Virus record (IMG/VR): IMGVR_UViG_3300011335_000900
Span: 65,106 to 129,105 of that record
Strand: one strand, 5' to 3'
Length of the DNA: 64,000 nucleotides
Source: a virus
Part shown: positions 1 through 64,000 of the stretch, one piece after another
Layout of the letters: every line of letters starts with the position of its first letter
Numbering within the stretch: the stretch's first letter is position 1
Program-made: the position numbers and the translations under genes
The notes under the pieces: model-generated
Databases searched by the model: none
What the model was told of the DNA's origin: nothing
What the model saw: the letters and a program-made list of their open reading frames with translations, nothing else

Positions 1-296
1 TTTCAATAACTTGTGATATATCAGTACAATTAGAATTTGATTTTATTGACAAAGCATTTGAAATGGGTGAAGTTGAAGGTTTAAATAAAGACCAATTAAA
101 AAACTTTATTAAGGAACGTGCCAACCAAAAATTAATTGAATTAGGTTATAATCCTTTATACAACGATATCGATCCAAATTTATTAAAACAAATGGAATGG
201 TTCGGACATTTAACAAGTGGTAAAAGTCATACCGATTTTTTTGCTCAAAGAGTTACTGATTATACAAAGTCTACTGCTGATTGGAGCGATTTGTAG
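1..296 (+). CDS. nrdB: Ribonucleotide reductase class I beta subunit, C-terminal part (5' end outside window)
   Basis: Frame open from position 3; ELEFDFID-like segment, ERAN..L..LG and C-terminal HTDFFAQRVTDY motif; nrdA nearby. Confidence 0.9.
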   Translation, partial: SITCDISVQLEFDFIDKAFEMGEVEGLNKDQLKNFIKERANQKLIELGYNPLYNDIDPNLLKQMEWFGHLTSGKSHTDFFAQRVTDYTKSTADWSDL

Positions 297-302
297 ACAA
301 GT

Positions 303-440
303 ATGGACGAAAATATAATATATAAAATTGAAATTCTCCAACTTATTGAATCTAAATACAATATTGAAATAAAGGATGGAGAAGTTGAAAACATATTAAC
401 TTTAGAAAACTTGATTGAACTAATAAAAAACAAACTATGA
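303..440 (+). CDS. 45-aa ORF resembling the C-terminal half of an acyl carrier protein
   Basis: MDENIIYKIEILQLIESKYNIEIKDGEVENILTLENLIELIKNKL; not in the ORF track; ATGA overlap with the next gene; no DSL serine. Confidence 0.5.
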   Translation: MDENIIYKIEILQLIESKYNIEIKDGEVENILTLENLIELIKNKL

Positions 441-970
441 AACTAGATAATTTAAAAGAAATAGTTAAAGAGGAACTTCAAAAACATTTTAAAAATCACC
501 CATATTCTCTTAAAGATGAAATGATCATAACAAATGAAGTTATGATTGGAGAACTACTCAACCCAGACAATTCACTTCCATATGAAGGAAAAAAAGGATT
601 TTATACTTATATAGACCCGAATGGAGTTGAATTTTTTGTTCGAGTCCATTATGCTCCTGAACCCCTTAATTATTTTGAATTTAAAACGGGGTGGCTTGAC
701 AAAAATAAAAAAGCTACATATGAACCCTCAGTTCCGTATGGAAACCAAAATACATCAACATTATATATTAATACTCGTTCAGATACAGTAGCAAAAATTT
801 ATAGAGACGAAATATTACCATTTTTTAAACAACAAACTTTAACAGACATAATGGTTATTAAACCTATTTCTTCAAGTAGAATGAAATTTGCTGAACGTTT
901 AGTTAAAAAATTTACCCCCGAAGATTTTACAACGGAATTTAAAGACAAAGAAATAATAATAAAAAAATGA
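437..970 (+). CDS. Hypothetical protein with N-terminal LKEIVKEE tag
   Basis: 177-aa ORF overlapping both neighbours. Confidence 0.7.
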   Translation: MKLDNLKEIVKEELQKHFKNHPYSLKDEMIITNEVMIGELLNPDNSLPYEGKKGFYTYIDPNGVEFFVRVHYAPEPLNYFEFKTGWLDKNKKATYEPSVPYGNQNTSTLYINTRSDTVAKIYRDEILPFFKQQTLTDIMVIKPISSSRMKFAERLVKKFTPEDFTTEFKDKEIIIKK

Positions 971-2694
971 GCAAATTAAACGTAGACACCAGTAAATGGG
1001 TGAAGGGTAAAGATTATCCTGAATGGTTAGATGAAATTGGTAAATCCATAGTTTCACAAGGGTATTTACTACCGGAGGAAAATGTATTTAAAGCATTTAA
1101 TCGAGTATCAAAGGCTGCCTCTCGTAGACTAAAACGTAAAGATCTTCAACCATTTTTTGCTGAAGCAATGGAAAAAAATTGGCTATGTTTAGCATCCCCT
1201 GTTTTATCTAATTTAGGTACAGAACGTGGTATGCCAATTTCTTGCTTTGGAATAGATACAGACGATTCAATTGAGGGTATTGCATTAGCAAATTCTGAAT
1301 TAATGCGTTTGTCATCTCAAGGTGGTGGAGTTGGAATTGGTGTATCTCGAATTAGAGGTAGAGGTAAAGAAATTTCCGGAAACGGTGTATCTGAGGGTGT
1401 AGTTCCTTGGATCAAAATATATGATTCCACCATTCTAGCTACCAATCAAGGATCCGTTAGACGTGGTGCAGCATCAGTTAATTTACACGTGAATCATCCC
1501 GATATAGAGGAATTTTTAATGGTTCGCCGCCCTAAAGGAGATGTCAACAGACAATGCCTAAACATGCACCAATGCGTTGTTATCGATGATGACTTTATGA
1601 ATAAGTTAGAGGAAAAAGAACCACGTGCTTTAAGACTATGGGGTGAAATTTTAAAAACTCGTTTAGAAACAGGTGAACCATATTTAATGTTTGAAGATAA
1701 TATAAACAATGCAAATCCTCAAGCATACAAAAACTTTAACTTGAATGTCTCAATGACAAACATTTGTTCTGAAATTGCACTTTACACAGACCCATTACAT
1801 TCATTTATTTGTTGTTTATCTTCATTAAATTTAGCAAGATGGGATGAATGGAAAGACTATAAATTTGAAAATGGAATGACATTACCTGAATTAACTTGTT
1901 GGTTCTTAGAAGGTGTATTGCAAGAATTTATAGACCGTTCTAAAAGTCTTAAATTTATGGAAAATACTCACCGTTCTGCTGTTAAAGGTAGAGCAATTGG
2001 TATTGGAGTACTTGGATGGCATACATTTTTACAAGAAAAAGGAATCCCTTTCGCAGGTTTACAAGCAAATTCATACACTCGAATGATGTCTCAATTTATT
2101 GAAGAAGAAACATTAAAAGCATCCCGAGACCAAGCAAAAGAATATGGAGAACCAGAATGGTGTAAAGGAACAGGCTTAAGACACACACATCACCAAGCAA
2201 TTGCCCCAACAGTATCAAATGCAAATATTTCAGGTGGAGTTTCTCCTTCAATTGAACCAATTCCCGCAAATGTATTTAATTTAAAAACAGCTAAAGGTAC
2301 ATTTATTAAACGTAATCCAACATTAGAGCGTTTACTTGAATCAAAAGGATTTAACATTGATAGTATTTGGGAACAAATAGCTAAAGACAAAGGATCTGTA
2401 ATAGGATTACCTGATCATATATTATCTGCTGAAGAAAAAGAAGTATTTTTAACATTTAAAGAAATTAACCCTTACGAAATTGTTCGTCAAAATGGAATTA
2501 GACAAAAATATGTTGACCAAGCAATTTCCTTAAATTTAACATTTGATCCATCTGATTCACCAAAATACATTAGTGAGGTGCATAAATTAGCATGGAGAGA
2601 AGGTATTAAAACATTATATTATTGCAGAAGTGAAAGTATTTTAAGAGGAGACAATATCTCCAGAAATGATACTTGCGTTAGTTGTGAAGGTTAA
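967..2694 (+). CDS. nrdA: Ribonucleotide reductase class I alpha subunit (short, no obvious ATP cone)
   Basis: SPVLSN, SCF, GGGVG, QGSVRRGA, TNICSEI, CCLSSLN, APTVS, KTLYY and C-terminal CVSCEG motifs. Confidence 0.97.
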   Translation: MSKLNVDTSKWVKGKDYPEWLDEIGKSIVSQGYLLPEENVFKAFNRVSKAASRRLKRKDLQPFFAEAMEKNWLCLASPVLSNLGTERGMPISCFGIDTDDSIEGIALANSELMRLSSQGGGVGIGVSRIRGRGKEISGNGVSEGVVPWIKIYDSTILATNQGSVRRGAASVNLHVNHPDIEEFLMVRRPKGDVNRQCLNMHQCVVIDDDFMNKLEEKEPRALRLWGEILKTRLETGEPYLMFEDNINNANPQAYKNFNLNVSMTNICSEIALYTDPLHSFICCLSSLNLARWDEWKDYKFENGMTLPELTCWFLEGVLQEFIDRSKSLKFMENTHRSAVKGRAIGIGVLGWHTFLQEKGIPFAGLQANSYTRMMSQFIEEETLKASRDQAKEYGEPEWCKGTGLRHTHHQAIAPTVSNANISGGVSPSIEPIPANVFNLKTAKGTFIKRNPTLERLLESKGFNIDSIWEQIAKDKGSVIGLPDHILSAEEKEVFLTFKEINPYEIVRQNGIRQKYVDQAISLNLTFDPSDSPKYISEVHKLAWREGIKTLYYCRSESILRGDNISRNDTCVSCEG

Positions 2695-2696
2695 AC

Positions 2697-2710
2697 ATAT
2701 GTATAATAAA
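2697..2710 (+). promoter_or_regulatory. Putative late-type promoter motif ATAT(G/T)TATA, first of ~15 copies
   Basis: Recurs at ~7130, 10319, 20721, 22682, 31659, 32333, 33551, 36665, 39867, 41107, 43673, 60110, 61502 and 63071, each just upstream of a gene or RNA. Confidence 0.65.
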
Positions 2711-2729
2711 TTAATTTAAAAATCAAATT

Positions 2730-2918
2730 ATGAAATTATCTAAAGAACAAGTATTGGGTATTGTAAGACATACTCTAACATTTATTGGTGGTATAGTTAT
2801 AGCAAGAGGCCTTGTTGATGAAACGCTTGTAACCGAGTGCATTGGTGGTGCTTTAACTTTAACTGGTGCTATCTGGTCTATTATTAATAAAAAAGTAGTT
2901 ACTCCTATTAAAAAATAA
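2730..2918 (+). CDS. Small two-TM holin-like protein
   Basis: GIVRHTLTFIGG..., two hydrophobic segments, basic C-terminus. Confidence 0.6.
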   Translation: MKLSKEQVLGIVRHTLTFIGGIVIARGLVDETLVTECIGGALTLTGAIWSIINKKVVTPIKK

Positions 2919-2922
2919 AGCC

Positions 2923-3177
2923 ATGAAAAAGATTCTTAATTGGATAACAGGATTATTTAAAGACGAAAAAGGATCTCCATCATCTAAAAGATTTATTGGT
3001 ATATTGTGTGGTATTACTTTATGTATCACACTATATGCTAATAGCTATACTCACGGAGATATTAAACCTGCAGATACTTTAGTAAACGCAGTAGCAATGT
3101 TAGCGTTTGGATGTTTAGGATTAGCATCGGTAGATAAAATTTGGGGTAAAAAAGAAGGAGAAAATACAGAAGAATAA
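2923..3177 (+). CDS. Small two-TM membrane protein (holin-like)
   Basis: SSKRF followed by two hydrophobic helices. Confidence 0.6.
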   Translation: MKKILNWITGLFKDEKGSPSSKRFIGILCGITLCITLYANSYTHGDIKPADTLVNAVAMLAFGCLGLASVDKIWGKKEGENTEE

Positions 3178-3178
3178 T

Positions 3179-3478
3179 ATGAAAAAAATAATAGTATGTA
3201 TTATATTAACTCTATTTAGTTATATATCTTTTACTCAAATATGTACCCCAAAACTAAAACCTTGGTCTTTAAGTGGAAGTATTGGTTACATTAATGTATC
3301 TACTATAAAACAACCAGTATCAAGATATCAATCAAATACTTGGACTTCTTTAAATATTAACTATAGTACAAGTAAGTGGTCATTTGGTGGATGGGCTGGA
3401 GCTAATTATTGGATTGATTCAAAACAACCTGATTTAAGATTAGGCTTTTCTATTACTCGCACTATAAAAAAATGGTAA
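3179..3478 (+). CDS. Secreted small beta-strand protein
   Basis: Signal peptide MKKIIVCIILTLF; alternating beta strands; terminal W. Confidence 0.55.
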   Translation: MKKIIVCIILTLFSYISFTQICTPKLKPWSLSGSIGYINVSTIKQPVSRYQSNTWTSLNINYSTSKWSFGGWAGANYWIDSKQPDLRLGFSITRTIKKW

Positions 3479-3487
3479 TTTAAGTTT

Positions 3488-3829
3488 ATGAAAGAAATAG
3501 GTATAACTATAAGTTTTTTAATTAGTGGGTTATTTGGAGCTATTTTAATGGCATCTAAAAATACTGAAACCGGTATTAGATCAACTATATTATCTATTTT
3601 TGGTGGTATGGCCGCCGCAAATTATCTTACCCCTGTAATGATTGAATTACTTAATTTAAAAGAAGCTAAATTGCAAAATGGACTAGCTTTTATTGTTGGA
3701 TTCTTAGGATTAAAATTAGTCGAAGTATTAAGTAATAAATTCTTAAACCAAGTTGCCCCCCAACCAGAAGTAAAAAAACCACGTAAAAAAACCATAAAAA
3801 AACCAGTTACCAAAAAGAAAGTTGTATGA
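3488..3829 (+). CDS. Three-TM holin-like protein with Lys-rich tail
   Basis: GLFGA, GGMAAANYLTP and AFIVGFLG helices; tail KKPRKKTIKK. Confidence 0.65.
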   Translation: MKEIGITISFLISGLFGAILMASKNTETGIRSTILSIFGGMAAANYLTPVMIELLNLKEAKLQNGLAFIVGFLGLKLVEVLSNKFLNQVAPQPEVKKPRKKTIKKPVTKKKVV

Positions 3830-4437
3830 TTTTAGAAAAAATAAAAAATAAGCTTTGGCTTGTTTCAATACCAGTTGCAATAGCTGCATTACTATCAATG
3901 TCAGCAATAAAAGACATTGAAGATGCTCATGTAGAGTTAGATCTTGGCAAACGAACCGCGTATTACTTAAGAACGTCTACGGACAGTTTAACATACTTAG
4001 CAATAGCATATACTTCTACGGGTAAAGAAAAATTTATCAATGAATTTAATTCTCATTTAGAAAGAAGAAAGCAAATAAAATTTGATATTATACCTGAAGG
4101 CATGATATATTACAATGAAGGTTTAAGCTTAAGCAATGAACTAGCAACAATTATAGAAGCCCCAGCATTTGCTGCTATGAATGACACTGCATTTTTTACT
4201 GATCAATATTTATCTTATAAAACTAGAATTATTACTAGTATTGAGCAATTAAGAGATGTAACTTATGAAAAGTCAAATAATAAACTTCAACGAGCTGTTT
4301 TAGAACTTAATATCTACATTTATTTTTTAATTTTATTGTTGTTAGGTTTAGTTGTTTTAATTAGATTTGATAAAAAAGAAATTATTAAACCTATAAAAAA
4401 GAAAAAACCAATTAAAAAACTAATAAAAAAGAAATAA
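3826..4437 (+). CDS. Two-TM protein with a chemoreceptor/kinase-like extracytoplasmic sensor domain and no output domain
   Basis: LRTSTDSLT..A.AYTSTG and SNELA..EAPAFAAM...F..QY...K..I between two TMs. Confidence 0.55.
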   Translation: MILEKIKNKLWLVSIPVAIAALLSMSAIKDIEDAHVELDLGKRTAYYLRTSTDSLTYLAIAYTSTGKEKFINEFNSHLERRKQIKFDIIPEGMIYYNEGLSLSNELATIIEAPAFAAMNDTAFFTDQYLSYKTRIITSIEQLRDVTYEKSNNKLQRAVLELNIYIYFLILLLLGLVVLIRFDKKEIIKPIKKKKPIKKLIKKK

Positions 4438-4439
4438 AC

Positions 4440-5450
4440 ATGAAAAAACACGCGCGTGTAAAACAAAATCAAACAGCTGAAACACATTCAAATGAAACCT
4501 CAGGTGGTGCATCAATTGATAACACAATTACTGCATCTGCAGGAGTAGAAACGGGAGATGAAAATGCCTCAATTGGTATTGAAGTATCTGCTAAAACCGG
4601 AACTGAAGCATCAGTTGATGGTGGCTTAGATGGCAACAATGTATACGTAGAAGCTAATTATTCAGATACAACTGAAGTTCACGTTACAGTAGAGGGTCAA
4701 GCTAATGCTGAAGGATTTGGAGTTGGTGGTTCTGTAGATGCTTATGCAAAAACAGGAAACGAAGCAAGTCTTGAAGTGAGAGCAGGAGATGAAGGAGTAG
4801 TAGCAAATGGAAGTGTATCCGCAGGTACATCAGTAGGTGTAGATGGAGAAGGAACAGCTGATTTTAGAGAAGGTTCAGTAACAGCAGGCGCAGGTGTATC
4901 CGTTGGAGAGCAAGTTGGAATTGGTGGTGGTGGTGAAGCTACTTTTGTAGATGGCGTTGCAACAGTTGGTGTTAGTGGTGAGGTAGCAGTATTGCTTGGA
5001 GTTGATGTTGATTTAAGTGTAAGTGTTGATACAAACCAAATAGCTGAAGATGCTAGACTAGTGGCAGAAGAAGCAGAAAGAGCAGCAAATGAAGCAAGAG
5101 AATTAGCTGAAGCGGCTCAAAGAGAAGCGGATCGTTTAGTTTTAGAAGCACAACGATTAGCAGCAGAAGCAGCACAAAGAGAGGCTGATAGAATTGCAAA
5201 CGAAGCTAGAGCACAAGCAGAAGCAGCTCAAAGAGAAGCGGATCGTTTAGCAGCAGAATCAAGAAGAATTGCTGAAGAACAAGCAGCAGCTGCTCAAAGA
5301 GAAGCTGAACGTGTAGCTAGAGAAACCCAAGCGGCAGCTGAAGCAGCACAAAGAGAAACAGAAAGAGTAGCTAGAGAAACTCAAGATGCTTTAGAAAGAG
5401 CCGCTCGTGATGCTGAAAAATCAAAATGGAACCCTAAAAATTGGTTTTAA
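4440..5450 (+). CDS. Gly/Val-rich beta domain plus Ala/Glu/Arg coiled-coil repeat protein
   Basis: GASV/AGV-type repeats, then repeated AEAAQREADR. Confidence 0.75.
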   Translation: MKKHARVKQNQTAETHSNETSGGASIDNTITASAGVETGDENASIGIEVSAKTGTEASVDGGLDGNNVYVEANYSDTTEVHVTVEGQANAEGFGVGGSVDAYAKTGNEASLEVRAGDEGVVANGSVSAGTSVGVDGEGTADFREGSVTAGAGVSVGEQVGIGGGGEATFVDGVATVGVSGEVAVLLGVDVDLSVSVDTNQIAEDARLVAEEAERAANEARELAEAAQREADRLVLEAQRLAAEAAQREADRIANEARAQAEAAQREADRLAAESRRIAEEQAAAAQREAERVARETQAAAEAAQRETERVARETQDALERAARDAEKSKWNPKNWF

Positions 5451-5483
5451 TTAATATAAAAACAACTATAAAATAAAGTAAAA

Positions 5484-6077
5484 ATGGCAAAGTACACAAA
5501 AGAACAAGTTGAAGCAGCAGTAAAATCAAAAGGATATGTTTGGTTTGAAGGAGCAAAAGATTATGACGTAAACATCGTAGGTGTTAGAAACGCAGCAACT
5601 GGACAAACAGTAACAAACGTATTTGATGACGTTATTACAGTATCCTATAAAGTAGGAGGTGAATGGCAATATAAAGAATGGACAAACACAACCGACCCAG
5701 GTAAAAAAGGTGTTATGGAATTTCATAACAAAGGTGGTGTTGCACGTTTAGTAGAAGGTCAATACAGAGGATCTCATACAATTAGATTACATCAAGGGAA
5801 ATACGAGGCTTTAGGTCAAGCAAAAAACGTTAAAGTATATCGTGATGCTAATAAAGATATGAAATTTGATGAAACAAAAATCGATGAAGGTGTATTTGGA
5901 ATCAATATTCACAAAGCAGGAGTTGATTCTACTTATGTAGAAAATTGGTCAGAAGGATGTCAAGTATTTAAAAAAGCAAAGGATTTTGAAGAGTTTATGG
6001 CAATTTGTCGTAAAGCAAGAGATATTCATGGAAACTCATTTACATATACTTTGATTGAATCAACAGATATTAAATAG
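5484..6077 (+). CDS. Candidate endolysin with L,D-transpeptidase (YkuD)-like catalytic motif
   Basis: GINIH-x11-WSEGCQV His...SxGC motif; last gene of a holin-like cassette. Confidence 0.65.
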   Translation: MAKYTKEQVEAAVKSKGYVWFEGAKDYDVNIVGVRNAATGQTVTNVFDDVITVSYKVGGEWQYKEWTNTTDPGKKGVMEFHNKGGVARLVEGQYRGSHTIRLHQGKYEALGQAKNVKVYRDANKDMKFDETKIDEGVFGINIHKAGVDSTYVENWSEGCQVFKKAKDFEEFMAICRKARDIHGNSFTYTLIESTDIK

Positions 6078-6083
6078 ATATTT

Positions 6084-6112
6084 GGAGGCTTAAAAAAGCC
6101 TCCTTATTTTTT
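6084..6112 (+). terminator. Intrinsic terminator
   Basis: GGAGGCTT-aa-AAAAGCCTCC hairpin followed by a T-rich tract. Confidence 0.7.
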
Positions 6113-6116
6113 CTAT

Positions 6117-7130
6117 ATGAAACAAAAATTTTTACCTTGGTTCCTATTGTTTTGCGCAGTAGGACTATCTTTAACAGCTGCTTATTATAGCGTTATGGGA
6201 TTATCAATCCTATTTGCAAGCGTAGCTATCCCTGTAATGGTAATGGGTTCATTTTTAGAGTTATCTAAAATAGCGATTACAACATACTTACACGATCAGT
6301 GGAAAAAAACATACACTATGTTAAAAGTGTATTTAACTACTGCTTTAGTAATTCTATCATTTATAACTTCTCTAGGAATTTATGGACTATTAACTACTGG
6401 ATTTCAAGAAAATATATCTAAACTTGAAATTGGTGGAAAAGAGGTTGCAAATGTTCAATTAAAAAGAGATCGATTTAATGAAATTAAAAAAGAATATACT
6501 TTAGAAAAAACTACATTAGATAAGGACATTTCACAACTTAGAAATGCACTATCAACAAATACTACAACCCAAACTGTAGACAAAAAAACAGGTCAAGTTA
6601 TAAGCAAAGCAAATACAGGAAATCGTAAAGCATTTGAATCACAATTAACATTAGCTTTAGAAAATAAAACAAAAATCTCTACAAAAATAGAAGCACTAAA
6701 CGATAGTTTAACTAACTTAGATATCCAGGTGTTAAATATGGAATCTAAATCTCAATTAGGGAACGAACTAGGTGCTATTAAATATGTAAGTGAGCTCACG
6801 GGAATGCCTATTAAAAAAACAGCAAATATATTTATTTTGCTTATTATTTTTGTATTTGATCCATTAGCTATTATACTTGTAATTGCTACAAATCAATCAT
6901 TTGAAAATTTAAAACCAAAACTTAATATTTATGGAGAACCAAAACCTACTCCAATAACTCAAGAATATCAACCAGATCCTATTATTGAACAAAAAAGACA
7001 AAATATAATAAAAGAAATAGAAAAAATCCAAAATAGTAGCAAAGGATCTAGCTTTTCTAGAAGTTCAGCATTAAATACTCTTAATAACAGATTATCTTCA
7101 TTAAACGATGATAACACAAAGACATATTAA
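6117..7130 (+). CDS. Multi-TM protein with long coiled coil
   Basis: Three N-terminal TMs, heptad-rich middle, C-terminal TM IIFVFDPLAI. Confidence 0.75.
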   Translation: MKQKFLPWFLLFCAVGLSLTAAYYSVMGLSILFASVAIPVMVMGSFLELSKIAITTYLHDQWKKTYTMLKVYLTTALVILSFITSLGIYGLLTTGFQENISKLEIGGKEVANVQLKRDRFNEIKKEYTLEKTTLDKDISQLRNALSTNTTTQTVDKKTGQVISKANTGNRKAFESQLTLALENKTKISTKIEALNDSLTNLDIQVLNMESKSQLGNELGAIKYVSELTGMPIKKTANIFILLIIFVFDPLAIILVIATNQSFENLKPKLNIYGEPKPTPITQEYQPDPIIEQKRQNIIKEIEKIQNSSKGSSFSRSSALNTLNNRLSSLNDDNTKTY

Positions 7131-7144
7131 TATTTATATGTGAT

Positions 7145-10006
7145 ATGGCTGAACAAATTAAAAGAAAAGTTCCAATCCAGTGGGTTCAAACTATAAAAGA
7201 TGATGGAACCTATGAATTTACTCCTGATCCTAACGTATATTCTACAGAAAAAAATGTACCTTCAACAAACGTAATTACTTTACAAAGTACTGTAATTGAT
7301 GGTATTGATACTACTAATAGATTTTTATATAACTCTGCAGGAACTGCAGTATTATCTTGGGAAAGTTTAAATTTAACAGATCAATATGGTGTTGGAAGTG
7401 TAGATTGGGGAGGAAGAGTCCTAGTATCTACAGGTGGTAATAGAGTATTAAATTGGCAAAATGATTTAAATCTCATTTCTCCTGTATACTATACAAGTGA
7501 AATTGTAAACATTACTCAAAATCTTTTTTCTGCAACATCATCATATGCAGGAAAAACAATTCAAGGTTCATCCTCAGCTGCTTTATATGATGTTGTAGCT
7601 TATGATAAAGATACATTTACTTGGAATCCAGTAGCTACAAAATCAACCCAAGCTACATATGTTTTAGGTATTTGGCTTCCGGGCAATCTTGTATTATTAG
7701 AAGGAGAATTAGTGGTACATGATGATTATGGAACTTTTGGTCCTTATATAGCAGGTCATATAGGAGGGGCTCCAATATATTTACAATCAGATGGAGTAGG
7801 TGTAATGGATTGTACTCCCCCAACAGTCTCACCAAATATAGTTAGAGTTTTAGGATATACCTACTATAAAAACACAACATCAGGAGGTGATTGGATCATG
7901 AAATTTTCTCCACAGGATTATGTATCTTCTCCCACTATTCCTGCAAGTGCATCATATGCAACTAGTGCTTCATATGCTCTAACAGCCCAAACTTTATTAG
8001 GATCAGTTACTAGCGCATCATATGCAACTAGTGCTTCATTTGCTTTAACTGCTTCATTTGTAAGAACAGCACAAACGGCTTCATATGTTCAAAATGCTAT
8101 AAGTTCAAGTTTTGCTACAACAGCATCTTACGTTCAAAATGCTCAAACGGCATCATTTGTTCAAAATGCACAAACAGCAAGCTATGTTTTAAATGCAGTA
8201 AGTTCAAGCTTTGCTTCAACTGCTTCATTTGTTCAAACGGCTTCATATGTAGAAACATCCCAAACAGCTTCATACGTTTTAAATGCAGTAAGTTCAAGCT
8301 TTGCTTCAACTGCTTCATTTGTTCAAACGGCTTCATACGTTTTAAATGCTCAAACGGCTTCATACGTTTTAAATGCTATAAGTTCAAGCTTTGCTTTAAC
8401 AGCATCTTACGTTCAAAATGCTCAAACAGCATCTTATGTTCAAAATGCACAAACCGCTTCATTTGTTCAAAATTCAATAAGTTCAAGCTTTGCTTCAACA
8501 GCATCTTACGTTCAAAATGCACAAACAGCATCTTATGTTCAAAATGCTCAAACGGCATCATTTGTTCAAAATGCTCAAACGGCTTCATACGTTTTAAATG
8601 CTATAAGTTCAAGCTTTGCTACAACGGCTTCATTTGTTGTAAGTGCTTCATATGCTCAAACTGCTTCATATGTTAATACACTTAACCAAACTGTATTAAT
8701 AACTGGTTCATTAACAGTAGGTGCAACTTCTGCAGGAGCTAGCGAAAACACACTAACTTTAGGAGCTCGTGATGCTGCTAATGAAGGTGGACAAATAGGA
8801 TTTAATGCCCCTGGAGGAACATATACCTCAGCATCATTTATTGATAACTGGCAAAATAAAGCTAGAATATTAAAAGGAAATAATACTACAAGTACCGGAT
8901 TAATAGCTCAGTGGGATATACATACCACTCAAATGCAACTTGCAGGATATACAGCAGCCTCTTCCTTTCCAGGAACTGCAACAGCTAATTTAGCAGTAGA
9001 TTCTGGTGGAAATGTTATAACGGTATCAACAACAGGAGGAACAGTTTTCCCATATGTAGGAAACGCAGTAATAACTGGATCTTTAACTACCACAGGTATA
9101 ATTTATGCCCAACCAAATGGAGGTATGTACTTCCAAGGTGGTGATGATGCTGCACTATATGATATTAACGTATCAAACCATATGGGTATATATGGGGTGC
9201 AGGATTCTACAATAGCTTCTATTAAATTAGGAAGTGGTGGTGGAATCATATCAGGTAAAAGCAACAATATTGGGATTGGTACTATTAACCCCACCTCCGC
9301 TTCTTTCCAAGTAAATGGAAATGTTTGGGCAAATTCATTTACAGGAAGTTTATTAGGTACCGCTTCATATGCTTCTCAAGCACTATCAAGTTCATATGCT
9401 TTAAGCGCATCATATGCTTTAAATGCAACTACATCATCTTATGCTTTAAATACTTTAAGTTCTTCATATGCTCAAACCGCCTCATTTGTTCAAAATACAA
9501 TATTTAATCCACGATTAGTAGGATTTTCTGTAGCAAATGGCACTACTATAACAGGACCGGGTTCAACAAGTCCTAGAATATCTACTGAAATTACAATCCC
9601 TGCAGGTACACTAGCAACTAATTCAATTATTGAAATGATATGGATGTCAATTAGACTTTCAGGGGCAGGCGGAACAATTCAATCTGCAGTTTATTTAAGT
9701 ACTAGTAGTGGAACACTTGGTAGTAGTCCAACAGTAGGATCAACTTTACTAGCTACAGGAGCAAATATGATTTCAACAAATGTTATTGTAAAAAATGTTA
9801 GAGATCTTAATAAACAAAGTACTAGTGGAACAGTAGCAAATGCCGCTACTCAATATGGTTCAGATTTTGGTCTTCAAACAGTTGTAACATCATTTACAAT
9901 TAATAATTCTAGTACATTATATCTTCAATTTTGTGTTTCATCTACTGGACCAGCAGACACTTCTTGTATTAGAAATGTTAGAATAACAGAATATAAAGCA
10001 GTATAA
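7145..10006 (+). CDS. Fibre/adhesin-like virion protein with 9-aa Ser/Thr/Ala repeats
   Basis: Tandem ASYVQNAQT/ASYVLNAVSSSF; NIGIGTINP fibre-type motif. Confidence 0.7.
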   Translation: MAEQIKRKVPIQWVQTIKDDGTYEFTPDPNVYSTEKNVPSTNVITLQSTVIDGIDTTNRFLYNSAGTAVLSWESLNLTDQYGVGSVDWGGRVLVSTGGNRVLNWQNDLNLISPVYYTSEIVNITQNLFSATSSYAGKTIQGSSSAALYDVVAYDKDTFTWNPVATKSTQATYVLGIWLPGNLVLLEGELVVHDDYGTFGPYIAGHIGGAPIYLQSDGVGVMDCTPPTVSPNIVRVLGYTYYKNTTSGGDWIMKFSPQDYVSSPTIPASASYATSASYALTAQTLLGSVTSASYATSASFALTASFVRTAQTASYVQNAISSSFATTASYVQNAQTASFVQNAQTASYVLNAVSSSFASTASFVQTASYVETSQTASYVLNAVSSSFASTASFVQTASYVLNAQTASYVLNAISSSFALTASYVQNAQTASYVQNAQTASFVQNSISSSFASTASYVQNAQTASYVQNAQTASFVQNAQTASYVLNAISSSFATTASFVVSASYAQTASYVNTLNQTVLITGSLTVGATSAGASENTLTLGARDAANEGGQIGFNAPGGTYTSASFIDNWQNKARILKGNNTTSTGLIAQWDIHTTQMQLAGYTAASSFPGTATANLAVDSGGNVITVSTTGGTVFPYVGNAVITGSLTTTGIIYAQPNGGMYFQGGDDAALYDINVSNHMGIYGVQDSTIASIKLGSGGGIISGKSNNIGIGTINPTSASFQVNGNVWANSFTGSLLGTASYASQALSSSYALSASYALNATTSSYALNTLSSSYAQTASFVQNTIFNPRLVGFSVANGTTITGPGSTSPRISTEITIPAGTLATNSIIEMIWMSIRLSGAGGTIQSAVYLSTSSGTLGSSPTVGSTLLATGANMISTNVIVKNVRDLNKQSTSGTVANAATQYGSDFGLQTVVTSFTINNSSTLYLQFCVSSTGPADTSCIRNVRITEYKAV
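7940..8670 (+). repeat. Degenerate 27-bp coding tandem repeat (ASYVQNAQT)
   Basis: Repeated gcatcttacgttcaaaatgctcaaac-like units; boundaries approximate. Confidence 0.9.
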
Positions 10007-10010
10007 AAAT

Positions 10011-10217
10011 ATGGAAAATATAACTAAAATACTAGGAGGATTTACAATAACAAATTTGAATACAATTTTTTTGTATGAAGGTAATTACGAAATTTTAGAA
10101 AATGATTACATACATGTATATACAAATCAAGGTATTATTTATCTTAATTTATCATATACTATAGAAAACCAATCATTTACTAACATTAATGATTTTATAA
10201 ATTTTTTAATTGATTAA
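10011..10217 (+). CDS. Small fibre-associated hypothetical protein
   Basis: 68-aa ORF directly after the fibre gene. Confidence 0.6.
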   Translation: MENITKILGGFTITNLNTIFLYEGNYEILENDYIHVYTNQGIIYLNLSYTIENQSFTNINDFINFLID

Positions 10218-10330
10218 ATTAATATAAAAACTTGTGTCTTACCAGGGGCGTCTCAATAGAAGGATGGGAATGGTATGATGAATCACCTATTAAAGAACAA
10301 CCTACAGATACCACATAATATTTATTATAT

Positions 10331-10675
10331 ATGTCTACAAGAATTCCATTCCAATGGAACACAGCTAATTTTAAATGGGATGCTATAAATCCAACTGATG
10401 GAAAAACATATCCACTAAATGAAATTGTAACAGGAACAAATAGATGGGATGATTGCGCTTTAATTATTGAATTAATTAATGTAGGAGGAAAAGGGCTTGG
10501 CAGTTATTTAAAAAAACACCCTGAAAAGAAAAAACGATTTATTAAACTTTTATGTCAAGTTGAGGGCATAGAATACAAAGAAACTAAAGAGGTACTAAAT
10601 CGTCAAATACGTATAACGGATGTAACACTAGTGGCTAAAGAAGTACTAGGAATTGATATTAAAATAAATAGGTAA
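10331..10675 (+). CDS. Hypothetical protein
   Basis: 114-aa ORF after a TATTTAT motif. Confidence 0.7.
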   Translation: MSTRIPFQWNTANFKWDAINPTDGKTYPLNEIVTGTNRWDDCALIIELINVGGKGLGSYLKKHPEKKKRFIKLLCQVEGIEYKETKEVLNRQIRITDVTLVAKEVLGIDIKINR

Positions 10676-11220
10676 TGTATATATTATACACAGATAAACA
10701 AGAAGTATTTGAATGTTCTATATCACTAGAGGGTGCTTCTGTAAAAAATAGTCAAGCACGTTTAATAGTAGAATCAGATAATTTAAACCTTTTATTTAAA
10801 GGAACTATTGACTCTAACGGTAAATGTACCGTTCCTATTAAAAAATTAAAAAACTTATTAGAAGAATCAACAAAAGGCAAAATAAGGCTTGAAGTTATAG
10901 CAGACGATACGTATTTTACACCATGGGAATCAAATTTTGAAGTAGAAACAGCAAGAAAGGTAACAGTAGAAGTGAAATCACAATCAAATCAAAATATTAT
11001 AGCTGAATCTAAACCATCAATTAGTGTAAGAAACATTAAAGCTGGAGATCATATTCAAAATTTAACTCGAATACTTGTAAAAGAAAATATTGGCTTAACT
11101 AACATGGCTTCAAATAAAGTTAAATTAAATAATATTATATCTTCTTACTTAAAAATAAATAAAATCAGCAATGATGAAAAAAGCGGAATAATCGAAGGAA
11201 TTATTCAAACATTAATATAA
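10675..11220 (+). CDS. Hypothetical, probably structural, protein
   Basis: 181-aa ORF; beta-rich N-domain. Confidence 0.7.
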   Translation: MYILYTDKQEVFECSISLEGASVKNSQARLIVESDNLNLLFKGTIDSNGKCTVPIKKLKNLLEESTKGKIRLEVIADDTYFTPWESNFEVETARKVTVEVKSQSNQNIIAESKPSISVRNIKAGDHIQNLTRILVKENIGLTNMASNKVKLNNIISSYLKINKISNDEKSGIIEGIIQTLI

Positions 11221-11229
11221 AAATAAGTT

Positions 11230-14200
11230 ATGGCAGGACCTTTCGATTTAACAGGTCAAGATATTGAAAACACATACCAACGTGTTCTTCAAACAGATGG
11301 AACAGATATATATGATGGAACCGGATCATTATTTACAATTTCAGGTAACATTAATACAGGATCGTTTGTAACTACATCTTCATTCAATTTATATACAGGT
11401 TCAAATACCTCACAATTTGCAGGTACTGCTTCATTTGCTCAAACAGCATCTTACGTTCAAAATGCTCAAACTGCTTCATTTGTACAAAATGCTCAAACGG
11501 CATCTTATGTTCAAAATGCTCAAACAGCTTCATACGTTTTAAATGCAGTAAGTTCAAGCTTTGCTCAAACAGCATCTTACGTTCAAAATGCTCAAACTGC
11601 TTCATTTGTACAAAATGCACAAACGGCATCTTATGTTCAAAATGCTCAAACTGCATCCTATGTTCAAAATGCTCAAACAGCATCTTACGTTCAAAATGCT
11701 CAAACTGCAAGCTATGTTTTAAATGCAGTAAGTTCAAGCTTTGCTACAACAGCATCTTATGCAGCTAATGGAGGTGTAACAAAAATAATAGCAGGTGGAG
11801 GAATCACAATATCCCCATCATTAGGTTTAGGAGATGTAACAATCAATTCCACAGCCGCAACCTTTAATACAGCTACTGGCTCATATGGTAGTTTTTACGA
11901 TACTGGATCACAAACAGCAACTAGTGCTACTGTAATCTATTCAATGTCTTTAAGTACAACAGATATTTCAAATGGAGTATTTGTTAGCGGATCTGATAAA
12001 ACTAGGGTATATGTTACTAATGCTGGAGTGTATAATTTTCAATTTTCAGCCCAGTTTAGAAATACTGATACTAGTGATGAACAGCATGTAGCGGTTTGGG
12101 TAAGAAAAAATAATATTTCATCTGCTAACGATATAGTTGATTCTAATAGTTTTATATCTGTTTCAAAAGCTAAAGGAGGAAATCCTGGAGAAACTATAGC
12201 AGCTTGGAACTTTTTCTTACAATTAGCAGCTGGAGATTTTATTCAATTATTATGGCATGCTGAAACAGCTAATGTAATTACACTAGAAACAATACCAGCG
12301 GGTGTTTCCCCAACCCATCCTAGAACCCCATCATTAATTTTAACAGCAAACCGAGTAGATACATTCCTTTCAAACACTGGATCATTTAGTGGATCATTTA
12401 CAGGAAATTTTACCGGATCTTTACTTGGAACCGCTACAACAGCAAGCTATGTTTTAAATGCTGTAAGTTCAAGCTTTGCTACAACTGCATCATTTGCTAC
12501 AACGGCTTCATATGCTTTAAATGCTTTAAGTGCCTCATATGCACCAGACACAACATTCCCATACACAGGTAGTGCTTTAATCACAGGATCTTTAGGTGTA
12601 ACAGGTTCAATTTCTACATCTGGTTCAAACGGAACCATTAATGGTTTATTTTTTAGCAGAGGTGGTGGAAATGTTTCCACAAATATCTCAATTGGTGCAA
12701 CAACAAACTTTGGCTCCTCTGCAACAGGTACAAATAATTTTGCAGCGGGAAGTGGATCTTTAAGCAAAAATACAACAGGGTGTTATAACACAGCAATAGG
12801 AAATGCTGCTTTATCTAAAAATACAACAGGAAAATACAATACAGCAATAGGGAGATATGCTTTATGTTCTAATACAACAGGAAACTGTAACATTGCTATA
12901 GGTCAAAGTGCTTTAATCTTAAATACAATAGGTGTAAATAATTTTGCAGCAGGAAGTAGTGCTTTATCTAATAATACAACAGGATGTTATAACACAGCAA
13001 TAGGACTAAATACTTTACGCGATAATACAACAGGATGCAACAACATAGCAATAGGAACTATTGCTTTACGTAATAATACATCAGGATCCAACAATACAGC
13101 AATAGGACGTGCTGCTTTACTCGATAATACAACAGGATCCAACAATACAGCAATAGGATGTTATGCTTTACGCTGTAATATAGTAGGAAACCACAATACA
13201 GCAATAGGATGTAGTGCTTTATATGCTAACACATCTGGATCAAATAATATAGCATTTGGCCAAAGTGCAGGAAAGTGTTTTTCCGGAAGTTCTTCAAACA
13301 ATATAGCTATTGGATTTGAAGCAGGTCCCTCAACATTAACTCAAGAAAGCAATAAATTATATATAGCATCGGGCTCCGGTACACCACTAATAAAAGGTGA
13401 TTTTGCTGCAAAAACAGTAGATATTTCTGGTTCTTTAACAGCAACATCCCTTACAGGTTCACTTTTAGGAACGGCCTCAAATGCTGTAACGGCTTCCTAT
13501 GTTTTAAATGCAGTAAGTTCAAGCTTTGCTTTAACAGCATCCTTTACTCCAAATGCTTTAATAACAGCATCTGTATCCTCAAATACAATTACATTCACTA
13601 AAGGTAATGGTACAACGTTCCCAATCACCGTAAGTGGTGGAGGAGGTGCAGCATTTCCTTTTACAGGATCCGCTTTAATCACAGGATCTTTAGGTATAAC
13701 AGGTTCAATTTCAACTAGTGGCTCAAACGGTACTATTAATGGTTTATTTTTTAGCACAGGTAATGGAAATGTTTCCACAAACATATCAATTGGTGCAACA
13801 ACAAACTTTAGTTCCTCTGCAACAGGTGGGTATAATTTTGCAGCTGGAAAGGGTGCTTTAAAACGTAACACAGCAGGAACCCATAATACAGCAATAGGAT
13901 ATAAAACTTTATGCTTTAATACAACAGGATTATTTAATACAGCAATAGGACGTTATACTTTATCCTATAATACAACAGGAAACTACAACACAGCAATAGG
14001 AAATAGTGCTTTATATTGTAACACTTATGGACACTCTAATACAGCAATAGGAAATCAAGCTTTACGAGCTAATACAACAGGATATCATAACATAGCTTTA
14101 GGAGGTGGTTTAGGATCAAACACTACAGGAGCCCACAATACAGCAATAGGAGAACGTGCTTTACGCAGTAATACAACAGGATACAACAATACCGCAATAG

Positions 14201-14496
14201 GAAATCGTGCTTTAATCAGTAATATAACAGGATATCATAACATAGCTTTAGGAGAGAGTGCTTTATCCTATAATACAACAGGACTTCACAATATAGCTTT
14301 AGGAGCTGGTGCCCAATCAGGTGATTACTCCTATTCAGTAATTTTAGGAAAAGATGCTACAGCAACAGCAAATAATCAATTTGTAGTTGGAGCACAATAT
14401 ACTAATGTAGGAACTGTTGTTGCCGCAAGTTGTAGCTCAACAAAATATTGGGAAGTTATGATTAATGGGGTTTTAGAAAAAATACTATTAGCTTAA
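11230..14496 (+). CDS. Fibre/adhesin with YadA-head-like 14-aa beta-roll repeats
   Basis: ASYVQNAQT repeats, a C1q/BclA-like segment (AGVYNFQFSAQ), two arrays of NTTGxxNTAIGxxAL. Confidence 0.75.
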   Translation: MAGPFDLTGQDIENTYQRVLQTDGTDIYDGTGSLFTISGNINTGSFVTTSSFNLYTGSNTSQFAGTASFAQTASYVQNAQTASFVQNAQTASYVQNAQTASYVLNAVSSSFAQTASYVQNAQTASFVQNAQTASYVQNAQTASYVQNAQTASYVQNAQTASYVLNAVSSSFATTASYAANGGVTKIIAGGGITISPSLGLGDVTINSTAATFNTATGSYGSFYDTGSQTATSATVIYSMSLSTTDISNGVFVSGSDKTRVYVTNAGVYNFQFSAQFRNTDTSDEQHVAVWVRKNNISSANDIVDSNSFISVSKAKGGNPGETIAAWNFFLQLAAGDFIQLLWHAETANVITLETIPAGVSPTHPRTPSLILTANRVDTFLSNTGSFSGSFTGNFTGSLLGTATTASYVLNAVSSSFATTASFATTASYALNALSASYAPDTTFPYTGSALITGSLGVTGSISTSGSNGTINGLFFSRGGGNVSTNISIGATTNFGSSATGTNNFAAGSGSLSKNTTGCYNTAIGNAALSKNTTGKYNTAIGRYALCSNTTGNCNIAIGQSALILNTIGVNNFAAGSSALSNNTTGCYNTAIGLNTLRDNTTGCNNIAIGTIALRNNTSGSNNTAIGRAALLDNTTGSNNTAIGCYALRCNIVGNHNTAIGCSALYANTSGSNNIAFGQSAGKCFSGSSSNNIAIGFEAGPSTLTQESNKLYIASGSGTPLIKGDFAAKTVDISGSLTATSLTGSLLGTASNAVTASYVLNAVSSSFALTASFTPNALITASVSSNTITFTKGNGTTFPITVSGGGGAAFPFTGSALITGSLGITGSISTSGSNGTINGLFFSTGNGNVSTNISIGATTNFSSSATGGYNFAAGKGALKRNTAGTHNTAIGYKTLCFNTTGLFNTAIGRYTLSYNTTGNYNTAIGNSALYCNTYGHSNTAIGNQALRANTTGYHNIALGGGLGSNTTGAHNTAIGERALRSNTTGYNNTAIGNRALISNITGYHNIALGESALSYNTTGLHNIALGAGAQSGDYSYSVILGKDATATANNQFVVGAQYTNVGTVVAASCSSTKYWEVMINGVLEKILLA
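11420..11760 (+). repeat. 27-bp coding tandem repeat shared with the 7145-10006 gene
   Basis: Same units as 7940-8670; boundaries approximate. Confidence 0.9.
12730..14310 (+). repeat. Two arrays of 42-bp coding repeats, each preceded by a duplicated ~170-bp block
   Basis: aatacaacagga..aatacagcaatagga..gcttta units; ~12556-12730 resembles ~13654-13828. Confidence 0.85.
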
Positions 14497-14524
14497 ATTT
14501 ATTCTTTTAAAATCTTTATATAGC

Positions 14525-14597
14525 AATCAAAAATAAATTAAAACAAAACAAACAACAAACACAACAAACAAAATAAACAAACTAAACAAACAAAACA
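14525..14597 (+). repeat. A/C-only low-complexity (CAAA/CAA)n leader
   Basis: aaaacaaaacaaacaacaaacacaacaaacaaaataaacaaactaaacaaacaaaaca directly before an ATG. Confidence 0.8.
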
Positions 14598-14870
14598 ATG
14601 GAATCTTTAACACCAAATCCTCAACAATCAATAAGCGCAGCTTTTGATTCAGTTAATTTAATTAACAATACTATTTTAGAAATAGTAAATGATAATAACA
14701 AATCTACCGTTACAAGAAATGTTCAACATTTAGAAATAATGTTATCAAAAGAATGGTTTTCAGAGGCATTAACACAACAACAATTAACAGATATTAATAG
14801 TTGTATAGCAAATGGAAATTCATACACTACAGAACCTATTATAGAAGATATAGTAACTGAAGAAGTATAA
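14598..14870 (+). CDS. Small fibre-associated hypothetical protein
   Basis: 90-aa ORF (AAFDSVNLI...RNVQHLEIML). Confidence 0.7.
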   Translation: MESLTPNPQQSISAAFDSVNLINNTILEIVNDNNKSTVTRNVQHLEIMLSKEWFSEALTQQQLTDINSCIANGNSYTTEPIIEDIVTEEV

Positions 14871-14935
14871 TTTTGTAAAAAACATTTGGAAATTTTAAAA
14901 AATTTCTGTATGTTAATTTATATTAAATAAAGTTT

Positions 14936-15757
14936 ATGGATAAAAAAATCTTTTACAATGCATCCCTCCCACGGGCGGGATCTACATTATTACAAAATGT
15001 AATGATGCAAAATCCTGAAATTTACTCAACTCCAACTTCAGGTATAATAGAATTTTTGTTAAACGCAAGAACTATTTATACAACAGGAGATGCCTTTAAA
15101 GCACAAGATGCTGAAACTATGAAAAATGGTTTTAAAGGTTTTTGCAAATATGGATTACAAGGTTTCTTTAAAGGAATAACAGAACGTCCTTACGTAATGG
15201 AAAAAAGTAGAGGGTGGTTAGGCCATTATGATTTTCTTGAATTCTTTAATGAAGAAAAACCAAAAATCATATGCATGGTGCGAGACTTAAGAGCGGTATT
15301 TGCCTCTATGGAAAAAAACCTACGTAAAAATCCAGATAAAGATTCACTTATTATCAATAATGTTGAATTAAAAAATATGACTACGGTTTCTCGTATAGAT
15401 CATTTTTCAATTTCTCCTCCAATTGGTCCTTCAATGGAATGGTTAGCAGATGTTGTTCATAGAGGATTAGATAAAAATATTTTATTTATCCGTTTTGAAG
15501 ATTTTACTACTGACCCAGAAACAGAAATTAAAAGAGTATACAATTATTTAGAATTACCATATTTTCAACACGATTTTAACAATGTTGAACAATTAACTCA
15601 AGAAAATGATATCATACATGGTATGTTTGGAGATCATAAAATTCAACCTAAAATAAAACCCGTAAAAGATGATTACATTGAAATTTTAGGTCAAGAACAA
15701 AGTGATCGATTAAGACAACATTACGATTGGTATTTTAAAGCATTTAATTATATTTAA
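14936..15757 (+). CDS. Sulfotransferase family protein
   Basis: 5'-PSB loop SLPRAGSTLL, EKSR, 3'-PB motif MVRDLRAVFAS, IRFEDF. Confidence 0.88.
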   Translation: MDKKIFYNASLPRAGSTLLQNVMMQNPEIYSTPTSGIIEFLLNARTIYTTGDAFKAQDAETMKNGFKGFCKYGLQGFFKGITERPYVMEKSRGWLGHYDFLEFFNEEKPKIICMVRDLRAVFASMEKNLRKNPDKDSLIINNVELKNMTTVSRIDHFSISPPIGPSMEWLADVVHRGLDKNILFIRFEDFTTDPETEIKRVYNYLELPYFQHDFNNVEQLTQENDIIHGMFGDHKIQPKIKPVKDDYIEILGQEQSDRLRQHYDWYFKAFNYI

Positions 15758-15765
15758 AAAAGGTT

Positions 15766-16191
15766 ATGATTTATTGGTTTACAGGCCAGCCAGGAGCTGG
15801 AAAAACAGTTTTAGCAAACGCGTTAAAACAGCAATTAGAAAATACATTTCACATAGATGGTGATGATTTACGAGATATATTTGATAATAAAGATTATAGC
15901 GAAGATGGACGCCGTAAAAATATTGCTTTAGCTCAACATATATCCCATTTCCTATCTAAAAAAGGATGTAATGTAGTTGTTTCTTTAGTTTCCCCATATA
16001 AAGATCAAAGAGAAGAATTTAAAGAAAAACTTGAAGATTTAATTCAAGAGATTTACGTTCATACAACAGATATTAGAGGTAGGGAAAATTTTCACGTAAA
16101 AGATTATCAACCCCCTACATCAAATTATATTAACATAGACACAACAAATATTTCAGTTGAAAATTGTATAAACAAAATTATAAAGTTATGA
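15766..16191 (+). CDS. cysC: Adenylyl-sulfate (APS) kinase
   Basis: WFTGQPGAGKT P-loop, IDGDDLR, YSEDGRRKNI, VSLVSPY. Confidence 0.88.
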   Translation: MIYWFTGQPGAGKTVLANALKQQLENTFHIDGDDLRDIFDNKDYSEDGRRKNIALAQHISHFLSKKGCNVVVSLVSPYKDQREEFKEKLEDLIQEIYVHTTDIRGRENFHVKDYQPPTSNYINIDTTNISVENCINKIIKL

Positions 16192-16592
16192 AAAATTGGA
16201 GTAAAAAAGTACACGTACAATCATCTCTAGAATCTAAGCCAAATCAATATGCAATGTTTATTGGTCGTTGGCAACCATTACATGATGGGCATAAAGCATT
16301 ATTTCAACAAGCTTTAGACGAAGGTAAAAATATCTGGATTGCAATCAGAGATGTTAAAACAACAGAATCTAACCCATTTAATGCTCAAGAAGTACTTGAA
16401 AATATTGGAAACGAATATAAAGAACTTTGTGGACAAGGTAAAGTTAAAGTTAGTATCATCCCTGACATATGTTCAGTTGAATTTGGTAGAGGAGTTGGCT
16501 ATGATATTATTGAACACACACCACCACAAGAAATACACGATATATCAGCAACAAAAGTTAGAGAACAAATGCGTAAAGAAGGAAAGTTATGA
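16188..16592 (+). CDS. HIGH-motif nucleotidyltransferase (cytidylyltransferase-like; possible minimal ATP sulfurylase)
   Basis: IGRWQPLHDGH, NPF, GRGVGY, ISATKVR; start chosen at AAAGTTATG. Confidence 0.75.
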   Translation: MKNWSKKVHVQSSLESKPNQYAMFIGRWQPLHDGHKALFQQALDEGKNIWIAIRDVKTTESNPFNAQEVLENIGNEYKELCGQGKVKVSIIPDICSVEFGRGVGYDIIEHTPPQEIHDISATKVREQMRKEGKL

Positions 16593-17035
16593 ATACAAAA
16601 TCTCAAAAATTCCAAATTAGATTTAATACAGTATCTACATGCGAAGAAGACCGTTGGCGTTTAATTACCGATGGTGAAGAAATTTTAGTATCTAACATTG
16701 TAGTAGATGGACACACATCCACTTCTAAAGATTGGATGCAAGATATCAAAGATTACAAATGGCATATCAGCTGTGAAGGATATGTTAGTATTAAAAATAA
16801 TATAGCATATATAGTAACCATCAAAGAGGAATCAGTGATGACTCGACACATATTAAAAACAATATCGTATCGTATTTTAGGAACATTAACTACAGTAACA
16901 ATAGCTTATTCTTTAGGTGCTTCTTTAGAAGTTTCATCTATGCTTGGAGTAGGTGAATTAGTACTTAAACCGGTAATTTATTTCTTTCACGAACGTGTTT
17001 GGTATAAGTACATTAGAATAGGATCAAAAAAATAA
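16589..17035 (+). CDS. Protein with C-terminal DUF2061-like membrane domain
   Basis: RHILKTISYRILGT...YFFHERVW. Confidence 0.7.
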   Translation: MNTKSQKFQIRFNTVSTCEEDRWRLITDGEEILVSNIVVDGHTSTSKDWMQDIKDYKWHISCEGYVSIKNNIAYIVTIKEESVMTRHILKTISYRILGTLTTVTIAYSLGASLEVSSMLGVGELVLKPVIYFFHERVWYKYIRIGSKK

Positions 17036-17038
17036 AAA

Positions 17039-17917
17039 ATGGAAGAAAAATACATAGTTTGGCACATTGAAGGTGGCCTAGGAAAAAACATTGCTGCTAC
17101 ATCATTATTAAGTAGCTTAAAAGAAAAACACCCAGATAGAAAAATAGTTGTAGTAGCTTCATACCCTGAAATATTTTTAAATTTACCCTCAGTTTACAGA
17201 GTATATAGATTAGGTTCAACCCAATACTTTTATGATGACTATATTAAAAATAAAGATACAATAGTATTTAAACATGAACCATACTATGAAACACAACATA
17301 TATTAAAAAACAAACATCTAATTGCAAATTGGTGTAAAATATTAGATATTGAATATACTTTTCAATCCCCTGTTTTAAATTTTAATTTTATACATCAATT
17401 AAATGCTACAAAATGGAATAGAGAAAAACCTATTTTACTTATCCAAACTAATGGAGGTATATTAAATAGTGATTTAACATATTCTTGGACAAGAGATTTA
17501 CCTTTTTATTTATCTACCCAAATAGCTAACAAATATAAAGAAACACATCATATTATACAAGTATGTAAACCTTCTTCTTTAAAAATAGAGGGAGCAGAAA
17601 TTATAGACTATACGCTATCAGCTATGGAATTATTTACATTATTAGCGGTAAGTGATAAACGTATATTAATTGATTCTAGTTTACAACATGCTGCGGTAGC
17701 ATTAAATGTTCCCTCTACTGTATTTTGGATTGGAACTTCACCAAAAAACTTTGGATATGCATTTCACAATAACATAATTGCAAATCCTCCTACAGATACA
17801 ACAAAATTAATTGATGCTTATTTATTTGATTATTCTTTTGAGGGAGTTACTCATGAATGCCCATATTACAGTTTAGAGGAAATGTTTGATGTTCCTAAAA
17901 TTTTAGAGAAAATTTAA
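17039..17917 (+). CDS. Glycosyltransferase-like protein (GT9/GT-B type)
   Basis: EGGLGKNI; IDSSLQHAAVAL..PSTVFW..T.P..FGY. Confidence 0.7.
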   Translation: MEEKYIVWHIEGGLGKNIAATSLLSSLKEKHPDRKIVVVASYPEIFLNLPSVYRVYRLGSTQYFYDDYIKNKDTIVFKHEPYYETQHILKNKHLIANWCKILDIEYTFQSPVLNFNFIHQLNATKWNREKPILLIQTNGGILNSDLTYSWTRDLPFYLSTQIANKYKETHHIIQVCKPSSLKIEGAEIIDYTLSAMELFTLLAVSDKRILIDSSLQHAAVALNVPSTVFWIGTSPKNFGYAFHNNIIANPPTDTTKLIDAYLFDYSFEGVTHECPYYSLEEMFDVPKILEKI

Positions 17918-17923
17918 GTAAAC

Positions 17924-17953
17924 TTGGCTTTTTAAAATACTTTTAGTATATTT
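17924..17953 (+). promoter_or_regulatory. Bacteroidetes-type sigma promoter TTGG-N18-GTATATTT (representative copy)
   Basis: Same 18-nt spacing at 14886, 18485, 21330, 22172, 23343, 26993, 28845, 32782, 34032, 38620, 42693, 43888, 50646, 60732, 62085, 62696, 63926. Confidence 0.8.
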
Positions 17954-17968
17954 AAGAAAATAAAGGTT

Positions 17969-18478
17969 ATGCTATTTACAACTTCTGATCCAAAAGTAGT
18001 ACTTAAAGAGATATCAAAATTACAACCCCTAAATTACAACCAATTTAAATGGTGGAGACGTTTTGACACCAAACTTAAACCATTACCACGTGGGGTTAAA
18101 TTTATTGATCGCATTAAAAACGGTGAATATGAATTTTCACATTACTACTGGCAATGGAAATTATCTGAGTTAGAAATCAACGAAAAATACATAGAATACA
18201 ACGGAGATATACAAAAATTACTTGAAAAAAACGGAGTAGATCTAGCTCGTAGAAAACGTTTAATAGAGGATTTCAATGCAGACGAAGCTAGTAAACTATC
18301 AAACCTTAAAAAAGGATTTTTACGTGAATTCGTAATGACAAAAGAAGAATATGAAGATCATATTACAGATTTTGATGGTACAACTGAAGAATTTTATATG
18401 TATTGTTTAAAAACATTTGATCGTTCTGGAAAACAAACAGAAAAACGTGGTCGTCCTAAAAAATCCGAAAATATTTAA
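17969..18478 (+). CDS. Hypothetical protein with C-terminal AT-hook-like KRGRPKK
   Basis: ORF after a promoter. Confidence 0.75.
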   Translation: MLFTTSDPKVVLKEISKLQPLNYNQFKWWRRFDTKLKPLPRGVKFIDRIKNGEYEFSHYYWQWKLSELEINEKYIEYNGDIQKLLEKNGVDLARRKRLIEDFNADEASKLSNLKKGFLREFVMTKEEYEDHITDFDGTTEEFYMYCLKTFDRSGKQTEKRGRPKKSENI

Positions 18479-18534
18479 AAAAACTTGGAAATATTAATTT
18501 TCTTTTGTATATTTTAATTATAAAAATAAAAGTT

Positions 18535-18786
18535 ATGACATCAACAAAAACATTTAAAACCAAATTTCGATTATTTTTACGCAGATTTGGAATGTTATGT
18601 AAGAAAAAACAACCACCTAGAAAAGGAGTTCGAATTTCAAGAACAATTATGCCGGATGGCAAAATAATTGAACATGGTGGATTTACTGAAAAACCACCAC
18701 TAAATAATCAATCATTTTTATCTGAACTTCATATTTACCATGAACTAAAAAATTCAGTAAAATTTAAACAACCTAAAAAAAAGTAA
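18535..18786 (+). CDS. Basic hypothetical protein
   Basis: Start reassigned to AAAAGTTATG downstream of the promoter. Confidence 0.6.
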   Translation: MTSTKTFKTKFRLFLRRFGMLCKKKQPPRKGVRISRTIMPDGKIIEHGGFTEKPPLNNQSFLSELHIYHELKNSVKFKQPKKK

Positions 18787-18804
18787 CCCCCTAAAACCAG
18801 TTAT

Positions 18805-19122
18805 ATGAAATCAGTTATGAATAAAGAACTAGTATTATCAACATTAAAAAAAGTATTTAGTTACGGAGTAATCGTAGGAGCATTAGTATTAGGATTTTTC
18901 ATTGGAAGATATACCCAAAATTATCCCCCTACACCAAAATCAAATGCATATTCAAATATTTATTCTACCTCTAACGTATCAATTGCGGTAAATGAAGGAA
19001 ATGAATTAATGTTAATTGACCGTGCAAGTGGAAACTATCAAATGTATTCAGATTCAATTGGAATGACAATATTTAAAATGTATTCAAATAGAATTTACCA
19101 AAATGCAAATGTAAATGAATAA
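18805..19122 (+). CDS. Single-TM hypothetical protein
   Basis: TM YGVIVGALVLGFFIG; overlaps the SLT gene. Confidence 0.7.
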   Translation: MKSVMNKELVLSTLKKVFSYGVIVGALVLGFFIGRYTQNYPPTPKSNAYSNIYSTSNVSIAVNEGNELMLIDRASGNYQMYSDSIGMTIFKMYSNRIYQNANVNE

Positions 19123-19636
19123 ATTAAAATTTTTGGGTATAGCCGCTATATTTTTAGCGGTTATATCCTCCTTTAGGCTTTTAACCCCTGAAGAAGTCGT
19201 CACATCCCCCATAAGAAAAAGTTTTACAGTAAATGTAACTGATCCACCTTGCATTCAAGTATATAGTTGTATTGAATTTTATGCAGATTCATTTAATATC
19301 CCTAGACAATATGCATATGGAATAGCATCGTTAGAAACAGGATATAAAGGTCCATTTCATTGGAAATATAAAAATACTCAAATATCCTCCACTGGAGCTT
19401 TAGGACCTATGCAAGTTTTAAAATCAACTGCACGTTGGGTAAACAAAGATCAAGTATCTAAAGAAATATTGTTAAATGATGTAAAATATAATATAATGAC
19501 CTCAATGAAATATTTAAGAATGTTACATAACCAATATAAAAATTGGAAAATTGTATTTGGATATTACAACACCGGTTACCCTAGAGTAAATAGTTATGCA
19601 GAAAGAGTATATAATCATAAAATAGATTGGAGATGA
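19115..19636 (+). CDS. Lytic transglycosylase (SLT) with N-terminal signal/anchor
   Basis: Catalytic LETG, SSTGALGPMQV, YLRML, YYNTG. Confidence 0.88.
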   Translation: MNKLKFLGIAAIFLAVISSFRLLTPEEVVTSPIRKSFTVNVTDPPCIQVYSCIEFYADSFNIPRQYAYGIASLETGYKGPFHWKYKNTQISSTGALGPMQVLKSTARWVNKDQVSKEILLNDVKYNIMTSMKYLRMLHNQYKNWKIVFGYYNTGYPRVNSYAERVYNHKIDWR

Positions 19637-19881
19637 AAAAAGTAGTTTGTATCAATGATAGGAAGTTACCTGAGGGTGCTGAAGTTGTAAATGGAAAAGA
19701 ATATGAAGTTTTAGAAGAATTTTTAAACAATTATGATCAACGAGTGTTTATTATAGCTGGAATAAAAAATAAAGGAACAACTAAAATGGGACTACGTTGG
19801 ATAGGATATGATGCATCTCGTTTTGCAAACCTAGAATCAATAGCTATAGAATCATACGAACACGTATATGCAGAAAATTAA
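19627..19881 (+). CDS. Hypothetical protein
   Basis: KVVCIND... SH3-like small protein. Confidence 0.65.
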   Translation: MEMKKVVCINDRKLPEGAEVVNGKEYEVLEEFLNNYDQRVFIIAGIKNKGTTKMGLRWIGYDASRFANLESIAIESYEHVYAEN

Positions 19882-20290
19882 TATAAAAAGAGGAGTTATA
19901 GCAGGAAACTTTGATGTACTCCATCCAGGATACATTGCAATGTTTGAGGAGTGTAAAAAACACTGTGATAGATTAATAATATGTTTACATGAAGATCCCT
20001 CTATTGAACGACCAGAAAAACTTAAACCAATTTTACATTGGTCCGATCGAGTAAAAATTCTTTCTTCACTTAGACAAGTTGATTATGTATTTCCATATCA
20101 AACAGAGGAAGATCTATATGAAGCTTTAATTAAAGGAAACTTTGATGTTCGATTTTTAGGTGATGATTATATAGGAAAACCATTTACTGGAGATGATTTA
20201 GATATTCCTATACAGTATTTAAATAGAGATCATGGATGGTCAACAACAATGTACAAACAATTAATAGCAGATAGTTTAAACAAAAAATAA
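19868..20290 (+). CDS. Cytidylyltransferase (TagD-like)
   Basis: GNFDVLHPGY, KP, FLGDDY, RDHGWSTT. Confidence 0.85.
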   Translation: MQKINIKRGVIAGNFDVLHPGYIAMFEECKKHCDRLIICLHEDPSIERPEKLKPILHWSDRVKILSSLRQVDYVFPYQTEEDLYEALIKGNFDVRFLGDDYIGKPFTGDDLDIPIQYLNRDHGWSTTMYKQLIADSLNKK

Positions 20291-20293
20291 ATT

Positions 20294-20677
20294 ATGAAAG
20301 CAAGTGAATTAAGGATTGGTAATTTAGTAGATTTAGGTAATAGAATTGCTAAAGTTATTGAAATTAACCATTTAGCGTGTGTAGTAGTTAATTTAGAAGA
20401 AACTCAGGATACTATAGAAGATTACGAACGTGTAAAGCCTATTAAATTAACAGAAGAATGGTTGTTGAAGTTTGGGTTAAAACCAAATCAATGGTTTTGT
20501 TCAAACAGCTATTGTGTTGTTGAAGATAAAACAGGCGATATTCATTATGGATGGTGTATGAAAACACAAAATTCTTTACATACAAAAGAGATTGAGTTTG
20601 GATATTTTAAATACGTTCACCAATTTCAAAACTTATACTTTGCAATAATAGGAGAAGAACTTATATTAAAAGAGTAA
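20294..20677 (+). CDS. Phage hypothetical protein
   Basis: ELRIGNLV...PIKLTEEWLLKFG...YVHQFQNLYF pattern. Confidence 0.75.
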   Translation: MKASELRIGNLVDLGNRIAKVIEINHLACVVVNLEETQDTIEDYERVKPIKLTEEWLLKFGLKPNQWFCSNSYCVVEDKTGDIHYGWCMKTQNSLHTKEIEFGYFKYVHQFQNLYFAIIGEELILKE

Positions 20678-20742
20678 TATAAATGTTTTATTGTTTCCCA
20701 CATTTTTTATTGTCTTCCACATATGTATAATAAACGGGAAAT

Positions 20743-21348
20743 ATGAAAAAAAGTGGAATTTATAAAATTATAAACCCAAAAGGTGAAGTTTATATAGGAT
20801 GTTCACAAAATATCCATGTTAGATGGATGAATTACAAGAATAGTAGTAAAACTGAAAAACAACCAAAATTAAATCAATCTTTTGAAACCTATGGTTTTGA
20901 AAATCATGTATTTGAAGTGATAGAAGATATTGAAATTTTGCTAGCTCAACGAGAAAAATATTGGATTGAATTCTATAATTCATATGGTAAAGGCTTAAAT
21001 TCAAATCTTGGAGGAGGCGGAGTAGAAGCTCATAATGAAAATACTCGAAAACTTATTAGTGAAAAGGGAAAATTAAATGTAGGGAAAAGAAAAAATTCAC
21101 ATTGGAAAGGTAAAAATAGAAGTGAAGAATCTAAACTTAAAATGAGCCAATCTAAAAAAGGAAAATCCATCCCATCTAACAACAAACCTATCCTCCAATT
21201 CAGTAAACAAGGTCAATTCCTTCAAGAATATTCTAGCATTGAAGAAGCTGCTAGAAATATTAGTGGAAATCCTACAGCAATAAACAACGCTCTAAAAAAA
21301 GGAGAAAATGCTACATCTTCTGGTTATATTTGGAGATATAAAATTTAG
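20743..21348 (+). mobile_element. Free-standing GIY-YIG homing endonuclease with NUMOD-type DNA-binding modules
   Basis: GIYKI..VYIG, REKYWI, SEESKLKMS, C-terminal HTH. Confidence 0.9.
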
Positions 21349-21375
21349 TTATTATATTTAATAAAATTTAAAGTT

Positions 21376-22170
21376 ATGAAAAAAATAAAAATTAGCCACG
21401 AGGTGCCATTTTGTCTATTAACAAAAAGTCGAGAATTCAATGATTTTGATTATTGCTTGCCCCATTTAATGGATGAAAACGAAGAATATCGTGTATTTTT
21501 TCAAAATTCAAAAAATATAGCACGCTATATTGTAATGGACAATTCACTCCATGAACTTGGAGAAGCATATAGTACAGACCGTTTAATGTATTGGGTAAAT
21601 AAACTTGAACCAAATGAATTCATTGTACCTGATGTTTGGGAAGACTATACTGCTTCAGTTAGAAATGCAAAACAATGGGCAAACATCCAACTCCCAGAAA
21701 ATACAACTAAAGTAGCTGTTGTGCAAGCAAAAAGTTTACACGAAGCTAATTTATGTGTTCAAGCATATAAAGATTTAGGATACAAGAAAATTGCATTTTC
21801 ATATGGTGCTTCATATTATAATGATATTTGCCCACATCCAAATCAAGATTTAGGTAAAGCTATTGGAAGATTTATGGTAATTTCTACTATGTTTAGAGAT
21901 AAAACAATTACTAATACAGATCGAATCCATTTACTTGGAACTGCTTCCCCTATTGAATTTGGAATGTATAAAAATATGCCATTTATTGAATCTATTGATA
22001 CCTCAAATCCAATTATGGCAGCAATTGGTGAAATGCCATATACAAAAATGGGATTACATTTAAAACCAATGGCCAATATGAACAAACACCAAGATATAAG
22101 CAAAGAGTTTGTTAACGAGGATCTTGTAGATTTCAATGTTGAAATGTTTCGCACAATAAATGGACTTTAA
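21376..22170 (+). CDS. TGT/DpdA-like TIM-barrel protein (candidate 7-deazaguanine DNA transglycosylase)
   Basis: MDNS, VPDV, AVVQ, IHLLG, SIDTS motifs; upstream of queC/D/E/folE. Confidence 0.65.
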   Translation: MKKIKISHEVPFCLLTKSREFNDFDYCLPHLMDENEEYRVFFQNSKNIARYIVMDNSLHELGEAYSTDRLMYWVNKLEPNEFIVPDVWEDYTASVRNAKQWANIQLPENTTKVAVVQAKSLHEANLCVQAYKDLGYKKIAFSYGASYYNDICPHPNQDLGKAIGRFMVISTMFRDKTITNTDRIHLLGTASPIEFGMYKNMPFIESIDTSNPIMAAIGEMPYTKMGLHLKPMANMNKHQDISKEFVNEDLVDFNVEMFRTINGL

Positions 22171-22218
22171 TTTGGAGTCTATATTTTCTTTTCGTATATT
22201 TAATCAAAAATAAAAGTT

Positions 22219-22476
22219 ATGGAATATTTGTCGCTTTATGACTTTTTAGGAAAAGCTGCAGGCAATGATCTAGGAAAAGAAGTAGCAGCTGCTGCTTATA
22301 AAGCAGGTATTAAAATGCAAGAAAGAGAAATCTCAAATCCAAAATATACAGGTATTGTACATTTGTATCCTAAAGATTTCTTAGATTTCTATTTTAGAGA
22401 ACCAGAATTAAATTTAATGGATGAATTACCTGGATCACTTAATAGAGTTATTGATGAAGATGATTTACCCTTTTAA
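22219..22476 (+). CDS. Hypothetical protein with SSB-like acidic DDLPF tail
   Basis: SLYDFLGKAAG..LG..V; ends EDDLPF. Confidence 0.7.
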   Translation: MEYLSLYDFLGKAAGNDLGKEVAAAAYKAGIKMQEREISNPKYTGIVHLYPKDFLDFYFREPELNLMDELPGSLNRVIDEDDLPF

Positions 22477-22478
22477 TT

Positions 22479-22649
22479 ATGGATAAATTAACAAAACAGG
22501 AATTTGAAAAATTCCGTGAACTGTGGAAAGAAGAATGGTATACTCATTGGAGATTATTAGATATAGATTTTGAATGTTATATGCTAATGAAAGGATTAAC
22601 AAAACAAGAATATAAAAATTTAAATAGTGAATTATGGCAAAACATGTAG
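22479..22649 (+). CDS. 56-aa hypothetical protein
   Basis: MDKLTKQEFEKFRELWKEEW...; below the ORF-track cutoff. Confidence 0.6.
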   Translation: MDKLTKQEFEKFRELWKEEWYTHWRLLDIDFECYMLMKGLTKQEYKNLNSELWQNM

Positions 22650-22663
22650 TAGTTAAGTTGTGA
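22634..22663 (+). pseudogene. Remnant of an earlier queC 5' end (MAKHVVV)
   Basis: Resembles the queC N-terminus (KDHVVLSLSGG); shares catgtagt; cut off by the HNH gene. Confidence 0.45.
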
Positions 22664-22712
22664 CTTTAGCAGGAGGATACAATATGTATAACCGACAGAT
22701 AAATACATAACT

Positions 22713-23375
22713 ATGCCTTCAAAAGAATATATGAAAGAATATAGGAGAAGAAAAAATCCTAAAATTCTAGAAAAAGAAGAACTTGCTCAACAAGAAAAAA
22801 GACGTTGTACAAAATGTTCTGTTATTAAATCATTTGAGTCATTTGTCCCCCAAAAAGCAGGATATATGGGAATAAAATCTCAATGTAAAGAATGCGATAC
22901 AGAATACGATAAACAGTTCCAATCTAAAACCAATGCTAGAGCTAAGCGGGATAAAACAGACAAAGCTAAGCAATATAGAAAAAAATATGTAGCTGAAAAT
23001 TTAGATTGGTGGAGAAAGTATGAAAGAGAATACAGATACAACCGTAGAAAAGAAGACATGTTTTTTAAAATAAAGGGAAACATGTCTGGAAGGTTATCTG
23101 ACTTGATTAACAAAAGAAATTTAGGTACTACTACTCTTGAACTTATAGGATGTGATCGAGAAACTTTTCTATCCCATATTGAAAAACAATTCACCGAAGG
23201 AATGACATGGGAAAACTATGGTTTAAAAGGATGGCATGTAGATCATATTCTCCCATTATCTTCATTTGACTTAACTGTAGAGGATGAAGTAAAAAAAGCT
23301 TGCCACTATACAAACCTTCAACCACTTTGGTGGCAAGATAACTTGGAAAAGGGTAATAAAGTTAGTATATTATAA
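22713..23375 (+). mobile_element. Free-standing HNH homing endonuclease
   Basis: CxxC...CxxC; GMTWENYG..WHVDHILP...HYTNLQPLW..DN..KG. Confidence 0.88.
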
Positions 23376-23378
23376 TAA

Positions 23379-23413
23379 AGGTTTGAAGTTCCATAACCTA
23401 TAAATACCGGAAC
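23379..23413 (+). promoter_or_regulatory. Candidate H-type pseudoknot in the queC 5' leader
   Basis: AGGTT(23379)/AACCT(23395) interleaved with GTTCC(23388)/GGAAC(23409). Confidence 0.45.
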
Positions 23414-23435
23414 AAAGTTTTAAAATTATAAAAAT

Positions 23436-24284
23436 ATGAACAAACAAAAAGATCATGTAGTTTTATCCCTAAGTGGAGGTCTAGATTCAAGCACCCTTTT
23501 ACTTAGATGCTTAAAAGAATATAAAAGCGTTACTGCAATCTCATTTGACTATGGACAAAAACATCGAATAGAGTTAGATAGAGCACAGTCATTAGTAGAT
23601 TATATTAATTTAACTTACTCTCCAATCCGTTATCGTCAAATTCAATTAAATGGATTAGCTGACCTACTAAACTCAGCTTTAGTAACAGGTGGAGAAGAAG
23701 TACCTGAAGGACACTATGCTGAAGAAAACATGAAAGCAACAGTTGTTCCAAACAGAAATAAAATATTTGCTTCAATTATCCAAGCAGTAGCACTTTCAAT
23801 CGCAGATGAAACAGATGAGCAATGTGATATTGCAATGGGAATCCATGCAGGCGATCACGCAATTTATCCAGATTGTAGACAAGAATTTAGAGATGCAGAT
23901 GATACAGCCTTTAGAATTGGAAATTGGGGATCTGAAAAAGTAGGTTACTTTACACCATATCTTGAAGGAGATAAATTTACTATTTTACAAGATGGTGAAA
24001 TGTTATGTGATGAACTTGGCTTAAACTTTAACGAAGTATACAAACGCACAAATACTTCATATAAGCCTATATATCACGAACTAGCTTACGAGGAAGGTAT
24101 GGATATAGTTGATGCTTCAGGATGGTTTTCTGATTACAAATCAGCAAGTTCCGTGGAGCGTGTAGAGGCTTTTATTAAATTGGGAAGAAAAGATCCTGTA
24201 GGATATGCTGATGAAACAGGTCCTGTAAATTGGGAACACGTAGTAAATGAAGTAACAAAAGTGTTAGAAACACATAATAATTAA
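23436..24284 (+). CDS. queC: 7-cyano-7-deazaguanine synthase
   Basis: SLSGGLDSST, FDYGQKH, TVVPNRN, HAGDHAIYPDCR. Confidence 0.95.
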   Translation: MNKQKDHVVLSLSGGLDSSTLLLRCLKEYKSVTAISFDYGQKHRIELDRAQSLVDYINLTYSPIRYRQIQLNGLADLLNSALVTGGEEVPEGHYAEENMKATVVPNRNKIFASIIQAVALSIADETDEQCDIAMGIHAGDHAIYPDCRQEFRDADDTAFRIGNWGSEKVGYFTPYLEGDKFTILQDGEMLCDELGLNFNEVYKRTNTSYKPIYHELAYEEGMDIVDASGWFSDYKSASSVERVEAFIKLGRKDPVGYADETGPVNWEHVVNEVTKVLETHNN

Positions 24285-24285
24285 A

Positions 24286-24771
24286 ATGGCAAGATCATAT
24301 TTAAATTATAAACAAAACTTAAATGAAAGTGAACAAAAACTTTTAGAAATAGGACAACGTGTTCAACCATATGAAAAAGATTTTTTATTTAGTGAAAAAG
24401 GAAATATGGTTTATACCGATTTTAAAGATGAACAACAAAATGATATTAGTGTTAGATTTCATAGATTTAAAGAAGGTTCAAATGGATATGAAGTTGAATT
24501 TACAATTAATAACCAAAGTGTAGAAGCATTTAAAACCGATTTAAATCACTTCTTTAAAATTATTTCAACAGTTGTTCAAGTAATAAATGAATTTATAGAA
24601 AAATACCAACCTACACAATTATTTATTGAAGCTACAAATAAACCAGGAAAAGAAGGTCAAAAAGATAAAATTTGGTTACAATATATTAAAGTTAATTTAA
24701 AAGCTGATGGATATGTGATAGGAAACCAAGGAGATGGATTTTCAATACAAAATAATAAAAAAATAAATTAA
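24286..24771 (+). CDS. Hypothetical protein with N-terminal LNE/LLE tag
   Basis: 161-aa ORF. Confidence 0.7.
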   Translation: MARSYLNYKQNLNESEQKLLEIGQRVQPYEKDFLFSEKGNMVYTDFKDEQQNDISVRFHRFKEGSNGYEVEFTINNQSVEAFKTDLNHFFKIISTVVQVINEFIEKYQPTQLFIEATNKPGKEGQKDKIWLQYIKVNLKADGYVIGNQGDGFSIQNNKKIN

Positions 24772-24772
24772 A

Positions 24773-25033
24773 ATGGGAAAATACAGAAAAAAACCAGTAG
24801 AAATTGAAGCAGTACAATTTATATCTCAAAACATTCAAGAGGTGTATGATATGTTAGGGAATCATTTAATAGTAACCCCAACATCAGATGGTGAGGGATT
24901 ATATCATTTTATAAGAACCTTAGAAGGAGATATGGAAATCTCTTGGAACGATTACGTTATAAAAGGTATTAAAGGAGAATTCTATCCATGCAAACCTGAC
25001 ATCTTTGAATTAACTTACGATAAAATAAATTAA
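24773..25033 (+). CDS. Conserved phage protein (YRKKPV..EAVQ...TLEG...GEFYPCKPDIF family)
   Basis: Recognisable motif pattern. Confidence 0.8.
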   Translation: MGKYRKKPVEIEAVQFISQNIQEVYDMLGNHLIVTPTSDGEGLYHFIRTLEGDMEISWNDYVIKGIKGEFYPCKPDIFELTYDKIN

Positions 25034-25034
25034 A

Positions 25035-25499
25035 ATGGCAAAATATACTAGTACAAAATTATTTGATGGATACTCAACAGTATTTCGTCAATGGAAAGCA
25101 GAAGATACCCATTGCAGATTCCTACATGGATACGCAGTATCTTTTAGAGTTTGGTTTGAAGGTGAATTAGATCACAGAAATTGGGTATGGGACTTTGGTG
25201 GAATGAAGCGATCCAAAACTAAAATTTCTGGAATGTCTCCAAAAGATTATTTTTCCTTTTTATTAGACCACACAACAGTTGTAGCTATAGATGATCCATA
25301 CTTAAAAAAATTCCAACAAATGGATAAAGATGGCATCATACAGTTACGAATACTCCCAGCTACTGGATGCGAAAAATTTGCAGAACATTTATATTATATA
25401 ATCAATGCATTCTTAAAAGAAGAAACAGAAGATAGAGTAAAAGCAATAAAAGTAGAAGTTTATGAACACGAAAAAAACAGTGCAAGCTATGGACAATAA
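25035..25499 (+). CDS. queD: 6-carboxy-tetrahydropterin synthase (PTPS family)
   Basis: HCRFLHGY, WDFG, LDHT, CE..A, VEVYE. Confidence 0.9.
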   Translation: MAKYTSTKLFDGYSTVFRQWKAEDTHCRFLHGYAVSFRVWFEGELDHRNWVWDFGGMKRSKTKISGMSPKDYFSFLLDHTTVVAIDDPYLKKFQQMDKDGIIQLRILPATGCEKFAEHLYYIINAFLKEETEDRVKAIKVEVYEHEKNSASYGQ

Positions 25500-25560
25500 T
25501 TATTATACGATAACCACCACTTTTGGTGACATTAAATTTACATATATTTTAACAAAATGA
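25489..25560 (+). CDS. Possible 23-aa coupled mini-ORF
   Basis: MDNNYYTITTTFGDIKFTYILTK; overlaps queD and the thioredoxin start (ATGA). Confidence 0.35.
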   Translation: MDNNYYTITTTFGDIKFTYILTK

Positions 25561-25805
25561 AACAAATTATTTATTTTAGTTCAACTTGGTGCCAACCGTG
25601 CAAAAATTTTAAACCTATTATGGAAAGTGTAAGTGCTTCCATTCCTGTTCAATTTGTAGATGTTGATCAGAATCCAACATTAGCTACTCAATATAATATT
25701 AGAAGTATACCTACTTTAATATTTTTAAAGGATGGACAAGAAGTTAATAAAAAACCTGGAGTTTTAAGTGAATCACAAGTAAAAGAATTATGGAATCAAA
25801 TTTAG
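25557..25805 (+). CDS. Thioredoxin
   Basis: WCQPCK, IRSIPT. Confidence 0.92.
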   Translation: MKQIIYFSSTWCQPCKNFKPIMESVSASIPVQFVDVDQNPTLATQYNIRSIPTLIFLKDGQEVNKKPGVLSESQVKELWNQI

Positions 25806-26572
25806 GAAGAATAGAAGATTATAGCAAAACATTACCTATACTTGAATTATATAGATGTGTTCAAAGCGAGGGTTCTCGTTTTGGAAGACCCACTATTGCA
25901 GTTCGCACAACAGGTTGTACTCACCGTTGCTACTTTGGAGAAGGCGGGTGGTGCGACAGCTGGTATACAAGCATACACCCAGAAAAAGGAACATTTAACT
26001 TTAACGATATTATTAAAATATATGACGAAAATCCTCATATAAAAGAAATGATGTTAACAGGAGGAAGTCCAACTATGCATCCAAAATTAGTAAACGAATT
26101 AACACACTTTGCACATGAAAGAGATATACTCATTACTATTGAAACTGAAGGTAGTCATTTCGTACCTACCGACTATCCTATTGGCCTTATATCTCTCAGT
26201 CCAAAGTTTAGTAATTCTGTACCCGTACTCGGTGCTGTTACGCCTCAAGGAGCGATTGTGGATCAAAGAATGATCGATCAACACAATAAATTTCGATTAA
26301 ATTTTCATGGGATTCGACAAATGATTGACTTTCATACAGACTACCATTACAAACCAGTATGGGATGGAACAGATAAAGGTCTAGAACAAATTGAATCATT
26401 CCGCGTCGGATTGGATATTCCAAAAGACAAAACATACATTATGCCTGCTGGAGATACTAGAGAAACATTAATTGAAATGTATCCACTTGTATTTGAAATG
26501 TGTGCTGAAAAAGGATATAACATGACAGGGCGTGACCACATCATAGCTTTCGACCAAGCTCGTGGTGTATGA
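25790..26572 (+). CDS. queE: 7-carboxy-7-deazaguanine synthase (radical SAM)
   Basis: QSEG..GRP, RTTGC...C...WCDS, LTGGSP, IETEG, SLSPK. Confidence 0.92.
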   Translation: MESNLGRIEDYSKTLPILELYRCVQSEGSRFGRPTIAVRTTGCTHRCYFGEGGWCDSWYTSIHPEKGTFNFNDIIKIYDENPHIKEMMLTGGSPTMHPKLVNELTHFAHERDILITIETEGSHFVPTDYPIGLISLSPKFSNSVPVLGAVTPQGAIVDQRMIDQHNKFRLNFHGIRQMIDFHTDYHYKPVWDGTDKGLEQIESFRVGLDIPKDKTYIMPAGDTRETLIEMYPLVFEMCAEKGYNMTGRDHIIAFDQARGV

Positions 26573-26991
26573 TAGAAAAACATTATGTTAGTTGGAATGA
26601 AATAGATGAATTAGTTAATTCATTAACCCAGCAAATTGCCCAATCAGGAATTCAAATTGAAAATATTTTTGGATTACAGAGGGGAGGACTTATACCAGCG
26701 GTTATGGTTTCCCATAAACTAGGAATACCAATGACTAAAGGGACCATTTCCCCAAATACATTAATTATAGATGATATTTGCGATAGTGGAGTTACATTTG
26801 CTAATTTTTTTGAAACGCATCAAAAAGAATATGCTTTTCCATTTAATTTAAACTTTGCATGTTTGCATTACAAACCTCAAACTTCCGTATTTAAACCTAC
26901 ATTTTATTCTAGTATTTGGAATTCAAATGATTGGCTTTCTTATCCGTGGGAAAGAGAAGATTCAAATACTATTCAAGATTACAAATTTTAA
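26569..26991 (+). CDS. Purine phosphoribosyltransferase (Gpt-like)
   Basis: RGGLIPA, LIIDDICDSGVT, YPWE. Confidence 0.88.
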   Translation: MIEKHYVSWNEIDELVNSLTQQIAQSGIQIENIFGLQRGGLIPAVMVSHKLGIPMTKGTISPNTLIIDDICDSGVTFANFFETHQKEYAFPFNLNFACLHYKPQTSVFKPTFYSSIWNSNDWLSYPWEREDSNTIQDYKF

Positions 26992-27039
26992 TTTGGTTTA
27001 CCTAAAAAATTTTCGTACATTTATATAAAATAATAAGTT

Positions 27040-27330
27040 ATGGGAAGAGGAAGACCTTCTAAAAAAATTACAACTAAACCTACATTTGTTAGAACTGGAA
27101 GACCATCATCTGAAAAAATAATAATATGTGTTGTTTATAAAAAACCAACAGGTAAAAAACACTACTTAAACACATATAAAAACCTTGAAATAGATTCTAT
27201 TATATCAAACAGAAAACATACACCTGTTATTTCAGATGATCATGAAATCGTTGACATTGGAATAGGAAAGTCGTATATTGAAAGATATAAAAAACAATAT
27301 AAAATAGATAAAATTACAATACAAGATTAA
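27040..27330 (+). CDS. Hypothetical protein with two GRP (AT-hook-like) motifs
   Basis: GRGRPSKK, TGRPS. Confidence 0.65.
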   Translation: MGRGRPSKKITTKPTFVRTGRPSSEKIIICVVYKKPTGKKHYLNTYKNLEIDSIISNRKHTPVISDDHEIVDIGIGKSYIERYKKQYKIDKITIQD

Positions 27331-27339
27331 TTTAAATAT

Positions 27340-28038
27340 ATGAGTGAAAACAAACGTAGAAAAAATCACACTGATCTAGAGTGTGTAAAAGAAGGTTATG
27401 CAAATGGAGTTGCACCTGGTTTCCCGCTTACAGAACAAGAAAAATGGGAAATGGTTGATAAAGCCGAACTTGCTTATGGTCAATTTTTAACTGCATTAGG
27501 TGTAGATTGGGAAAATGATCCAAATTCATCAGAAACACCTCGTCGTGTAGCAAAAGCATATGTATTTGATTTATTTGCAGGTCGATATACAGCAATGTCT
27601 GATATTACATCCTTTCCATCCGATGGATACGACGGTATAGTAATTGAAAGAAATATTCCTATCAATTCAATGTGCTCACACCACCACCAAACAATTGGAG
27701 GAGTAGTTCATATTGGATATGTTGTAGGAGATGAAGGTAGAGTAATTGGCTTATCCAAATTAAACCGAATAGTAGAGCTATTTGGACGTAGAGGAGCAAT
27801 CCAAGAACAATTAACATCAGCTATCCACAATGCTGTAAATAAAATTTGTGAATTGAATAGAGGTGTAATTGTAACTGTAGTAGCAACACATAATTGTGTT
27901 TCATGTCGTGGTATTAAACATCAAGGAGCATCAATGGTTACAACTAAAGCATCAGGTGTGTTTATGGAAAACGATAATCAAGCACGCAAAGAATTTTTTG
28001 ATTCACTAAAAATAAATAACGGCGGACACCAAATCTAA
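27340..28038 (+). CDS. folE: GTP cyclohydrolase I
   Basis: ETPRRVAK, SMCSHH, IGLSKLNR, IQEQLT, HNCVSCRG. Confidence 0.96.
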   Translation: MSENKRRKNHTDLECVKEGYANGVAPGFPLTEQEKWEMVDKAELAYGQFLTALGVDWENDPNSSETPRRVAKAYVFDLFAGRYTAMSDITSFPSDGYDGIVIERNIPINSMCSHHHQTIGGVVHIGYVVGDEGRVIGLSKLNRIVELFGRRGAIQEQLTSAIHNAVNKICELNRGVIVTVVATHNCVSCRGIKHQGASMVTTKASGVFMENDNQARKEFFDSLKINNGGHQI

Positions 28039-28048
28039 AATTAAAAAT

Positions 28049-28279
28049 ATGTCAACATCAACTTTACTCTATGAAGCTTTAGAGTTAAAATATAGAGCTC
28101 AAATAGCAGAAGCAAAAGCAACTTTATCAATTTACTTTGAAAATTCAGTTGGAATTGGAGAACACCCTCAACATTTGGAGGAAATGGATAAATTAATTTC
28201 TCAACTAGCGGATGCACAAGATAAATTAGAAGCATTAAATCAACTTATCTTTAATCAAAATCAATCATTACCATTTTAA
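28049..28279 (+). CDS. Conserved small phage protein
   Basis: Y..N.VGIGEHPQ motif. Confidence 0.75.
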   Translation: MSTSTLLYEALELKYRAQIAEAKATLSIYFENSVGIGEHPQHLEEMDKLISQLADAQDKLEALNQLIFNQNQSLPF

Positions 28280-28289
28280 AAATAAAAAT

Positions 28290-28832
28290 ATGAAACTACT
28301 AAAAGGATTTAAAAATCAAATCACAAAATTTCTAGCAAAACAAGTTGTTAGCAATACAAAAGACAACTATGTACCATTTGTATCAGAAGTTGAGGAATTT
28401 AATGCAATAATGGGAAAGCCCAATAATTATACCCCGAACATACCCGATGAAAAAGAGTGGATGTTTGTCTATAATTTCATTTTAGAAGAATTGGAGGAAT
28501 ATAAACATGCATGCGAAACAGGGAATATTGTTGAGGTTCTTGATGCTCTATGTGACATTACCTACGTTTCATTGGGTAACGGTGCTTGCTTACACGGTCT
28601 TAAGGATAAAATATGGCCAGCATATCAAGAAGTACAAGCGTCTAATCTTAGCAAAGCTTGCACAAGTAAAAAGGAGGCACAAGAAACCGTTAGAGTACGT
28701 TCCGAAGAGCAAAAGACTCCGTGTCACTATGAGAAGGTTGGTAGATATTATATCGTCTATAGAAGCTCTGACAAAAAAGTAATGAAATCAATAAATTATT
28801 TTAGACCTGACTTATCTCAATTTTTAAAATAA
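28290..28832 (+). CDS. MazG-like/PRA-PH NTP pyrophosphohydrolase
   Basis: EELEEY, EVLDALCDITYV, EVQASNLSK, KVMKS. Confidence 0.85.
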   Translation: MKLLKGFKNQITKFLAKQVVSNTKDNYVPFVSEVEEFNAIMGKPNNYTPNIPDEKEWMFVYNFILEELEEYKHACETGNIVEVLDALCDITYVSLGNGACLHGLKDKIWPAYQEVQASNLSKACTSKKEAQETVRVRSEEQKTPCHYEKVGRYYIVYRSSDKKVMKSINYFRPDLSQFLK

Positions 28833-28841
28833 TATTTAAAA

Positions 28842-28873
28842 AGCTTGCCTACCCGCAGGCTTTTTTGTATCTT
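28842..28873 (+). terminator. Combined terminator hairpin and promoter (AGCTTGC..GCAGGCT7-GTATCTT)
   Basis: Related copies at ~32779, ~38617 and ~42690. Confidence 0.75.
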
Positions 28874-28889
28874 CATATAAATAAAAGTT

Positions 28890-31619
28890 ATGTATCAAAG
28901 TGTTTACTACAACAGGTTACCAGGAGAAGATCAATGGTACTACTATCTACGGGACGATAAAAAAGGAATACACAAATTCCAATATTGGCCTACTCTATAT
29001 AAGTTAGATGAATATGGGGAACATGAAACACTATTTGGTGAAAAATGTTCTCCAATATCTGGCAAATACGATAGAAAAGATCCTACAATTTATGAAAAAG
29101 ACATTGACCGTGAACTTGTAATCTTAAGAGATCTGTACTACAAGACAGATGAAATGCCTGAATACCACAATACCGTTTATTTAGATATTGAAATTGAAAT
29201 TTTAGGTGCACTTACCCCATTTACCATTAGAGAAGCTAATGCAGAAATTACAGCCATTGCTTTAATTGATACCTCCACCAAAGAAAAGATATGTTTTATT
29301 TTAGATAAAGCAGGTAAAATAGAGGATATAGACCAAGATGGAAAAACAATCATTTCGTGCCCAGATGAAAACACTTTACTACGTAAATTCTTATTAAAAT
29401 GGGAGCAAATGGACCCTACAATTGTAGTAGGATACAATAGTGATTTCTTTGATATTCCTTATTTATATTATAGAATTAGAAAATGTTTAGGAGATGAAGC
29501 AAACCGTTTATCCCCAATTGGAAAAATTACAGAAACATTATCTCAACCAAATTCCCCAATTAAAATTGGTTTAGTTAGCAGTTTAGACTATATGTTATTG
29601 CTTCGCAAATATATTGCTAAAGAAGAACCATCTTACAAGTTAGGTGATATCGGTAAAAAATATGTTAATTTAGGTAAAATTGAATATAACGGTAATTTAG
29701 ATACTTTATTTAGGGAAGATCCACTTAAATTTATAGAATACAATATTCGAGATGTTGAAATTATAGAAGCATTAGAGGAAAAACAAAAATTTATTGAATT
29801 AACTATTTTGATTTCCCATTTATGCCATACACCATATGAATCAATTTACTACAATACCATATTAAACGAGGGGGCGATTTTAACGTATTTAAAACGCAAG
29901 GGTATAATTGCACCCAATAAACCAACTACTACAAACCACACCATTAAAGAGCTTGAACTTGGTGATCACGTGGTACATCAACGCGGTACTTCAACAATTG
30001 AGGGTACTGTATATAGCTTTGAAAAAGACAACATTGTTGTAAAAACAATGGCAGGAAAATATGTTAACCGCTACCCTAAATCAATCCGTAAAAAAGATAG
30101 CTACGCAGGTGGATACCTACTAGATCCTATCCCCGGATTATATTCAGATGTAAGTGACTTAGACTTTACCTCACTGTATCCCTCCATTATTAAATCTTTG
30201 AATTTAGGTGTTGAAACACTAATAGGTAGAATTGTTACAAAAGACAATTACGAACAATATAATTCACTTGAGCAGTTAAAGAAACTTGATCCCGAGGAAA
30301 AACTACACATACAAAAATTAGTTAAACGATCCTATACTTTAAAAGATGCTACTATAGCAGCGGGAGCTTTAATTAAATTAATTGAAGACAATAATTGGAC
30401 TATTTCCGCTAGTGGAGCATTTTATAGAACAGATCAAAAGAGCATAGCTTGTGAAGTACTAGAGGATTGGTTCAATCAAAGAGAACATTATAGAGCACTT
30501 AAGAAAAAAGCAGGTAAAGCAGAAGATTGGGTAAACTACAAATTGTATGACTTGTACCAAATGGCATTTAAAATCTTGCAAAACGCTTTATATGGTACAT
30601 ATGCAATTAACTCTTGGCGTTTTACAGATGGATTTAAAATATGCTCAGCCGCTATTACAAATTCAGGTCAGAGATTAACTAAAGAATCAATTACATTTGT
30701 AAACGACTACATCTCCACACAATTAGATATAGATCAAAAACCATTTGTTATCGCGTCGGATACAGATTCTCTTTACATGGAGCTAACTGATTTGCTAAAA
30801 CATAGAAACCCTGATTTAAAATACGAAGACCGTGAAGAGAAAATCAAACATTTACTCATTTTAACTGAGGAACTCCAGCAAGTAGCAAACGATAATTTGA
30901 ACAATATATCACAAGATCTATTCAATATGACCGAAGCCCACCATTTTGTGCTCAAACAAGAGGTAATCGCTGAAAAAGCGTATTGGTCTGGAAAACGCCG
31001 TTACGCAATGTACATTGTAAACAAAGAAGGCATATCAATTGAGGAATTGGAGATGAAAGGAATGGACATCATGAAATCTAATTTCCCTCCTTTATTTAGA
31101 AACTTTGGAGAAAATTTGATTAAAAATATTCTATTTGGTAAACCAAAAATTGAAATAGATAAAGACGTAATGGAATTTAAGAAAATGGTTGGTGAAATTG
31201 AGTGGATCAACTTACTAAAACCAACTGGATTAAAGAAAATGGGCGAATATATTGAGCGTAAACCTATGGCCGGTGATTTATTTTCCAAATTAAAATTAAA
31301 ATGTCCTGTAAACACAAAAGCAGCTATTAGATACAACGATTTTTTACGTTACAAAAAACTTAATGTAAAATATCCCGAATTTACCATTGGAGATAAAATG
31401 TATATAGCTAACCTAAAACCAAACCCATACCAAATTGACACTATAGGATATAACGGATACAACGATCCAGATGACATTACTGAATTAATTAACAAATATA
31501 TTGATAGAGATGGTTTATTTGATAGCGTAATGCGAAACAAATTAGAAACCGTGTACAATGATATTGGTTGGGAGCTTTCCCTCAACCCATATCGTGCAAA
31601 GTTTTTTAACTTCTCATAA
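28890..31619 (+). CDS. polB: Family B DNA polymerase
   Basis: Exo DIE and GYNSDFFD; DFTSLYPSII, KILQNALYG, SDTDS, KRRYA. Confidence 0.97.
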   Translation: MYQSVYYNRLPGEDQWYYYLRDDKKGIHKFQYWPTLYKLDEYGEHETLFGEKCSPISGKYDRKDPTIYEKDIDRELVILRDLYYKTDEMPEYHNTVYLDIEIEILGALTPFTIREANAEITAIALIDTSTKEKICFILDKAGKIEDIDQDGKTIISCPDENTLLRKFLLKWEQMDPTIVVGYNSDFFDIPYLYYRIRKCLGDEANRLSPIGKITETLSQPNSPIKIGLVSSLDYMLLLRKYIAKEEPSYKLGDIGKKYVNLGKIEYNGNLDTLFREDPLKFIEYNIRDVEIIEALEEKQKFIELTILISHLCHTPYESIYYNTILNEGAILTYLKRKGIIAPNKPTTTNHTIKELELGDHVVHQRGTSTIEGTVYSFEKDNIVVKTMAGKYVNRYPKSIRKKDSYAGGYLLDPIPGLYSDVSDLDFTSLYPSIIKSLNLGVETLIGRIVTKDNYEQYNSLEQLKKLDPEEKLHIQKLVKRSYTLKDATIAAGALIKLIEDNNWTISASGAFYRTDQKSIACEVLEDWFNQREHYRALKKKAGKAEDWVNYKLYDLYQMAFKILQNALYGTYAINSWRFTDGFKICSAAITNSGQRLTKESITFVNDYISTQLDIDQKPFVIASDTDSLYMELTDLLKHRNPDLKYEDREEKIKHLLILTEELQQVANDNLNNISQDLFNMTEAHHFVLKQEVIAEKAYWSGKRRYAMYIVNKEGISIEELEMKGMDIMKSNFPPLFRNFGENLIKNILFGKPKIEIDKDVMEFKKMVGEIEWINLLKPTGLKKMGEYIERKPMAGDLFSKLKLKCPVNTKAAIRYNDFLRYKKLNVKYPEFTIGDKMYIANLKPNPYQIDTIGYNGYNDPDDITELINKYIDRDGLFDSVMRNKLETVYNDIGWELSLNPYRAKFFNFS

Positions 31620-31679
31620 AATGTATTTATAATTTTAAATTAAAAACCCAACTTCCATATATTTATAATAAAATAACAT

Positions 31680-32321
31680 ATGGTAGGAATATATAAAATA
31701 ACTAACCCTAAAGGTAAAATATATATTGGTCAATCTATTAACATTAATAAAAGGAAATATGCATATAAATGTATAGATAAAAGAATAATGGGTCCTAAAA
31801 TATATAATTCAATTCAAAAATATGGGTGGAAAAATCATGTATTTGAACTTATAGAAGAATGTTTAGTTGATAAATTATTTGAAAGAGAAACCCACTGGAA
31901 AATAATCACTCTAGAATCCCAGGAATGGGAATGGAATAAAGTCCTATTTTGTAACCTATATGATATAGGATCATTTGGTCCCCTTTCAGACCATGTAAAA
32001 AATAAAATTAGAGGACAAAAAAGAACAGAAGAAACTAAACAAAAAATGAGAGAATCTAAACTAGGTAAACCTAGTAATTTCCAAAATCATACCCATTCTG
32101 TTCTTACTAAACAAAAAATGAGAGAATCTAAACTAGGTAAACCATCAAACAATAAAAAGAAAAAAATATCTCAATATGATTTAAATGGTGATTTTCTTAA
32201 AACATGGGATTCCCTAAAGGAAATATCTCTCACATTAAATCTAAGCCATAATAGTATAAATAGATGCTGTCAAGAAAAACAAAAAAAAGCATTTAATTAT
32301 ATTTGGAAATATAAAGAATAA
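31680..32321 (+). mobile_element. Free-standing GIY-YIG homing endonuclease with duplicated NUMOD3-like motif
   Basis: GIYKIT..IYIGQS; 38-bp direct repeat 32034-32071/32106-32143 (TKQKMRESKLGKP). Confidence 0.9.
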
Positions 32322-32355
32322 ATGATATCATAATATTTATAATAAAACACATAAA

Positions 32356-32751
32356 ATGACACAAGAACAACTTAGAATGCAAATGTTAGCTGGTATCATC
32401 ACTGAAAGTCAATATGCTGCTAAATTGAATGAAGAAACATATGTTAATGATAACGGCGTATCTTTTCGCTCAATATCTAAAGATGAATTTGAATCATTAA
32501 ATGAGTTCGGGATAGTAGGAGTTTTTATGGATGAAGAAAACCCAGAAGATGATTTTATAGCTTATGTCATGTATGATAAAGAAGATGATTTCAATACAGA
32601 TGAAGAAGCCAAATCAACCTTTGATGCGCTATTTAATAACCCAGAATCTTTTGAAGAAGGGATATATGATGATTTATATGATAGTTATAAAAGAATATCA
32701 AATAAAGATAGATTTGAATTAAAAGAATTAATTCCTGCTACTTTTGCTTAA
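32356..32751 (+). CDS. Acidic late protein with N-terminal RMQMLAGIITE tag
   Basis: Follows TATTTATAATAAA; tag shared with 36687 and 41130. Confidence 0.75.
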   Translation: MTQEQLRMQMLAGIITESQYAAKLNEETYVNDNGVSFRSISKDEFESLNEFGIVGVFMDEENPEDDFIAYVMYDKEDDFNTDEEAKSTFDALFNNPESFEEGIYDDLYDSYKRISNKDRFELKELIPATFA

Positions 32752-32778
32752 CTTTATATTTAAATAATTTTAAAGAAA

Positions 32779-32811
32779 AGCTTGTCTCCCGACAGGCTTT
32801 TTTGTATCTTT
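32779..32811 (+). terminator. Combined terminator and promoter
   Basis: AGCTTGTC-tccc-GACAGGCT, T-tract, GTATCTTT. Confidence 0.75.
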
Positions 32812-32816
32812 AACAC

Positions 32817-33551
32817 ATGGTAAATAAGTTAATTCTACAATCGGTTATAAACAAATACTACTTGGGCGAAAACGAGTCCGTCAAGTGGAAAATCAAAGAC
32901 AAAACCTTAACCATTGACTTTATGTCAATTTCCAAAGAGGTAATAGGAAACATTACACACAACAATATAGACATTGAAGACAGTGAGCTAGCTATCTTTG
33001 ACACTAAAAAACTACTCAACTTAATAGGCATCACCTCAGGTGATTTGCTATTTAGTTTAGAAAAAAATAGAAACCTATGTACTAAAATGCATTTTGCAGA
33101 TAGTGACTTTAACTTAACATATGCTTTAGCTGATCCTTTACTTATTGGTAGAGTAGGTGCTGTAACAGAACCTGAATGGGATGCTGTATTGCCATTTGAA
33201 AAAGAATATGTTGACAATTTAGTTAAAGCAAAATCTGCTTTAGCAGGTATTGGTTTGTTAACTGTTTCTGTTGACAAAGACTTAAACGGAGATGATATGT
33301 GTGTGTTTACTTTTGGAGACGAGCAAGGCCATAACAACAAGATCACTTACCAAATGTATGGTAAAATCAAACAACAAAAAATTGAGATACCATTTAATTC
33401 AGATATATTCAAAAATATACTACACGTAAATAAAGATTTAGAAAGCGGTACTTTATATTTAAGCTATCAGGGTTTAATGAAACTTGAATTTAAATCAGAA
33501 GATACTACAAGCAAATATTATATGGTTCGTAAAGAGGAATCAAGTTTTTAA
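32817..33551 (+). CDS. Sliding clamp (T4 gp45/PCNA-like)
   Basis: 244 aa, AIFDTKKLL, Y.LADP, two-domain pattern; between PolB and the clamp loader. Confidence 0.75.
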   Translation: MVNKLILQSVINKYYLGENESVKWKIKDKTLTIDFMSISKEVIGNITHNNIDIEDSELAIFDTKKLLNLIGITSGDLLFSLEKNRNLCTKMHFADSDFNLTYALADPLLIGRVGAVTEPEWDAVLPFEKEYVDNLVKAKSALAGIGLLTVSVDKDLNGDDMCVFTFGDEQGHNNKITYQMYGKIKQQKIEIPFNSDIFKNILHVNKDLESGTLYLSYQGLMKLEFKSEDTTSKYYMVRKEESSF

Positions 33552-33570
33552 TATGTATAATAAAAATAGA

Positions 33571-34017
33571 ATGGACAATTTTGATTTAAAAAAATATTTA
33601 GTAGAAAATAGACTAACTAAAAGCGATCAATTAAATGAAGCTAAGACTACTGGTCAAATTTCTAATGAAATTGAGGAATTAGACGATATTAAAAGAAGAT
33701 ATGAAGAAAAAGGAGATTTTAATAGAGCAGCTAAAATAGAAGATAAAATTGAAAATCTTAAATCTGAATTTACAAATAGAATAAATGAAATGGGAACTCC
33801 CGAACAAGAAAAAATCAAAAAATCAGCAGTAGACTTATTATTTGACAAAATAAAAAATGTTAAAGTAATAGATAGTTATGAGTTTGATAAACTAAAAGAA
33901 GAATATAGAAAATCCAAAGAAAAAGAAATTGAAAATATTAAAAACGCTTTTAACTATGGACAAACCGACCCAGGAATGGAAGCAGATGAATATCTTGATT
34001 TTATAAATTTTAAATAA
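33571..34017 (+). CDS. Late protein with MDNFDLKKYLVEN tag
   Basis: Start reassigned downstream of ATATGTATAATAAA. Confidence 0.7.
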   Translation: MDNFDLKKYLVENRLTKSDQLNEAKTTGQISNEIEELDDIKRRYEEKGDFNRAAKIEDKIENLKSEFTNRINEMGTPEQEKIKKSAVDLLFDKIKNVKVIDSYEFDKLKEEYRKSKEKEIENIKNAFNYGQTDPGMEADEYLDFINFK

Positions 34018-34084
34018 AATTTAAAATAAATTAGGTTTTTTAAAATAGTTTTCGTATATTACAGTTATAAATTTAAAATTAGTT

Positions 34085-34437
34085 ATGGAAGAAACCAAAA
34101 GACGCGGTCGTCCCGCTAGAGACGAGAATGACACACAATCCAATTTATGCACAATTAAGGATCCAAACATGGAACCCTTTTATATTGTTAAAGATGCAAC
34201 AAACTTTACAGTAATGGAATTGTCTACTTCTATGAGAGGATTTGCTGGTAAACAAGCAACTGGTAAAGAGGTAGAAAAAATAATTGGCCATTACAGCAAT
34301 TTTTCAAATGCACTAAATCGTGTGGCTAAAGAAAAATTTTATCAAAACGAGAATTCGTACAATTCAATCCAAGATTATATCGAAACTTGGAACACAGTTA
34401 AAGAAGGAATAGAAACAATGTTAAACAAAGTAAAATT

Positions 34438-34441
<4 letters not shown>
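34085..34441 (+). CDS. Hypothetical protein with RRGRP motif
   Basis: ORF after a promoter. Confidence 0.7.
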
Positions 34442-36382
<1,941 letters not shown>

Positions 36383-36383
36383 T

Positions 36384-36647
36384 ATGAAAACAGAAAAAAT
36401 AGAATACCACGAACTTATCGCTACACGAGTACCACCAGGAGATTCCTGGTTGCTCGTGGATGATAAAAATAAAGTCATCCATAAATCACTAACAGATGTT
36501 TTAGAGGCATGGTTTGACAAAAATCAAGAGAAAGTAGAATTTCTTTTAGCTCCTTTAGATAGCAAAATCTATGTTACCCGAAGTGAAGAAAAAGAAATTC
36601 AACCTGAACCAATTAAACGATTTAATATTTACGGAGACCCTCAATAA
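36384..36647 (+). CDS. Hypothetical protein
   Basis: 87-aa ORF. Confidence 0.7.
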   Translation: MKTEKIEYHELIATRVPPGDSWLLVDDKNKVIHKSLTDVLEAWFDKNQEKVEFLLAPLDSKIYVTRSEEKEIQPEPIKRFNIYGDPQ

Positions 36648-36662
36648 CGGGTCTCTTTTTTT
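36634..36662 (+). terminator. Intrinsic terminator
   Basis: GAGACCC-N8-GGGTCTC followed by T7. Confidence 0.85.
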
Positions 36663-36686
36663 ACATATTTATAACAAAATATTCAA

Positions 36687-36989
36687 ATGAAAAAAGATTT
36701 AATTAGAATGCAAGAATTGGCTGGTTTAAAAGAAGCTAAACTTGATACTCCAAACAAAGAACTTAATGACTTAGTTAAACAAGTTATAGCTATTTCAGGA
36801 TTTAAACCATACCAAATGGAAGTAATATCAGCCTATAATGAATATTTCATTAATCTCCCAGTTAAGGCAATCCCCGTTTCAGCTATGATCCGTTTAGGAG
36901 AAATATTACCTGCAGGTAGTTCGATTGGTGTATGGGGTAATTTAAATAGTGGAGCACTTTCCATTAGAACTCCATATCAAGTAAGATAA
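36687..36989 (+). CDS. Late protein with RMQELAGLKE tag
   Basis: After TATTTATA. Confidence 0.7.
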   Translation: MKKDLIRMQELAGLKEAKLDTPNKELNDLVKQVIAISGFKPYQMEVISAYNEYFINLPVKAIPVSAMIRLGEILPAGSSIGVWGNLNSGALSIRTPYQVR

Positions 36990-36991
36990 CT

Positions 36992-37951
36992 ATGAAATTA
37001 ACTGATATATTACGCGAAATTGAAGGTGAAGAAGATGGAATGAGCCAATTGAAGGTAAATTACGATCTTGCTGTTCAACCAAAAGATATAGACGCAGCTC
37101 TTGAAGCTATGGACAATATTTCAAATTATGGCATTTATGCTCAAAACATGCGTGATCCACAAGCTATTGTAAAAGCATTTGGTCCTTCAATCCCTGCTCA
37201 AAAAGCAGGAGCTGCTTGGAAAGATTGGGATACTCGCTCAGAAGATGAAAAAGCATTCAAGTTAATTGATTTAAAAAATAGAGTACCTGAAGCATTCGCT
37301 ACAGCTGAAAAAGAAGCAGAATCAGGATATGAAAGATGGCAAGCAGAAGGAAACGATGGTAGCATAAACGACTACTTGTTTACATTATCCGGAAAAGAAC
37401 TTCCAAAAGATATTATTGGACGATATGGTGCTAATTACTTTCCAATGAAAACACCAGACAATTTAAAAAAATATGGTGGTAAATTGGAACAAAATATTCA
37501 CTATGTAGTAAAAGATGGAAAAATTGTTTTCCCTTATACACTTGAAAATCCATATAAAACAAAACCATATTTGTCTAAAGTATTAAAAACAATCATGGAC
37601 AATGCAGGTGTTGAATATCAATTAGTAGATGTTGAACAAGATGGTGGTGAAGCACCAAAAACAGTAGAAAAACCAAAAGCAGAAACTATTCCTCCATTAT
37701 CTGTAACAGCAGATAGTTTAGATAAAATAGATAAAATTCGTAAAGAATTTCAAAAAGAAATTGGAGAAGTTCCAACAGCAAAATACGAAACCGAAACAAC
37801 TAAAACAGAAGAAGGAACCCAATACAAACTAATTGTAACTGGTATTTCAGCTGATCAACGTAAAAAACTTTTAGTTAAAAAATCTACGTTAAAAGAGGAA
37901 ATGGAATTTGATTTTGATTTATATAGAATGAAAAAATTAGCAGGATTATAA
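36992..37951 (+). CDS. Hypothetical protein (N-terminal MKLTDILRE, C-terminal RMKKLAGL)
   Basis: 319-aa ORF. Confidence 0.75.
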   Translation: MKLTDILREIEGEEDGMSQLKVNYDLAVQPKDIDAALEAMDNISNYGIYAQNMRDPQAIVKAFGPSIPAQKAGAAWKDWDTRSEDEKAFKLIDLKNRVPEAFATAEKEAESGYERWQAEGNDGSINDYLFTLSGKELPKDIIGRYGANYFPMKTPDNLKKYGGKLEQNIHYVVKDGKIVFPYTLENPYKTKPYLSKVLKTIMDNAGVEYQLVDVEQDGGEAPKTVEKPKAETIPPLSVTADSLDKIDKIRKEFQKEIGEVPTAKYETETTKTEEGTQYKLIVTGISADQRKKLLVKKSTLKEEMEFDFDLYRMKKLAGL

Positions 37952-38610
37952 TGGACAATTTCGATTTAAAACAATATTTAGCTGAAAATAAGTTAATGCA
38001 AAAATCATCCTCAAAAATAAACATGGGAGATGTATATCTTATTTTAAAAACATATAAGTTTAACCCAAGAATCATTGATGGTAATAGAATTACAGGAATC
38101 AAAGCTATCGATTTTGGAACATATGATGAAAAAACAGGTGAAGATGCAGGAATGCTAAGAATTAACTCAGAAGGTGCAATATACGGTCAAGATAATTGGG
38201 GAATGGATATTGAAAATGCTGATGAAATTTTAGATGCTATTGATCAATATAGAAAAAACCAAAAAGATTTAGAAAATCCTTTAAATGAAGCTGAAGACAA
38301 TGACTTGTACTACACAGCAGGTCAAATGATTTCTCAAGTTGGGTTATTTACCCAAAATAAAGCAGCTGAACTAGAAGCTGACGATAGTGGAAATCTATAT
38401 CGTTTCTTTAACACCCCAGAAGAAAAAATAGAATTAATTAAAATTTCAGAAGAATATAAAAATTATTTAGCTAAAGTAAAAGCAACAATGGAGGCGTTAA
38501 TAAATGATCCAATGTATAGAGTTGCAGTTGGTGATGTAGGTGGAAAATATAGAGACAGAGGACCAGGAGAAACATTAGAAAAAGCTTATATGAGATCAAA
38601 AAATATTTAA
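37951..38610 (+). CDS. Late protein with MDNFDLKQYLAEN tag
   Basis: Tag near-identical to 33571; internal LNE. Confidence 0.75.
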   Translation: MDNFDLKQYLAENKLMQKSSSKINMGDVYLILKTYKFNPRIIDGNRITGIKAIDFGTYDEKTGEDAGMLRINSEGAIYGQDNWGMDIENADEILDAIDQYRKNQKDLENPLNEAEDNDLYYTAGQMISQVGLFTQNKAAELEADDSGNLYRFFNTPEEKIELIKISEEYKNYLAKVKATMEALINDPMYRVAVGDVGGKYRDRGPGETLEKAYMRSKNI

Positions 38611-38616
38611 ATAAAG

Positions 38617-38648
38617 AGCTTGCCTAGTGCAGGCTTTTTTTGTATAAT
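38617..38648 (+). terminator. Combined terminator and promoter
   Basis: AGCTTGC-ctagt-GCAGGCT, T-tract, GTATAAT. Confidence 0.7.
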
Positions 38649-38654
38649 ATGGTT

Positions 38655-39563
38655 ATGAAAGAAAATACGTTATATGTAGAACGTTTTCGCCCTACCGAAC
38701 TGAAATACTATGTTGGTAACGAAAATGTAAAAGACACAATACAAAAATACCTTGATCAAGGTGATATCCAAAACTTTATCTTTTATGGCCCCGCAGGTAC
38801 AGGTAAAACTACCCTAGCAAAAATTATCGTTAAAAATCTAGATTGCGATTACCTTTACATAAACGCATCAGATGAAAACGGAATTGACACTATTCGAGAG
38901 AAAGTAAAGGGATTTGCTAGTTCTGCCTCTTGGAAAGGTATTAAAGTAGTAATCCTAGACGAAGCAGATTTCATTACAATTCAGGGACAAGCGGCTTTAC
39001 GAAACGTAATTGAGACATTCTCTCGCTCAACACGATTTATATTAACCTGTAATTTTATTGAGCGAATCATTGACCCACTCCAATCACGTTGCCAGGTACT
39101 TAAAATTGTACCTCCATCTAAAACAGATGTATACAACCATTTAGATTGGATATTAAAGGATCAACTATCTATTTCATGTAAACCTGAAGATTTAAAATCT
39201 CTTATAGTACAGTACTACCCTGACATGAGAAAAATGTTGAATGTACTTCAAATGTCTGTAAAAGATGACTGTATTGAACTAGATAAAACAGTTTTAACCT
39301 CAAACAACTATATTAAAGAGGTATTAAAGGAATTGATGGGAAGTAAAAAATGGCTTACCATTAGACAAATTATTGCAGATTCAAACGTTAAGGACTTTGA
39401 AGAATTGTATCGTAATTTATTTGAATACAGTTCAAAATATGCCCCTGGAAAAGAAGGCTCCGTTGCAATCATATTAAACGAACATTTGTATCAAGCAAAT
39501 TTTCGAATAGATAAAGAAATAAATGTAATGTCGGCTTTAGCCAAAATTATAGAAACAATATAA
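38655..39563 (+). CDS. Clamp loader large subunit (RFC/T4 gp44-like AAA+)
   Basis: ERFRP, GPAGTGKTT, INASDENG, ILDEAD, PLQSRC. Confidence 0.95.
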   Translation: MKENTLYVERFRPTELKYYVGNENVKDTIQKYLDQGDIQNFIFYGPAGTGKTTLAKIIVKNLDCDYLYINASDENGIDTIREKVKGFASSASWKGIKVVILDEADFITIQGQAALRNVIETFSRSTRFILTCNFIERIIDPLQSRCQVLKIVPPSKTDVYNHLDWILKDQLSISCKPEDLKSLIVQYYPDMRKMLNVLQMSVKDDCIELDKTVLTSNNYIKEVLKELMGSKKWLTIRQIIADSNVKDFEELYRNLFEYSSKYAPGKEGSVAIILNEHLYQANFRIDKEINVMSALAKIIETI

Positions 39564-39580
39564 ACCAAAATAAAAATCAA

Positions 39581-39838
39581 ATGAAAACACAATCAAAAAC
39601 ACCCCCACAAATGAGTATTGACTTTAACAATACAACATCAGTTGATGGATTTAATGGGGAAAAATTATTCGGACAAGCATTTGTAATCCGTAGAGTATCT
39701 AAATTTATTGCAGGAACAGATGAAGATCAACTTATCCCAATTACTGTATTTTACGATTTAGAATCAAAGAAAATACTTCCAGATTCGTTACCTTCAGAAT
39801 TAAAAGAAGAATATAAAGATATTACATTAAGTGTCTAA
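39581..39838 (+). CDS. Hypothetical protein
   Basis: 85-aa ORF. Confidence 0.7.
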   Translation: MKTQSKTPPQMSIDFNNTTSVDGFNGEKLFGQAFVIRRVSKFIAGTDEDQLIPITVFYDLESKKILPDSLPSELKEEYKDITLSV

Positions 39839-39889
39839 AAATTATGCATAGATTTGTATCCCTCCAATATGTATAATAAACGAAGTGAT

Positions 39890-40492
39890 ATGAAAATATG
39901 TAATAATTGTAAAATTGAAAAACCTTTAGAAGAATATTTGAGTTCAAATCATGGTACCTGTAAAGTTTGCAATCGAGAAAAAACTCGAGAACGCAACAAA
40001 AAAAGGTACCATGAAGATCCCATCCATAGACAAGAACAATTAACCAGAACCAAAAAATATATTAAAGAAACAGGATACTGGGCTAAATGGAGGGAAAATA
40101 ATAGAGATAAAATAAAGGAAACTAATGTAAAAAATAGAGAATATAAACGTCAATGGGCTCAAAATCAAAGGCAAAATAATATTCAATATCGACTCAAAGA
40201 AAATATTCGAAGTAGAATTAATTTAGCCTTAAAAAATAAAAGCAACTCTAGTGAAGAACTTTTAGGTTGCCCTATTGAAGAATATGTTGTATATTTAGAA
40301 CAACAATTTGATAGTAAAATGAATTGGGGGAATTATGGAAAAAATAAATATTGGGAGATTGACCATACTAAACCTATCTCAACATTTGATTTATCCAATG
40401 AGGAAGAAGTTAAAAAATGTTTTAATTACTTAAACACAAAACCACTATCTGTAAATGAAAACAGGAAAAAAGGAAATAAAGAATATATTTGA
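39890..40492 (+). mobile_element. Free-standing HNH homing endonuclease (related to 22713)
   Basis: CxxC..CxxC; MNWGNYG...WEIDH..P...N..PL...N..KG. Confidence 0.85.
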
Positions 40493-40892
40493 ATGGTTAA
40501 ACGAAATTACTTTCTACAAGACACCAACCGAAGATATCTCAGATGATTCTTGGAATTGTTGGAATTCTTGGTTAGCACATAAATACGTATCAATGGATAT
40601 ACGCTACATTGAATTGGCAAACTATATTCAAACAATACCATACGATAACAAACACCAACTATACCAAATTTATCGAGAAATGATCCCTAAATCTAAAGTG
40701 TTTTTGAAATATCTCAAGTCAAAAACAAAGAAAAAATCTGCTACATTAATAGAATATGTAGCAAAATATTTTGAATGCAGTTTAGGGGAAGCAGAAGAAT
40801 ATATTGACATATTACGTGACCATGGTACCAGAAAGGTACTTTACGATATGGGAATGGATGAAAAAGAAGTAGAAAAATTATTGAAAAAATGA
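40455..40892 (+). CDS. Clamp loader small subunit (T4 gp62-like)
   Basis: IFEWLNEI, IPK..FLKY, VAKYFECS..EA.EY. Confidence 0.7.
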   Translation: MKTGKKEIKNIFEWLNEITFYKTPTEDISDDSWNCWNSWLAHKYVSMDIRYIELANYIQTIPYDNKHQLYQIYREMIPKSKVFLKYLKSKTKKKSATLIEYVAKYFECSLGEAEEYIDILRDHGTRKVLYDMGMDEKEVEKLLKK

Positions 40893-41107
40893 ATAGAGAA
40901 ATTAAGGTTACAGACTCAATTGTAGACTCCATTATAGACAAATTTGTTGATAGAGCCACCATTGGAAAACAAAAGTATGGAACAGATTTAGATCGTAACG
41001 ATTTAGAACTAGAAGAATGGCTAGAACATAGCATCCAAGAAAAAATGGATGACATACTATATATTCAGAAAGCTTTAATAGTATTGCGCGAAGCAAAAAC
41101 CTCATAA
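40889..41107 (+). CDS. Small all-alpha NTP pyrophosphatase-like protein
   Basis: R...G..KYGT.LDR.DL...WL.H..EE.MD..LY pattern. Confidence 0.6.
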   Translation: MNREIKVTDSIVDSIIDKFVDRATIGKQKYGTDLDRNDLELEEWLEHSIQEKMDDILYIQKALIVLREAKTS

Positions 41108-41129
41108 TATTTATAATAAAATATATAAA

Positions 41130-41642
41130 ATGGAAAAAGACACATTACGTATGCAATTCCTTTCAGGTGTTATCACAGAAAGTGAATATAAAGCTATTAT
41201 CAATAAAGAAATTGAGGATACTAAAAAAGATTCACTTAACGAATCCATGATCGGAGGAATTGTAGGAATTGGAGCAATTAACCAAATCCCACCACGTGCT
41301 AAAGCAGATTATGAAACAGCGTTTGAACATTTCTTAGGTGAAAAATATGGTTTAAATGAAGTTGAAATAGAAGAAGTAAAAATAGAAGAAGGAGCATTTG
41401 GTGACTTGTTAAGTAGAATGGAAAACAATACTAGAATGGCAGCTGATATTCTTACTGTTATTACTTTAGCAAAAGAAGATAAAGAAGGTAATGCTGAAAA
41501 AGCTGTTGAATTATTAATGAAAAATCACGACTTATCTGAAGAAGCAGCACTTGAAGCTGTTACTCGTATCTTTAAAAAAGCTTTTGAATGGGTAGATTCA
41601 ATGGAAGAAGGTAAAGAAGTAGAAGAACCAACCAACTACTAA
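41130..41642 (+). CDS. Acidic late protein with RMQFLSGVITE tag
   Basis: After TATTTATAATAAA; several LNE/IEE sites. Confidence 0.75.
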   Translation: MEKDTLRMQFLSGVITESEYKAIINKEIEDTKKDSLNESMIGGIVGIGAINQIPPRAKADYETAFEHFLGEKYGLNEVEIEEVKIEEGAFGDLLSRMENNTRMAADILTVITLAKEDKEGNAEKAVELLMKNHDLSEEAALEAVTRIFKKAFEWVDSMEEGKEVEEPTNY

Positions 41643-41643
41643 T

Positions 41644-41877
41644 ATGAACCCAAGAGATATAATTACAGTAGACGTTCCTCTATTTATTCGTTTACTCGAA
41701 TACGCTAGAGAAGATGCTCAAACAGACATGGATTTACATGATCTAACAGAAAACATTATATCATTGGCTGCTTCAGGTAAAACATTATCCATGGAAGATT
41801 ACAGTACAATAATTGGATCCCAAGAAGATATTAATGAACGTAGAATGCTTCAAGTAAGAGCAGGAATTATTAAATAA
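41644..41877 (+). CDS. Small conserved phage protein with C-terminal RMLQVRAGII
   Basis: DVPLFIRLLEYAREDA..DMDLH. Confidence 0.75.
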   Translation: MNPRDIITVDVPLFIRLLEYAREDAQTDMDLHDLTENIISLAASGKTLSMEDYSTIIGSQEDINERRMLQVRAGIIK

Positions 41878-41903
41878 AAATTAAACTAAATTAAATAAAA
41901 ATT

Positions 41904-42596
41904 ATGAAAAAATTGTTATTATTATTTGTTACCGCAACTATGTTATTTAGTTGTAATACAAACACAAAAACTGAAACAACAGAAGATATTAAATTTAATA
42001 AAATTGTAAAGATACATGATGGATCTTTTGCTTTTTGTGGAGCATCGGCTGCCCTCCCTACAGGAAAAAAGATTGTAGTACAAGGAGTTGTATATGATGA
42101 AGGATGTGCAATATGTCCCGTATTATCAGGTCCATCTCTTTCTAACTTAGCGATGAAAGGTGTTAGTGGAACATACGGAAAATTCAATGTGAATGACAAC
42201 TTCCAAAGCCCTGATGGTACAACTAATACTGTGTGGTCTTTATTTTGGTATTACGATACAACAACAACAATTCCACAATTTAACCCTTCAACTAAAGAAT
42301 GGGAATTGATGACACCATTTAATAGATCATTTGTAATTAATTTAGATTCCCCAAGTACAAGCGAGAGCAATATGTTTGCAATGCCAGGAATTGTTTTTGA
42401 CACAACATCTACAGGTATTATATTGGCGAAAGTTTATGGCCCACTTAATGAAGCTGCAGTTCCATTACGTAAAGCAATACCTGTTGAAAATGGTATGACT
42501 TCGGTAACAGCAGCCAAAATAGGCTTCCCTTACCCTGTTGGAACACCACTTCCAGTTGCTGAATATAGTAAGGAACTTCAGAAAAAGAAACACTAA
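41904..42596 (+). CDS. Lipoprotein, Cys-containing
   Basis: Signal peptide II MKKLLLLFVTATMLFS-C. Confidence 0.8.
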   Translation: MKKLLLLFVTATMLFSCNTNTKTETTEDIKFNKIVKIHDGSFAFCGASAALPTGKKIVVQGVVYDEGCAICPVLSGPSLSNLAMKGVSGTYGKFNVNDNFQSPDGTTNTVWSLFWYYDTTTTIPQFNPSTKEWELMTPFNRSFVINLDSPSTSESNMFAMPGIVFDTTSTGIILAKVYGPLNEAAVPLRKAIPVENGMTSVTAAKIGFPYPVGTPLPVAEYSKELQKKKH

Positions 42597-42611
42597 ATAA
42601 AAATTAAACCC

Positions 42612-42676
42612 ACGGCTTAGGACCGTATAGCTACGGCTATAAAAATTATCCTAGTATCGCTACAGGGATATTTTTA
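42612..42676 (+). ncRNA. Candidate small structured RNA element (three hairpins)
   Basis: ACGG/CCGT; TATAGC-TACG-GCTATA (cUACGg loop); TATCC..GGATA. Confidence 0.4.
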
Positions 42677-42689
42677 AAAACTAAAAGAA

Positions 42690-42723
42690 AGCTTGCCTAT
42701 GGCAGGCTTTTTTTGTATCTTTG
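42690..42723 (+). terminator. Combined terminator and promoter with perfect TAnnTTTG
   Basis: AGCTTGCC-tat-GGCAGGCT, T-tract, GTATCTTTG. Confidence 0.8.
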
Positions 42724-42727
42724 TGTA

Positions 42728-43663
42728 ATGAAAAAGAAGTTACCTTTACTATTAAAAGAAATTAAGAGTAAACAATTACCAACAATTGATTACGCAACAC
42801 AAAAATCAATTTCATATTCACAATTATCCATGTTCAATGAGTGCCCTAAAAAATGGTCACTCCAATACAAAGAAGGATATAAACAATTTACTTCCTCCAT
42901 CCATACTGTTTTTGGAACAGCATTACACGAAGTACTCCAATCATATTTAACTACAATGTATGGAAAAAGCGGAGCAGAAGCAGATAAACTAAACACATAC
43001 GAAATGCTCGAAGATGCATTACGTGAAGAATATAAAAAGCAATATAAATCAAACAATAATCAACACTTTACCTCCCCTGAAGAACTTAGGGAATTTTTTG
43101 AAGACGGGGTAGAAATCATAAGAGAATTTGCTAAAAACAGAAACAAATATTTTTCTAAACGCGGTTGGCATTTAGTAGGATGTGAGTTACCTCTTATACT
43201 CCACCCCTCTCCAAAACTATACAATGTAATGTTTCAAGGTTATCTTGATATTGTAATGTATCATGAGCCAACAAACACAATCAAAATTATAGACATTAAA
43301 ACCAGTAAGCAAGGTTGGAGCAAGAAAGAAAAATCAGACGAAAATAAACAATTTCAACTTATACTATATAAAAAATATTTCTCTGAAACCTACAATCTAC
43401 CATTAGAGAATATAGAAATAGAGTTCATGATCGTAAAACGTAAACCATTTGAAAGCGATAAATTCGTAATCAAACGTGTACAACTATTTAAACCAGCATC
43501 AGGTAAAGTAAAATTAAATAAAGTATCCAAATCCATTGAGGAATTTATAGAACAAGCATTTGATCGAAATGGATATAAAGATGTTGAACATCAACCAACC
43601 CCTCATAAAAATTGTAATTGGTGCTCATTTCATAAGACTCACTTATGTTCTGCGACCTACTAA
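42728..43663 (+). CDS. PD-(D/E)XK Cas4/AddB-like exonuclease
   Basis: SYSQL...CP, FGTALHE, GYLD, IIDIKT, QL..Y, C-terminal CNWC...C. Confidence 0.9.
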   Translation: MKKKLPLLLKEIKSKQLPTIDYATQKSISYSQLSMFNECPKKWSLQYKEGYKQFTSSIHTVFGTALHEVLQSYLTTMYGKSGAEADKLNTYEMLEDALREEYKKQYKSNNNQHFTSPEELREFFEDGVEIIREFAKNRNKYFSKRGWHLVGCELPLILHPSPKLYNVMFQGYLDIVMYHEPTNTIKIIDIKTSKQGWSKKEKSDENKQFQLILYKKYFSETYNLPLENIEIEFMIVKRKPFESDKFVIKRVQLFKPASGKVKLNKVSKSIEEFIEQAFDRNGYKDVEHQPTPHKNCNWCSFHKTHLCSATY

Positions 43664-43707
43664 TATACTACCATATGTATATACAATAAACATAAAAAGT
43701 AAATACT

Positions 43708-43905
43708 ATGAGTGAAAAAAACCAACAATTAACAAGTGTCAAATTAGATAAAGATCTATTTGAGCAATTTAGAGTAGAATGCATTAAACGTAAATTTTCT
43801 TTCCAAAAACTATCGGAACGAGCAATTCACCTTTACTTAACAGATGATGAATTTAAAAGACAAATTCACAATCATAACGATTTAAGTTTGGAAGAACAAA
43901 ATTAA
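43708..43905 (+). CDS. Small ribbon-helix-helix-like DNA-binding protein
   Basis: LTSVKL beta strand followed by two helices. Confidence 0.6.
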   Translation: MSEKNQQLTSVKLDKDLFEQFRVECIKRKFSFQKLSERAIHLYLTDDEFKRQIHNHNDLSLEEQN

Positions 43906-43940
43906 GTTATTACATTTAAATAAAAACAAAATAAAGTTAT

Positions 43941-45380
43941 ATGAATTCAAGTTTTAATTATCTCCCTAAAAACGAGAGGAAAAAAATCATGCTAATTTGT
44001 GACGACATTAGAGTACACTCTGGAGTAGCAACTATAGCAAAAGAGCTAGTTTTAAATACAGCTCAACATTTTAATTGGGTAAATATTGCAGGTGCAATTA
44101 ACCATCCTGAAAAAGGAAAACGTTTTGACTTATCTCAAGACACAAACACCAACACAAAATTAACAGATGCTTCTGTTTTTCTGTACCCTGTAGATAACTA
44201 TGGAGATGCTGATCTGATCAGACACATGATTGAGGTTGAAAAACCAGATGCAATTATGTTAATTACTGATCCAAGATATTTTGAATGGCTATTTGCAATT
44301 GAAAACGAGATTAGAAAACACATGCCAATCATTTATTTAAACATTTGGGATGATTATCCAGCACCGCTATACAATAAAGCATTTTACGAATCGTGTGATG
44401 CATTGTTAGCTATTTCAAAGCAAACTAAATTAATTAATGAGCTTGTTTTAAATGAAAAAAGAGGTAAAAAAATAATTGAGTATGTTCCTCACGGTTTAAA
44501 CCACGATATGTACTATCCAATTGTAAAAGAGGATGAGTTAAAAGAATTAGAGACATTAAAGTCTACTATATTTGGTGGTAAAGAAAAAGATTTTGTTGTA
44601 TTTTTTAATTCAAGAAACATTAGAAGAAAACAAATTCCGGACACAATGCTTGCTTTTAAGATATTTTTAGATACTTTACCTAAAGAAAAAGCAGCTAAAT
44701 GTGCTCTATTAATGCATACAGAAATAGTAAGTGAACATGGAACAGACTTAAATGCAGTGCGTGAAATATTATTCAATGATTACCCAGATGCAATATATTT
44801 TTCCACAAATCCACTTTCACCACAACAATTAAACATGATGTATAATATTGCGGATGCACAAATTCTATTAACTTCAAATGAAGGATGGGGTTTATCATTA
44901 ACGGAAGCAATTTTAGCAGGAACTGTAATCATAGCTAATGTAACAGGTGGTATGCAAGATCAAATGGGATTTGAAGATGAATTTGGAAAATGGTATACAC
45001 CATCCCCTGAAGTACCTTCAAACCATACTGGAAGATATAAAAACCATGGCTGCTGGGCATTCCCAGTGTATCCAACAAGTCGCTCAATTCAAGGTTCACC
45101 TACAACACCATATATTTGGGATGATAGATGCACAGCAGAGGATGCAGCCTCTAGAATATCTGAAGTGTATGCTTTAGGTAGAACAATGAGAAAAGAACTT
45201 GGAGCTACAGGTAGACATTGGGCTGTAAATGATGTAGGTTTTACAGGAGAGGATATGGGAATTAAAGCAATAAACGCGATAGATAAATTATTTAACACGT
45301 GGACTCCGCGAGAAAAATATGAGTTAATCAATTGCAATGAAGTAAAAGAAAACACAATTAATCACAAATTTGTATATTAA
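43941..45380 (+). CDS. GT4-like glycosyltransferase
   Basis: SGVA, RNIRRK, SNEGWGLSLTEA, TGGMQDQ. Confidence 0.9.
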   Translation: MNSSFNYLPKNERKKIMLICDDIRVHSGVATIAKELVLNTAQHFNWVNIAGAINHPEKGKRFDLSQDTNTNTKLTDASVFLYPVDNYGDADLIRHMIEVEKPDAIMLITDPRYFEWLFAIENEIRKHMPIIYLNIWDDYPAPLYNKAFYESCDALLAISKQTKLINELVLNEKRGKKIIEYVPHGLNHDMYYPIVKEDELKELETLKSTIFGGKEKDFVVFFNSRNIRRKQIPDTMLAFKIFLDTLPKEKAAKCALLMHTEIVSEHGTDLNAVREILFNDYPDAIYFSTNPLSPQQLNMMYNIADAQILLTSNEGWGLSLTEAILAGTVIIANVTGGMQDQMGFEDEFGKWYTPSPEVPSNHTGRYKNHGCWAFPVYPTSRSIQGSPTTPYIWDDRCTAEDAASRISEVYALGRTMRKELGATGRHWAVNDVGFTGEDMGIKAINAIDKLFNTWTPREKYELINCNEVKENTINHKFVY

Positions 45381-45389
45381 AATAAAGTT

Positions 45390-46700
45390 ATGAGTAAACC
45401 AACATTTTTAATTTCGTGCCCAATTGATACTTACAGTGGATATGGATCACGTTCACGAGATATCGTTAAAGCGATAATTGAATTAGATAAATATGAAGTA
45501 AAAATATTACCTCAAAGATGGGGACAAACCCCAAAAGGATTCATTCAAAACAATCCTGAATGGGAGTTTTTATCTAAACATATTTTAAACGTTCAACCAC
45601 CAAATCAACCTGAAATTTGGATGCAAATTACAGTTCCAAATGAATTTCAACCTGTTGGAAAATACAACATTGGATGTACCGCAGGAATTGAATCAACTGT
45701 TGCCCCTGGTGATTGGATTGAAGGTTGCAATCGTATGAACTTGATTTTAGGATCATCAAAACACACAATTGATGTATTAAAAAATAGTAAATGGGAGAAA
45801 CGAGATAAACAAACAAACCAATCTCAAGGAATGCTTGAGTGGAATGGAGAAAATGAAATTATATTTGAGGGTGCAAACACAGATGTGTACAAGCCAATAA
45901 AATCAACATTTGATTTATCTAATATTAAAGAGGAATTTGCTTATTTATTTGTAGGTCATTGGATGGAAGGTCAAATGGGAGAAGATAGAAAAAATGTAGG
46001 ATTGCTTATTAAAGCATTCTATGAAACATTTAAAAACAAATCTAAAAAACCTGCACTTATATTAAAAACATCAACTGTAGGTTCTTCTTATTTAGATAGA
46101 GATAGAATATTAAAAAGAGTTAAACAAATTAAAGATTCTTGTAAATCAAATAATTTACCTAATGTGTATTTACTACATGGTGAATTTTCGGATGAAGAAA
46201 TAAATGAAATCTATAATCATTCAAAAGTTAAAGCAATGGTTAATCTAACTAAAGGAGAAGGATTTGGTCGCCCGTTACTTGAATTTTCACTTGTAAACAA
46301 ACCAATAATTGCATCAAATTGGAGTGGACCTGTAGATTATTTAAACCCTGAATTTACAACACTACTCCAAGGCACAATGACTAAAATCCACCCATCAGCA
46401 GCAAATCATATGTTGCTAGCGGATGCAGAATGGTTTTCGGTAGATACAGGACACGTAGGACATTATTTAAAAGATGTATTTGAAAACTATAAAGGATATG
46501 CTGAAAATGCAAAGCGCCAAGGTTTCCAATCTCGCTCTAAATTTTCATATGAAGCTATGAAAGAAAAAATAGGTAAACTATTTGAAGAAAAAATCCCTGA
46601 ATTTCCAAAACAAATCCAATTAAAATTACCTCAATTAAAGAAAATTGAATTGCCAAAATTAAATAAAATAGAGTTACCAAAATTAAAACCAGTAGAATAA
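45390..46700 (+). CDS. GT4-like glycosyltransferase
   Basis: SGYG, DRKN, KGEGFGRPLLE. Confidence 0.9.
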   Translation: MSKPTFLISCPIDTYSGYGSRSRDIVKAIIELDKYEVKILPQRWGQTPKGFIQNNPEWEFLSKHILNVQPPNQPEIWMQITVPNEFQPVGKYNIGCTAGIESTVAPGDWIEGCNRMNLILGSSKHTIDVLKNSKWEKRDKQTNQSQGMLEWNGENEIIFEGANTDVYKPIKSTFDLSNIKEEFAYLFVGHWMEGQMGEDRKNVGLLIKAFYETFKNKSKKPALILKTSTVGSSYLDRDRILKRVKQIKDSCKSNNLPNVYLLHGEFSDEEINEIYNHSKVKAMVNLTKGEGFGRPLLEFSLVNKPIIASNWSGPVDYLNPEFTTLLQGTMTKIHPSAANHMLLADAEWFSVDTGHVGHYLKDVFENYKGYAENAKRQGFQSRSKFSYEAMKEKIGKLFEEKIPEFPKQIQLKLPQLKKIELPKLNKIELPKLKPVE

Positions 46701-47164
46701 TGCAAAAAGAAGAAATAGTTGACTGTCCTAAATCAGGAGGAAATTTATGTTACAAAATCCAAGTAACACCAGAAATACAAAATTTTCAAAGTTTATCATG
46801 TGGATTTTGGACTAATTCATTTATGAAAGAGGGACATGAATTTTATCAAACTCAAATAGAGACACTACCTGAATTGTATAAAGATTTAGCTTGGACTGAT
46901 CCTGAAACTGGTTTAATTTGGTTGCCACAAACACTAAATATTGCTGACAAAGGAATGGTATTTGCCAATGGCACAAATTCCCAAAATTGGGGATGGGCAG
47001 CTGTTAAAGCTATAAAAGTACCTAAAAAAGATAAAAAGAAATATCCAATCCCTGGTAAACCTGGAGAATTTATGGAATATAGAATGGATATGATAAACAT
47101 GAAAAAGTTTGAAGAGCGTGACTATATGGATGCTCTTTCGTATATTGGGATATTACCTGAATAA
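46700..47164 (+). CDS. Hypothetical protein
   Basis: 154-aa ORF. Confidence 0.75.
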   Translation: MQKEEIVDCPKSGGNLCYKIQVTPEIQNFQSLSCGFWTNSFMKEGHEFYQTQIETLPELYKDLAWTDPETGLIWLPQTLNIADKGMVFANGTNSQNWGWAAVKAIKVPKKDKKKYPIPGKPGEFMEYRMDMINMKKFEERDYMDALSYIGILPE

Positions 47165-47169
47165 AATAT

Positions 47170-47793
47170 ATGAGAATAAGTTATGCAATTACCGTTTGTA
47201 CTGAGTTTTTAGAGATCCAACGATTGATAAACTTTTTACTTAAACATAAACGAGCTCAAGATGATATTGTAGTATTATTTGATGAAGCAAATGGAGATAA
47301 AGAAATTGAAACCTACCTAAAATCTCATTCAGTTAATGGAGAATTTAGTTGGTATGCAGGAAAATTTGAAAAACATTTTGCAGATTGGAAAAACAAACTA
47401 ACTAGCTACTGTACTGGAGATTATATATTTCAGATAGATGCCGATGAGATACCAAACGAAAATCTAATAATAGCTTTACCTGAAGTAATAGAGGAAAATC
47501 CGGAAATGGATGTTTATTTAGTACCTAGAGTAAATACAGTGGATGGATTAACTCCCGAACATATTGCAAAATGGGGATGGAATGTAACCGAAACGGGATG
47601 GGTCAATTGGCCTGATTTTCAATGGAGGATTTGGAAAAATTTACCCGAAATTAAATGGATAAACAAAGTACATGAGCGTTTAGATGGATTTAAAACATAT
47701 ACAGCATTACCTGATGCAGAATATTTTGCTTTATATCACCCAAAAACAATAGAGAAACAAGAAAAACAAAATCAATTATATGACACATTATAA
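47170..47793 (+). CDS. GT2-like glycosyltransferase
   Basis: ISYAITV, FQIDADE, WPDFQWR, VHE. Confidence 0.88.
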   Translation: MRISYAITVCTEFLEIQRLINFLLKHKRAQDDIVVLFDEANGDKEIETYLKSHSVNGEFSWYAGKFEKHFADWKNKLTSYCTGDYIFQIDADEIPNENLIIALPEVIEENPEMDVYLVPRVNTVDGLTPEHIAKWGWNVTETGWVNWPDFQWRIWKNLPEIKWINKVHERLDGFKTYTALPDAEYFALYHPKTIEKQEKQNQLYDTL

Positions 47794-48526
47794 AAAATTA
47801 GTTAGTATTCTAATTCCAACCCGTAAAAGAGTTAAATTATTAAAAGAATGTCTAGATAGTTTAAATACTAAAACTCAAGATAAGTCATTAGTTGAAATCC
47901 TTTTAAAAATAGACACTGATGACCAAGAAACAATAAATTTTGTAACCCAATACAAACTAACCTCAGACATTGAAATAAAAGAATTAATTACAGATAGAAA
48001 AAATGGATATGGATCTTTAGATGAACATATGAATAATTTATCTTCCCTCTCAGAAGCTGAATTTTTTTTGGGTCTTAATGATGATGTAGAAATGTTAACT
48101 GAAGGATGGGAACAATTTTACATTCCATATAAAGGAAAGAATTTTTTGATAGCAATCCATATCATATCAATTAAAGATGGAGTTACCTATAAATGGTGGG
48201 AAGGTTATAATGCTTTCCCAACAATCCCTCATGATTTTCGTAAACATATGGGAGCTCTACAAGGTCACCCAATGTTAGATGATTGGTGGGAACATGTTAT
48301 GCGCCCTATAAGAAATCAAGGTTTAGATTTAAACAGATGGGTAGATATAACTATTTTAAATAAAAGACCTGATGGAGGTGAAATAACAAACACTCCCCTT
48401 GATCAAACATTTGAAGAAAGTAGACCTCATATTAATTGGAATCACCACGGATCTGCTGAAGTATTAGAATGGTCTAATAGGCTTATAGAATATATTAATG
48501 AAAATCCTAAAAAATTTATAGAATGA
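47780..48526 (+). CDS. GT2/GT-A glycosyltransferase
   Basis: SILIPTRKR, DTDD, LNDD. Confidence 0.82.
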   Translation: MTHYKKLVSILIPTRKRVKLLKECLDSLNTKTQDKSLVEILLKIDTDDQETINFVTQYKLTSDIEIKELITDRKNGYGSLDEHMNNLSSLSEAEFFLGLNDDVEMLTEGWEQFYIPYKGKNFLIAIHIISIKDGVTYKWWEGYNAFPTIPHDFRKHMGALQGHPMLDDWWEHVMRPIRNQGLDLNRWVDITILNKRPDGGEITNTPLDQTFEESRPHINWNHHGSAEVLEWSNRLIEYINENPKKFIE

Positions 48527-49395
48527 AAATTCTTTACGTCACCAACCATGTAGACATAGCTCATGCGAGTGGAGGATTTATTAGCGATTATCAAAATGAC
48601 TTAGTATTCTATGGTTTAAGAGAATTATTTGGTGATGATGTTGTTGACAGTACTCAAATAGTTTCCCTTTATAAAGAATATGAAGGTAAAATTCCATCCC
48701 AACATTTGTGGGGTGGAATGACTGCATTTTGGTTAATTGGAGATAACAATATTGATAGGACTAATATTGAAGAAAAAATTAAAGATAGATACTATGATTT
48801 GATTATATATGGAGCTATCAAACGATGTAAAAATTACTATGATTTAGTCTCCCAATATTACCCACCAAATAAAGTTATATTAATTGATGGTAATGATGAA
48901 TCCGATTTAGATTCTTTATACCATAAACATTTATATTTTAAACGTGAATTAGTAGAAGATCATAAAAATTTACTCCCTATTACATTTGGAATCCCAACTA
49001 GTAAACTAGCTATCCCACATACTAACAAAACACAAGAATATGCTACTTGCATCCCTGGGCAACCTGAAACATATATTTTTCAATCTGAGCAACCATACTA
49101 TAAAGACTACCAGAAATCATATTATGGAGTTACTACAAAAAAGGCAGGATGGGATTGCATGAGACATTATGAAATTTTAGGAAACTATTGTATTCCTTAT
49201 TTTGTTGGTCTAGAAGATTGCCCAAAAAATACTTTAGCTAATTTACCTAAGGAATTACTCTTAGAAGCTAAAGATTTAGCAGGAAATTTTGATGAGCAAA
49301 AATATTTTATTATATTAAATGAGTTATTTAATTATACTAAAAATAATTTAACAACTAAAAATTTAGCTAAGTATGTTATTGAAAGAGCTAATTAA
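48523..49395 (+). CDS. Glycosyltransferase-like protein
   Basis: LIDGND, YFKREL, KKAGWDCMRHYEI. Confidence 0.7.
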   Translation: MKILYVTNHVDIAHASGGFISDYQNDLVFYGLRELFGDDVVDSTQIVSLYKEYEGKIPSQHLWGGMTAFWLIGDNNIDRTNIEEKIKDRYYDLIIYGAIKRCKNYYDLVSQYYPPNKVILIDGNDESDLDSLYHKHLYFKRELVEDHKNLLPITFGIPTSKLAIPHTNKTQEYATCIPGQPETYIFQSEQPYYKDYQKSYYGVTTKKAGWDCMRHYEILGNYCIPYFVGLEDCPKNTLANLPKELLLEAKDLAGNFDEQKYFIILNELFNYTKNNLTTKNLAKYVIERAN

Positions 49396-50164
49396 TAAAT
49401 CAATTTATGGAACTATAGGTTATATTTCATCACAAGATGATTTAGACCTTATAGAACAATATATCCTATATAACTTACCTGTTTTAGAGGAATTTAAACA
49501 AATAGTTATAGCTACTAATTATGGATCTCCTCTCCAAAAAGAAAATACTCAACTATGGAAAAAATATTTTTTAAATTGTGTGATTTTAGATTCTAAAATA
49601 AATAGAGGTCATAACTTTGGAACTGCTGATTTAGATAATTTGGTTTTTGATTGGTGTAAAGAAAACAATGAAGAATGGCTTTGTAAAGCAGCAAATGATA
49701 TTATTTTACAAGATATCATCTTAGACAAACAAATAGATGAAGTTGATTTTTATTATTTAAACGGTATTTCATATGAAACACTTTACTTAAATAACTTTGA
49801 CTCAGAAAAATTACTAGAACATTATTGTTACCCACAAACCAATTTCTATTTTATACGAATATCCAAATGTGATTTTCTAAATGATAAAAAATATTTAGAT
49901 GAAACTTATGAATATTCAAAATCCATCCCAAATTACAATGGTAAAATATGGGAATATATTAAAAATTGGTCATGTGAAAATTTCCTAAAAAATTGTGTAG
50001 AAAGAAATATACTATCTCAAAAATATTTATTAGATTTATATCAACATAAAAAATTATGTGAAGCTATTAAAATGTACCAAATAGGAGACCCATCCCATAA
50101 AAATCTAATGATAGAAGGAATCTGCCACTTCCAATTTCCAACCCAACCTATTATAGAAATATGA
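49373..50164 (+). CDS. Putative GT-A-like protein
   Basis: NRGH..G..D, K.AND; glycan island context. Confidence 0.5.
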   Translation: MLLKELINKSIYGTIGYISSQDDLDLIEQYILYNLPVLEEFKQIVIATNYGSPLQKENTQLWKKYFLNCVILDSKINRGHNFGTADLDNLVFDWCKENNEEWLCKAANDIILQDIILDKQIDEVDFYYLNGISYETLYLNNFDSEKLLEHYCYPQTNFYFIRISKCDFLNDKKYLDETYEYSKSIPNYNGKIWEYIKNWSCENFLKNCVERNILSQKYLLDLYQHKKLCEAIKMYQIGDPSHKNLMIEGICHFQFPTQPIIEI

Positions 50165-50643
50165 TATTCCCAGAAGTAAAAATTTACCAACCTGATATTT
50201 TCACTGATTTTAGAGGTGATTTACTAACATTATGGAACAAAGATAATTTTGAGCCTAAATTAGATTTTAAACATGATAAAATTTCAACCTCAAGAAAATA
50301 TGTTTTAAGAGGAATGCATGGAGATCATAAATCATGGAAATTAACTTCCTGCCTTCAAGGCGAAATGTATTTTGTAGTAGTTGATAATAGACCAGAATCT
50401 AAAAATTATTTAAAATGGGATTGGATTATATTAGATGATAGAACAAGAAAACAAGTATTAACCCCACCTAATTTTGCTATTGGTTTTTTAGTATTAAGTG
50501 ATCAAGCTATGTTACATTATAAATGGGCATATGAAGGAGAATATGCTGATGTAGATACACAATTCACATTAAAATGGAATGATCCTAAAATTGGGATATA
50601 CTGGCCTATTGATAATCCAATTCTTCAAAAACGAGATAAATAA
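50161..50643 (+). CDS. rmlC: NDP-4-keto-6-deoxysugar 3,5-epimerase (RmlC family)
   Basis: DFRG, VLRGMH, VVVDNR, W.DP.IGI.WP. Confidence 0.85.
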   Translation: MIFPEVKIYQPDIFTDFRGDLLTLWNKDNFEPKLDFKHDKISTSRKYVLRGMHGDHKSWKLTSCLQGEMYFVVVDNRPESKNYLKWDWIILDDRTRKQVLTPPNFAIGFLVLSDQAMLHYKWAYEGEYADVDTQFTLKWNDPKIGIYWPIDNPILQKRDK

Positions 50644-50696
50644 ATTAGGATAATACAAATATTTTTCGTACATTAAATAAAAATAAATATAAACAC

Positions 50697-51248
50697 ATGA
50701 AAAAAGCACTTATTATTACTTGGGAAAAATTCCAAGATCACGAACTAATTTACCCTTATTATAGCTTAAAAGAAGCAGGTTATGATGTAACTTTAATGGC
50801 TAATAAAGTAGGAAAAATTTGGGGTTCATTAGGAACACATATGCCGTGTGACATTGAAACATCAATGTTTGAAGATAGTAATATCAGACAACAATACTTA
50901 AATGAATATGAAATATTGTTAATCCCTGGTGGAGTTAAAGCATTAGAAAAAGTAAGACAAGAAAAAGGTGTACTTAAATTCATCCAAGAATGGAACACAC
51001 TTAATAAAACTATATTCTCAGTTTGTAATGGAGCACAACTATTAATTTCAGCTAAAATTTTACAAGGTAGAACAGTTTCAGGATATTATTCAATTGATAC
51101 TGATATTGAAAACGCAGGTGCTACTTATAGTAGAGGACCAGTTGTTGTAGATGGTAATATCATATCTTGCCCACATTATGATTTTATGGGTGATTGGATG
51201 AGAATAGCATACCAAGTACATAATGAAAGAAACAAAACCAATGAGTAA
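50697..51248 (+). CDS. DJ-1/PfpI family protein
   Basis: FQDHEL, IPGG, SVCNGAQ, VVVDGNIIS. Confidence 0.9.
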   Translation: MKKALIITWEKFQDHELIYPYYSLKEAGYDVTLMANKVGKIWGSLGTHMPCDIETSMFEDSNIRQQYLNEYEILLIPGGVKALEKVRQEKGVLKFIQEWNTLNKTIFSVCNGAQLLISAKILQGRTVSGYYSIDTDIENAGATYSRGPVVVDGNIISCPHYDFMGDWMRIAYQVHNERNKTNE

Positions 51249-51909
51249 TTATAATACTAATATTGTTAAAAAACCATGGGGTTATGAATACTTAGCATAT
51301 GAAAATGCAGATGTAGCTTTATGGTTTTTATACATTAAAAAGGATCATGCTACCTCACTGCATTGCCACCCTAATAAAACAACTGGTTTAATATTATTAG
51401 ATGGAGAAGCGAAAGTATCATTTTTAAATAATGTTACTACACTTAATGCTACTAATAAAATAATGATACGTAAAGGATTATTTCATTCTACTAAAGCCAT
51501 TAGTGATAAAGGCGCATTTGTTTTTGAAATAGAAACCCCAGTAGACAAACAAGATTTAGTTCGTTTTAAAGATAGTTACGGAAGAGAAGGTAAACCTTAT
51601 GAAGATGAAACTTTTGAAATTCCTAAAGCTGAAGATTGTTTATGGATTGAAGAAATTAATAAAACCTATCCATTTGCTAATTGTTTATTAGAAGTAAAGA
51701 ATATTACTAATATAAATGAATTTTTAGATATAGATAATAATCTAAATATAATGTTTTTAAAAGGAGGATTATTAACAGATTATGGGCAAAAAGTAGCAGG
51801 ACCTGGAGATATAGTAATATCTAGTACTATTAAGCAATTAATAGAAGTATTTAATAAAATTGATTCTGAAAATTTAATAATAATATTTAAAAAAGAAAAT
51901 AATGGCTAA
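51241..51909 (+). CDS. Cupin (mannose-6-phosphate isomerase type II-like)
   Basis: KPWG.E, SLHCH..K, FH, EIETP...D.VR..DSYGR. Confidence 0.75.
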   Translation: MSNYNTNIVKKPWGYEYLAYENADVALWFLYIKKDHATSLHCHPNKTTGLILLDGEAKVSFLNNVTTLNATNKIMIRKGLFHSTKAISDKGAFVFEIETPVDKQDLVRFKDSYGREGKPYEDETFEIPKAEDCLWIEEINKTYPFANCLLEVKNITNINEFLDIDNNLNIMFLKGGLLTDYGQKVAGPGDIVISSTIKQLIEVFNKIDSENLIIIFKKENNG

Positions 51910-52294
51910 TTTTTATCCCCCTGGATTTGAACATCAATCACAAGTTATTGCTGTTGATTTTGATGGTGTAATACATAATGCATATAAAGGATGGGGTGAT
52001 GGTACTTGTTACGGCGAACCCTTACCTGGGGCTGTTGAAGCTATTAGAAAACTATCCCAAAAACATGATATAGTTATATTTACTGCTAAAGCTAAAGCTG
52101 ATAGACCTTTAGTAAATGGTAAAACGGGAGTTATATTAGTTAGAGAATGGTTTGAAAAATATGACCTCCTGGATTGCATAAAATCCATTACATCAGATAA
52201 ACCAAGAGCTGAACTTTATATAGATGATAATGGGTATCGTTTTGAAAATTGGGATGACACTTTAAATTATTTAAAAGAAAATCATGAACTTTAG
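51902..52294 (+). CDS. HAD-superfamily phosphatase
   Basis: DFDGVI, FTAK, KP, YIDDN. Confidence 0.85.
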   Translation: MANFYPPGFEHQSQVIAVDFDGVIHNAYKGWGDGTCYGEPLPGAVEAIRKLSQKHDIVIFTAKAKADRPLVNGKTGVILVREWFEKYDLLDCIKSITSDKPRAELYIDDNGYRFENWDDTLNYLKENHEL

Positions 52295-53114
52295 ACTAAA
52301 TACCTTTAAAAAAGCATCATTTTGTAGACATTTTGAAAACCAAGTTTATCAAAAAGTCCAAAACAAAATTATTCAAATACCTGTATACCTATCAGCTGGG
52401 CAAGAATATATTCCTGCTAGTATAGCTACTATTTTAGAAGAAAAAAATATTGAACCTAATATCTTTATTCAACATAGAGGACACTCTACTTATCTTTCAT
52501 TTAATGCTTCCCCCACCGAATTAATAGATGAATTATTAGGAAGAACAACAGGGTGTGCTAATGGAATGGGTGGATCAGCCTCAATACATTCTCGTGAGAA
52601 AAATATATTTGGACATGATGGATTAATGGGTAGTCAAATCCCTATATCAGTTGGTCATTGCTATTCAACACGAAAACCAACAATAGCTATTATGGGAGAT
52701 GCTTCAGCTGAAGAAGATTATGTATTAGGTGCATTGGGGTGGGCTTCAACCAAAAATTTACCAATATTGTTCATAGTAGAAGATAATAATTTATCTATTT
52801 TAACTGAAAAAAGAATAAGAAGAAATTGGGAAATGGATGATGTAGCTAGAGCATTTAACATGAAGGCTTTAAATATTGATGATAATCCTATTACAATTTA
52901 TAATGCTCTTAAAGATTATAATTTTGAAGGACCTATGCTTCTTAATATTAATACTACCAGAAAATATTGGCACTCAGGAGCTGGACAAGATAAAGATAAT
53001 TTTGATCGTTATGAAAGTGAAATGAAAATCTTAGGAGAAGAAGCAGGAAAAATTGATTTTAAAAACAAACAATTAGTAGAAAAGTTATGGCAACAACAGT
53101 TAGAGATACAATAA
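52284..53114 (+). CDS. TPP-dependent dehydrogenase E1 alpha-like subunit
   Basis: GQE, HRGH, GMGGS, GDA...EDNN. Confidence 0.9.
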   Translation: MNFRLNTFKKASFCRHFENQVYQKVQNKIIQIPVYLSAGQEYIPASIATILEEKNIEPNIFIQHRGHSTYLSFNASPTELIDELLGRTTGCANGMGGSASIHSREKNIFGHDGLMGSQIPISVGHCYSTRKPTIAIMGDASAEEDYVLGALGWASTKNLPILFIVEDNNLSILTEKRIRRNWEMDDVARAFNMKALNIDDNPITIYNALKDYNFEGPMLLNINTTRKYWHSGAGQDKDNFDRYESEMKILGEEAGKIDFKNKQLVEKLWQQQLEIQ

Positions 53115-53998
53115 AAGAAATTACACGCAATCACCTTACTAAAGATATAGGTAAATGTTATGGACAATGTCTTACTGCAGTAGGTTGGGTTGGGGGCACT
53201 TTACCGGAAATGTATGAAGATGAAGGAATGGTGGAATTATCTATGGCAGATGTTGCTGGAGGAGCTATAGTAACAGGAGCGGCGCTTTCAGGAGAAAGAG
53301 CAATTTATATTGTTAGATATCAAGGCTTTCAATGGTATAATGCTGCATCTATAGTTAATTATGCTGCTAAATCTAAAGAAATTTGGAATCGTCCTTGTCC
53401 CATATTTGTTAGAAGTATAGCAATGGAAGGAGGAGTAGGACCTGTAGCAGGCTCATCACACCATTCCCTATATTACCGCATGCCCGGAATCAAAGTATTA
53501 GCCCCTATGACCCCTAAAGAATACCAAATATCCTATGAATTATATATGAATGATGATGACCCTTACTATATATCAGAACATAGAAAGAGTTATGACAATA
53601 CTGAAGAATTACTTGATATAGTACATGAAGGTGAAGTTGATTTTACAATATTCCCTATTTCAATAACTAGATTTGAAATTTCAGAATTATTACAATTAGC
53701 TAAACAAGAAAATATTAAATTAAATGTTTTTCATCAATTTATGCTTAAACCTCTTAATATAAAAGAAAATTGGATTTTATCCTTAAATAATTCCAAGTAT
53801 GGAGGATTAGTAACGGATGATGATTATGTTGAAGGAATATCTGATAGCATAGCTAATAATTTAAATTTGGCTACTGGAAAGAAGGTTCATACATTAGGAT
53901 TAGAACCAAGAACTGCAGGATTTTATTCATTAGTAGATAATCTACCTCCAACAGCTGAAAAAATAATTACTTTACTTAAACAAATAAAGCATGGATAA
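53087..53998 (+). CDS. TPP-dependent dehydrogenase E1 beta-like subunit
   Basis: NYAAK, GSSHHS, MPGIKV.APMTP; overlaps the alpha gene. Confidence 0.85.
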   Translation: MATTVRDTIKEITRNHLTKDIGKCYGQCLTAVGWVGGTLPEMYEDEGMVELSMADVAGGAIVTGAALSGERAIYIVRYQGFQWYNAASIVNYAAKSKEIWNRPCPIFVRSIAMEGGVGPVAGSSHHSLYYRMPGIKVLAPMTPKEYQISYELYMNDDDPYYISEHRKSYDNTEELLDIVHEGEVDFTIFPISITRFEISELLQLAKQENIKLNVFHQFMLKPLNIKENWILSLNNSKYGGLVTDDDYVEGISDSIANNLNLATGKKVHTLGLEPRTAGFYSLVDNLPPTAEKIITLLKQIKHG

Positions 53999-55037
53999 TT
54001 TTATAAAAAAGATATGTGATGATATTTTTAAAACACAAGATTTTAATCACTTTAATAATAAAACTATATTAATTACTGGAGCTAATGGTTTATTAGGAGG
54101 TATAATATCCGATTTTTTTAGTTATTTAAATGAAAATAAAAATTTTAAAATAAATTTACTTCTTACTAGCAAAAGTGACTCTTTTAAACTCACTAGAATA
54201 AAACACTTATTAGATAAAGAATATGTAAAATATTTTAGCCATGATATGACTCAACCATCTTTATTTTCATCTATACCAGAATATAAAATTGACTATTGCT
54301 TTTATTCTTCGGGTTACGCTACCCCAACAAAATTTCTTGATAATCCTATTGAAACCTTAAATACTAATATAAATGGTTTATACAAAACCCTAGAATTTGT
54401 TGCTAATAATAATCCAAATTCTAAATTTTTATATATGAGTAGTGGGGAAATATATTCTGCTAACGATAATACCGATTTATATAAAGAGACTGATATTATT
54501 AACGTTGATATTAATAATAAAAGAAATTTCTATAAAGTTGGTAAGATTACAGGTGAATTATTAGTTAATTCTTTTAGAGATAAGGGATTTAAAGCTTCCT
54601 CAATCCGAACCACAATATGTTATGGACCAGGTGTATCGGAAAATGATAATAGAGTTTTAAACAATTTAATTCAAAAAGGAATTAAGAATAGCTCAATTCA
54701 ATTAATGGATAGTGGTCAATCAACAAGAAAACTTTTACATATCACTGATTTTTGTTCTATGATTTTTAATATTATTAAAACTTGTAATAGTGAAGTTTAT
54801 AATGTAAATGGAAAAGATGAATTAAGTATTCTTAAAATGGCTCAAATCATATCAAAATCCTTAAATAAACCTATTATCCCCGGTAATGAAATTAACCTAA
54901 TAACAAAATACTCAGCAAATAGTGTTTCTATGTCTATTAATAGATATGAGGAAGAATTTGGAGAACATAGTTTTAAATCTGCAGAAGAAGGAATTACAGA
55001 ACTAGTTGAATGGTATAAAACAATATTAAATAATTAA
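53991..55037 (+). CDS. NAD-dependent epimerase/dehydratase (extended SDR)
   Basis: ITGANGLLG, SSGEIY, YKVGK, YGPG. Confidence 0.9.
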   Translation: MDNFIKKICDDIFKTQDFNHFNNKTILITGANGLLGGIISDFFSYLNENKNFKINLLLTSKSDSFKLTRIKHLLDKEYVKYFSHDMTQPSLFSSIPEYKIDYCFYSSGYATPTKFLDNPIETLNTNINGLYKTLEFVANNNPNSKFLYMSSGEIYSANDNTDLYKETDIINVDINNKRNFYKVGKITGELLVNSFRDKGFKASSIRTTICYGPGVSENDNRVLNNLIQKGIKNSSIQLMDSGQSTRKLLHITDFCSMIFNIIKTCNSEVYNVNGKDELSILKMAQIISKSLNKPIIPGNEINLITKYSANSVSMSINRYEEEFGEHSFKSAEEGITELVEWYKTILNN

Positions 55038-55058
55038 TTAATAACTTAAAACAAAAAA

Positions 55059-55619
55059 ATGACAACAATTCACAAAATGAGAGAAGATGAAACCCAAAGA
55101 CAAGGTCTTCTTAATTTATGTTATTCTGCTAAATCTTATATAGGAGATAATAATGCCCAACTTGTAGAAATTGGATCTTATTGTGGAGAAAGCGGAGAGA
55201 TAATAGCAAATATTTTTCCAAATAGTATTTTAAATTGTGTAGACCCATGGGCTAAATACACTGAAGATGATTATACTTGGGATTTAGATGAACAAGAAAT
55301 AGTATTAAATCAAGCAGAACAAGTTTTTGATTCAGTATTAGCTAGGTGTTCCAATATAAGAAAAAATAAAATGCCTTCTTCTCAATACGCTGATTCTTTA
55401 CAACCCGAAAGTATTGATTTTGTTTATATAGATGGTAACCACCAATATTCCTCAGTTAAAGAAGATCTGATAAATTGGTCTAAAAAAGTTAAAGTTGGGG
55501 GTATAATTGCGGGACATGATTATCCATTTCCCCCTATTCAAAAAGCTTTAAGTGAGTTTTTTAATAAAGAACCAGATGGTGTTTTTGGAGATGGTAGTTG
55601 GTTTTATGTAAAAAAATAA
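55059..55619 (+). CDS. Class I SAM methyltransferase (Methyltransf_24-like)
   Basis: VEIGSYCGES, VYIDGNH.Y, GGIIAGHDY. Confidence 0.88.
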   Translation: MTTIHKMREDETQRQGLLNLCYSAKSYIGDNNAQLVEIGSYCGESGEIIANIFPNSILNCVDPWAKYTEDDYTWDLDEQEIVLNQAEQVFDSVLARCSNIRKNKMPSSQYADSLQPESIDFVYIDGNHQYSSVKEDLINWSKKVKVGGIIAGHDYPFPPIQKALSEFFNKEPDGVFGDGSWFYVKK

Positions 55620-55622
55620 ATT

Positions 55623-56777
55623 ATGATTAAGTTAGTTAGCGATACAATTGATAAACAGGATATTAATTCTTTAATAGAATGGCTATCCCAAGATGAAATA
55701 CCAAGATTAACAAAAGGTGAATTAACAATAGAATTAGAAAAAAAATGGGCTAATAAAATAGGAACTAAATACTCAGTATTTGTAAATTCAGGATCATCTT
55801 CAATATTATTAACATTAGCCGCTTTAAAACATACTAATCGTTTAAAAAACAATAAAGTAGTTGTTCCATCATTAAGTTGGGCTACTGATTTATCTTCTCC
55901 AATTTTATTAGGTTTAGAACCAATTTTATGTGATTGTAATCTAACTGATCTATCTTGTGATTTAGAACATTTAGAAGAGATATTTAAAACACAATCCCCA
56001 AGTGTCCTTATATTAGTATCTGTATTAGGACTAGTTCCTGACATGAATCGAATAATTGAACTATGTAAAAAATACAATGTTTTACTTTTAGAGGATGTAT
56101 GTGAAAGTATGGGCTCTAAATATAAAGGAGAATATTTAGGTACATTTGGATTAGCATCATTTTTTTCAATGTATTTTGGTCACCACTTAAGTACTATTGA
56201 AGGAGGATTTATTAATACTAATGATAAAGATTTATATAATTCTTTATTAATGATGAGAAGTCATGGCTGGTCTAGAGATTTATCAATAGAAGACCAAAAC
56301 CATTATAACACTAAATATAATACTGACAATTTTAGTTCACTGTACAATTTCTACCTACCAGGAATGAATTTAAGATCTACAGATTTACAAGCATTTATTG
56401 GTTTAAGAGCTATAGATAAGTTAGATAATTACTCCCAAAAAAGAAATTTGAACTTTAAATTTTATTTAAAAAATCTAACTAACAATGAATTAAATATAGA
56501 AACAAATCTCGATAATTTTATTTCTAATTTTGCTATACCCGTTGTAAGTAAGAATAAAGATCAAATTGTAAAAGATTTAATTGAAGCTAATATTGAAGTT
56601 AGGCCTTTAATAGCTGGAAATTTAGGAAATAAACCAGTATGGTATGAAAATTACGAAAGAGTAAATCTTCCAAATTCTGATATAATAGATAAATTTGGGT
56701 TTTATTTACCTAATCATCAAGATTTAATTGAAACTGAAATTTTAAAAATAACAAATATTATAAATAAAAATATATGA
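55623..56777 (+). CDS. DegT-family PLP enzyme, ColD-like GDP-4-keto-6-deoxymannose 3-dehydratase
   Basis: VNSGSS, EDVCES; SMYFGHHLSTIEGG has His where aminotransferases have the catalytic Lys. Confidence 0.8.
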   Translation: MIKLVSDTIDKQDINSLIEWLSQDEIPRLTKGELTIELEKKWANKIGTKYSVFVNSGSSSILLTLAALKHTNRLKNNKVVVPSLSWATDLSSPILLGLEPILCDCNLTDLSCDLEHLEEIFKTQSPSVLILVSVLGLVPDMNRIIELCKKYNVLLLEDVCESMGSKYKGEYLGTFGLASFFSMYFGHHLSTIEGGFINTNDKDLYNSLLMMRSHGWSRDLSIEDQNHYNTKYNTDNFSSLYNFYLPGMNLRSTDLQAFIGLRAIDKLDNYSQKRNLNFKFYLKNLTNNELNIETNLDNFISNFAIPVVSKNKDQIVKDLIEANIEVRPLIAGNLGNKPVWYENYERVNLPNSDIIDKFGFYLPNHQDLIETEILKITNIINKNI

Positions 56778-57745
56778 AAAAAGCCATAATAACTGGTATT
56801 AATGGGCAAGACGGATCTTATTTAGCAGAATTACTCATAAAAAAAGGATATGAAGTAATAGGAACTCTAAAACGAAATTCAGTAGCTGAAAATCAAACAT
56901 TTAGATTAGATAATGTTTTTGGTAAAATTAAATTAGAATATGCTGATTTAACTGATATGGCTTCTTTAGTAAGAATTATTACTAAATATATGCCTGATGA
57001 AATTTATAATTTAGGAGCCCAATCTCATGTTGCTATATCATTTGATCAACCTGTTTATACAGCTCAAGCTACTGGGGTTGGTACTTTAAATTTATTAGAA
57101 GCTGCAAGACTAATTAAACCTAACATTAAAATCTATCAAGCATCATCTTCTGAAATGTTTGGTAATACAATAGATGAAGATGGTTATCAAAGGGAAACAA
57201 CTCAATTAAACCCTGTATCTCCTTATGGATGTGCTAAAGTATTTAGTTATAACATATGCCGTAATTATAGAAATTCTTATGGTATGTTTATCTCAAATGG
57301 TATTTTATTTAATCATGAATCACCTAGAAGAGGTACTAACTTTGTTACAAATAAAGTAGTAAAAGAGGCTGTTAAAATCAAATTAGGTTTATCTGATAAA
57401 CTTAGACTAGGAAATTTAGAAGCAACTAGAGATTGGGGACATGCTAAAGACTATGTTACAGCTATGTGGGAAATCCTCCAACAAGATAAATCAGACGATT
57501 TTGTATGCGCTACAGGCATATCCCACTCAGTAAGAGAATTATGTGAATATGTTTTTTCATCATTAGATTTAAATTGGAAAAAGTATGTCATTCAAGATGA
57601 AAAATATCTTAGACCTGAAGAATTAAGTAACTTAAAAGGAGATTCAACTAAATTAAGACAATTAACTGGATGGAAATCTACTTATACCTTTGAAACTATG
57701 CTGGATGAAATGATTGAATATTGGTTAAATTATTATAAAAAATAA
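56774..57745 (+). CDS. gmd: GDP-mannose 4,6-dehydratase
   Basis: ITGINGQDGSYLAE, AQSHV, QASSSE, SPYGCAK, FNHESPRRG, RDWG. Confidence 0.97.
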   Translation: MKKAIITGINGQDGSYLAELLIKKGYEVIGTLKRNSVAENQTFRLDNVFGKIKLEYADLTDMASLVRIITKYMPDEIYNLGAQSHVAISFDQPVYTAQATGVGTLNLLEAARLIKPNIKIYQASSSEMFGNTIDEDGYQRETTQLNPVSPYGCAKVFSYNICRNYRNSYGMFISNGILFNHESPRRGTNFVTNKVVKEAVKIKLGLSDKLRLGNLEATRDWGHAKDYVTAMWEILQQDKSDDFVCATGISHSVRELCEYVFSSLDLNWKKYVIQDEKYLRPEELSNLKGDSTKLRQLTGWKSTYTFETMLDEMIEYWLNYYKK

Positions 57746-57747
57746 AT

Positions 57748-58605
57748 ATGGAAAAAACAGCAATATTACTAGGATGTAGAAATGATGGATACAAAGAGAA
57801 CGAAAGAATCATAACGTGTTTAACTTCAATGATAGAAACATTTGATGAAGTTTGGTTTTGTGATTGGAATACCCCAATAGGTAAAAAACCCCTTTTATGG
57901 GAATTAGAAGATCAAATACCAAAAACCGGAAAAATTAGACATTTTATTATTGAAGAACATATAGCTCAAATTTTATCTAATTTTAATCCTGATGTAAGCC
58001 CTTTTAATGGAGGATTTTCTCAAAACTTAATGTTAAGAAGATGTCAAGCAGATTGGATAGTATGTTCTACTATGGACATCATTGCTCCTAAAAAAGAATA
58101 CCTTAATAACTTCCTCTCAACAGCAGACAAAAATACATTCTACTCAGTTTCAAGAAGAGATGTAGAATATCCTGAATTAAAAAAAATAGGATTTGATAAA
58201 TGGAGAGAATTTAGAGATAAAATGGATATTGAAAGTAAGCCAAGATATCTTCCTGCTCAAGTAACCCCAAATGATAAATATAGTTTAATTAATTGTTGTG
58301 GAGATTTTCAATTAGCTCATAAAGATATTTGGAAAAAAATTAAAGGATTTGAAGAAAAAATGATATATTCATGCTTTAATGACACTAATATTCAAAAGAA
58401 AGCAGTTTTAAATGGATTTGATTTAAAAGCATATTTTGATTTACCATTATATCATTTATCTCATACAGGAATGGGAAATGATGGTTCATCACCTTCTAAA
58501 CAACATTATAATGATGCTTATGAATGGGTTGAATATTTTCAAGAATCTAAAAATGAAGATAATTGGGGATTAAATGATATAGAAATTGAATTTGAAATTA
58601 TTTAA
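57748..58605 (+). CDS. GT-A-like protein
   Basis: RNDGY, DWN, CGDFQL, GFEE. Confidence 0.6.
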   Translation: MEKTAILLGCRNDGYKENERIITCLTSMIETFDEVWFCDWNTPIGKKPLLWELEDQIPKTGKIRHFIIEEHIAQILSNFNPDVSPFNGGFSQNLMLRRCQADWIVCSTMDIIAPKKEYLNNFLSTADKNTFYSVSRRDVEYPELKKIGFDKWREFRDKMDIESKPRYLPAQVTPNDKYSLINCCGDFQLAHKDIWKKIKGFEEKMIYSCFNDTNIQKKAVLNGFDLKAYFDLPLYHLSHTGMGNDGSSPSKQHYNDAYEWVEYFQESKNEDNWGLNDIEIEFEII

Positions 58606-58629
58606 AAGCTTACTAATACACCACACACA

Positions 58630-58806
58630 ATGAGCCTATATATATACTATAACAAACACGATAAAACTAAGGAACCTCACGGTAAATTTGAGGCTATTGA
58701 TTTAGAGGATGCTATTTTGGTAGCTTCCCACATTAAAAACATGAATATACAAGATTTTTTAACAGTATTTAAAGTAGAAGAATGGAAGAGACGTTCAAAA
58801 AACTAA
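58630..58806 (+). CDS. 58-aa hypothetical protein
   Basis: MSLYIYYNKHDKTKEP...; below the ORF-track cutoff. Confidence 0.55.
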   Translation: MSLYIYYNKHDKTKEPHGKFEAIDLEDAILVASHIKNMNIQDFLTVFKVEEWKRRSKN

Positions 58807-59165
58807 GTGAATTAATTGGAAAAGGCGGTAAGATAGAAGAGAGTGAAAAATCAATTAAACGTAAAAAGGAAAAATTCTTTTTAGATATAATTTCAATTTT
58901 ATGTGAAATTGAGGCATACCAAAAAATATCTGAAAGTGTAGGAATAAGCCTGGTCAAATATGAGGATTTACATTTTCAAATAATTGAAGGATTGCTTGAA
59001 AAACAATATGGAGAATTAGAGAAAAACATAATTATATGGTGGGTATTTGAAAGCTTAAAAGAAAATGGTGAAGTTTACCCTTTAGTTTCAGAAGATGGAG
59101 TTAGACACATAATTAATACACCTTTACAATTATACAAATTTTTAAAAAGATACGATGGAAAATAG
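58782..59165 (+). CDS. Hypothetical protein
   Basis: 127-aa ORF. Confidence 0.7.
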   Translation: MEETFKKLSELIGKGGKIEESEKSIKRKKEKFFLDIISILCEIEAYQKISESVGISLVKYEDLHFQIIEGLLEKQYGELEKNIIIWWVFESLKENGEVYPLVSEDGVRHIINTPLQLYKFLKRYDGK

Positions 59166-59454
59166 AATATGCATTAAATGTCGAGAGACAATAAATCCCT
59201 TAAGAATAAAAGCATTGCCAACAGCAAAAACATGTGTTGAATGTTCAACTACTGGAGCTAAACGAGGAGTACCAATGATGTTTGGTGAAAAAGACCACAC
59301 GTGGACAGATATTGTTTTAATGGAACCTGAACAATACGATGTGTATGAAAAACACCAACAAAATTACTTTAAGGACTCTAAAGTTGAGATGCTTGATTTT
59401 GAAAAAGAAGATGCTAAAAACGAAGAGGATATTGACTTTGACAATATAATGTAA
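59155..59454 (+). CDS. DksA/TraR-type C4 zinc-finger protein
   Basis: CIKC.E.I...R..ALP.AKTCVEC. Confidence 0.8.
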   Translation: MENRICIKCRETINPLRIKALPTAKTCVECSTTGAKRGVPMMFGEKDHTWTDIVLMEPEQYDVYEKHQQNYFKDSKVEMLDFEKEDAKNEEDIDFDNIM

Positions 59455-59456
59455 AA

Positions 59457-60110
59457 ATGGCTCACGCAAAACCTATATCAAAAGAGGATGTACTGCGGGC
59501 AATGAAACAAACCCGTTCTGTTTTATCAGCGGCTCGGTATTTAAATTGTTCATACCAGCATCTAAAGCCGTTTATGAAGGCATATAAAGATGAGGAAACA
59601 GGCTTGTCTTTGTTTGATTTGCATAAAAACCAATGTGGAAAAGGTATTCCAAAATTTATGAGCAATCATCCTTTTGGGAGAAAACAACCCGCCATTGAGG
59701 ATATTGTAAATGGAACAGCAGATGCTTCGTCCTTTTCACCAGATAAATTAAAGTTTAGAATGGTGGAGGCCGGATATATGATAGAGGAATGTTATTGGTG
59801 TGGGTTCAATGAAAAAAGAGAGGTAGATGGAAAAATTCCTGTAATTATGTTTTTTAAAGATGGAAATAAGCATAATTTTAGGGATGGTAACCCACAATTA
59901 TCGTGTTATAACTGCTATTTTATACGTTTAGGCAACGTTTTTACTGAGCGAGACATGGAGTCTATGGAAGGCCATCAGACCGTTTATAAAACCACGGAAA
60001 TGATTGATTTTAAATTAGATGATTACCATATGAGAAAACTGGAGGAGTTAGGGGGTAATGGAAATAGAGTTGAAAGTGACCCATATGCTTTAGTTTCAAG
60101 GAAAAAGTAA
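59457..60110 (+). CDS. HTH plus degenerate HNH-like zinc domain protein
   Basis: SVLSAARYL.CSY HTH; CYWCG...FFKDGNKHN...CYNC. Confidence 0.7.
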   Translation: MAHAKPISKEDVLRAMKQTRSVLSAARYLNCSYQHLKPFMKAYKDEETGLSLFDLHKNQCGKGIPKFMSNHPFGRKQPAIEDIVNGTADASSFSPDKLKFRMVEAGYMIEECYWCGFNEKREVDGKIPVIMFFKDGNKHNFRDGNPQLSCYNCYFIRLGNVFTERDMESMEGHQTVYKTTEMIDFKLDDYHMRKLEELGGNGNRVESDPYALVSRKK

Positions 60111-60129
60111 TATTTATGATCAAAATATT

Positions 60130-60252
60130 ATGTCTAAATCTAAAAAAGAAGGTAAACCTAAAAGAAACAGTGTAAATCTTGCTAAGAGATTAAAGCACAT
60201 TGAAAACAACGATGCAATAATAAGTAAATTGAAGGAAAATATTCATCATTAA
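60130..60252 (+). CDS. 40-aa basic protein
   Basis: MSKSKKEGKPKRN... after TATTTAT. Confidence 0.5.
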   Translation: MSKSKKEGKPKRNSVNLAKRLKHIENNDAIISKLKENIHH

Positions 60253-60408
60253 GTGAAAAAGAAAAAACATAATAAGTTAATAAAAGACTACGATAAACAA
60301 AAGGAGAAACACCTTGAGAAACTAGCATCAAAAATGCTAGAAAACGATGAGAAGATTAATAAATTAAAAGGAAAAAATATTAATACGGACTTTTTAAACT
60401 TATTTTAA
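60253..60408 (+). CDS. 51-aa basic protein (GTG start)
   Basis: Fills the gap exactly between neighbours. Confidence 0.5.
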   Translation: MKKKKHNKLIKDYDKQKEKHLEKLASKMLENDEKINKLKGKNINTDFLNLF

Positions 60409-60409
60409 A

Positions 60410-60724
60410 ATGGTAACAGAAATTAGTGTATTTGATAGTGAGGAATTTGAGGAATTGATTTCACAACGTGATTTGAGAATATCAAAGGCACTTGTAGAAA
60501 CTATCTTAAAGAACTTAAAAGGTAGAAAAAGACACCTACACGCCCTTACAGTATTGGTAGAACAAGACCAAACAATATATGATATAACAGTGGATAGAAA
60601 TGATTTCATCACCACTCTAGAACAGAACCTTCCAGTATATGAAAAGAATGAACTGTATGAAGGATGTGCTGAAATAGTTACTGCTGTAAAATTTTTAAAA
60701 GGCAAGGATATTAAAAAGAAATAA
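60410..60724 (+). CDS. Hypothetical protein with C-terminal UVR-like motif
   Basis: YEKNELYEGCAEI. Confidence 0.7.
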   Translation: MVTEISVFDSEEFEELISQRDLRISKALVETILKNLKGRKRHLHALTVLVEQDQTIYDITVDRNDFITTLEQNLPVYEKNELYEGCAEIVTAVKFLKGKDIKKK

Positions 60725-60778
60725 AAGGGAATTGGATTTACAAAAGAATTTTTGTATATTTCATCTAAAAGAAAGGTT

Positions 60779-61222
60779 ATGTTAAGTGAGTTAACGTTAG
60801 AGTATGAAGACGGAACTAGGGTAGTAAAAGTGGTTCCTAAAAGCGAATCCACAATTTACCCCCAAAGAGACAATATTAAACATTGCACTCATAGATCTTT
60901 CAAATACGAGGTATCAAAACACCCTTATTTATGTGTTGCTATTGTAAAAATGGGAGAGGAATATAGAATTATGCCTGAAGGTATTAATTGTATCCCTGAA
61001 ACTGAATTAAGTGATGTTTTGATAATAGATAATTTACCTAAAGTTGTTGAAAAGCCTAAACAGGAAAATAAATGGATGTTTGAATCCTCAAGTGGAGATG
61101 GCTTTTATCAAGTAAGAGAGAATATGGGTAAATTAAAATGCAGTTGTCCTGGATCATGGAGAGCATTTGATAAAAGATGTAAACATATTAAAGAAGTAGA
61201 AAAAGAGTTAAATATAAAATAA
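60779..61222 (+). CDS. SWIM zinc-finger protein
   Basis: YQV...CSCPG...CKH. Confidence 0.8.
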   Translation: MLSELTLEYEDGTRVVKVVPKSESTIYPQRDNIKHCTHRSFKYEVSKHPYLCVAIVKMGEEYRIMPEGINCIPETELSDVLIIDNLPKVVEKPKQENKWMFESSSGDGFYQVRENMGKLKCSCPGSWRAFDKRCKHIKEVEKELNIK

Positions 61223-61227
61223 AAAAT

Positions 61228-61320
61228 ATGAGCAAAAATTCAGCAAAACAAAACACAGAACAGTTCCAAAGTTGGTTAAGTTGGTTAAACTATATCACTA
61301 GAAAACAAGCTAAAAAGTAA
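61228..61320 (+). CDS. 30-aa hypothetical protein
   Basis: MSKNSAKQNTEQFQSWLSWL... Confidence 0.4.
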   Translation: MSKNSAKQNTEQFQSWLSWLNYITRKQAKK

Positions 61321-61325
61321 AATTT

Positions 61326-61379
61326 GGTCCTATCGACTATCGGTTAGGTCGTCAGGTTTTCATCCTGGAAAGCGGGGTT
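61326..61379 (+). pseudogene. Truncated tRNA-Glu(TTC), 3' half of T-arm and acceptor missing
   Basis: GGTCCTA, D-arm GAC..GTC, TCAGG-TTTTCAT-CCTGG, CGGGGTT, then break. Confidence 0.75.
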
Positions 61380-61387
61380 TACATTTT

Positions 61388-61459
61388 GTTCCGTTAGTGA
61401 AGAGGTTAACACGCTGCCCTTTCACGGCAGAGGCGTCGGTTCGAACCCGTCACGGAATG
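61388..61459 (+). tRNA. tRNA-Glu(TTC)
   Basis: GTTCCGT/ACGGAAT acceptor; CTGCC-CTTTCAC-GGCAG; GGTTCGAACCC; no encoded CCA. Confidence 0.9.
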
Positions 61460-61515
61460 CAAGAATAATTCGAATTTTATCGATTTTCGAACTCTCTTTC
61501 AATATGTATAATAAA

Positions 61516-61974
61516 ATGAAAGAGTGTAGTAAATGTAAAATTGATAAAGAAAATATAGAATTTGGTATATCTTCAAGAACTAAAGATGGTTCCAATTCAT
61601 GGTGCAAATTATGTGTTAGAGAAAGAAGTAAACAATGGTATGAAGGAAATAAGGAAAAAGCTAATAAAAAAAGTAGTAAAAGATCTCAAGACAGGAGAAA
61701 TTGGATAAATGAAATCAAACAGCAACTTAAATGTATTAAATGTGAAGAAAATCACATAGCATGTTTAGAGTTCCATCATATAAACCCAATTGAAAAAAAA
61801 TTTGAGATTGGTAGAGCTATAAACCAAATAGGTATTGAAAAAGAAGAAATATTAAAAGAAATGGAAAAATGTATTATTTTATGTTCAAATTGCCATAAAA
61901 AATTTCATTATTTAGAAAGAACAGAACAATATAATATAGAAAAATATTTAAATAATCAGGTAGCGGAATGGTAG
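61516..61974 (+). mobile_element. HNH homing endonuclease in the tRNA region
   Basis: CIKC...LEFHHINP...KCIILCSNCH..FH. Confidence 0.88.
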
Positions 61975-62050
61975 ACGCTAAGGTGGTAAGATAGAAAGTT
62001 CATAAACGGATTGCCTAAGGTATAAGCGGTTGCTAAGCAGGAAGTATGCT
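61954..62050 (+). ncRNA. 5' part of a tRNA-like element (no T-arm)
   Basis: AATCAGGTAGCGGAATGGTAGACGCTAA nearly identical to the start of 62228. Confidence 0.5.
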
Positions 62051-62145
62051 TTTAAAAAATAATTAAATTTCTCTGCAAAAAGATTAGGATTCCCGATATA
62101 GGGTTCGTATATTTACAAGGTAAGATAATTAATTAATAAAAACAA

Positions 62146-62209
62146 CAGCCTGTACCCTTGAGAAACTCGTATTTAAAGATAAGCAGGTTGGCTTCGAAAT
62201 AAAGGGGTA
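62146..62209 (+). ncRNA. Candidate pseudoknotted leader RNA
   Basis: CAGCCTG/CAGGTTG crossed by TACCCTT/AGGGGTA; internal GAG-AAA-CTC. Confidence 0.4.
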
Positions 62210-62227
62210 TTAGAATAAGAAGCAATT

Positions 62228-62331
62228 AGTCAGGTGGCGGAATGGTAGACGCTAAAATAATGGGTGGACAGCGTGCCATTGGGGTAGAACCAAGAAAGTT
62301 ACGCATACAGGTTCGAATCCTGTCCTGACTA
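62228..62331 (+). ncRNA. tRNA-like RNA with expanded non-canonical anticodon domain
   Basis: AGTCAGG/CCTGACT, Leu-like D-arm, perfect ACAGG-TTCGAAT-CCTGT; 54 nt between D and T arms with no standard anticodon loop. Confidence 0.75.
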
Positions 62332-62405
62332 CAAAAAAACGTTGGTGGAAACACTAAAGAGCATAATGATATCATCCCCAGCAGGTTAAGCATGCCCTGC
62401 AATAT

Positions 62406-62475
62406 AGTCAGATGGCGTGTTGGCATACGCACCCGATCATAAGGGAGATAATGGGTTCGATTCCTAATCTGACTA
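62406..62475 (+). tRNA. Degenerate tRNA(CAT)-like RNA
   Basis: AGTCAGA/TCTGACT; CCC-GATCATAA-GGG; mismatched T-stem. Confidence 0.5.
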
Positions 62476-62538
62476 CGCAAAAAACATTGAACTGAGTTTC
62501 CTTACCCTGCAAAGGATGGGTTTTACAAGTTCAACTAT

Positions 62539-62612
62539 GCGTCTGTAGCTCCAATTGGTAGAGCATCGGATTCCAAATCCGAGTGTTGGTGGTTCGAATC
62601 CATCCAGGCGTG
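62539..62612 (+). tRNA. tRNA-Trp(CCA)
   Basis: GCGTCTG/CAGGCGT; TCGGA-TTCCAAA-TCCGA; GGTTCGAATCC. Confidence 0.92.
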
Positions 62613-62651
62613 CAAGTACAAGAGTTCTTTGACATATAAAAATTTAGAAAA
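62613..62651 (+). repeat. 39-bp direct repeat, copy 1 (contains boxA-like GTTCTTTGACAT)
   Basis: Identical to 63472-63510. Confidence 0.92.
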
Positions 62652-62741
62652 GAATCTAAACGAGTAAAATTTGATGTGTTAAAATGTTAAAGTATTTGGA
62701 AATAAAAAATAAAAATTATATATTAAAATAAAATAAGTTAT

Positions 62742-63071
62742 ATGAACAGAAGACAACAAGAACGAATAGCAGATTTAGGAAGAGCATTCCAATCATCACT
62801 AGAAGAAATTATTGACATGGGTGAGGAAGAAACATTGGTGCGTGAAGATGAAGAATACGAACTACCAATTCCAATGCCTGTAGACATGAATGATAAATTA
62901 GCCCAGTACGATGTAAATATTAAACACGTACATAATGGGTTTATTGTTGGTGTTGGTTGCCAAACATTTGTATTTGAATCGTTTGACAAACTATCAAAGT
63001 ATATGGCAATATATTATGATGATCCTCGAGGAACATATGAAAAACACTATAAAGGGGAATTACTTAAATAA
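62742..63071 (+). CDS. Acidic hypothetical protein
   Basis: NGFIVGVGCQTFVFE; promoter at 62696. Confidence 0.75.
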   Translation: MNRRQQERIADLGRAFQSSLEEIIDMGEEETLVREDEEYELPIPMPVDMNDKLAQYDVNIKHVHNGFIVGVGCQTFVFESFDKLSKYMAIYYDDPRGTYEKHYKGELLK

Positions 63072-63087
63072 TATGTATACCAAAATA

Positions 63088-63466
63088 GTACCTACCACGC
63101 TTCTGGACCGGAGTATCTCCGATCGAGCGTACCAGGGTAGGTCTTTTGCTCACCAACATGAAAATGTTGGAACCCTCTAGTTCTCCGGTTCTAGAGTATA
63201 GTTCTTTACCTTAGGTAAGGAATCTATAAAGGTTTTGTGCATTGAACCCAAATCAATGCACCACGCCCCCCTGTGGATAGAATCTCCAGGTCCAGTACCA
63301 TCGGGCATACCGTTAGATCTGCTCACTTGGATGGTCTTTTCGATATTGGGAAGTTGGGATGCTTTGTAGGTGCAAACGCGTTGCCTTTACAGACTACCAT
63401 ATAACCACTATCACCCCCTAGAAAGTGCCAAGGACGCTTGGAAAACTACTAGGGGTTTTTTATTTT
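63088..63466 (+). ncRNA. Candidate large structured ncRNA (~380 nt)
   Basis: GC-rich relative to the genome; at least 7 hairpins; late motif at 63071; ends in CCCCTAG/CTAGGGG plus T-tract. Confidence 0.7.
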
Positions 63467-63471
63467 GGGGA

Positions 63472-63510
63472 CAAGTACAAGAGTTCTTTGACATATAAAA
63501 ATTTAGAAAA
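63472..63510 (+). repeat. 39-bp direct repeat, copy 2
   Basis: Identical to 62613-62651; 13-nt reverse complement at 63909-63921. Confidence 0.92.
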
Positions 63511-63511
63511 C

Positions 63512-63895
63512 ATGATAGAAATCACATCATATGTTTTAGGTATGCTTACGATTGCAGCAGTATTATTATTGATTGCTTTAGTTGTAGGTATGGTTAAGAT
63601 AAGCAAATTAGAAAAAAAAATAAGTGAACATCAAAAACAATTCGATATTGTATATGAAAATATGAGCCGCAGTGAAGAATATCTTCGTCGATTGCTTGAA
63701 GATACTCATCGCGATATCAATATGGTTGAAAAAACAATAATGAATCAAGTTCAACAAATTGATCAAGAACATCACAAAATAGAAGATGAAATTCATCGAG
63801 AAATTGATCAAACAAAATCCTATATTGATTCTCGAATCGATAAGGTAGTATTACAAGGTTCCCTTGTGGGATCAAAAGAATTAATTAAAGGATAA
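63512..63895 (+). CDS. Single-TM coiled-coil protein
   Basis: Start reassigned to ATG 63512; N-terminal TM then heptads. Confidence 0.75.
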   Translation: MIEITSYVLGMLTIAAVLLLIALVVGMVKISKLEKKISEHQKQFDIVYENMSRSEEYLRRLLEDTHRDINMVEKTIMNQVQQIDQEHHKIEDEIHREIDQTKSYIDSRIDKVVLQGSLVGSKELIKG

Positions 63896-63977
63896 ACTAA
63901 CCGTTAAAAACTCTTGTACTTTTATTTGGCTTTTAAAATTTTTTTTCGTATATTCCATTATAAAAAAGGAAAAATCA

Positions 63978-64000
63978 ATGAAAATTACATTAATCTCTGA
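63978..64000 (+). CDS. Start of a probable metallophosphoesterase (truncated by window end)
   Basis: MKITLIS(D) after the promoter at 63926. Confidence 0.4.

Follow-up and report, generated by a model that had tools for sequence, protein, structure and literature searches.

The five genes considered here raise the question of whether a phage can carry, together with a sulfotransferase, the means to make its own sulfate donor, PAPS. Two enzyme types are known to activate sulfate, Sat and CysDN; an earlier note on this DNA had proposed that a 134-amino-acid nucleotidyltransferase of the HIGH type (hereafter NT) acts as a minimal ATP sulfurylase within a self-contained sulfation module. We analyzed a stretch of 64,000 nucleotides (the window; positions 65,106 to 129,105 of the virus record IMGVR_UViG_3300011335_000900), in which the following features bear on this question.

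11230-14496, + strand: tail fibre or spike of 1088 amino acids with short tandem peptide repeats (phrog_23837, E 6.9e-76; phrog_4636, tail spike, E 8.9e-54)
14598-14870, + strand: ORF of 90 amino acids, with a homologue next to the module in 19 of the 80 best viral loci, out of at least 597
14871-14935, no strand: A+T-rich spacer of 65 bases, the promoter region of the earlier note; no promoter shown
14936-15757, + strand: PAPS-type sulfotransferase of 273 amino acids (Pfam PF13469, PF00685; phrog_27463, E 1.7e-38)
15766-16191, + strand: lid-less P-loop kinase of the APS kinase family, 141 amino acids (PF01583)
16188-16592, + strand: NT, 134 amino acids from its ATG, HIGH nucleotidyltransferase and candidate minimal ATP sulfurylase (PF01467)
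16589-17035, + strand: DUF2061 membrane protein of 148 amino acids (PF09834), with a variable N-terminal domain (16589-16843) and a two-helix DUF2061 domain (about 16850-17002)
17039-17917, + strand: GT-B glycosyltransferase of the GT9 (heptosyltransferase) type, 292 amino acids (fold match of an AlphaFold model)
19868-20290, + strand: second small HIGH nucleotidyltransferase, 140 amino acids, RfaE-domain-II/TagD-like (PF01467, 46.2 bits)

All ORFs of the five-gene set were found on the + strand at the limits assigned to them before (14936-17917), in the order sulfotransferase, kinase, NT, DUF2061 protein and GT9-fold glycosyltransferase, and their assignment to the families claimed holds at the level of Pfam and NCBIfam models or, for the glycosyltransferase, of the fold. 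The genes are packed as in an operon, with no intergenic gap longer than 8 bases: 8 bases separate the sulfotransferase from the kinase and 3 bases the DUF2061 gene from the glycosyltransferase gene, while the remaining two junctions are ATGA overlaps, in which the ATG of NT lies on the kinase stop codon and that of the DUF2061 gene on the stop codon of NT. The location next to fibre genes was borne out as well, because the upstream 1088-amino-acid ORF matches tail-spike and virion-structural PHROGs; among the 80 best viral loci, out of at least 597, 18 have a fibre homologue ahead of the module. To regard this fibre as the substrate of sulfation is speculation. The 90-amino-acid ORF, for which Pfam, NCBIfam and PHROG yielded no match, accompanies the module in some relatives, and its membership in the module is uncertain. 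The second nucleotidyltransferase scored below the cut-offs of TIGR02199 (60.7 bits) and TIGR01518 (58.2 bits) and matches phrog_7878 (E 9.4e-35); a homologue was present in the flanks of none of the best 80 viral loci, so that it is unlinked to the module, and it is a possible supplier of a sugar nucleotide for the GT9-like enzyme. A blastn comparison of positions 14500-18500 with 50,697 phage records produced no match.

The promoter that had been placed at position 14886 could not be confirmed. The best sigma-70 candidate in the spacer is a 9-of-12 match at positions 14895-14924, and the count of such sites in 5 kb (41) is barely above that in shuffled sequences (30.0 +/- 5.0). No copy of the Bacteroidota-type promoter motif is present in the spacer, nor is this motif enriched in the window (9 copies versus 5.93 +/- 2.73; 16 of 100 shuffles had at least that many), and a word count of positions 14871-14935 revealed no recurring word but merely A+T-rich noise. 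Metatranscriptome contigs that are 90-99% alike span the junctions from the sulfotransferase through the glycosyltransferase in four runs from four studies; such contigs from RNA libraries can stem from DNA carry-over and are silent on transcription, strand and a single transcript, and bins left uncovered by them carry no meaning.

The sulfotransferase exceeds the cut-offs of both PAPS-dependent families over most of the domain (PF13469, Sulfotransfer_3: 53.4 bits, cut-off 27, residues 10-209; PF00685, Sulfotransfer_1: 48.5 bits, cut-off 22, residues 10-224), and its nearest solved chain is StaL, a weak match (E 0.0016). The kinase matches the APS_kinase model PF01583 over residues 2-101 (65.1 bits, cut-off 21.1), has APS kinases as its top solved relatives (8a8h, E 9.1e-15), and retains the P-loop, DGDxxR and Ser-Pro motifs in alignments with canonical homologues and with APS kinases of solved structure. 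It stays under the cut-off of the CysC equivalog model TIGR00455 (78.2 versus 138.7 bits) and is short of about 14 lid residues relative to the canonical APS kinases L089 and P0077. Residues 88-138 of the DUF2061 protein cover profile positions 1-51 of the 52 in PF09834 (59.3 bits, cut-off 23.1), while its N-terminal domain is missing in close relatives and found no usable match in the protein atlas. The 292-amino-acid glycosyltransferase has no Pfam match of its own, and its profile retrieved nothing below E 1 from the PDB sequences; 10 of 19 homologues match Glyco_transf_9 (PF01075) weakly (best E 3.1e-5). Its AlphaFold model (pLDDT 83.4) has the two-domain GT-B fold with GT9 structures closest, the top match being 3tov_A (E 3.5e-10, TMq 0.68), followed by WaaF (1psw, E 8.7e-10), WaaC (2h1h) and TibC (4rap).

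Whether the set contains a source of APS depends on NT. This protein matches the CTP_transf_like model PF01467 (28 bits, cut-off 21), its structure model has a pLDDT of 92.3, and residues G26, R27, H32, H35, G100, R101, G104, S120, T122 and R125 are invariant among 36 sequences. His32 and His35 form the HxxH motif of the HIGH-type Rossmann-like fold that NT has in common with Sat, and the NT model aligns to the ATP sulfurylase 1v47 (VIA Z 7.5, 116 residues aligned) and also to the ATP sulfurylases 2gks, 1j70 and 4maf. Hence, the reasoning that NT resembles Sat as a member of the HIGH superfamily stands with respect to the fold; this fold, however, is not specific to Sat because the whole superfamily has it, and the nearest relatives of NT lie elsewhere. 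In the structural ranking, PPAT (Z 9.8) and NMN adenylyltransferase (NMNAT; 9.7) precede Sat (7.5), a range over which the fold is uninformative on function. The nearest solved sequence is the NMNAT 1f9a (E 2e-12), similarity to PPAT sequences is marginal (E 0.005 or worse), and no ATP sulfurylase is present among the 62 solved sequences matching NT at E up to 1. By sequence and fold, NT is therefore closest to archaeal/NadM-type NMNATs and PPAT. It fails the Sat model PF01747 (8.4 bits, E 0.08, cut-off 24.3; profile positions 29-67 only), although it is the top match to this model in the whole virus record. A near-full-length but sub-threshold match of P0128 to the Sat model (18.8 bits) was discarded because that sequence is an internal duplication and probably an assembly artefact.

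These relationships would suit a working NMNAT for NAD salvage, connected to its kinase as in NadR, which combines an NMNAT with a P-loop ribosylnicotinamide kinase: the top sequence and profile matches are NMNAT, NadM and NadR, and the motifs GRxQPxHxGH, NPF and ISxTxxR are common to NT and archaeal NMNAT. We nevertheless judge this function to be very improbable. NT matches the NMNAT models with its N-terminal half only and far below their cut-offs (30.2 versus 181.2 and 32.7 versus 127 bits; TIGR01527, NF002243). The stretch between the two conserved blocks, presumably the NMN-binding segment of NMNAT, is halved, with 23 positions in the NT profile (68-90) as compared with 46 residues in 1f9a (64-109). 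Between its HxGH and ISxTxxR motifs, NT has an invariant Gly-Arg-x-x-Gly loop of its own (G100, R101, G104); the sulfate-binding loop of Sat is Arg-containing and Gly-rich. Moreover, the NMNAT-like matches recovered from Halobacteria are separate proteins of 171-227 amino acids that align to the profile over its N-terminal half only (E about 1e-11), whereas NT-family members score about 1e-36, and the partner of NT is a kinase of the APS kinase family, with sulfotransferases rather than NAD genes as neighbours. A role of NT as the general haloarchaeal sulfurylase was rejected on the same sample, in which 2 of 61 Halobacteria genomes carry NT and the other 7 matches are NMNAT-like.

The gene neighbourhoods of NT relatives, a survey of which had been proposed earlier as a check on the sulfation reading, provided a consistent picture. 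Relatives numbered at least 597 in viruses and at least 553 in cellular genomes, the latter from a search that started with a 12-row NT alignment. Of the best 80 viral loci, 78 contain the kinase gene, 74 the DUF2061 gene, 60 the sulfotransferase gene and 53 the glycosyltransferase gene, and most have the kinase-NT-DUF2061 trio; this gene arrangement is far beyond chance. No sulfotransferase was found within the flanks of 20 of these 80 viral loci, and none is annotated in the stretch around the fusion gene of Xylella phage Sano and Stenotrophomonas phage DLP6. Physical linkage of the proteins goes further still: phrog_10255 is a kinase-NT fusion spanning both window proteins, and among 49 long NT-family representatives, 32 include a Pfam APS_kinase domain (up to 230 bits), 20 of them in the order kinase-NT and 12 in the order NT-kinase. 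DUF2061 is fused to a canonical APS kinase in all three longer homologues and to NT in P0163.

NT might instead adenylylate some other small anionic or phosphorylated acceptor, the kinase then acting on the 3'-OH of the product to give a 3'-phospho-adenylylated compound other than PAPS. Such a scheme would follow the logic of PPAT and dephospho-CoA kinase, and PPAT is the top structural match of NT; in phages and SAR11 alike, the kinase is divergent and has no lid, and the SAR11 loci place the kinase-NT pair among CoA-related and one-carbon genes with no adjoining sulfotransferase. We consider it improbable, for many of the fusion partners of NT are full canonical APS kinases (150-230 bits), and sulfotransferases recur as neighbours both in phages and in four phyla; at four of the eight annotated cellular loci they flank the pair (Marinimicrobia, Haladaptatus, Planctomycetota and Acidobacteria). 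The complementary distribution of the kinase-NT pair and CysN/C, described below, speaks against it as well.

The cellular carriers provided further leads on APS supply by NT. In 71 of 80 cellular loci drawn from the at least 553 relatives, NT adjoins a kinase homologue or is fused to one. Thirteen cellular carriers were searched for the known sulfurylases, and Sat was above its cut-off in 1 of 13 and CysD in 0 of 13, the cellular genomes used here being mostly incomplete MAGs or SAGs; a complete Pelagibacter genome of 1.3 Mb, in which neither known sulfurylase was found, carries the kinase-NT pair together with three sulfotransferases. Among 81 Pelagibacterales genomes, 64 contain NT and 5 contain CysN/C, and no genome has both (Fisher p 2.4e-4). 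Sulfotransferase matches are present in 48 of the 69 Pelagibacterales genomes with any route but in 4 of the 12 without one (p 0.023), those 4 having a sulfotransferase match and no route found; an association with NT alone was not detected (43 of 64 versus 9 of 17, p 0.39). The NT-less genome G100 has a short kinase gene that overlaps a canonical Sat gene (147 bits), and the same cluster holds genes for a sulfotransferase and a TauE-type permease, so that Sat occupies the position held by NT elsewhere. The Marinimicrobia sample, with 3 carriers in 81 genomes, held too few for a contingency test.

These data also bear on the possibility that CysDN or Sat of the host makes APS, with the phage boosting only the conversion of APS to PAPS and NT serving as an accessory in PAP or APS handling or in kinase regulation. 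Some PAP phosphatases have the DHH/DHHA1 fold, and one NT relative is fused to a DHH/DHHA1-like domain, a weak match below the cut-off (23.6 bits). Sat is also present in some NT carriers: G122 and G136 have both, and G010 combines an NT-APS kinase with Sat and a probable CysD, a case of redundancy. The phage host could have CysDN, and a lone phage cysC has been described as an auxiliary gene in the main text of a report on freshwater phages (PMC10914622). However, 12 of the 13 cellular carriers have no Sat and none has CysD above the cut-off, yet they possess an APS kinase and often sulfotransferases; together with the mutual exclusion of NT and CysN/C across the Pelagibacterales and the Sat gene in the NT slot of G100, this renders an accessory role unlikely, if slightly less so than an alternative acceptor.

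All comparative tests that we could run favour NT as the putative supplier of APS. The proposal that the 134-amino-acid protein is a minimal ATP sulfurylase draws on the fusions, the neighbourhoods, the complementarity with CysN/C and the replacement by Sat in G100, while the failure of NT against PF01747 tells against it; on balance, NT is probably such an enzyme. We hold with a similar, modest degree of confidence that the best explanation for the five genes is a phage glycan-sulfation module with its own sulfate-donor supply, and a self-contained PAPS/sulfation module is likely. If NT supplies APS, the phage would possess a complete route from sulfate via PAPS to a sulfated product. In the mechanism that we infer, NT would be a cut-down relative of archaeal NMNATs that forms APS by moving the AMP group of ATP to sulfate, and the translationally coupled, lid-less APS kinase homologue would phosphorylate the 3'-OH of APS to yield PAPS and thereby pull the unfavourable APS-forming step forward. 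The two-helix DUF2061 protein may serve as an inner-membrane anchor for this small, split PAPS synthase. The sulfotransferase would then move sulfate from PAPS to a sugar placed by the GT9-fold glycosyltransferase; this sugar may be a heptose attached to a protein or to a lipid-linked acceptor.

A wider proposal, for which we see the arguments as evenly balanced, is that NT represents a third, minimal class of ATP sulfurylase of about 115 residues, derived from NMNAT and always acting together with an APS kinase. Sulfate activation would fall to it in most sampled SAR11 genomes, in streamlined Marinimicrobia, in some CPR bacteria, DPANN archaea and haloarchaea, and in hundreds of phages, and in the phages it would be tethered by DUF2061 and feed a sulfotransferase acting on a phage-installed heptose-type sugar of the fibre or host envelope. 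In the published literature that we searched, no NMNAT-like ATP sulfurylase, function for DUF2061 or phage module of this kind is described. A third type of sulfurylase, barely more than 100 residues long, would change how sulfur genes in metagenomes are read. SAR11 bacteria are usually described as unable to use sulfate, in contrast to the kinase-NT pair in 64 of the 81 sampled Pelagibacterales genomes and the sulfotransferases in many of them. Self-supplied sulfation beside fibre genes would suggest that sulfated glycans take part in adsorption or superinfection exclusion. The claim about NT is directly testable, as it concerns one small soluble protein.

Phage cysC would likewise move from assimilatory sulfate reduction to a surface-sulfation pathway. 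In the main text of the report on freshwater phages (PMC10914622), cysC homologues of phages with larger genomes are transcribed in situ and interpreted in terms of assimilatory sulfate reduction, and the words "sulfotransferase" and "adenylyltransferase" do not appear there; by comparison, the kinase described here stands within a kinase-NT-DUF2061 unit together with a sulfotransferase and a glycosyltransferase. The GT9 enzymes WaaC and WaaF and the protein heptosyltransferase TibC are, with 3tov, the top structural matches of the 292-amino-acid protein (1psw, 2h1h, 4rap), which differs from them in its identity of only 11-14% and in the lack of a Pfam match. The archaeal/NadM-type NMNATs (TIGR01527, NF002243; 1f9a, 1ej2, 2qjo) are the family nearest to NT (E 2e-12, Z 9.7) and share its HxGH, NPF and ISxTxxR motifs; NT departs from them in scoring below the family cut-offs, in an inter-block segment of about half the length, in its own invariant Arg/Gly loop and in its genomic partners, namely APS kinase, DUF2061 and sulfotransferases. 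PPAT and dephospho-CoA kinase likewise pair a small HIGH adenylyltransferase with a P-loop kinase whose target is the adenosine 3'-OH, but the sequence likeness of NT to PPAT is marginal and its partner kinases belong to the APS kinase family. The same two-step chemistry as proposed here, a HIGH adenylyltransferase followed by an APS kinase, is that of the PAPS synthases and Sat-CysC fusions (metazoan PAPSS1/2, 1x6v; Aquifex aeolicus, 2gks), which NT relatives resemble in their fusion to APS kinase in both orders and whose ATP sulfurylase domains align at Z 5.7-7.5. In contrast to these enzymes, with a Sat catalytic domain of about 200 or more residues plus extra domains, NT has a core of about 115 residues and fails PF01747, and the phage version combines a lid-less kinase and a DUF2061 partner in split, ATGA-coupled genes.

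The virus record is 129 kb long and is estimated to be about 80% complete; the window corresponds to its bases 65106-129105, has a G+C content of about 30% and holds nearly all of its genes on the + strand. Five open reading frames that an earlier note had read as a sulfation module, the third of them a HIGH nucleotidyltransferase (NT), were all found exactly where that note had placed them:

14936-15757, + strand: gene 1, sulfotransferase, 273 aa (PF13469, 53.4 bits; PF00685, 48.5 bits)
15766-16191, + strand: gene 2, APS-kinase-family kinase, 141 aa (PF01583, 65.1 bits)
16188-16592, + strand: gene 3, NT, 134 aa from its ATG, CTP_transf_like HIGH nucleotidyltransferase (Pfam)
16589-17035, + strand: gene 4, DUF2061 protein, 148 aa, with the DUF2061 domain at residues 88-138
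17039-17917, + strand: gene 5, glycosyltransferase, 292 aa, GT9-type GT-B fold in the predicted model, no Pfam match

Eight bases separate genes 1 and 2, and three bases separate genes 4 and 5; stop and start codons overlap as ATGA at the junction of genes 2 and 3 and again at that of genes 3 and 4. The NT reading frame is open from a TTG at 16164, ahead of the ATG at 16188. The module does adjoin fibre genes, as had been claimed, since PHROGs assign the upstream 1088-aa ORF (11230-14496) to tail fibres or spikes. A promoter proposed at 14886 found no support in motif scans or in a word count of the spacer; with this exception, the initial observation is confirmed. Near its N-terminus, the fibre protein carries a series of tandem 9-residue peptide repeats; it also contains two Asn/Thr/Gly-rich short-repeat blocks (residues ~530-706 and 936-1043) that are matched by tail-spike PHROGs.

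The family profile of NT matches archaeal NMNATs (1f9a, E 2e-12; 1ej2, 1hyb), NadM and NadR, with PPATs following weakly after these, and ATP sulfurylase was absent among the 62 solved sequences matched at E up to 1. Residues G26, R27, H32, H35, G100, R101, G104, S120, T122 and R125 are invariant in 36 standalone members. The AlphaFold model of NT is confident (pLDDT 92.3, pTM 0.83); with Foldseek no structure matched it at E 0.001 or below, NadM 2qjo coming closest (3e-3). A Foldseek-independent structure search ranked PPAT first (Z 9.8), followed by NMNAT 1f9a (9.7), NadM (8.7) and NadR (8.3), with the ATP sulfurylase 1v47 at Z 7.5 over 116 aligned residues and other sulfurylases at about 6. 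By its fold, NT as modelled belongs to the HIGH superfamily, which takes in Sat, but lies nearer to NMNAT; the fold cannot tell the acceptor. These neighbours are what would speak for a plain NMNAT, a reading that we regard as very improbable: the profile alignment to 1f9a spans residues 4-63 and 110-138, between which NMNAT has 46 residues against 23 positions in NT, and this shortened middle, with a new Arg/Gly loop, would be compatible with a small anionic acceptor.

The best solved relatives of the gene 2 kinase are all APS kinases; the protein scores under the CysC equivalog cut-off and is devoid of about 14 lid residues. Kinase and NT might in principle yield a different 3'-phospho-adenylylated product, which the missing lid would allow for; we think this improbable, and the partners found fused to NT point to APS. 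When 1.84 billion cluster representatives were searched without a profile, 1132 relatives of NT had E values of 1e-3 or below, and 459 had values of 1e-10 or below. Among the best 149 identifiers, 49 were long (at least 185 aa), and 32 of these 49 contain Pfam APS_kinase, many at 150-230 bits, with the kinase first in 20 and NT first in 12. The other long relatives include one each of NT-DUF2061 (cluster representative P0163), methyltransferase-NT and NT-DUF6717, and one that joins NT to a weak DHH/DHHA1 match. Haloarchaeal 285-aa proteins named 'adenylyl-sulfate kinase' by NCBI consist of APS kinase and NT, and the three longer proteins matching the DUF2061 part are all DUF2061 plus canonical APS kinase. 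The existence of kinase-NT, NT-DUF2061 and DUF2061-APS kinase proteins thus ties each of the three phage proteins to the other two through independent fusions.

The N-domain of the DUF2061 protein is optional, because relatives in three metatranscriptome runs and several IMG/VR loci are without the first ~85 codons of the gene; the DUF2061 ORFs of IMG/VR relatives measure only 69-84 aa. In close relatives from these runs (X2, X3, X4), the 251 bases encoding this domain (16593-16843) are replaced by 17 others.

IMG/VR contigs contain at least 597 NT relatives. The gene-neighbourhood survey that the earlier note had proposed was carried out by tblastn of the window proteins against the best 80 of these loci (64-97% identity, with at most 6 kb of flank): the kinase was present in 78/80, the DUF2061 protein in 74/80, the sulfotransferase in 60/80 and the glycosyltransferase in 53/80, with the 90-aa upstream ORF in 19 and a fibre homologue in 18. 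The order of the genes surrounding the fixed kinase-NT-DUF2061 core is variable. In other phages kinase and NT form a single protein, as phrog_10255 ('kinase', 230 positions) shows: its first 89 positions match the window kinase, and positions 116-229 match NT. Such fusions occur in the cultured Xylella phages Sano, Salvo and Bacata and the Stenotrophomonas phages DLP6, Bhz60 and Suzuki (12 matching records in total, 32-42% identity); no sulfotransferase is annotated around the fusion gene in the stretches of Sano and DLP6 examined. The junctions of the module are spanned by contigs (90-99% alike) from metatranscriptome libraries of four studies, such contigs being no proof of transcription.

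In Sano (locus L163), a gene annotated as 'cysteine dioxygenase' (1797-2474), hence sulfur-related, lies ~3 kb upstream of the fusion. In relatives from other phages (P0001, P0005 and P0022, and loci including L048 and L051), NT appears as part of a single 278-431-aa protein whose N-terminal portion is endonuclease-like (a precomputed NUMOD3 Pfam match in only one, the others judged by eye), and in several loci a 0.4-0.9-kb insertion splits kinase and NT; the junction of these two genes seems to be a place where mobile endonuclease genes insert. The window itself has a 201-aa ORF (20743-21348) that, judged by eye, is like a GIY-YIG-type homing endonuclease, and a 264-aa protein (21376-22170) with a strong match to phrog_19058 (unknown function, E 3.5e-38) and a sub-threshold one to DUF6610. 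A second small HIGH nucleotidyltransferase (19868-20290; phrog_7878, E 9.4e-35) resembles RfaE domain II or glycerol-3-phosphate cytidylyltransferase and, by this resemblance, could be a source of an ADP-heptose-type or CDP-glycerol-type donor; it was not found in the flanks of the best 80 viral loci.

GTDB species genomes hold at least 553 stretches with NT relatives. The best 80 of these loci are mostly from Pelagibacteraceae, the others including Marinimicrobia, a marine group III (MGIII) archaeon, Saccharibacteria, Nomurabacteria, Omnitrophota, Planctomycetota, Acidobacteria, Woesearchaeota and a Haladaptatus plasmid. With HMMs from the phage proteins, a kinase homologue was adjacent or fused to NT in 71 of these 80 and the phage-type DUF2061 present in only 3; the phage-type module is complete on five MAG contigs, which are possibly pieces of phage DNA. 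Pfam annotation of eight loci (89 ORFs) placed sulfotransferases beside the kinase-NT pair in four (Marinimicrobia, with two inside a polysaccharide cluster, Haladaptatus, Planctomycetota and Acidobacteria) and none in two SAR11 loci, the MGIII locus and the Saccharibacteria locus. On a marine group III archaeal contig (L094, 7627-8390), kinase and NT are 61% and 48% identical to the phage proteins and sit between the genes for SAM synthetase and serine hydroxymethyltransferase, a likeness that suggests recent phage-cell exchange.

Were NT merely an accessory, with APS made by the host, known sulfurylases would be looked for in its cellular carriers. Thirteen of these were tested (G001-G010, G037, G213 and G221), including a finished 1.3-Mb Pelagibacter and a finished 6.3-Mb Haladaptatus genome. 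Sat exceeded the cut-off in one (G010) and CysD in none, G010 having a probable split CysD at 201 bits. Sulfotransferase matches numbered three in the Pelagibacter genome and two each in MGIII and Woesearchaeota, with none in two CPR genomes. APS kinase, Sat and CysD were not found in two 1-Mb Marinimicrobia genomes without NT. Among 81 Pelagibacterales genomes with a completeness of 85% or more (one of them, G145, is flagged as unpublished and enters the counts without bearing on any conclusion), 64 have NT, 3 Sat, 52 Sulfotransfer_3 and 66 an APS-kinase-family match, the short kinase being present in 61 of the 64 NT carriers. A CysN/CysC-type ORF (613-639 aa) occurs in five genomes, all NT-negative (0/64 vs 5/17, Fisher p 2.4e-4); the one in genome G100 proved to consist of EF-Tu GTPase and APS kinase and adjoins a CysD-like gene. 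Also in G100 (L165, G100:C2:152000-163000, positions 4543-9118), a 153-aa short APS-kinase-like gene overlaps a canonical Sat (147 bits), followed by a 449-aa pyruvate-kinase-barrel protein, a sulfotransferase and a TauE/SafE-family permease. Here Sat, a known sulfurylase, holds the place that NT has in other genomes. Sulfotransferase matches were found in 48/69 Pelagibacterales genomes with NT, CysN/C or Sat vs 4/12 without any (p 0.023); NT alone showed no association (43/64 vs 9/17, p 0.39). Sat in G010 leaves room for host-made APS, and the counts over the carriers tested weigh against it; we consider an accessory role unlikely.

NT is best explained as a minimal ATP sulfurylase, probably correctly, and the phage likely carries a self-supplied PAPS and sulfation module. 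In the literature searched, neither the module nor a function for DUF2061 is described, and nothing presents the NT family as a sulfurylase; cysC in freshwater phages has been published and is interpreted there as a matter of assimilatory sulfate reduction (PMC10914622).

The sulfurylation of ATP is a strongly unfavourable reaction, which known systems drive either through GTP hydrolysis (CysDN) or through coupling with APS kinase and pyrophosphatase. An NT fused to, overlapping or adjacent to APS kinase would meet this need. As a two-helix membrane domain that occurs fused to either partner, DUF2061 would bring the making of PAPS to the membrane, the site of action of GT9-type enzymes and of many polysaccharide sulfotransferases. 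As to the sulfated acceptor, the model of gene 5 shares the GT9 fold with both LPS-core heptosyltransferases and the protein heptosyltransferase TibC; by analogy, the former point to the host envelope as a possible acceptor, and the latter, together with the position of the module behind a repeat-rich fibre gene, to the fibre.

Follow-up and report, generated by a model that had tools for sequence, protein, structure and literature searches.

A conserved, modular phage RNA carrying two modules homologous to the AbiF-linked non-coding RNA of Bacteroidota

Close to the 3' end of a 64,000-nucleotide stretch of viral DNA (the window; positions 65,106 to 129,105 of IMG/VR record IMGVR_UViG_3300011335_000900) lies an ORF-free, GC-enriched and strongly folding block at 63086-63461, which raises the question of what the block encodes and what its product may do for the phage. 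No ORF longer than 49 aa is found inside it. The GC enrichment described in a first-pass annotation is evident, as the GC fraction across 63100-63499 is 0.43-0.47 as compared to 0.25-0.35 in the flanks and 30.6% for the whole phage genome, and a check of the sequence located every stem and repeat listed there. The minimum free energy of 63075-63470 is −139.9 kcal/mol, as compared to a mean of −107.6 (sd 6.2) for shuffled sequences, corresponding to a z value of −5.23; 0 of 100 shuffles were as stable.

A promoter-like motif, ATATGTATA, is located at 63071..63079 (+ strand, like all the features described below), ~7 nt ahead of the first of two modules resembling the AbiFr antitoxin RNA. The 129-kb record has 37 copies of the pattern ATAT[GT]TATA on the + strand and 2 on the - strand, most of them 8-20 nt before an ATG; this recurrence indicates that ATATGTATA, flagged earlier at 63071, is a real recurrent promoter-like motif. 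At the same distance upstream, relatives of the RNA display either ATATTTAT, a motif like it, or a box of the TAnnTTTG type, whichever module leads. The block ends in an intrinsic terminator (63415..63461), a long interrupted hairpin (CCCCTAG/CTAGGGG and an inner stem) followed by a T-run, with two interchangeable inner types across the family. Its helices, 6 and 7 of an alignment of 50 distinct family sequences (A3), are 96.9% and 93.5% paired and display double changes in 10 of 13 pairs, so the terminator-like end proposed from the letters is borne out by covariation. The best explanation of the block is a single stand-alone ncRNA of ~375 nt, bounded by the promoter-like motif and its own terminator. 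The RNA is also represented in RNA libraries: two freshwater metatranscriptomes yielded contigs matching 63058-63397 and 63117-63295, each with a single mismatch, and the X15 contig begins upstream of the promoter-like motif; such contigs show neither ends nor levels, and may stem from contaminating DNA. Stretches lacking coverage (ORF109 in X15, the RNA in X17) were given no weight, and runs X16-X18, of small share, were left out of any reading of habitat.

Collection of homologues and scoring of their covariation, as proposed by the first-pass annotation, revealed the core pattern in 64 IMG/VR stretches, with family lengths of 148-393 nt. The consensus fold of 22 relatives comprises 56 pairs, with compensatory double changes in 23 of them. 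In A3, 95.8% of the cells are paired as compared to 80.7% in shuffles, and the covariation score is 0.420, which 0 of 500 shuffles reach, as compared to 0.166 in shuffled alignments; slid controls yield 0.05-0.08. The RNA of 63086-63461 is thus a real, conserved and folded phage ncRNA. All six local stems listed at the outset exist, but only ACCTACC/GGTAGGT and ACGCT/AGCGT recur in the consensus fold of the 22 relatives. The other four are unpaired there; they lie in optional modules that are gap-rich in this alignment, and their arms co-vary among the relatives carrying them. The long-range complements ACCGGAG/CTCCGGT and CTGGACC/GGTCCAG are likewise present, but do not go beyond chance, as ~80% of their cells pair while 53 and 55 of 500 shuffles equal that, and for neither does the covariation score rise above the shuffles. 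When A3 was scanned for mutual information, no non-nested pair with Watson-Crick support emerged except at the P6a base.

Comparison with Rfam, also proposed at the outset, matched no family: a scan of the 64-kb window at the gathering threshold left the RNA block empty, as did one of 61000-64000 relaxed to E<=10. ARAGORN likewise reported no hit there. The exclusion of RNase P, tmRNA, SRP and group I/II introns therefore stands, and no Rfam/ARAGORN match was recorded for tmRNA, 6S, T-box, riboswitches and other housekeeping or large known RNAs. Minimal relatives of the window RNA likewise had no match in Rfam 15 and among known RNAs, and blastn of the whole RNA in distant mode against 50,697 GenBank phage records returned no match. 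The large phage and prophage ncRNAs GOLLD and ROOL, which have nearby tRNA genes and are described as being of unknown function (PMC5737381, available part), had been offered as a parallel. The phage and tRNA context is indeed common to both, as the window RNA too lies beside tRNA genes, whereas neither family matches in sequence or structure. The window RNA is also far shorter, and for two of its modules a relative can be named. The lack of any Rfam match even at E<=10 and of any counterpart among the 50,697 phage records is what a wholly new class unrelated to known RNAs, as first supposed, would be expected to display. Such a class is now highly improbable, because a covariance model built from host sequences alone finds two modules of the window RNA; the supposition is refuted for modules 1 and 2, and not for the P6 domain described below.

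The host sequences come from AbiF loci of Bacteroidota. Abi_2 (PF07751) was detected in 48 of 401 Bacteroidota genomes (41 above the cut-off), and 22 of 30 fetched AbiF loci carry a conserved same-strand element that ends within ~200 nt of the AbiF start. Covariance model R1 was trained on 12 of the host elements only (~54 nt, just upstream of AbiF genes in Bacteroidota). When cmsearch was run with R1 over both strands of the 64-kb window, exactly two matches were obtained below E = 1, both over the full length of the model: 63086-63151 (module 1, or hairpin 1; model positions 1-54, 55 bits, E 1.4e-14) and 63293-63344 (module 2; 29.8 bits, E 1.5e-6). A genome search of the phage record with R1 listed module 1 alone, module 2 being picked up by cmsearch on the window. 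R1 made 58 matches in 69 related viral loci, and phage module 1 scored 45-55 bits, higher than the 38-44 bits of eight AbiF-linked host elements outside the training set. Seven stretches of genome contigs that match the core pattern were treated as chance, being high-GC coding DNA with unlike flanks, and R1 had no match in any of these 7 spurious loci. R1 matched in 15 of 151 Bacteroidota genomes and in 0 of 151 genomes of another phylum; 9 of the 17 host matches in the 151-genome sample do not adjoin an AbiF gene, which indicates that the element is not strictly tied to AbiF.

Modules 1 and 2 are shown by these model matches to be homologues of the ncRNA preceding AbiF genes in Bacteroidota, an RNA type that the literature names the AbiFr antitoxin (PMC12737573, PMC12373285; available parts). 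The window RNA thus matches a known family in part, contrary to the wholly new class first supposed. The window has no match to RF03085, the abiF motif of Rfam, even with the threshold relaxed from gathering to E<=10; in 13 host loci, the one element that this model recognises is of 'type 2' (L106; 44.9 bits).

In the AbiFr architecture, an outer stem of 7 bp runs without a break into an inner one of 5 bp, and a 12-nt CCGTAAGATC-type loop, a 5-nt 3' bulge and a U-rich tail complete the element. The two phage modules keep different parts of it. Module 1 retains both stems, P1 (63090-63096/63136-63142) and P2 (63097-63101/63126-63130), each present in the consensus fold, along with the bulge ACCAG (63131-63135) and the tail CTTTTGC (63143-63149). 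In place of the 12-nt loop it has a 24-nt insert (63102-63125) with a small hairpin, which covaries from CGGAG/CTCCG to TGGGG/CCCCG and TGTGG/CCACG. Module 2 retains the outer stem P4 (63297-63302/63330-63335), the conserved 12-nt loop TACCGTTAGATC (63308-63319) and a tail, CTTTT, while its inner stem P5 is shortened to 3 bp (GCA 63305-63307 with TGC 63320-63322) and its bulge is 7 nt long and of different sequence. P4 and P5 covary, with A-U to G-C at the P4 end and A-U to U-A in P5. The repeat GTACCA...GGTCTTTT, reported earlier as occurring twice, is real and is explained by each copy belonging to one AbiFr-like module. Apart from stem positions that covary, the 5' lead, P2, bulge and U-rich tail of module 1 are almost the same as in the host elements, and this conservation suggests that it has the same binding partner as the host element.

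PbAbiF (PDB 8VZ6; Zilberzwige-Tal et al., Cell 2025) is described as a dimer with two ncRNA copies, one per monomer, the bound ncRNA being the antitoxin that holds the RNase activity off (PMC12373285, PMC12737573; available parts). C32 and U38 in a single-stranded bulge are reported to inhibit AbiF (PMC12737573, available part). The AbiF protein of one host locus (L115) aligns with 8vz6_A over its full length (E 8.6e-55), and the AbiF proteins of the Bacteroidota hosts are, as judged by sequence, PbAbiF-like.

Unlike the host elements, the phage RNA has no AbiF gene behind it, and its transcript is longer, with two diverged modules set amid P3, P6 and optional hairpins. No Abi_2 was found in the 129-kb record, which is ~80% complete, so that the absence of a toxin covers that share. 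Four AbiF proteins were also compared by tblastn with 898 kb of viral DNA surrounding 90 loci, and no match had an E value below 0.26. Throughout the record and these 898 kb, the RNA is not located upstream of any Abi_2/AbiF gene.

The same searches bear on the reading of the RNA as one half of a phage-borne toxin-antitoxin pair, with an AbiF-like toxin encoded elsewhere and serving, for instance, to exclude other phages, as in the prophage AbiF/RCd22 system. RCd22 of a Clostridioides difficile prophage carries two AbiF-binding motifs in one transcript followed by a terminator, thought to serve one dimer, and AbiF systems are known to occur in prophages (PMC12373285, available part). The window RNA also has two AbiFr-like modules in one transcript and then a terminator, and an incomplete record leaves space for a toxin gene. 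In contrast, RCd22 adjoins its toxin gene while the phage RNA has no adjacent toxin. In type III systems the toxin gene directly follows the RNA, whereas the gene downstream of the phage RNA varies between contigs (a membrane protein, tRNAs or phosphoesterases). Taken with the empty searches of the record and the viral loci, these observations make a phage-borne pair quite unlikely.

Presence of the RNA in a phage that lacks AbiF makes antitoxin mimicry the most likely mechanism: the window RNA would be a phage-made mimic of the AbiF antitoxin RNA, to which we assign a probability of about 0.6, neutralisation of AbiF being inferred. The host would presumably be a Bacteroidota species carrying AbiF. 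On infection, the phage would supply a stable RNA with two AbiF-binding modules, which would occupy AbiF once the short-lived antitoxin of the host runs out, and the two modules may engage the two halves of one AbiF dimer. As a result, the abortive-infection nuclease would never be released. The recurrence of the promoter-like motif before many + strand genes is a point against this scheme; if the motif is a late promoter, the decoy would come late for an abortive system that acts early. A further point against it is that each module lacks part of the host element, with module 2 reaching only 29.8 bits.

A precedent is provided by phage PhiTE, whose laboratory-selected escape mutants evade the type III system ToxIN by means of mimics of the ToxI RNA antitoxin (PMC3594212, available part). 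Like pseudo-ToxI, the window RNA is a phage RNA that resembles a host RNA antitoxin and comes without the toxin, its proposed role being to hold an abortive-infection RNase in check. Unlike pseudo-ToxI, it is naturally widespread and elaborate, and its likely target is AbiF, a HEPN protein. Expansion of ToxI-like repeats, or recombination with them, reportedly gave rise to the PhiTE mimics. No published phage mimic of AbiFr was found in the literature searched, though the primary AbiF paper (Cell 2025) may mention phage copies, and none is described in the available part of PMC12948488.

Mimicry of AbiFr does not explain the whole RNA, since the P6 domain is universal in the family and has no host counterpart; nor does it account for hairpin P3 and the optional hairpins. 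P6 (63339..63415) was matched by model R2, built from 20 short forms, with 39.9 bits and E 5.8e-8, and corresponds to helices 4 and 5 of A3, which covary. Its closing stem pairs GATATTGG (63342-63349) with CCACTATC (63405-63412) and leads to a conserved internal loop, GGGAA...TATAA, and an inner arm, P6a, of variable length, capped in short forms by GAAA, GTAA or TTCG loops. R2 gave no match in 40 host loci, and in 151 Bacteroidota genomes it gave weak matches alone, to an intergenic palindromic repeat. A kissing loop between CTGCT on the P5 side and AGCAG of the P6 loop, considered for minimal forms, was rejected, as other short forms have hairpins with the above caps in place of this stretch. 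The AbiF family of RNases is the presumed origin of Cas13. Imitation of a Cas13b repeat by P6, a conjecture, was set aside.

Module 2, found in 50 of 50 aligned members, constitutes together with P6 and the terminator the universal core of the family. The universality of P6 and the terminator, equal to that of module 2 and without host counterpart, would also be expected if the likeness to AbiFr reflected common ancestry or fold only, and the RNA had another role, such as binding another host or phage protein, aiding the processing or stability of adjacent tRNA transcripts, or acting via P6. In 38 of 65 loci the RNA has a tRNA within 1 kb, without exception on the same strand, and the 9 of 17 host R1 matches away from AbiF point in the same direction. 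Such a role is nevertheless unlikely, as no tRNA occurs within 1 kb in the remaining 27 of 65 loci, and the near-identity of module 1 to host elements outside the covarying stems suggests a shared partner.

A conserved structured domain running directly into an intrinsic terminator may also recall a cis-acting leader, that is, a riboswitch or attenuator in which the terminator controls read-through downstream, and metallophosphoesterase genes recur downstream in several contigs. The downstream genes are inconsistent between contigs, however, and the next gene in the window has its own promoter-like element inside a 39-bp repeat. Inspection of the alignment revealed no pairing that competes with the terminator, and no riboswitch family matches. 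No covariation links the C-rich run before hairpin P3 (CCTGTGGA/TCTCCAGG, 63270..63290) to the terminator arms, and the terminator persists in members that lack P3; P3 itself, helix 1 of A3, has 93.5% of its cells paired and double changes in 4 of 8 pairs. A leader function is accordingly very unlikely.

The gene for the RNA is an accessory one that moves within a cassette. Two perfect copies of a 39-bp direct repeat, the left one at 62613..62651 and the right one at 63472..63510, just ahead of the next gene (63512-63895), bound a unit composed of ORF109 (62742-63071) and the RNA. A relative that is 97-99% identical (L005) has one repeat copy and lacks the 859-bp cassette, and in a contig of RNA run X16 position 62646 is followed directly by 63505, the arrangement without the cassette. 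R1 had a match in 0 of 5 related viral records. ORF109 also precedes the RNA in 3 other contigs; it belongs to no Pfam family, its PHROG matches are weak (E ~0.03), and its Atlas neighbours are hypothetical viral clusters with scores of 0.85-0.87. Of the two AbiFr-like modules, some contigs (L004, L038) have module 1 alone and many have module 2 alone, which counts against mimicry. The best explanation of the window RNA is a modular member of its family, borne as an accessory gene in freshwater T4-like phages, and the carriers of the family are probably phages of Bacteroidota.

Three further modules between modules 1 and 2 are optional. Hairpin M2 (CCAACAT-GAAA-ATGTTGG, 63153..63170) is present in 14 of 22 full-length relatives and missing from minimal forms, and its arms covary (CCAACAT/ATGTTGG, CCGTTA/TAACGG, CCAATG/CATTGG). 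Hairpin M3 (CTCTAG...CTAGAG, 63175..63196), found in the same 14 of 22, has two loop types and covarying arms (CTCTAG/CTAGAG, CCATAG/CTATGG, CTTGAG/CTCAAG). M4 (63197..63263), in 7 of 22 relatives, consists of a first hairpin, TTCTTTACC/GGTAAGGAA, a linker, AAAGGTTTT, and a second hairpin, GTGCATTGA/TCAATGCAC, and in one relative (L025) it sits after the terminator. A model built from phage M4 sequences only (R3) detected a host counterpart in 7 of 151 genomes of one Bacteroidota order. This M4-like host RNA is a stand-alone small RNA that abuts a defence gene in 6 of 7 loci, the gene differing by locus (PDC-M04, restriction enzymes, AbiEii or SoFic). It is conceivable, though rather doubtful, that the hairpin modules each copy a different immunity-linked host RNA and are shuffled between phages like cassettes; two modules would then copy the AbiF antitoxin and M4 the host small RNA, while P6, M2 and M3 would mimic or bind further partners.

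The RNA provides a clue to the host, Bacteroidota, of uncultured freshwater T4-like phages, and its P6 is a conserved domain without known relative. RNA-based counter-defence of phages is known from very few cases, and the classic one, pseudo-ToxI, arose in the laboratory. If the window RNA does neutralise AbiF, environmental phages would deploy antitoxin mimics routinely and AbiF could be shut down with a tool already to hand; each phage module keeps a different subset of the antitoxin features, so that the features needed for inhibition could be asked for directly.

The RNA encoded at 63086-63461 (+ strand) carries two modules homologous to a host RNA linked to AbiF, an abortive-infection HEPN RNase (Abi_2, PF07751), and no gene for the toxin itself was found in the phage record. 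A Pfam Abi_2 search of 401 Bacteroidota genomes gave a match in 48 (above cut-off in 41), and 30 loci were fetched. Directly upstream of most of the fetched AbiF ORFs lies a conserved ∼54-nt element built on the same frame as the first hairpin of the window: it combines an outer stem of 7 bp, which covaries, with an inner stem of 5 bp, a loop of 12 nt, a bulge of 5 nt and a U-rich tail. A covariance model (R1), built from 12 of these host elements alone with no phage sequence, gave exactly two matches below E = 1 on both strands of the 64-kb window, both over the full model: module 1 at 63086-63151 (55 bits, E 1.4e-14) and module 2 at 63293-63344 (29.8 bits, E 1.5e-6). As compared to the host element, the loop of module 1 is replaced by an insert with a small hairpin, whereas module 2 retains the loop nearly letter for letter, with a shorter inner stem and a different bulge. 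A wholly new RNA class, the possibility raised in the first-pass annotation, is not sustained, as two modules of the RNA match the host model.

On the host side, R1 gave 25 matches, spread over 22 of the 30 AbiF loci. Of these 22, the eight that had not been used for training scored 38-44 bits, lower than phage module 1. Every one of the 22 has a match in the orientation of AbiF whose end is no more than ∼200 nt from the first in-frame start. Genome-wide, R1 matched 15 of 151 Bacteroidota genomes and none of 151 genomes of another phylum. The 17 host places comprise six directly upstream of full AbiF ORFs, two beside AbiF remnants and nine orphans, several of which lie beside other toxin-antitoxin genes (HigA-, RelE- or PIN-type). 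One host AbiF protein aligns over its full length with PDB 8vz6 chain A (E 8.6e-55), the PbAbiF of a Prevotellaceae bacterium, which is reported to be a dimer bound to two copies of its ncRNA, the antitoxin (PMC12373285, PMC12737573). The Rfam abiF motif (RF03085) matches a different, 'type 2' element (locus L106) and not the R1-type element, which explains the silence of Rfam on the RNA; no Rfam family was matched over it in the window, in two minimal relatives or in 19 further loci. Among the host loci surveyed (L099-L128 and L129-L145), the RNA upstream of AbiF genes in Bacteroidota is of at least two unrelated kinds: type 1 (R1), which is absent from Rfam, and type 2, which is Rfam abiF. 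Two type 1 copies, ∼580 nt apart, occur in each of L110 and L111.

The block itself behaves as a structured RNA. It is GC-enriched (0.43-0.47), holds no ORF longer than 49 aa and has a minimum free energy of −139.9 kcal/mol (z = −5.23), with none of 100 shuffles folding as well. The RNAalifold consensus of 22 full-length members has 56 pairs, and compensatory changes are seen in 23 of them. Covariation was scored on 50 distinct core sequences, leaving out exact duplicates and L074, a locus whose terminator was not found by the script. For a 38-pair structure, 95.8% of cells are paired as compared to 80.7% in shuffles, and the covariation score is 0.420, a value reached by 0 of 500 shuffles, as compared to 0.166, with slid controls at 0.05-0.08. 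A mutual-information scan of the core alignment supported no pseudoknot, and the two long-range complements noticed earlier, present in the sequence, do not rise above shuffles.

Nothing similar to the RNA was found among GenBank phages. A search with the 109-aa ORF upstream of it (62742-63071) led to three IMG/VR contigs, two with the whole RNA and one with the first hairpin and terminator only; an exact 21-mer of the first hairpin and a degenerate core pattern led to 29 and 64 viral stretches, respectively. The core pattern also turned up in seven stretches when 185,579 species genomes were scanned; all seven are high-GC coding DNA without resemblance in the flanks and were rejected as chance. 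Members of the family are 148-393 nt long. Common to all of them are P4, a long-range helix around a 3-bp helix, P5, with a near-invariant 12-nt loop, and after it the P6 domain and the terminator, while the first hairpin, M2, M3, the two-hairpin M4, P3 and the length of the P6 inner arm are variable. When run on 69 related viral loci, R1 gave 58 matches.

The phage record (129 kb, ∼80% complete, 30.6% GC, the window being its final 64 kb) encodes a family B DNA polymerase that shares 25-32% identity with its counterparts in T4-like phages, cyanophages among them. A tRNA-Trp lies 470 nt upstream of the RNA block, and the small ORF, the block and a closing hairpin with a T-run follow in that order. 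A same-strand tRNA is found within 1 kb of the family member in 38 of 65 loci, and many tRNAs lie close to the RNA in relatives. In a tRNA-like gene at 62228-62331 (Rfam tRNA, 38.1 bits) the acceptor, D and T arms are well formed, and a 45-nt stretch stands in place of the anticodon and variable arms; its scaffold is seen again beside the family in other contigs. Downstream of it, at 62406-62476, is another aberrant tRNA-like element, and ARAGORN called neither. A nearly identical, conserved ∼95-nt element closed by TAGAAGGC...GCCTTCTA lies between the tRNAs and the 109-aa ORF in L002 (∼2803-2905) and L004 (∼2850-2945). Freshwater-1 RNA (RF02979; 74.5 bits in L088 and 70.9 bits, slightly below cut-off, in L091) and a pistol ribozyme (48 bits) occur close to family copies in viral relatives (L088 9983-10044; L091 668-729 and 2664-2725). 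The gene downstream of the RNA varies between contigs; genes that open with metallophosphoesterase-like N-termini (e.g. ISDTH) recur there, at 63979-64000 in the window and also in L030, L039, L045, L050, L056, L066, L071 and L082.

The RNA gene is accessory. Together with the 109-aa ORF it forms an 859-bp cassette between perfect 39-bp direct repeats (62613-62651 and 63472-63510). Locus L005, 97-99% identical in both flanks, has a single repeat (2961-2999), lacks the cassette and gave no R1 match; a contig from an RNA run joins 62646 to 63505, the same cassette-less form. Five related viral records (23-47% complete) also gave no R1 match. The complement of the first 13 nt of the repeat recurs after the next gene (63909-63921). 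A second presence/absence difference is 61380-62141, also missing from L005, with a tRNA-Glu at 61388-61460 and, at 61504-61974, the gene of an HNH endonuclease (PHROG 2255, E 2e-28).

The motif ATATGTATA at 63071 (+ strand) fits ATAT[GT]TATA, a pattern with 37 occurrences on the + strand of the whole record and two on the − strand, mostly 8-20 nt before an ATG, which probably represents a phage promoter class. What the first-pass annotation had called a late motif therefore stands as a recurrent promoter-like motif, the word 'late' apart. Relatives have this motif, or else a box of the TAnnTTTG type, at a constant distance from the first module of the RNA, whichever module leads, and we take the motif at 63071 as the putative transcription start. 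Contigs spanning 63058-63397 and 63117-63295, each with a single mismatch, come from two freshwater metatranscriptomes of separate studies; as one of them begins upstream of the motif and DNA carry-over is possible, they hint at transcription of the RNA and do not bear on its ends.

Abi_2 has no match in the 129-kb record, and the best E value obtained when four AbiF proteins were compared by tblastn with 898 kb of viral DNA was 0.26. The simplest account of the RNA is antitoxin mimicry against AbiF. This account is incomplete: P6 occurs throughout the family, and no host relative of it was found in the samples covered, and many members carry module 2 without module 1. An intergenic palindromic repeat on GGTTATTGG...CCAATAACC, present in at least four copies in one Bacteroidota genome, G097 (L146, L149-L151), and also in G069 (L147), matches the P6 model weakly and is probably unrelated to P6.

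M4 (63197-63263; placed after the terminator in L025, at 458-526) matches a stand-alone small RNA unit of Bacteroidota, which has its own −7 box and terminator. By blastn, M4 has one real match in 401 genomes; a model built from nine phage copies gave a match in one of 151 genomes sampled across the phylum and, within the order to which that genome belongs, in seven of 151. In all seven host loci (L159-L165) the unit points towards the 3′ end of a convergent neighbour gene, which in six is a defence gene (PDC-M04 twice, a HinP1I-type restriction enzyme, a type I S subunit, AbiEii and SoFic). Because the host counterpart lies beside defence genes, a bolder reading was entertained, in which the transcript gathers copies of several immunity-related host RNAs; this is considered rather unlikely.

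The AbiF system and this kind of counter-defence are already known, and no natural, widespread phage gene with AbiF-antitoxin-like modules in a larger structured RNA was found in the literature searched. Under antitoxin mimicry, the phage RNA is proposed to share the strategy of the pseudo-ToxI of PhiTE (PMC3594212). We infer AbiF binding, rescue from AbiF and host identity: AbiF would accept the phage RNA instead of its own antitoxin, and its nuclease would thereby be kept locked once host transcription fails. RCd22 of C. difficile has two motifs which are reported as likely to serve a dimeric toxin (PMC12373285); likewise, the two binding modules in one phage RNA would suit a dimeric toxin binding two RNAs.
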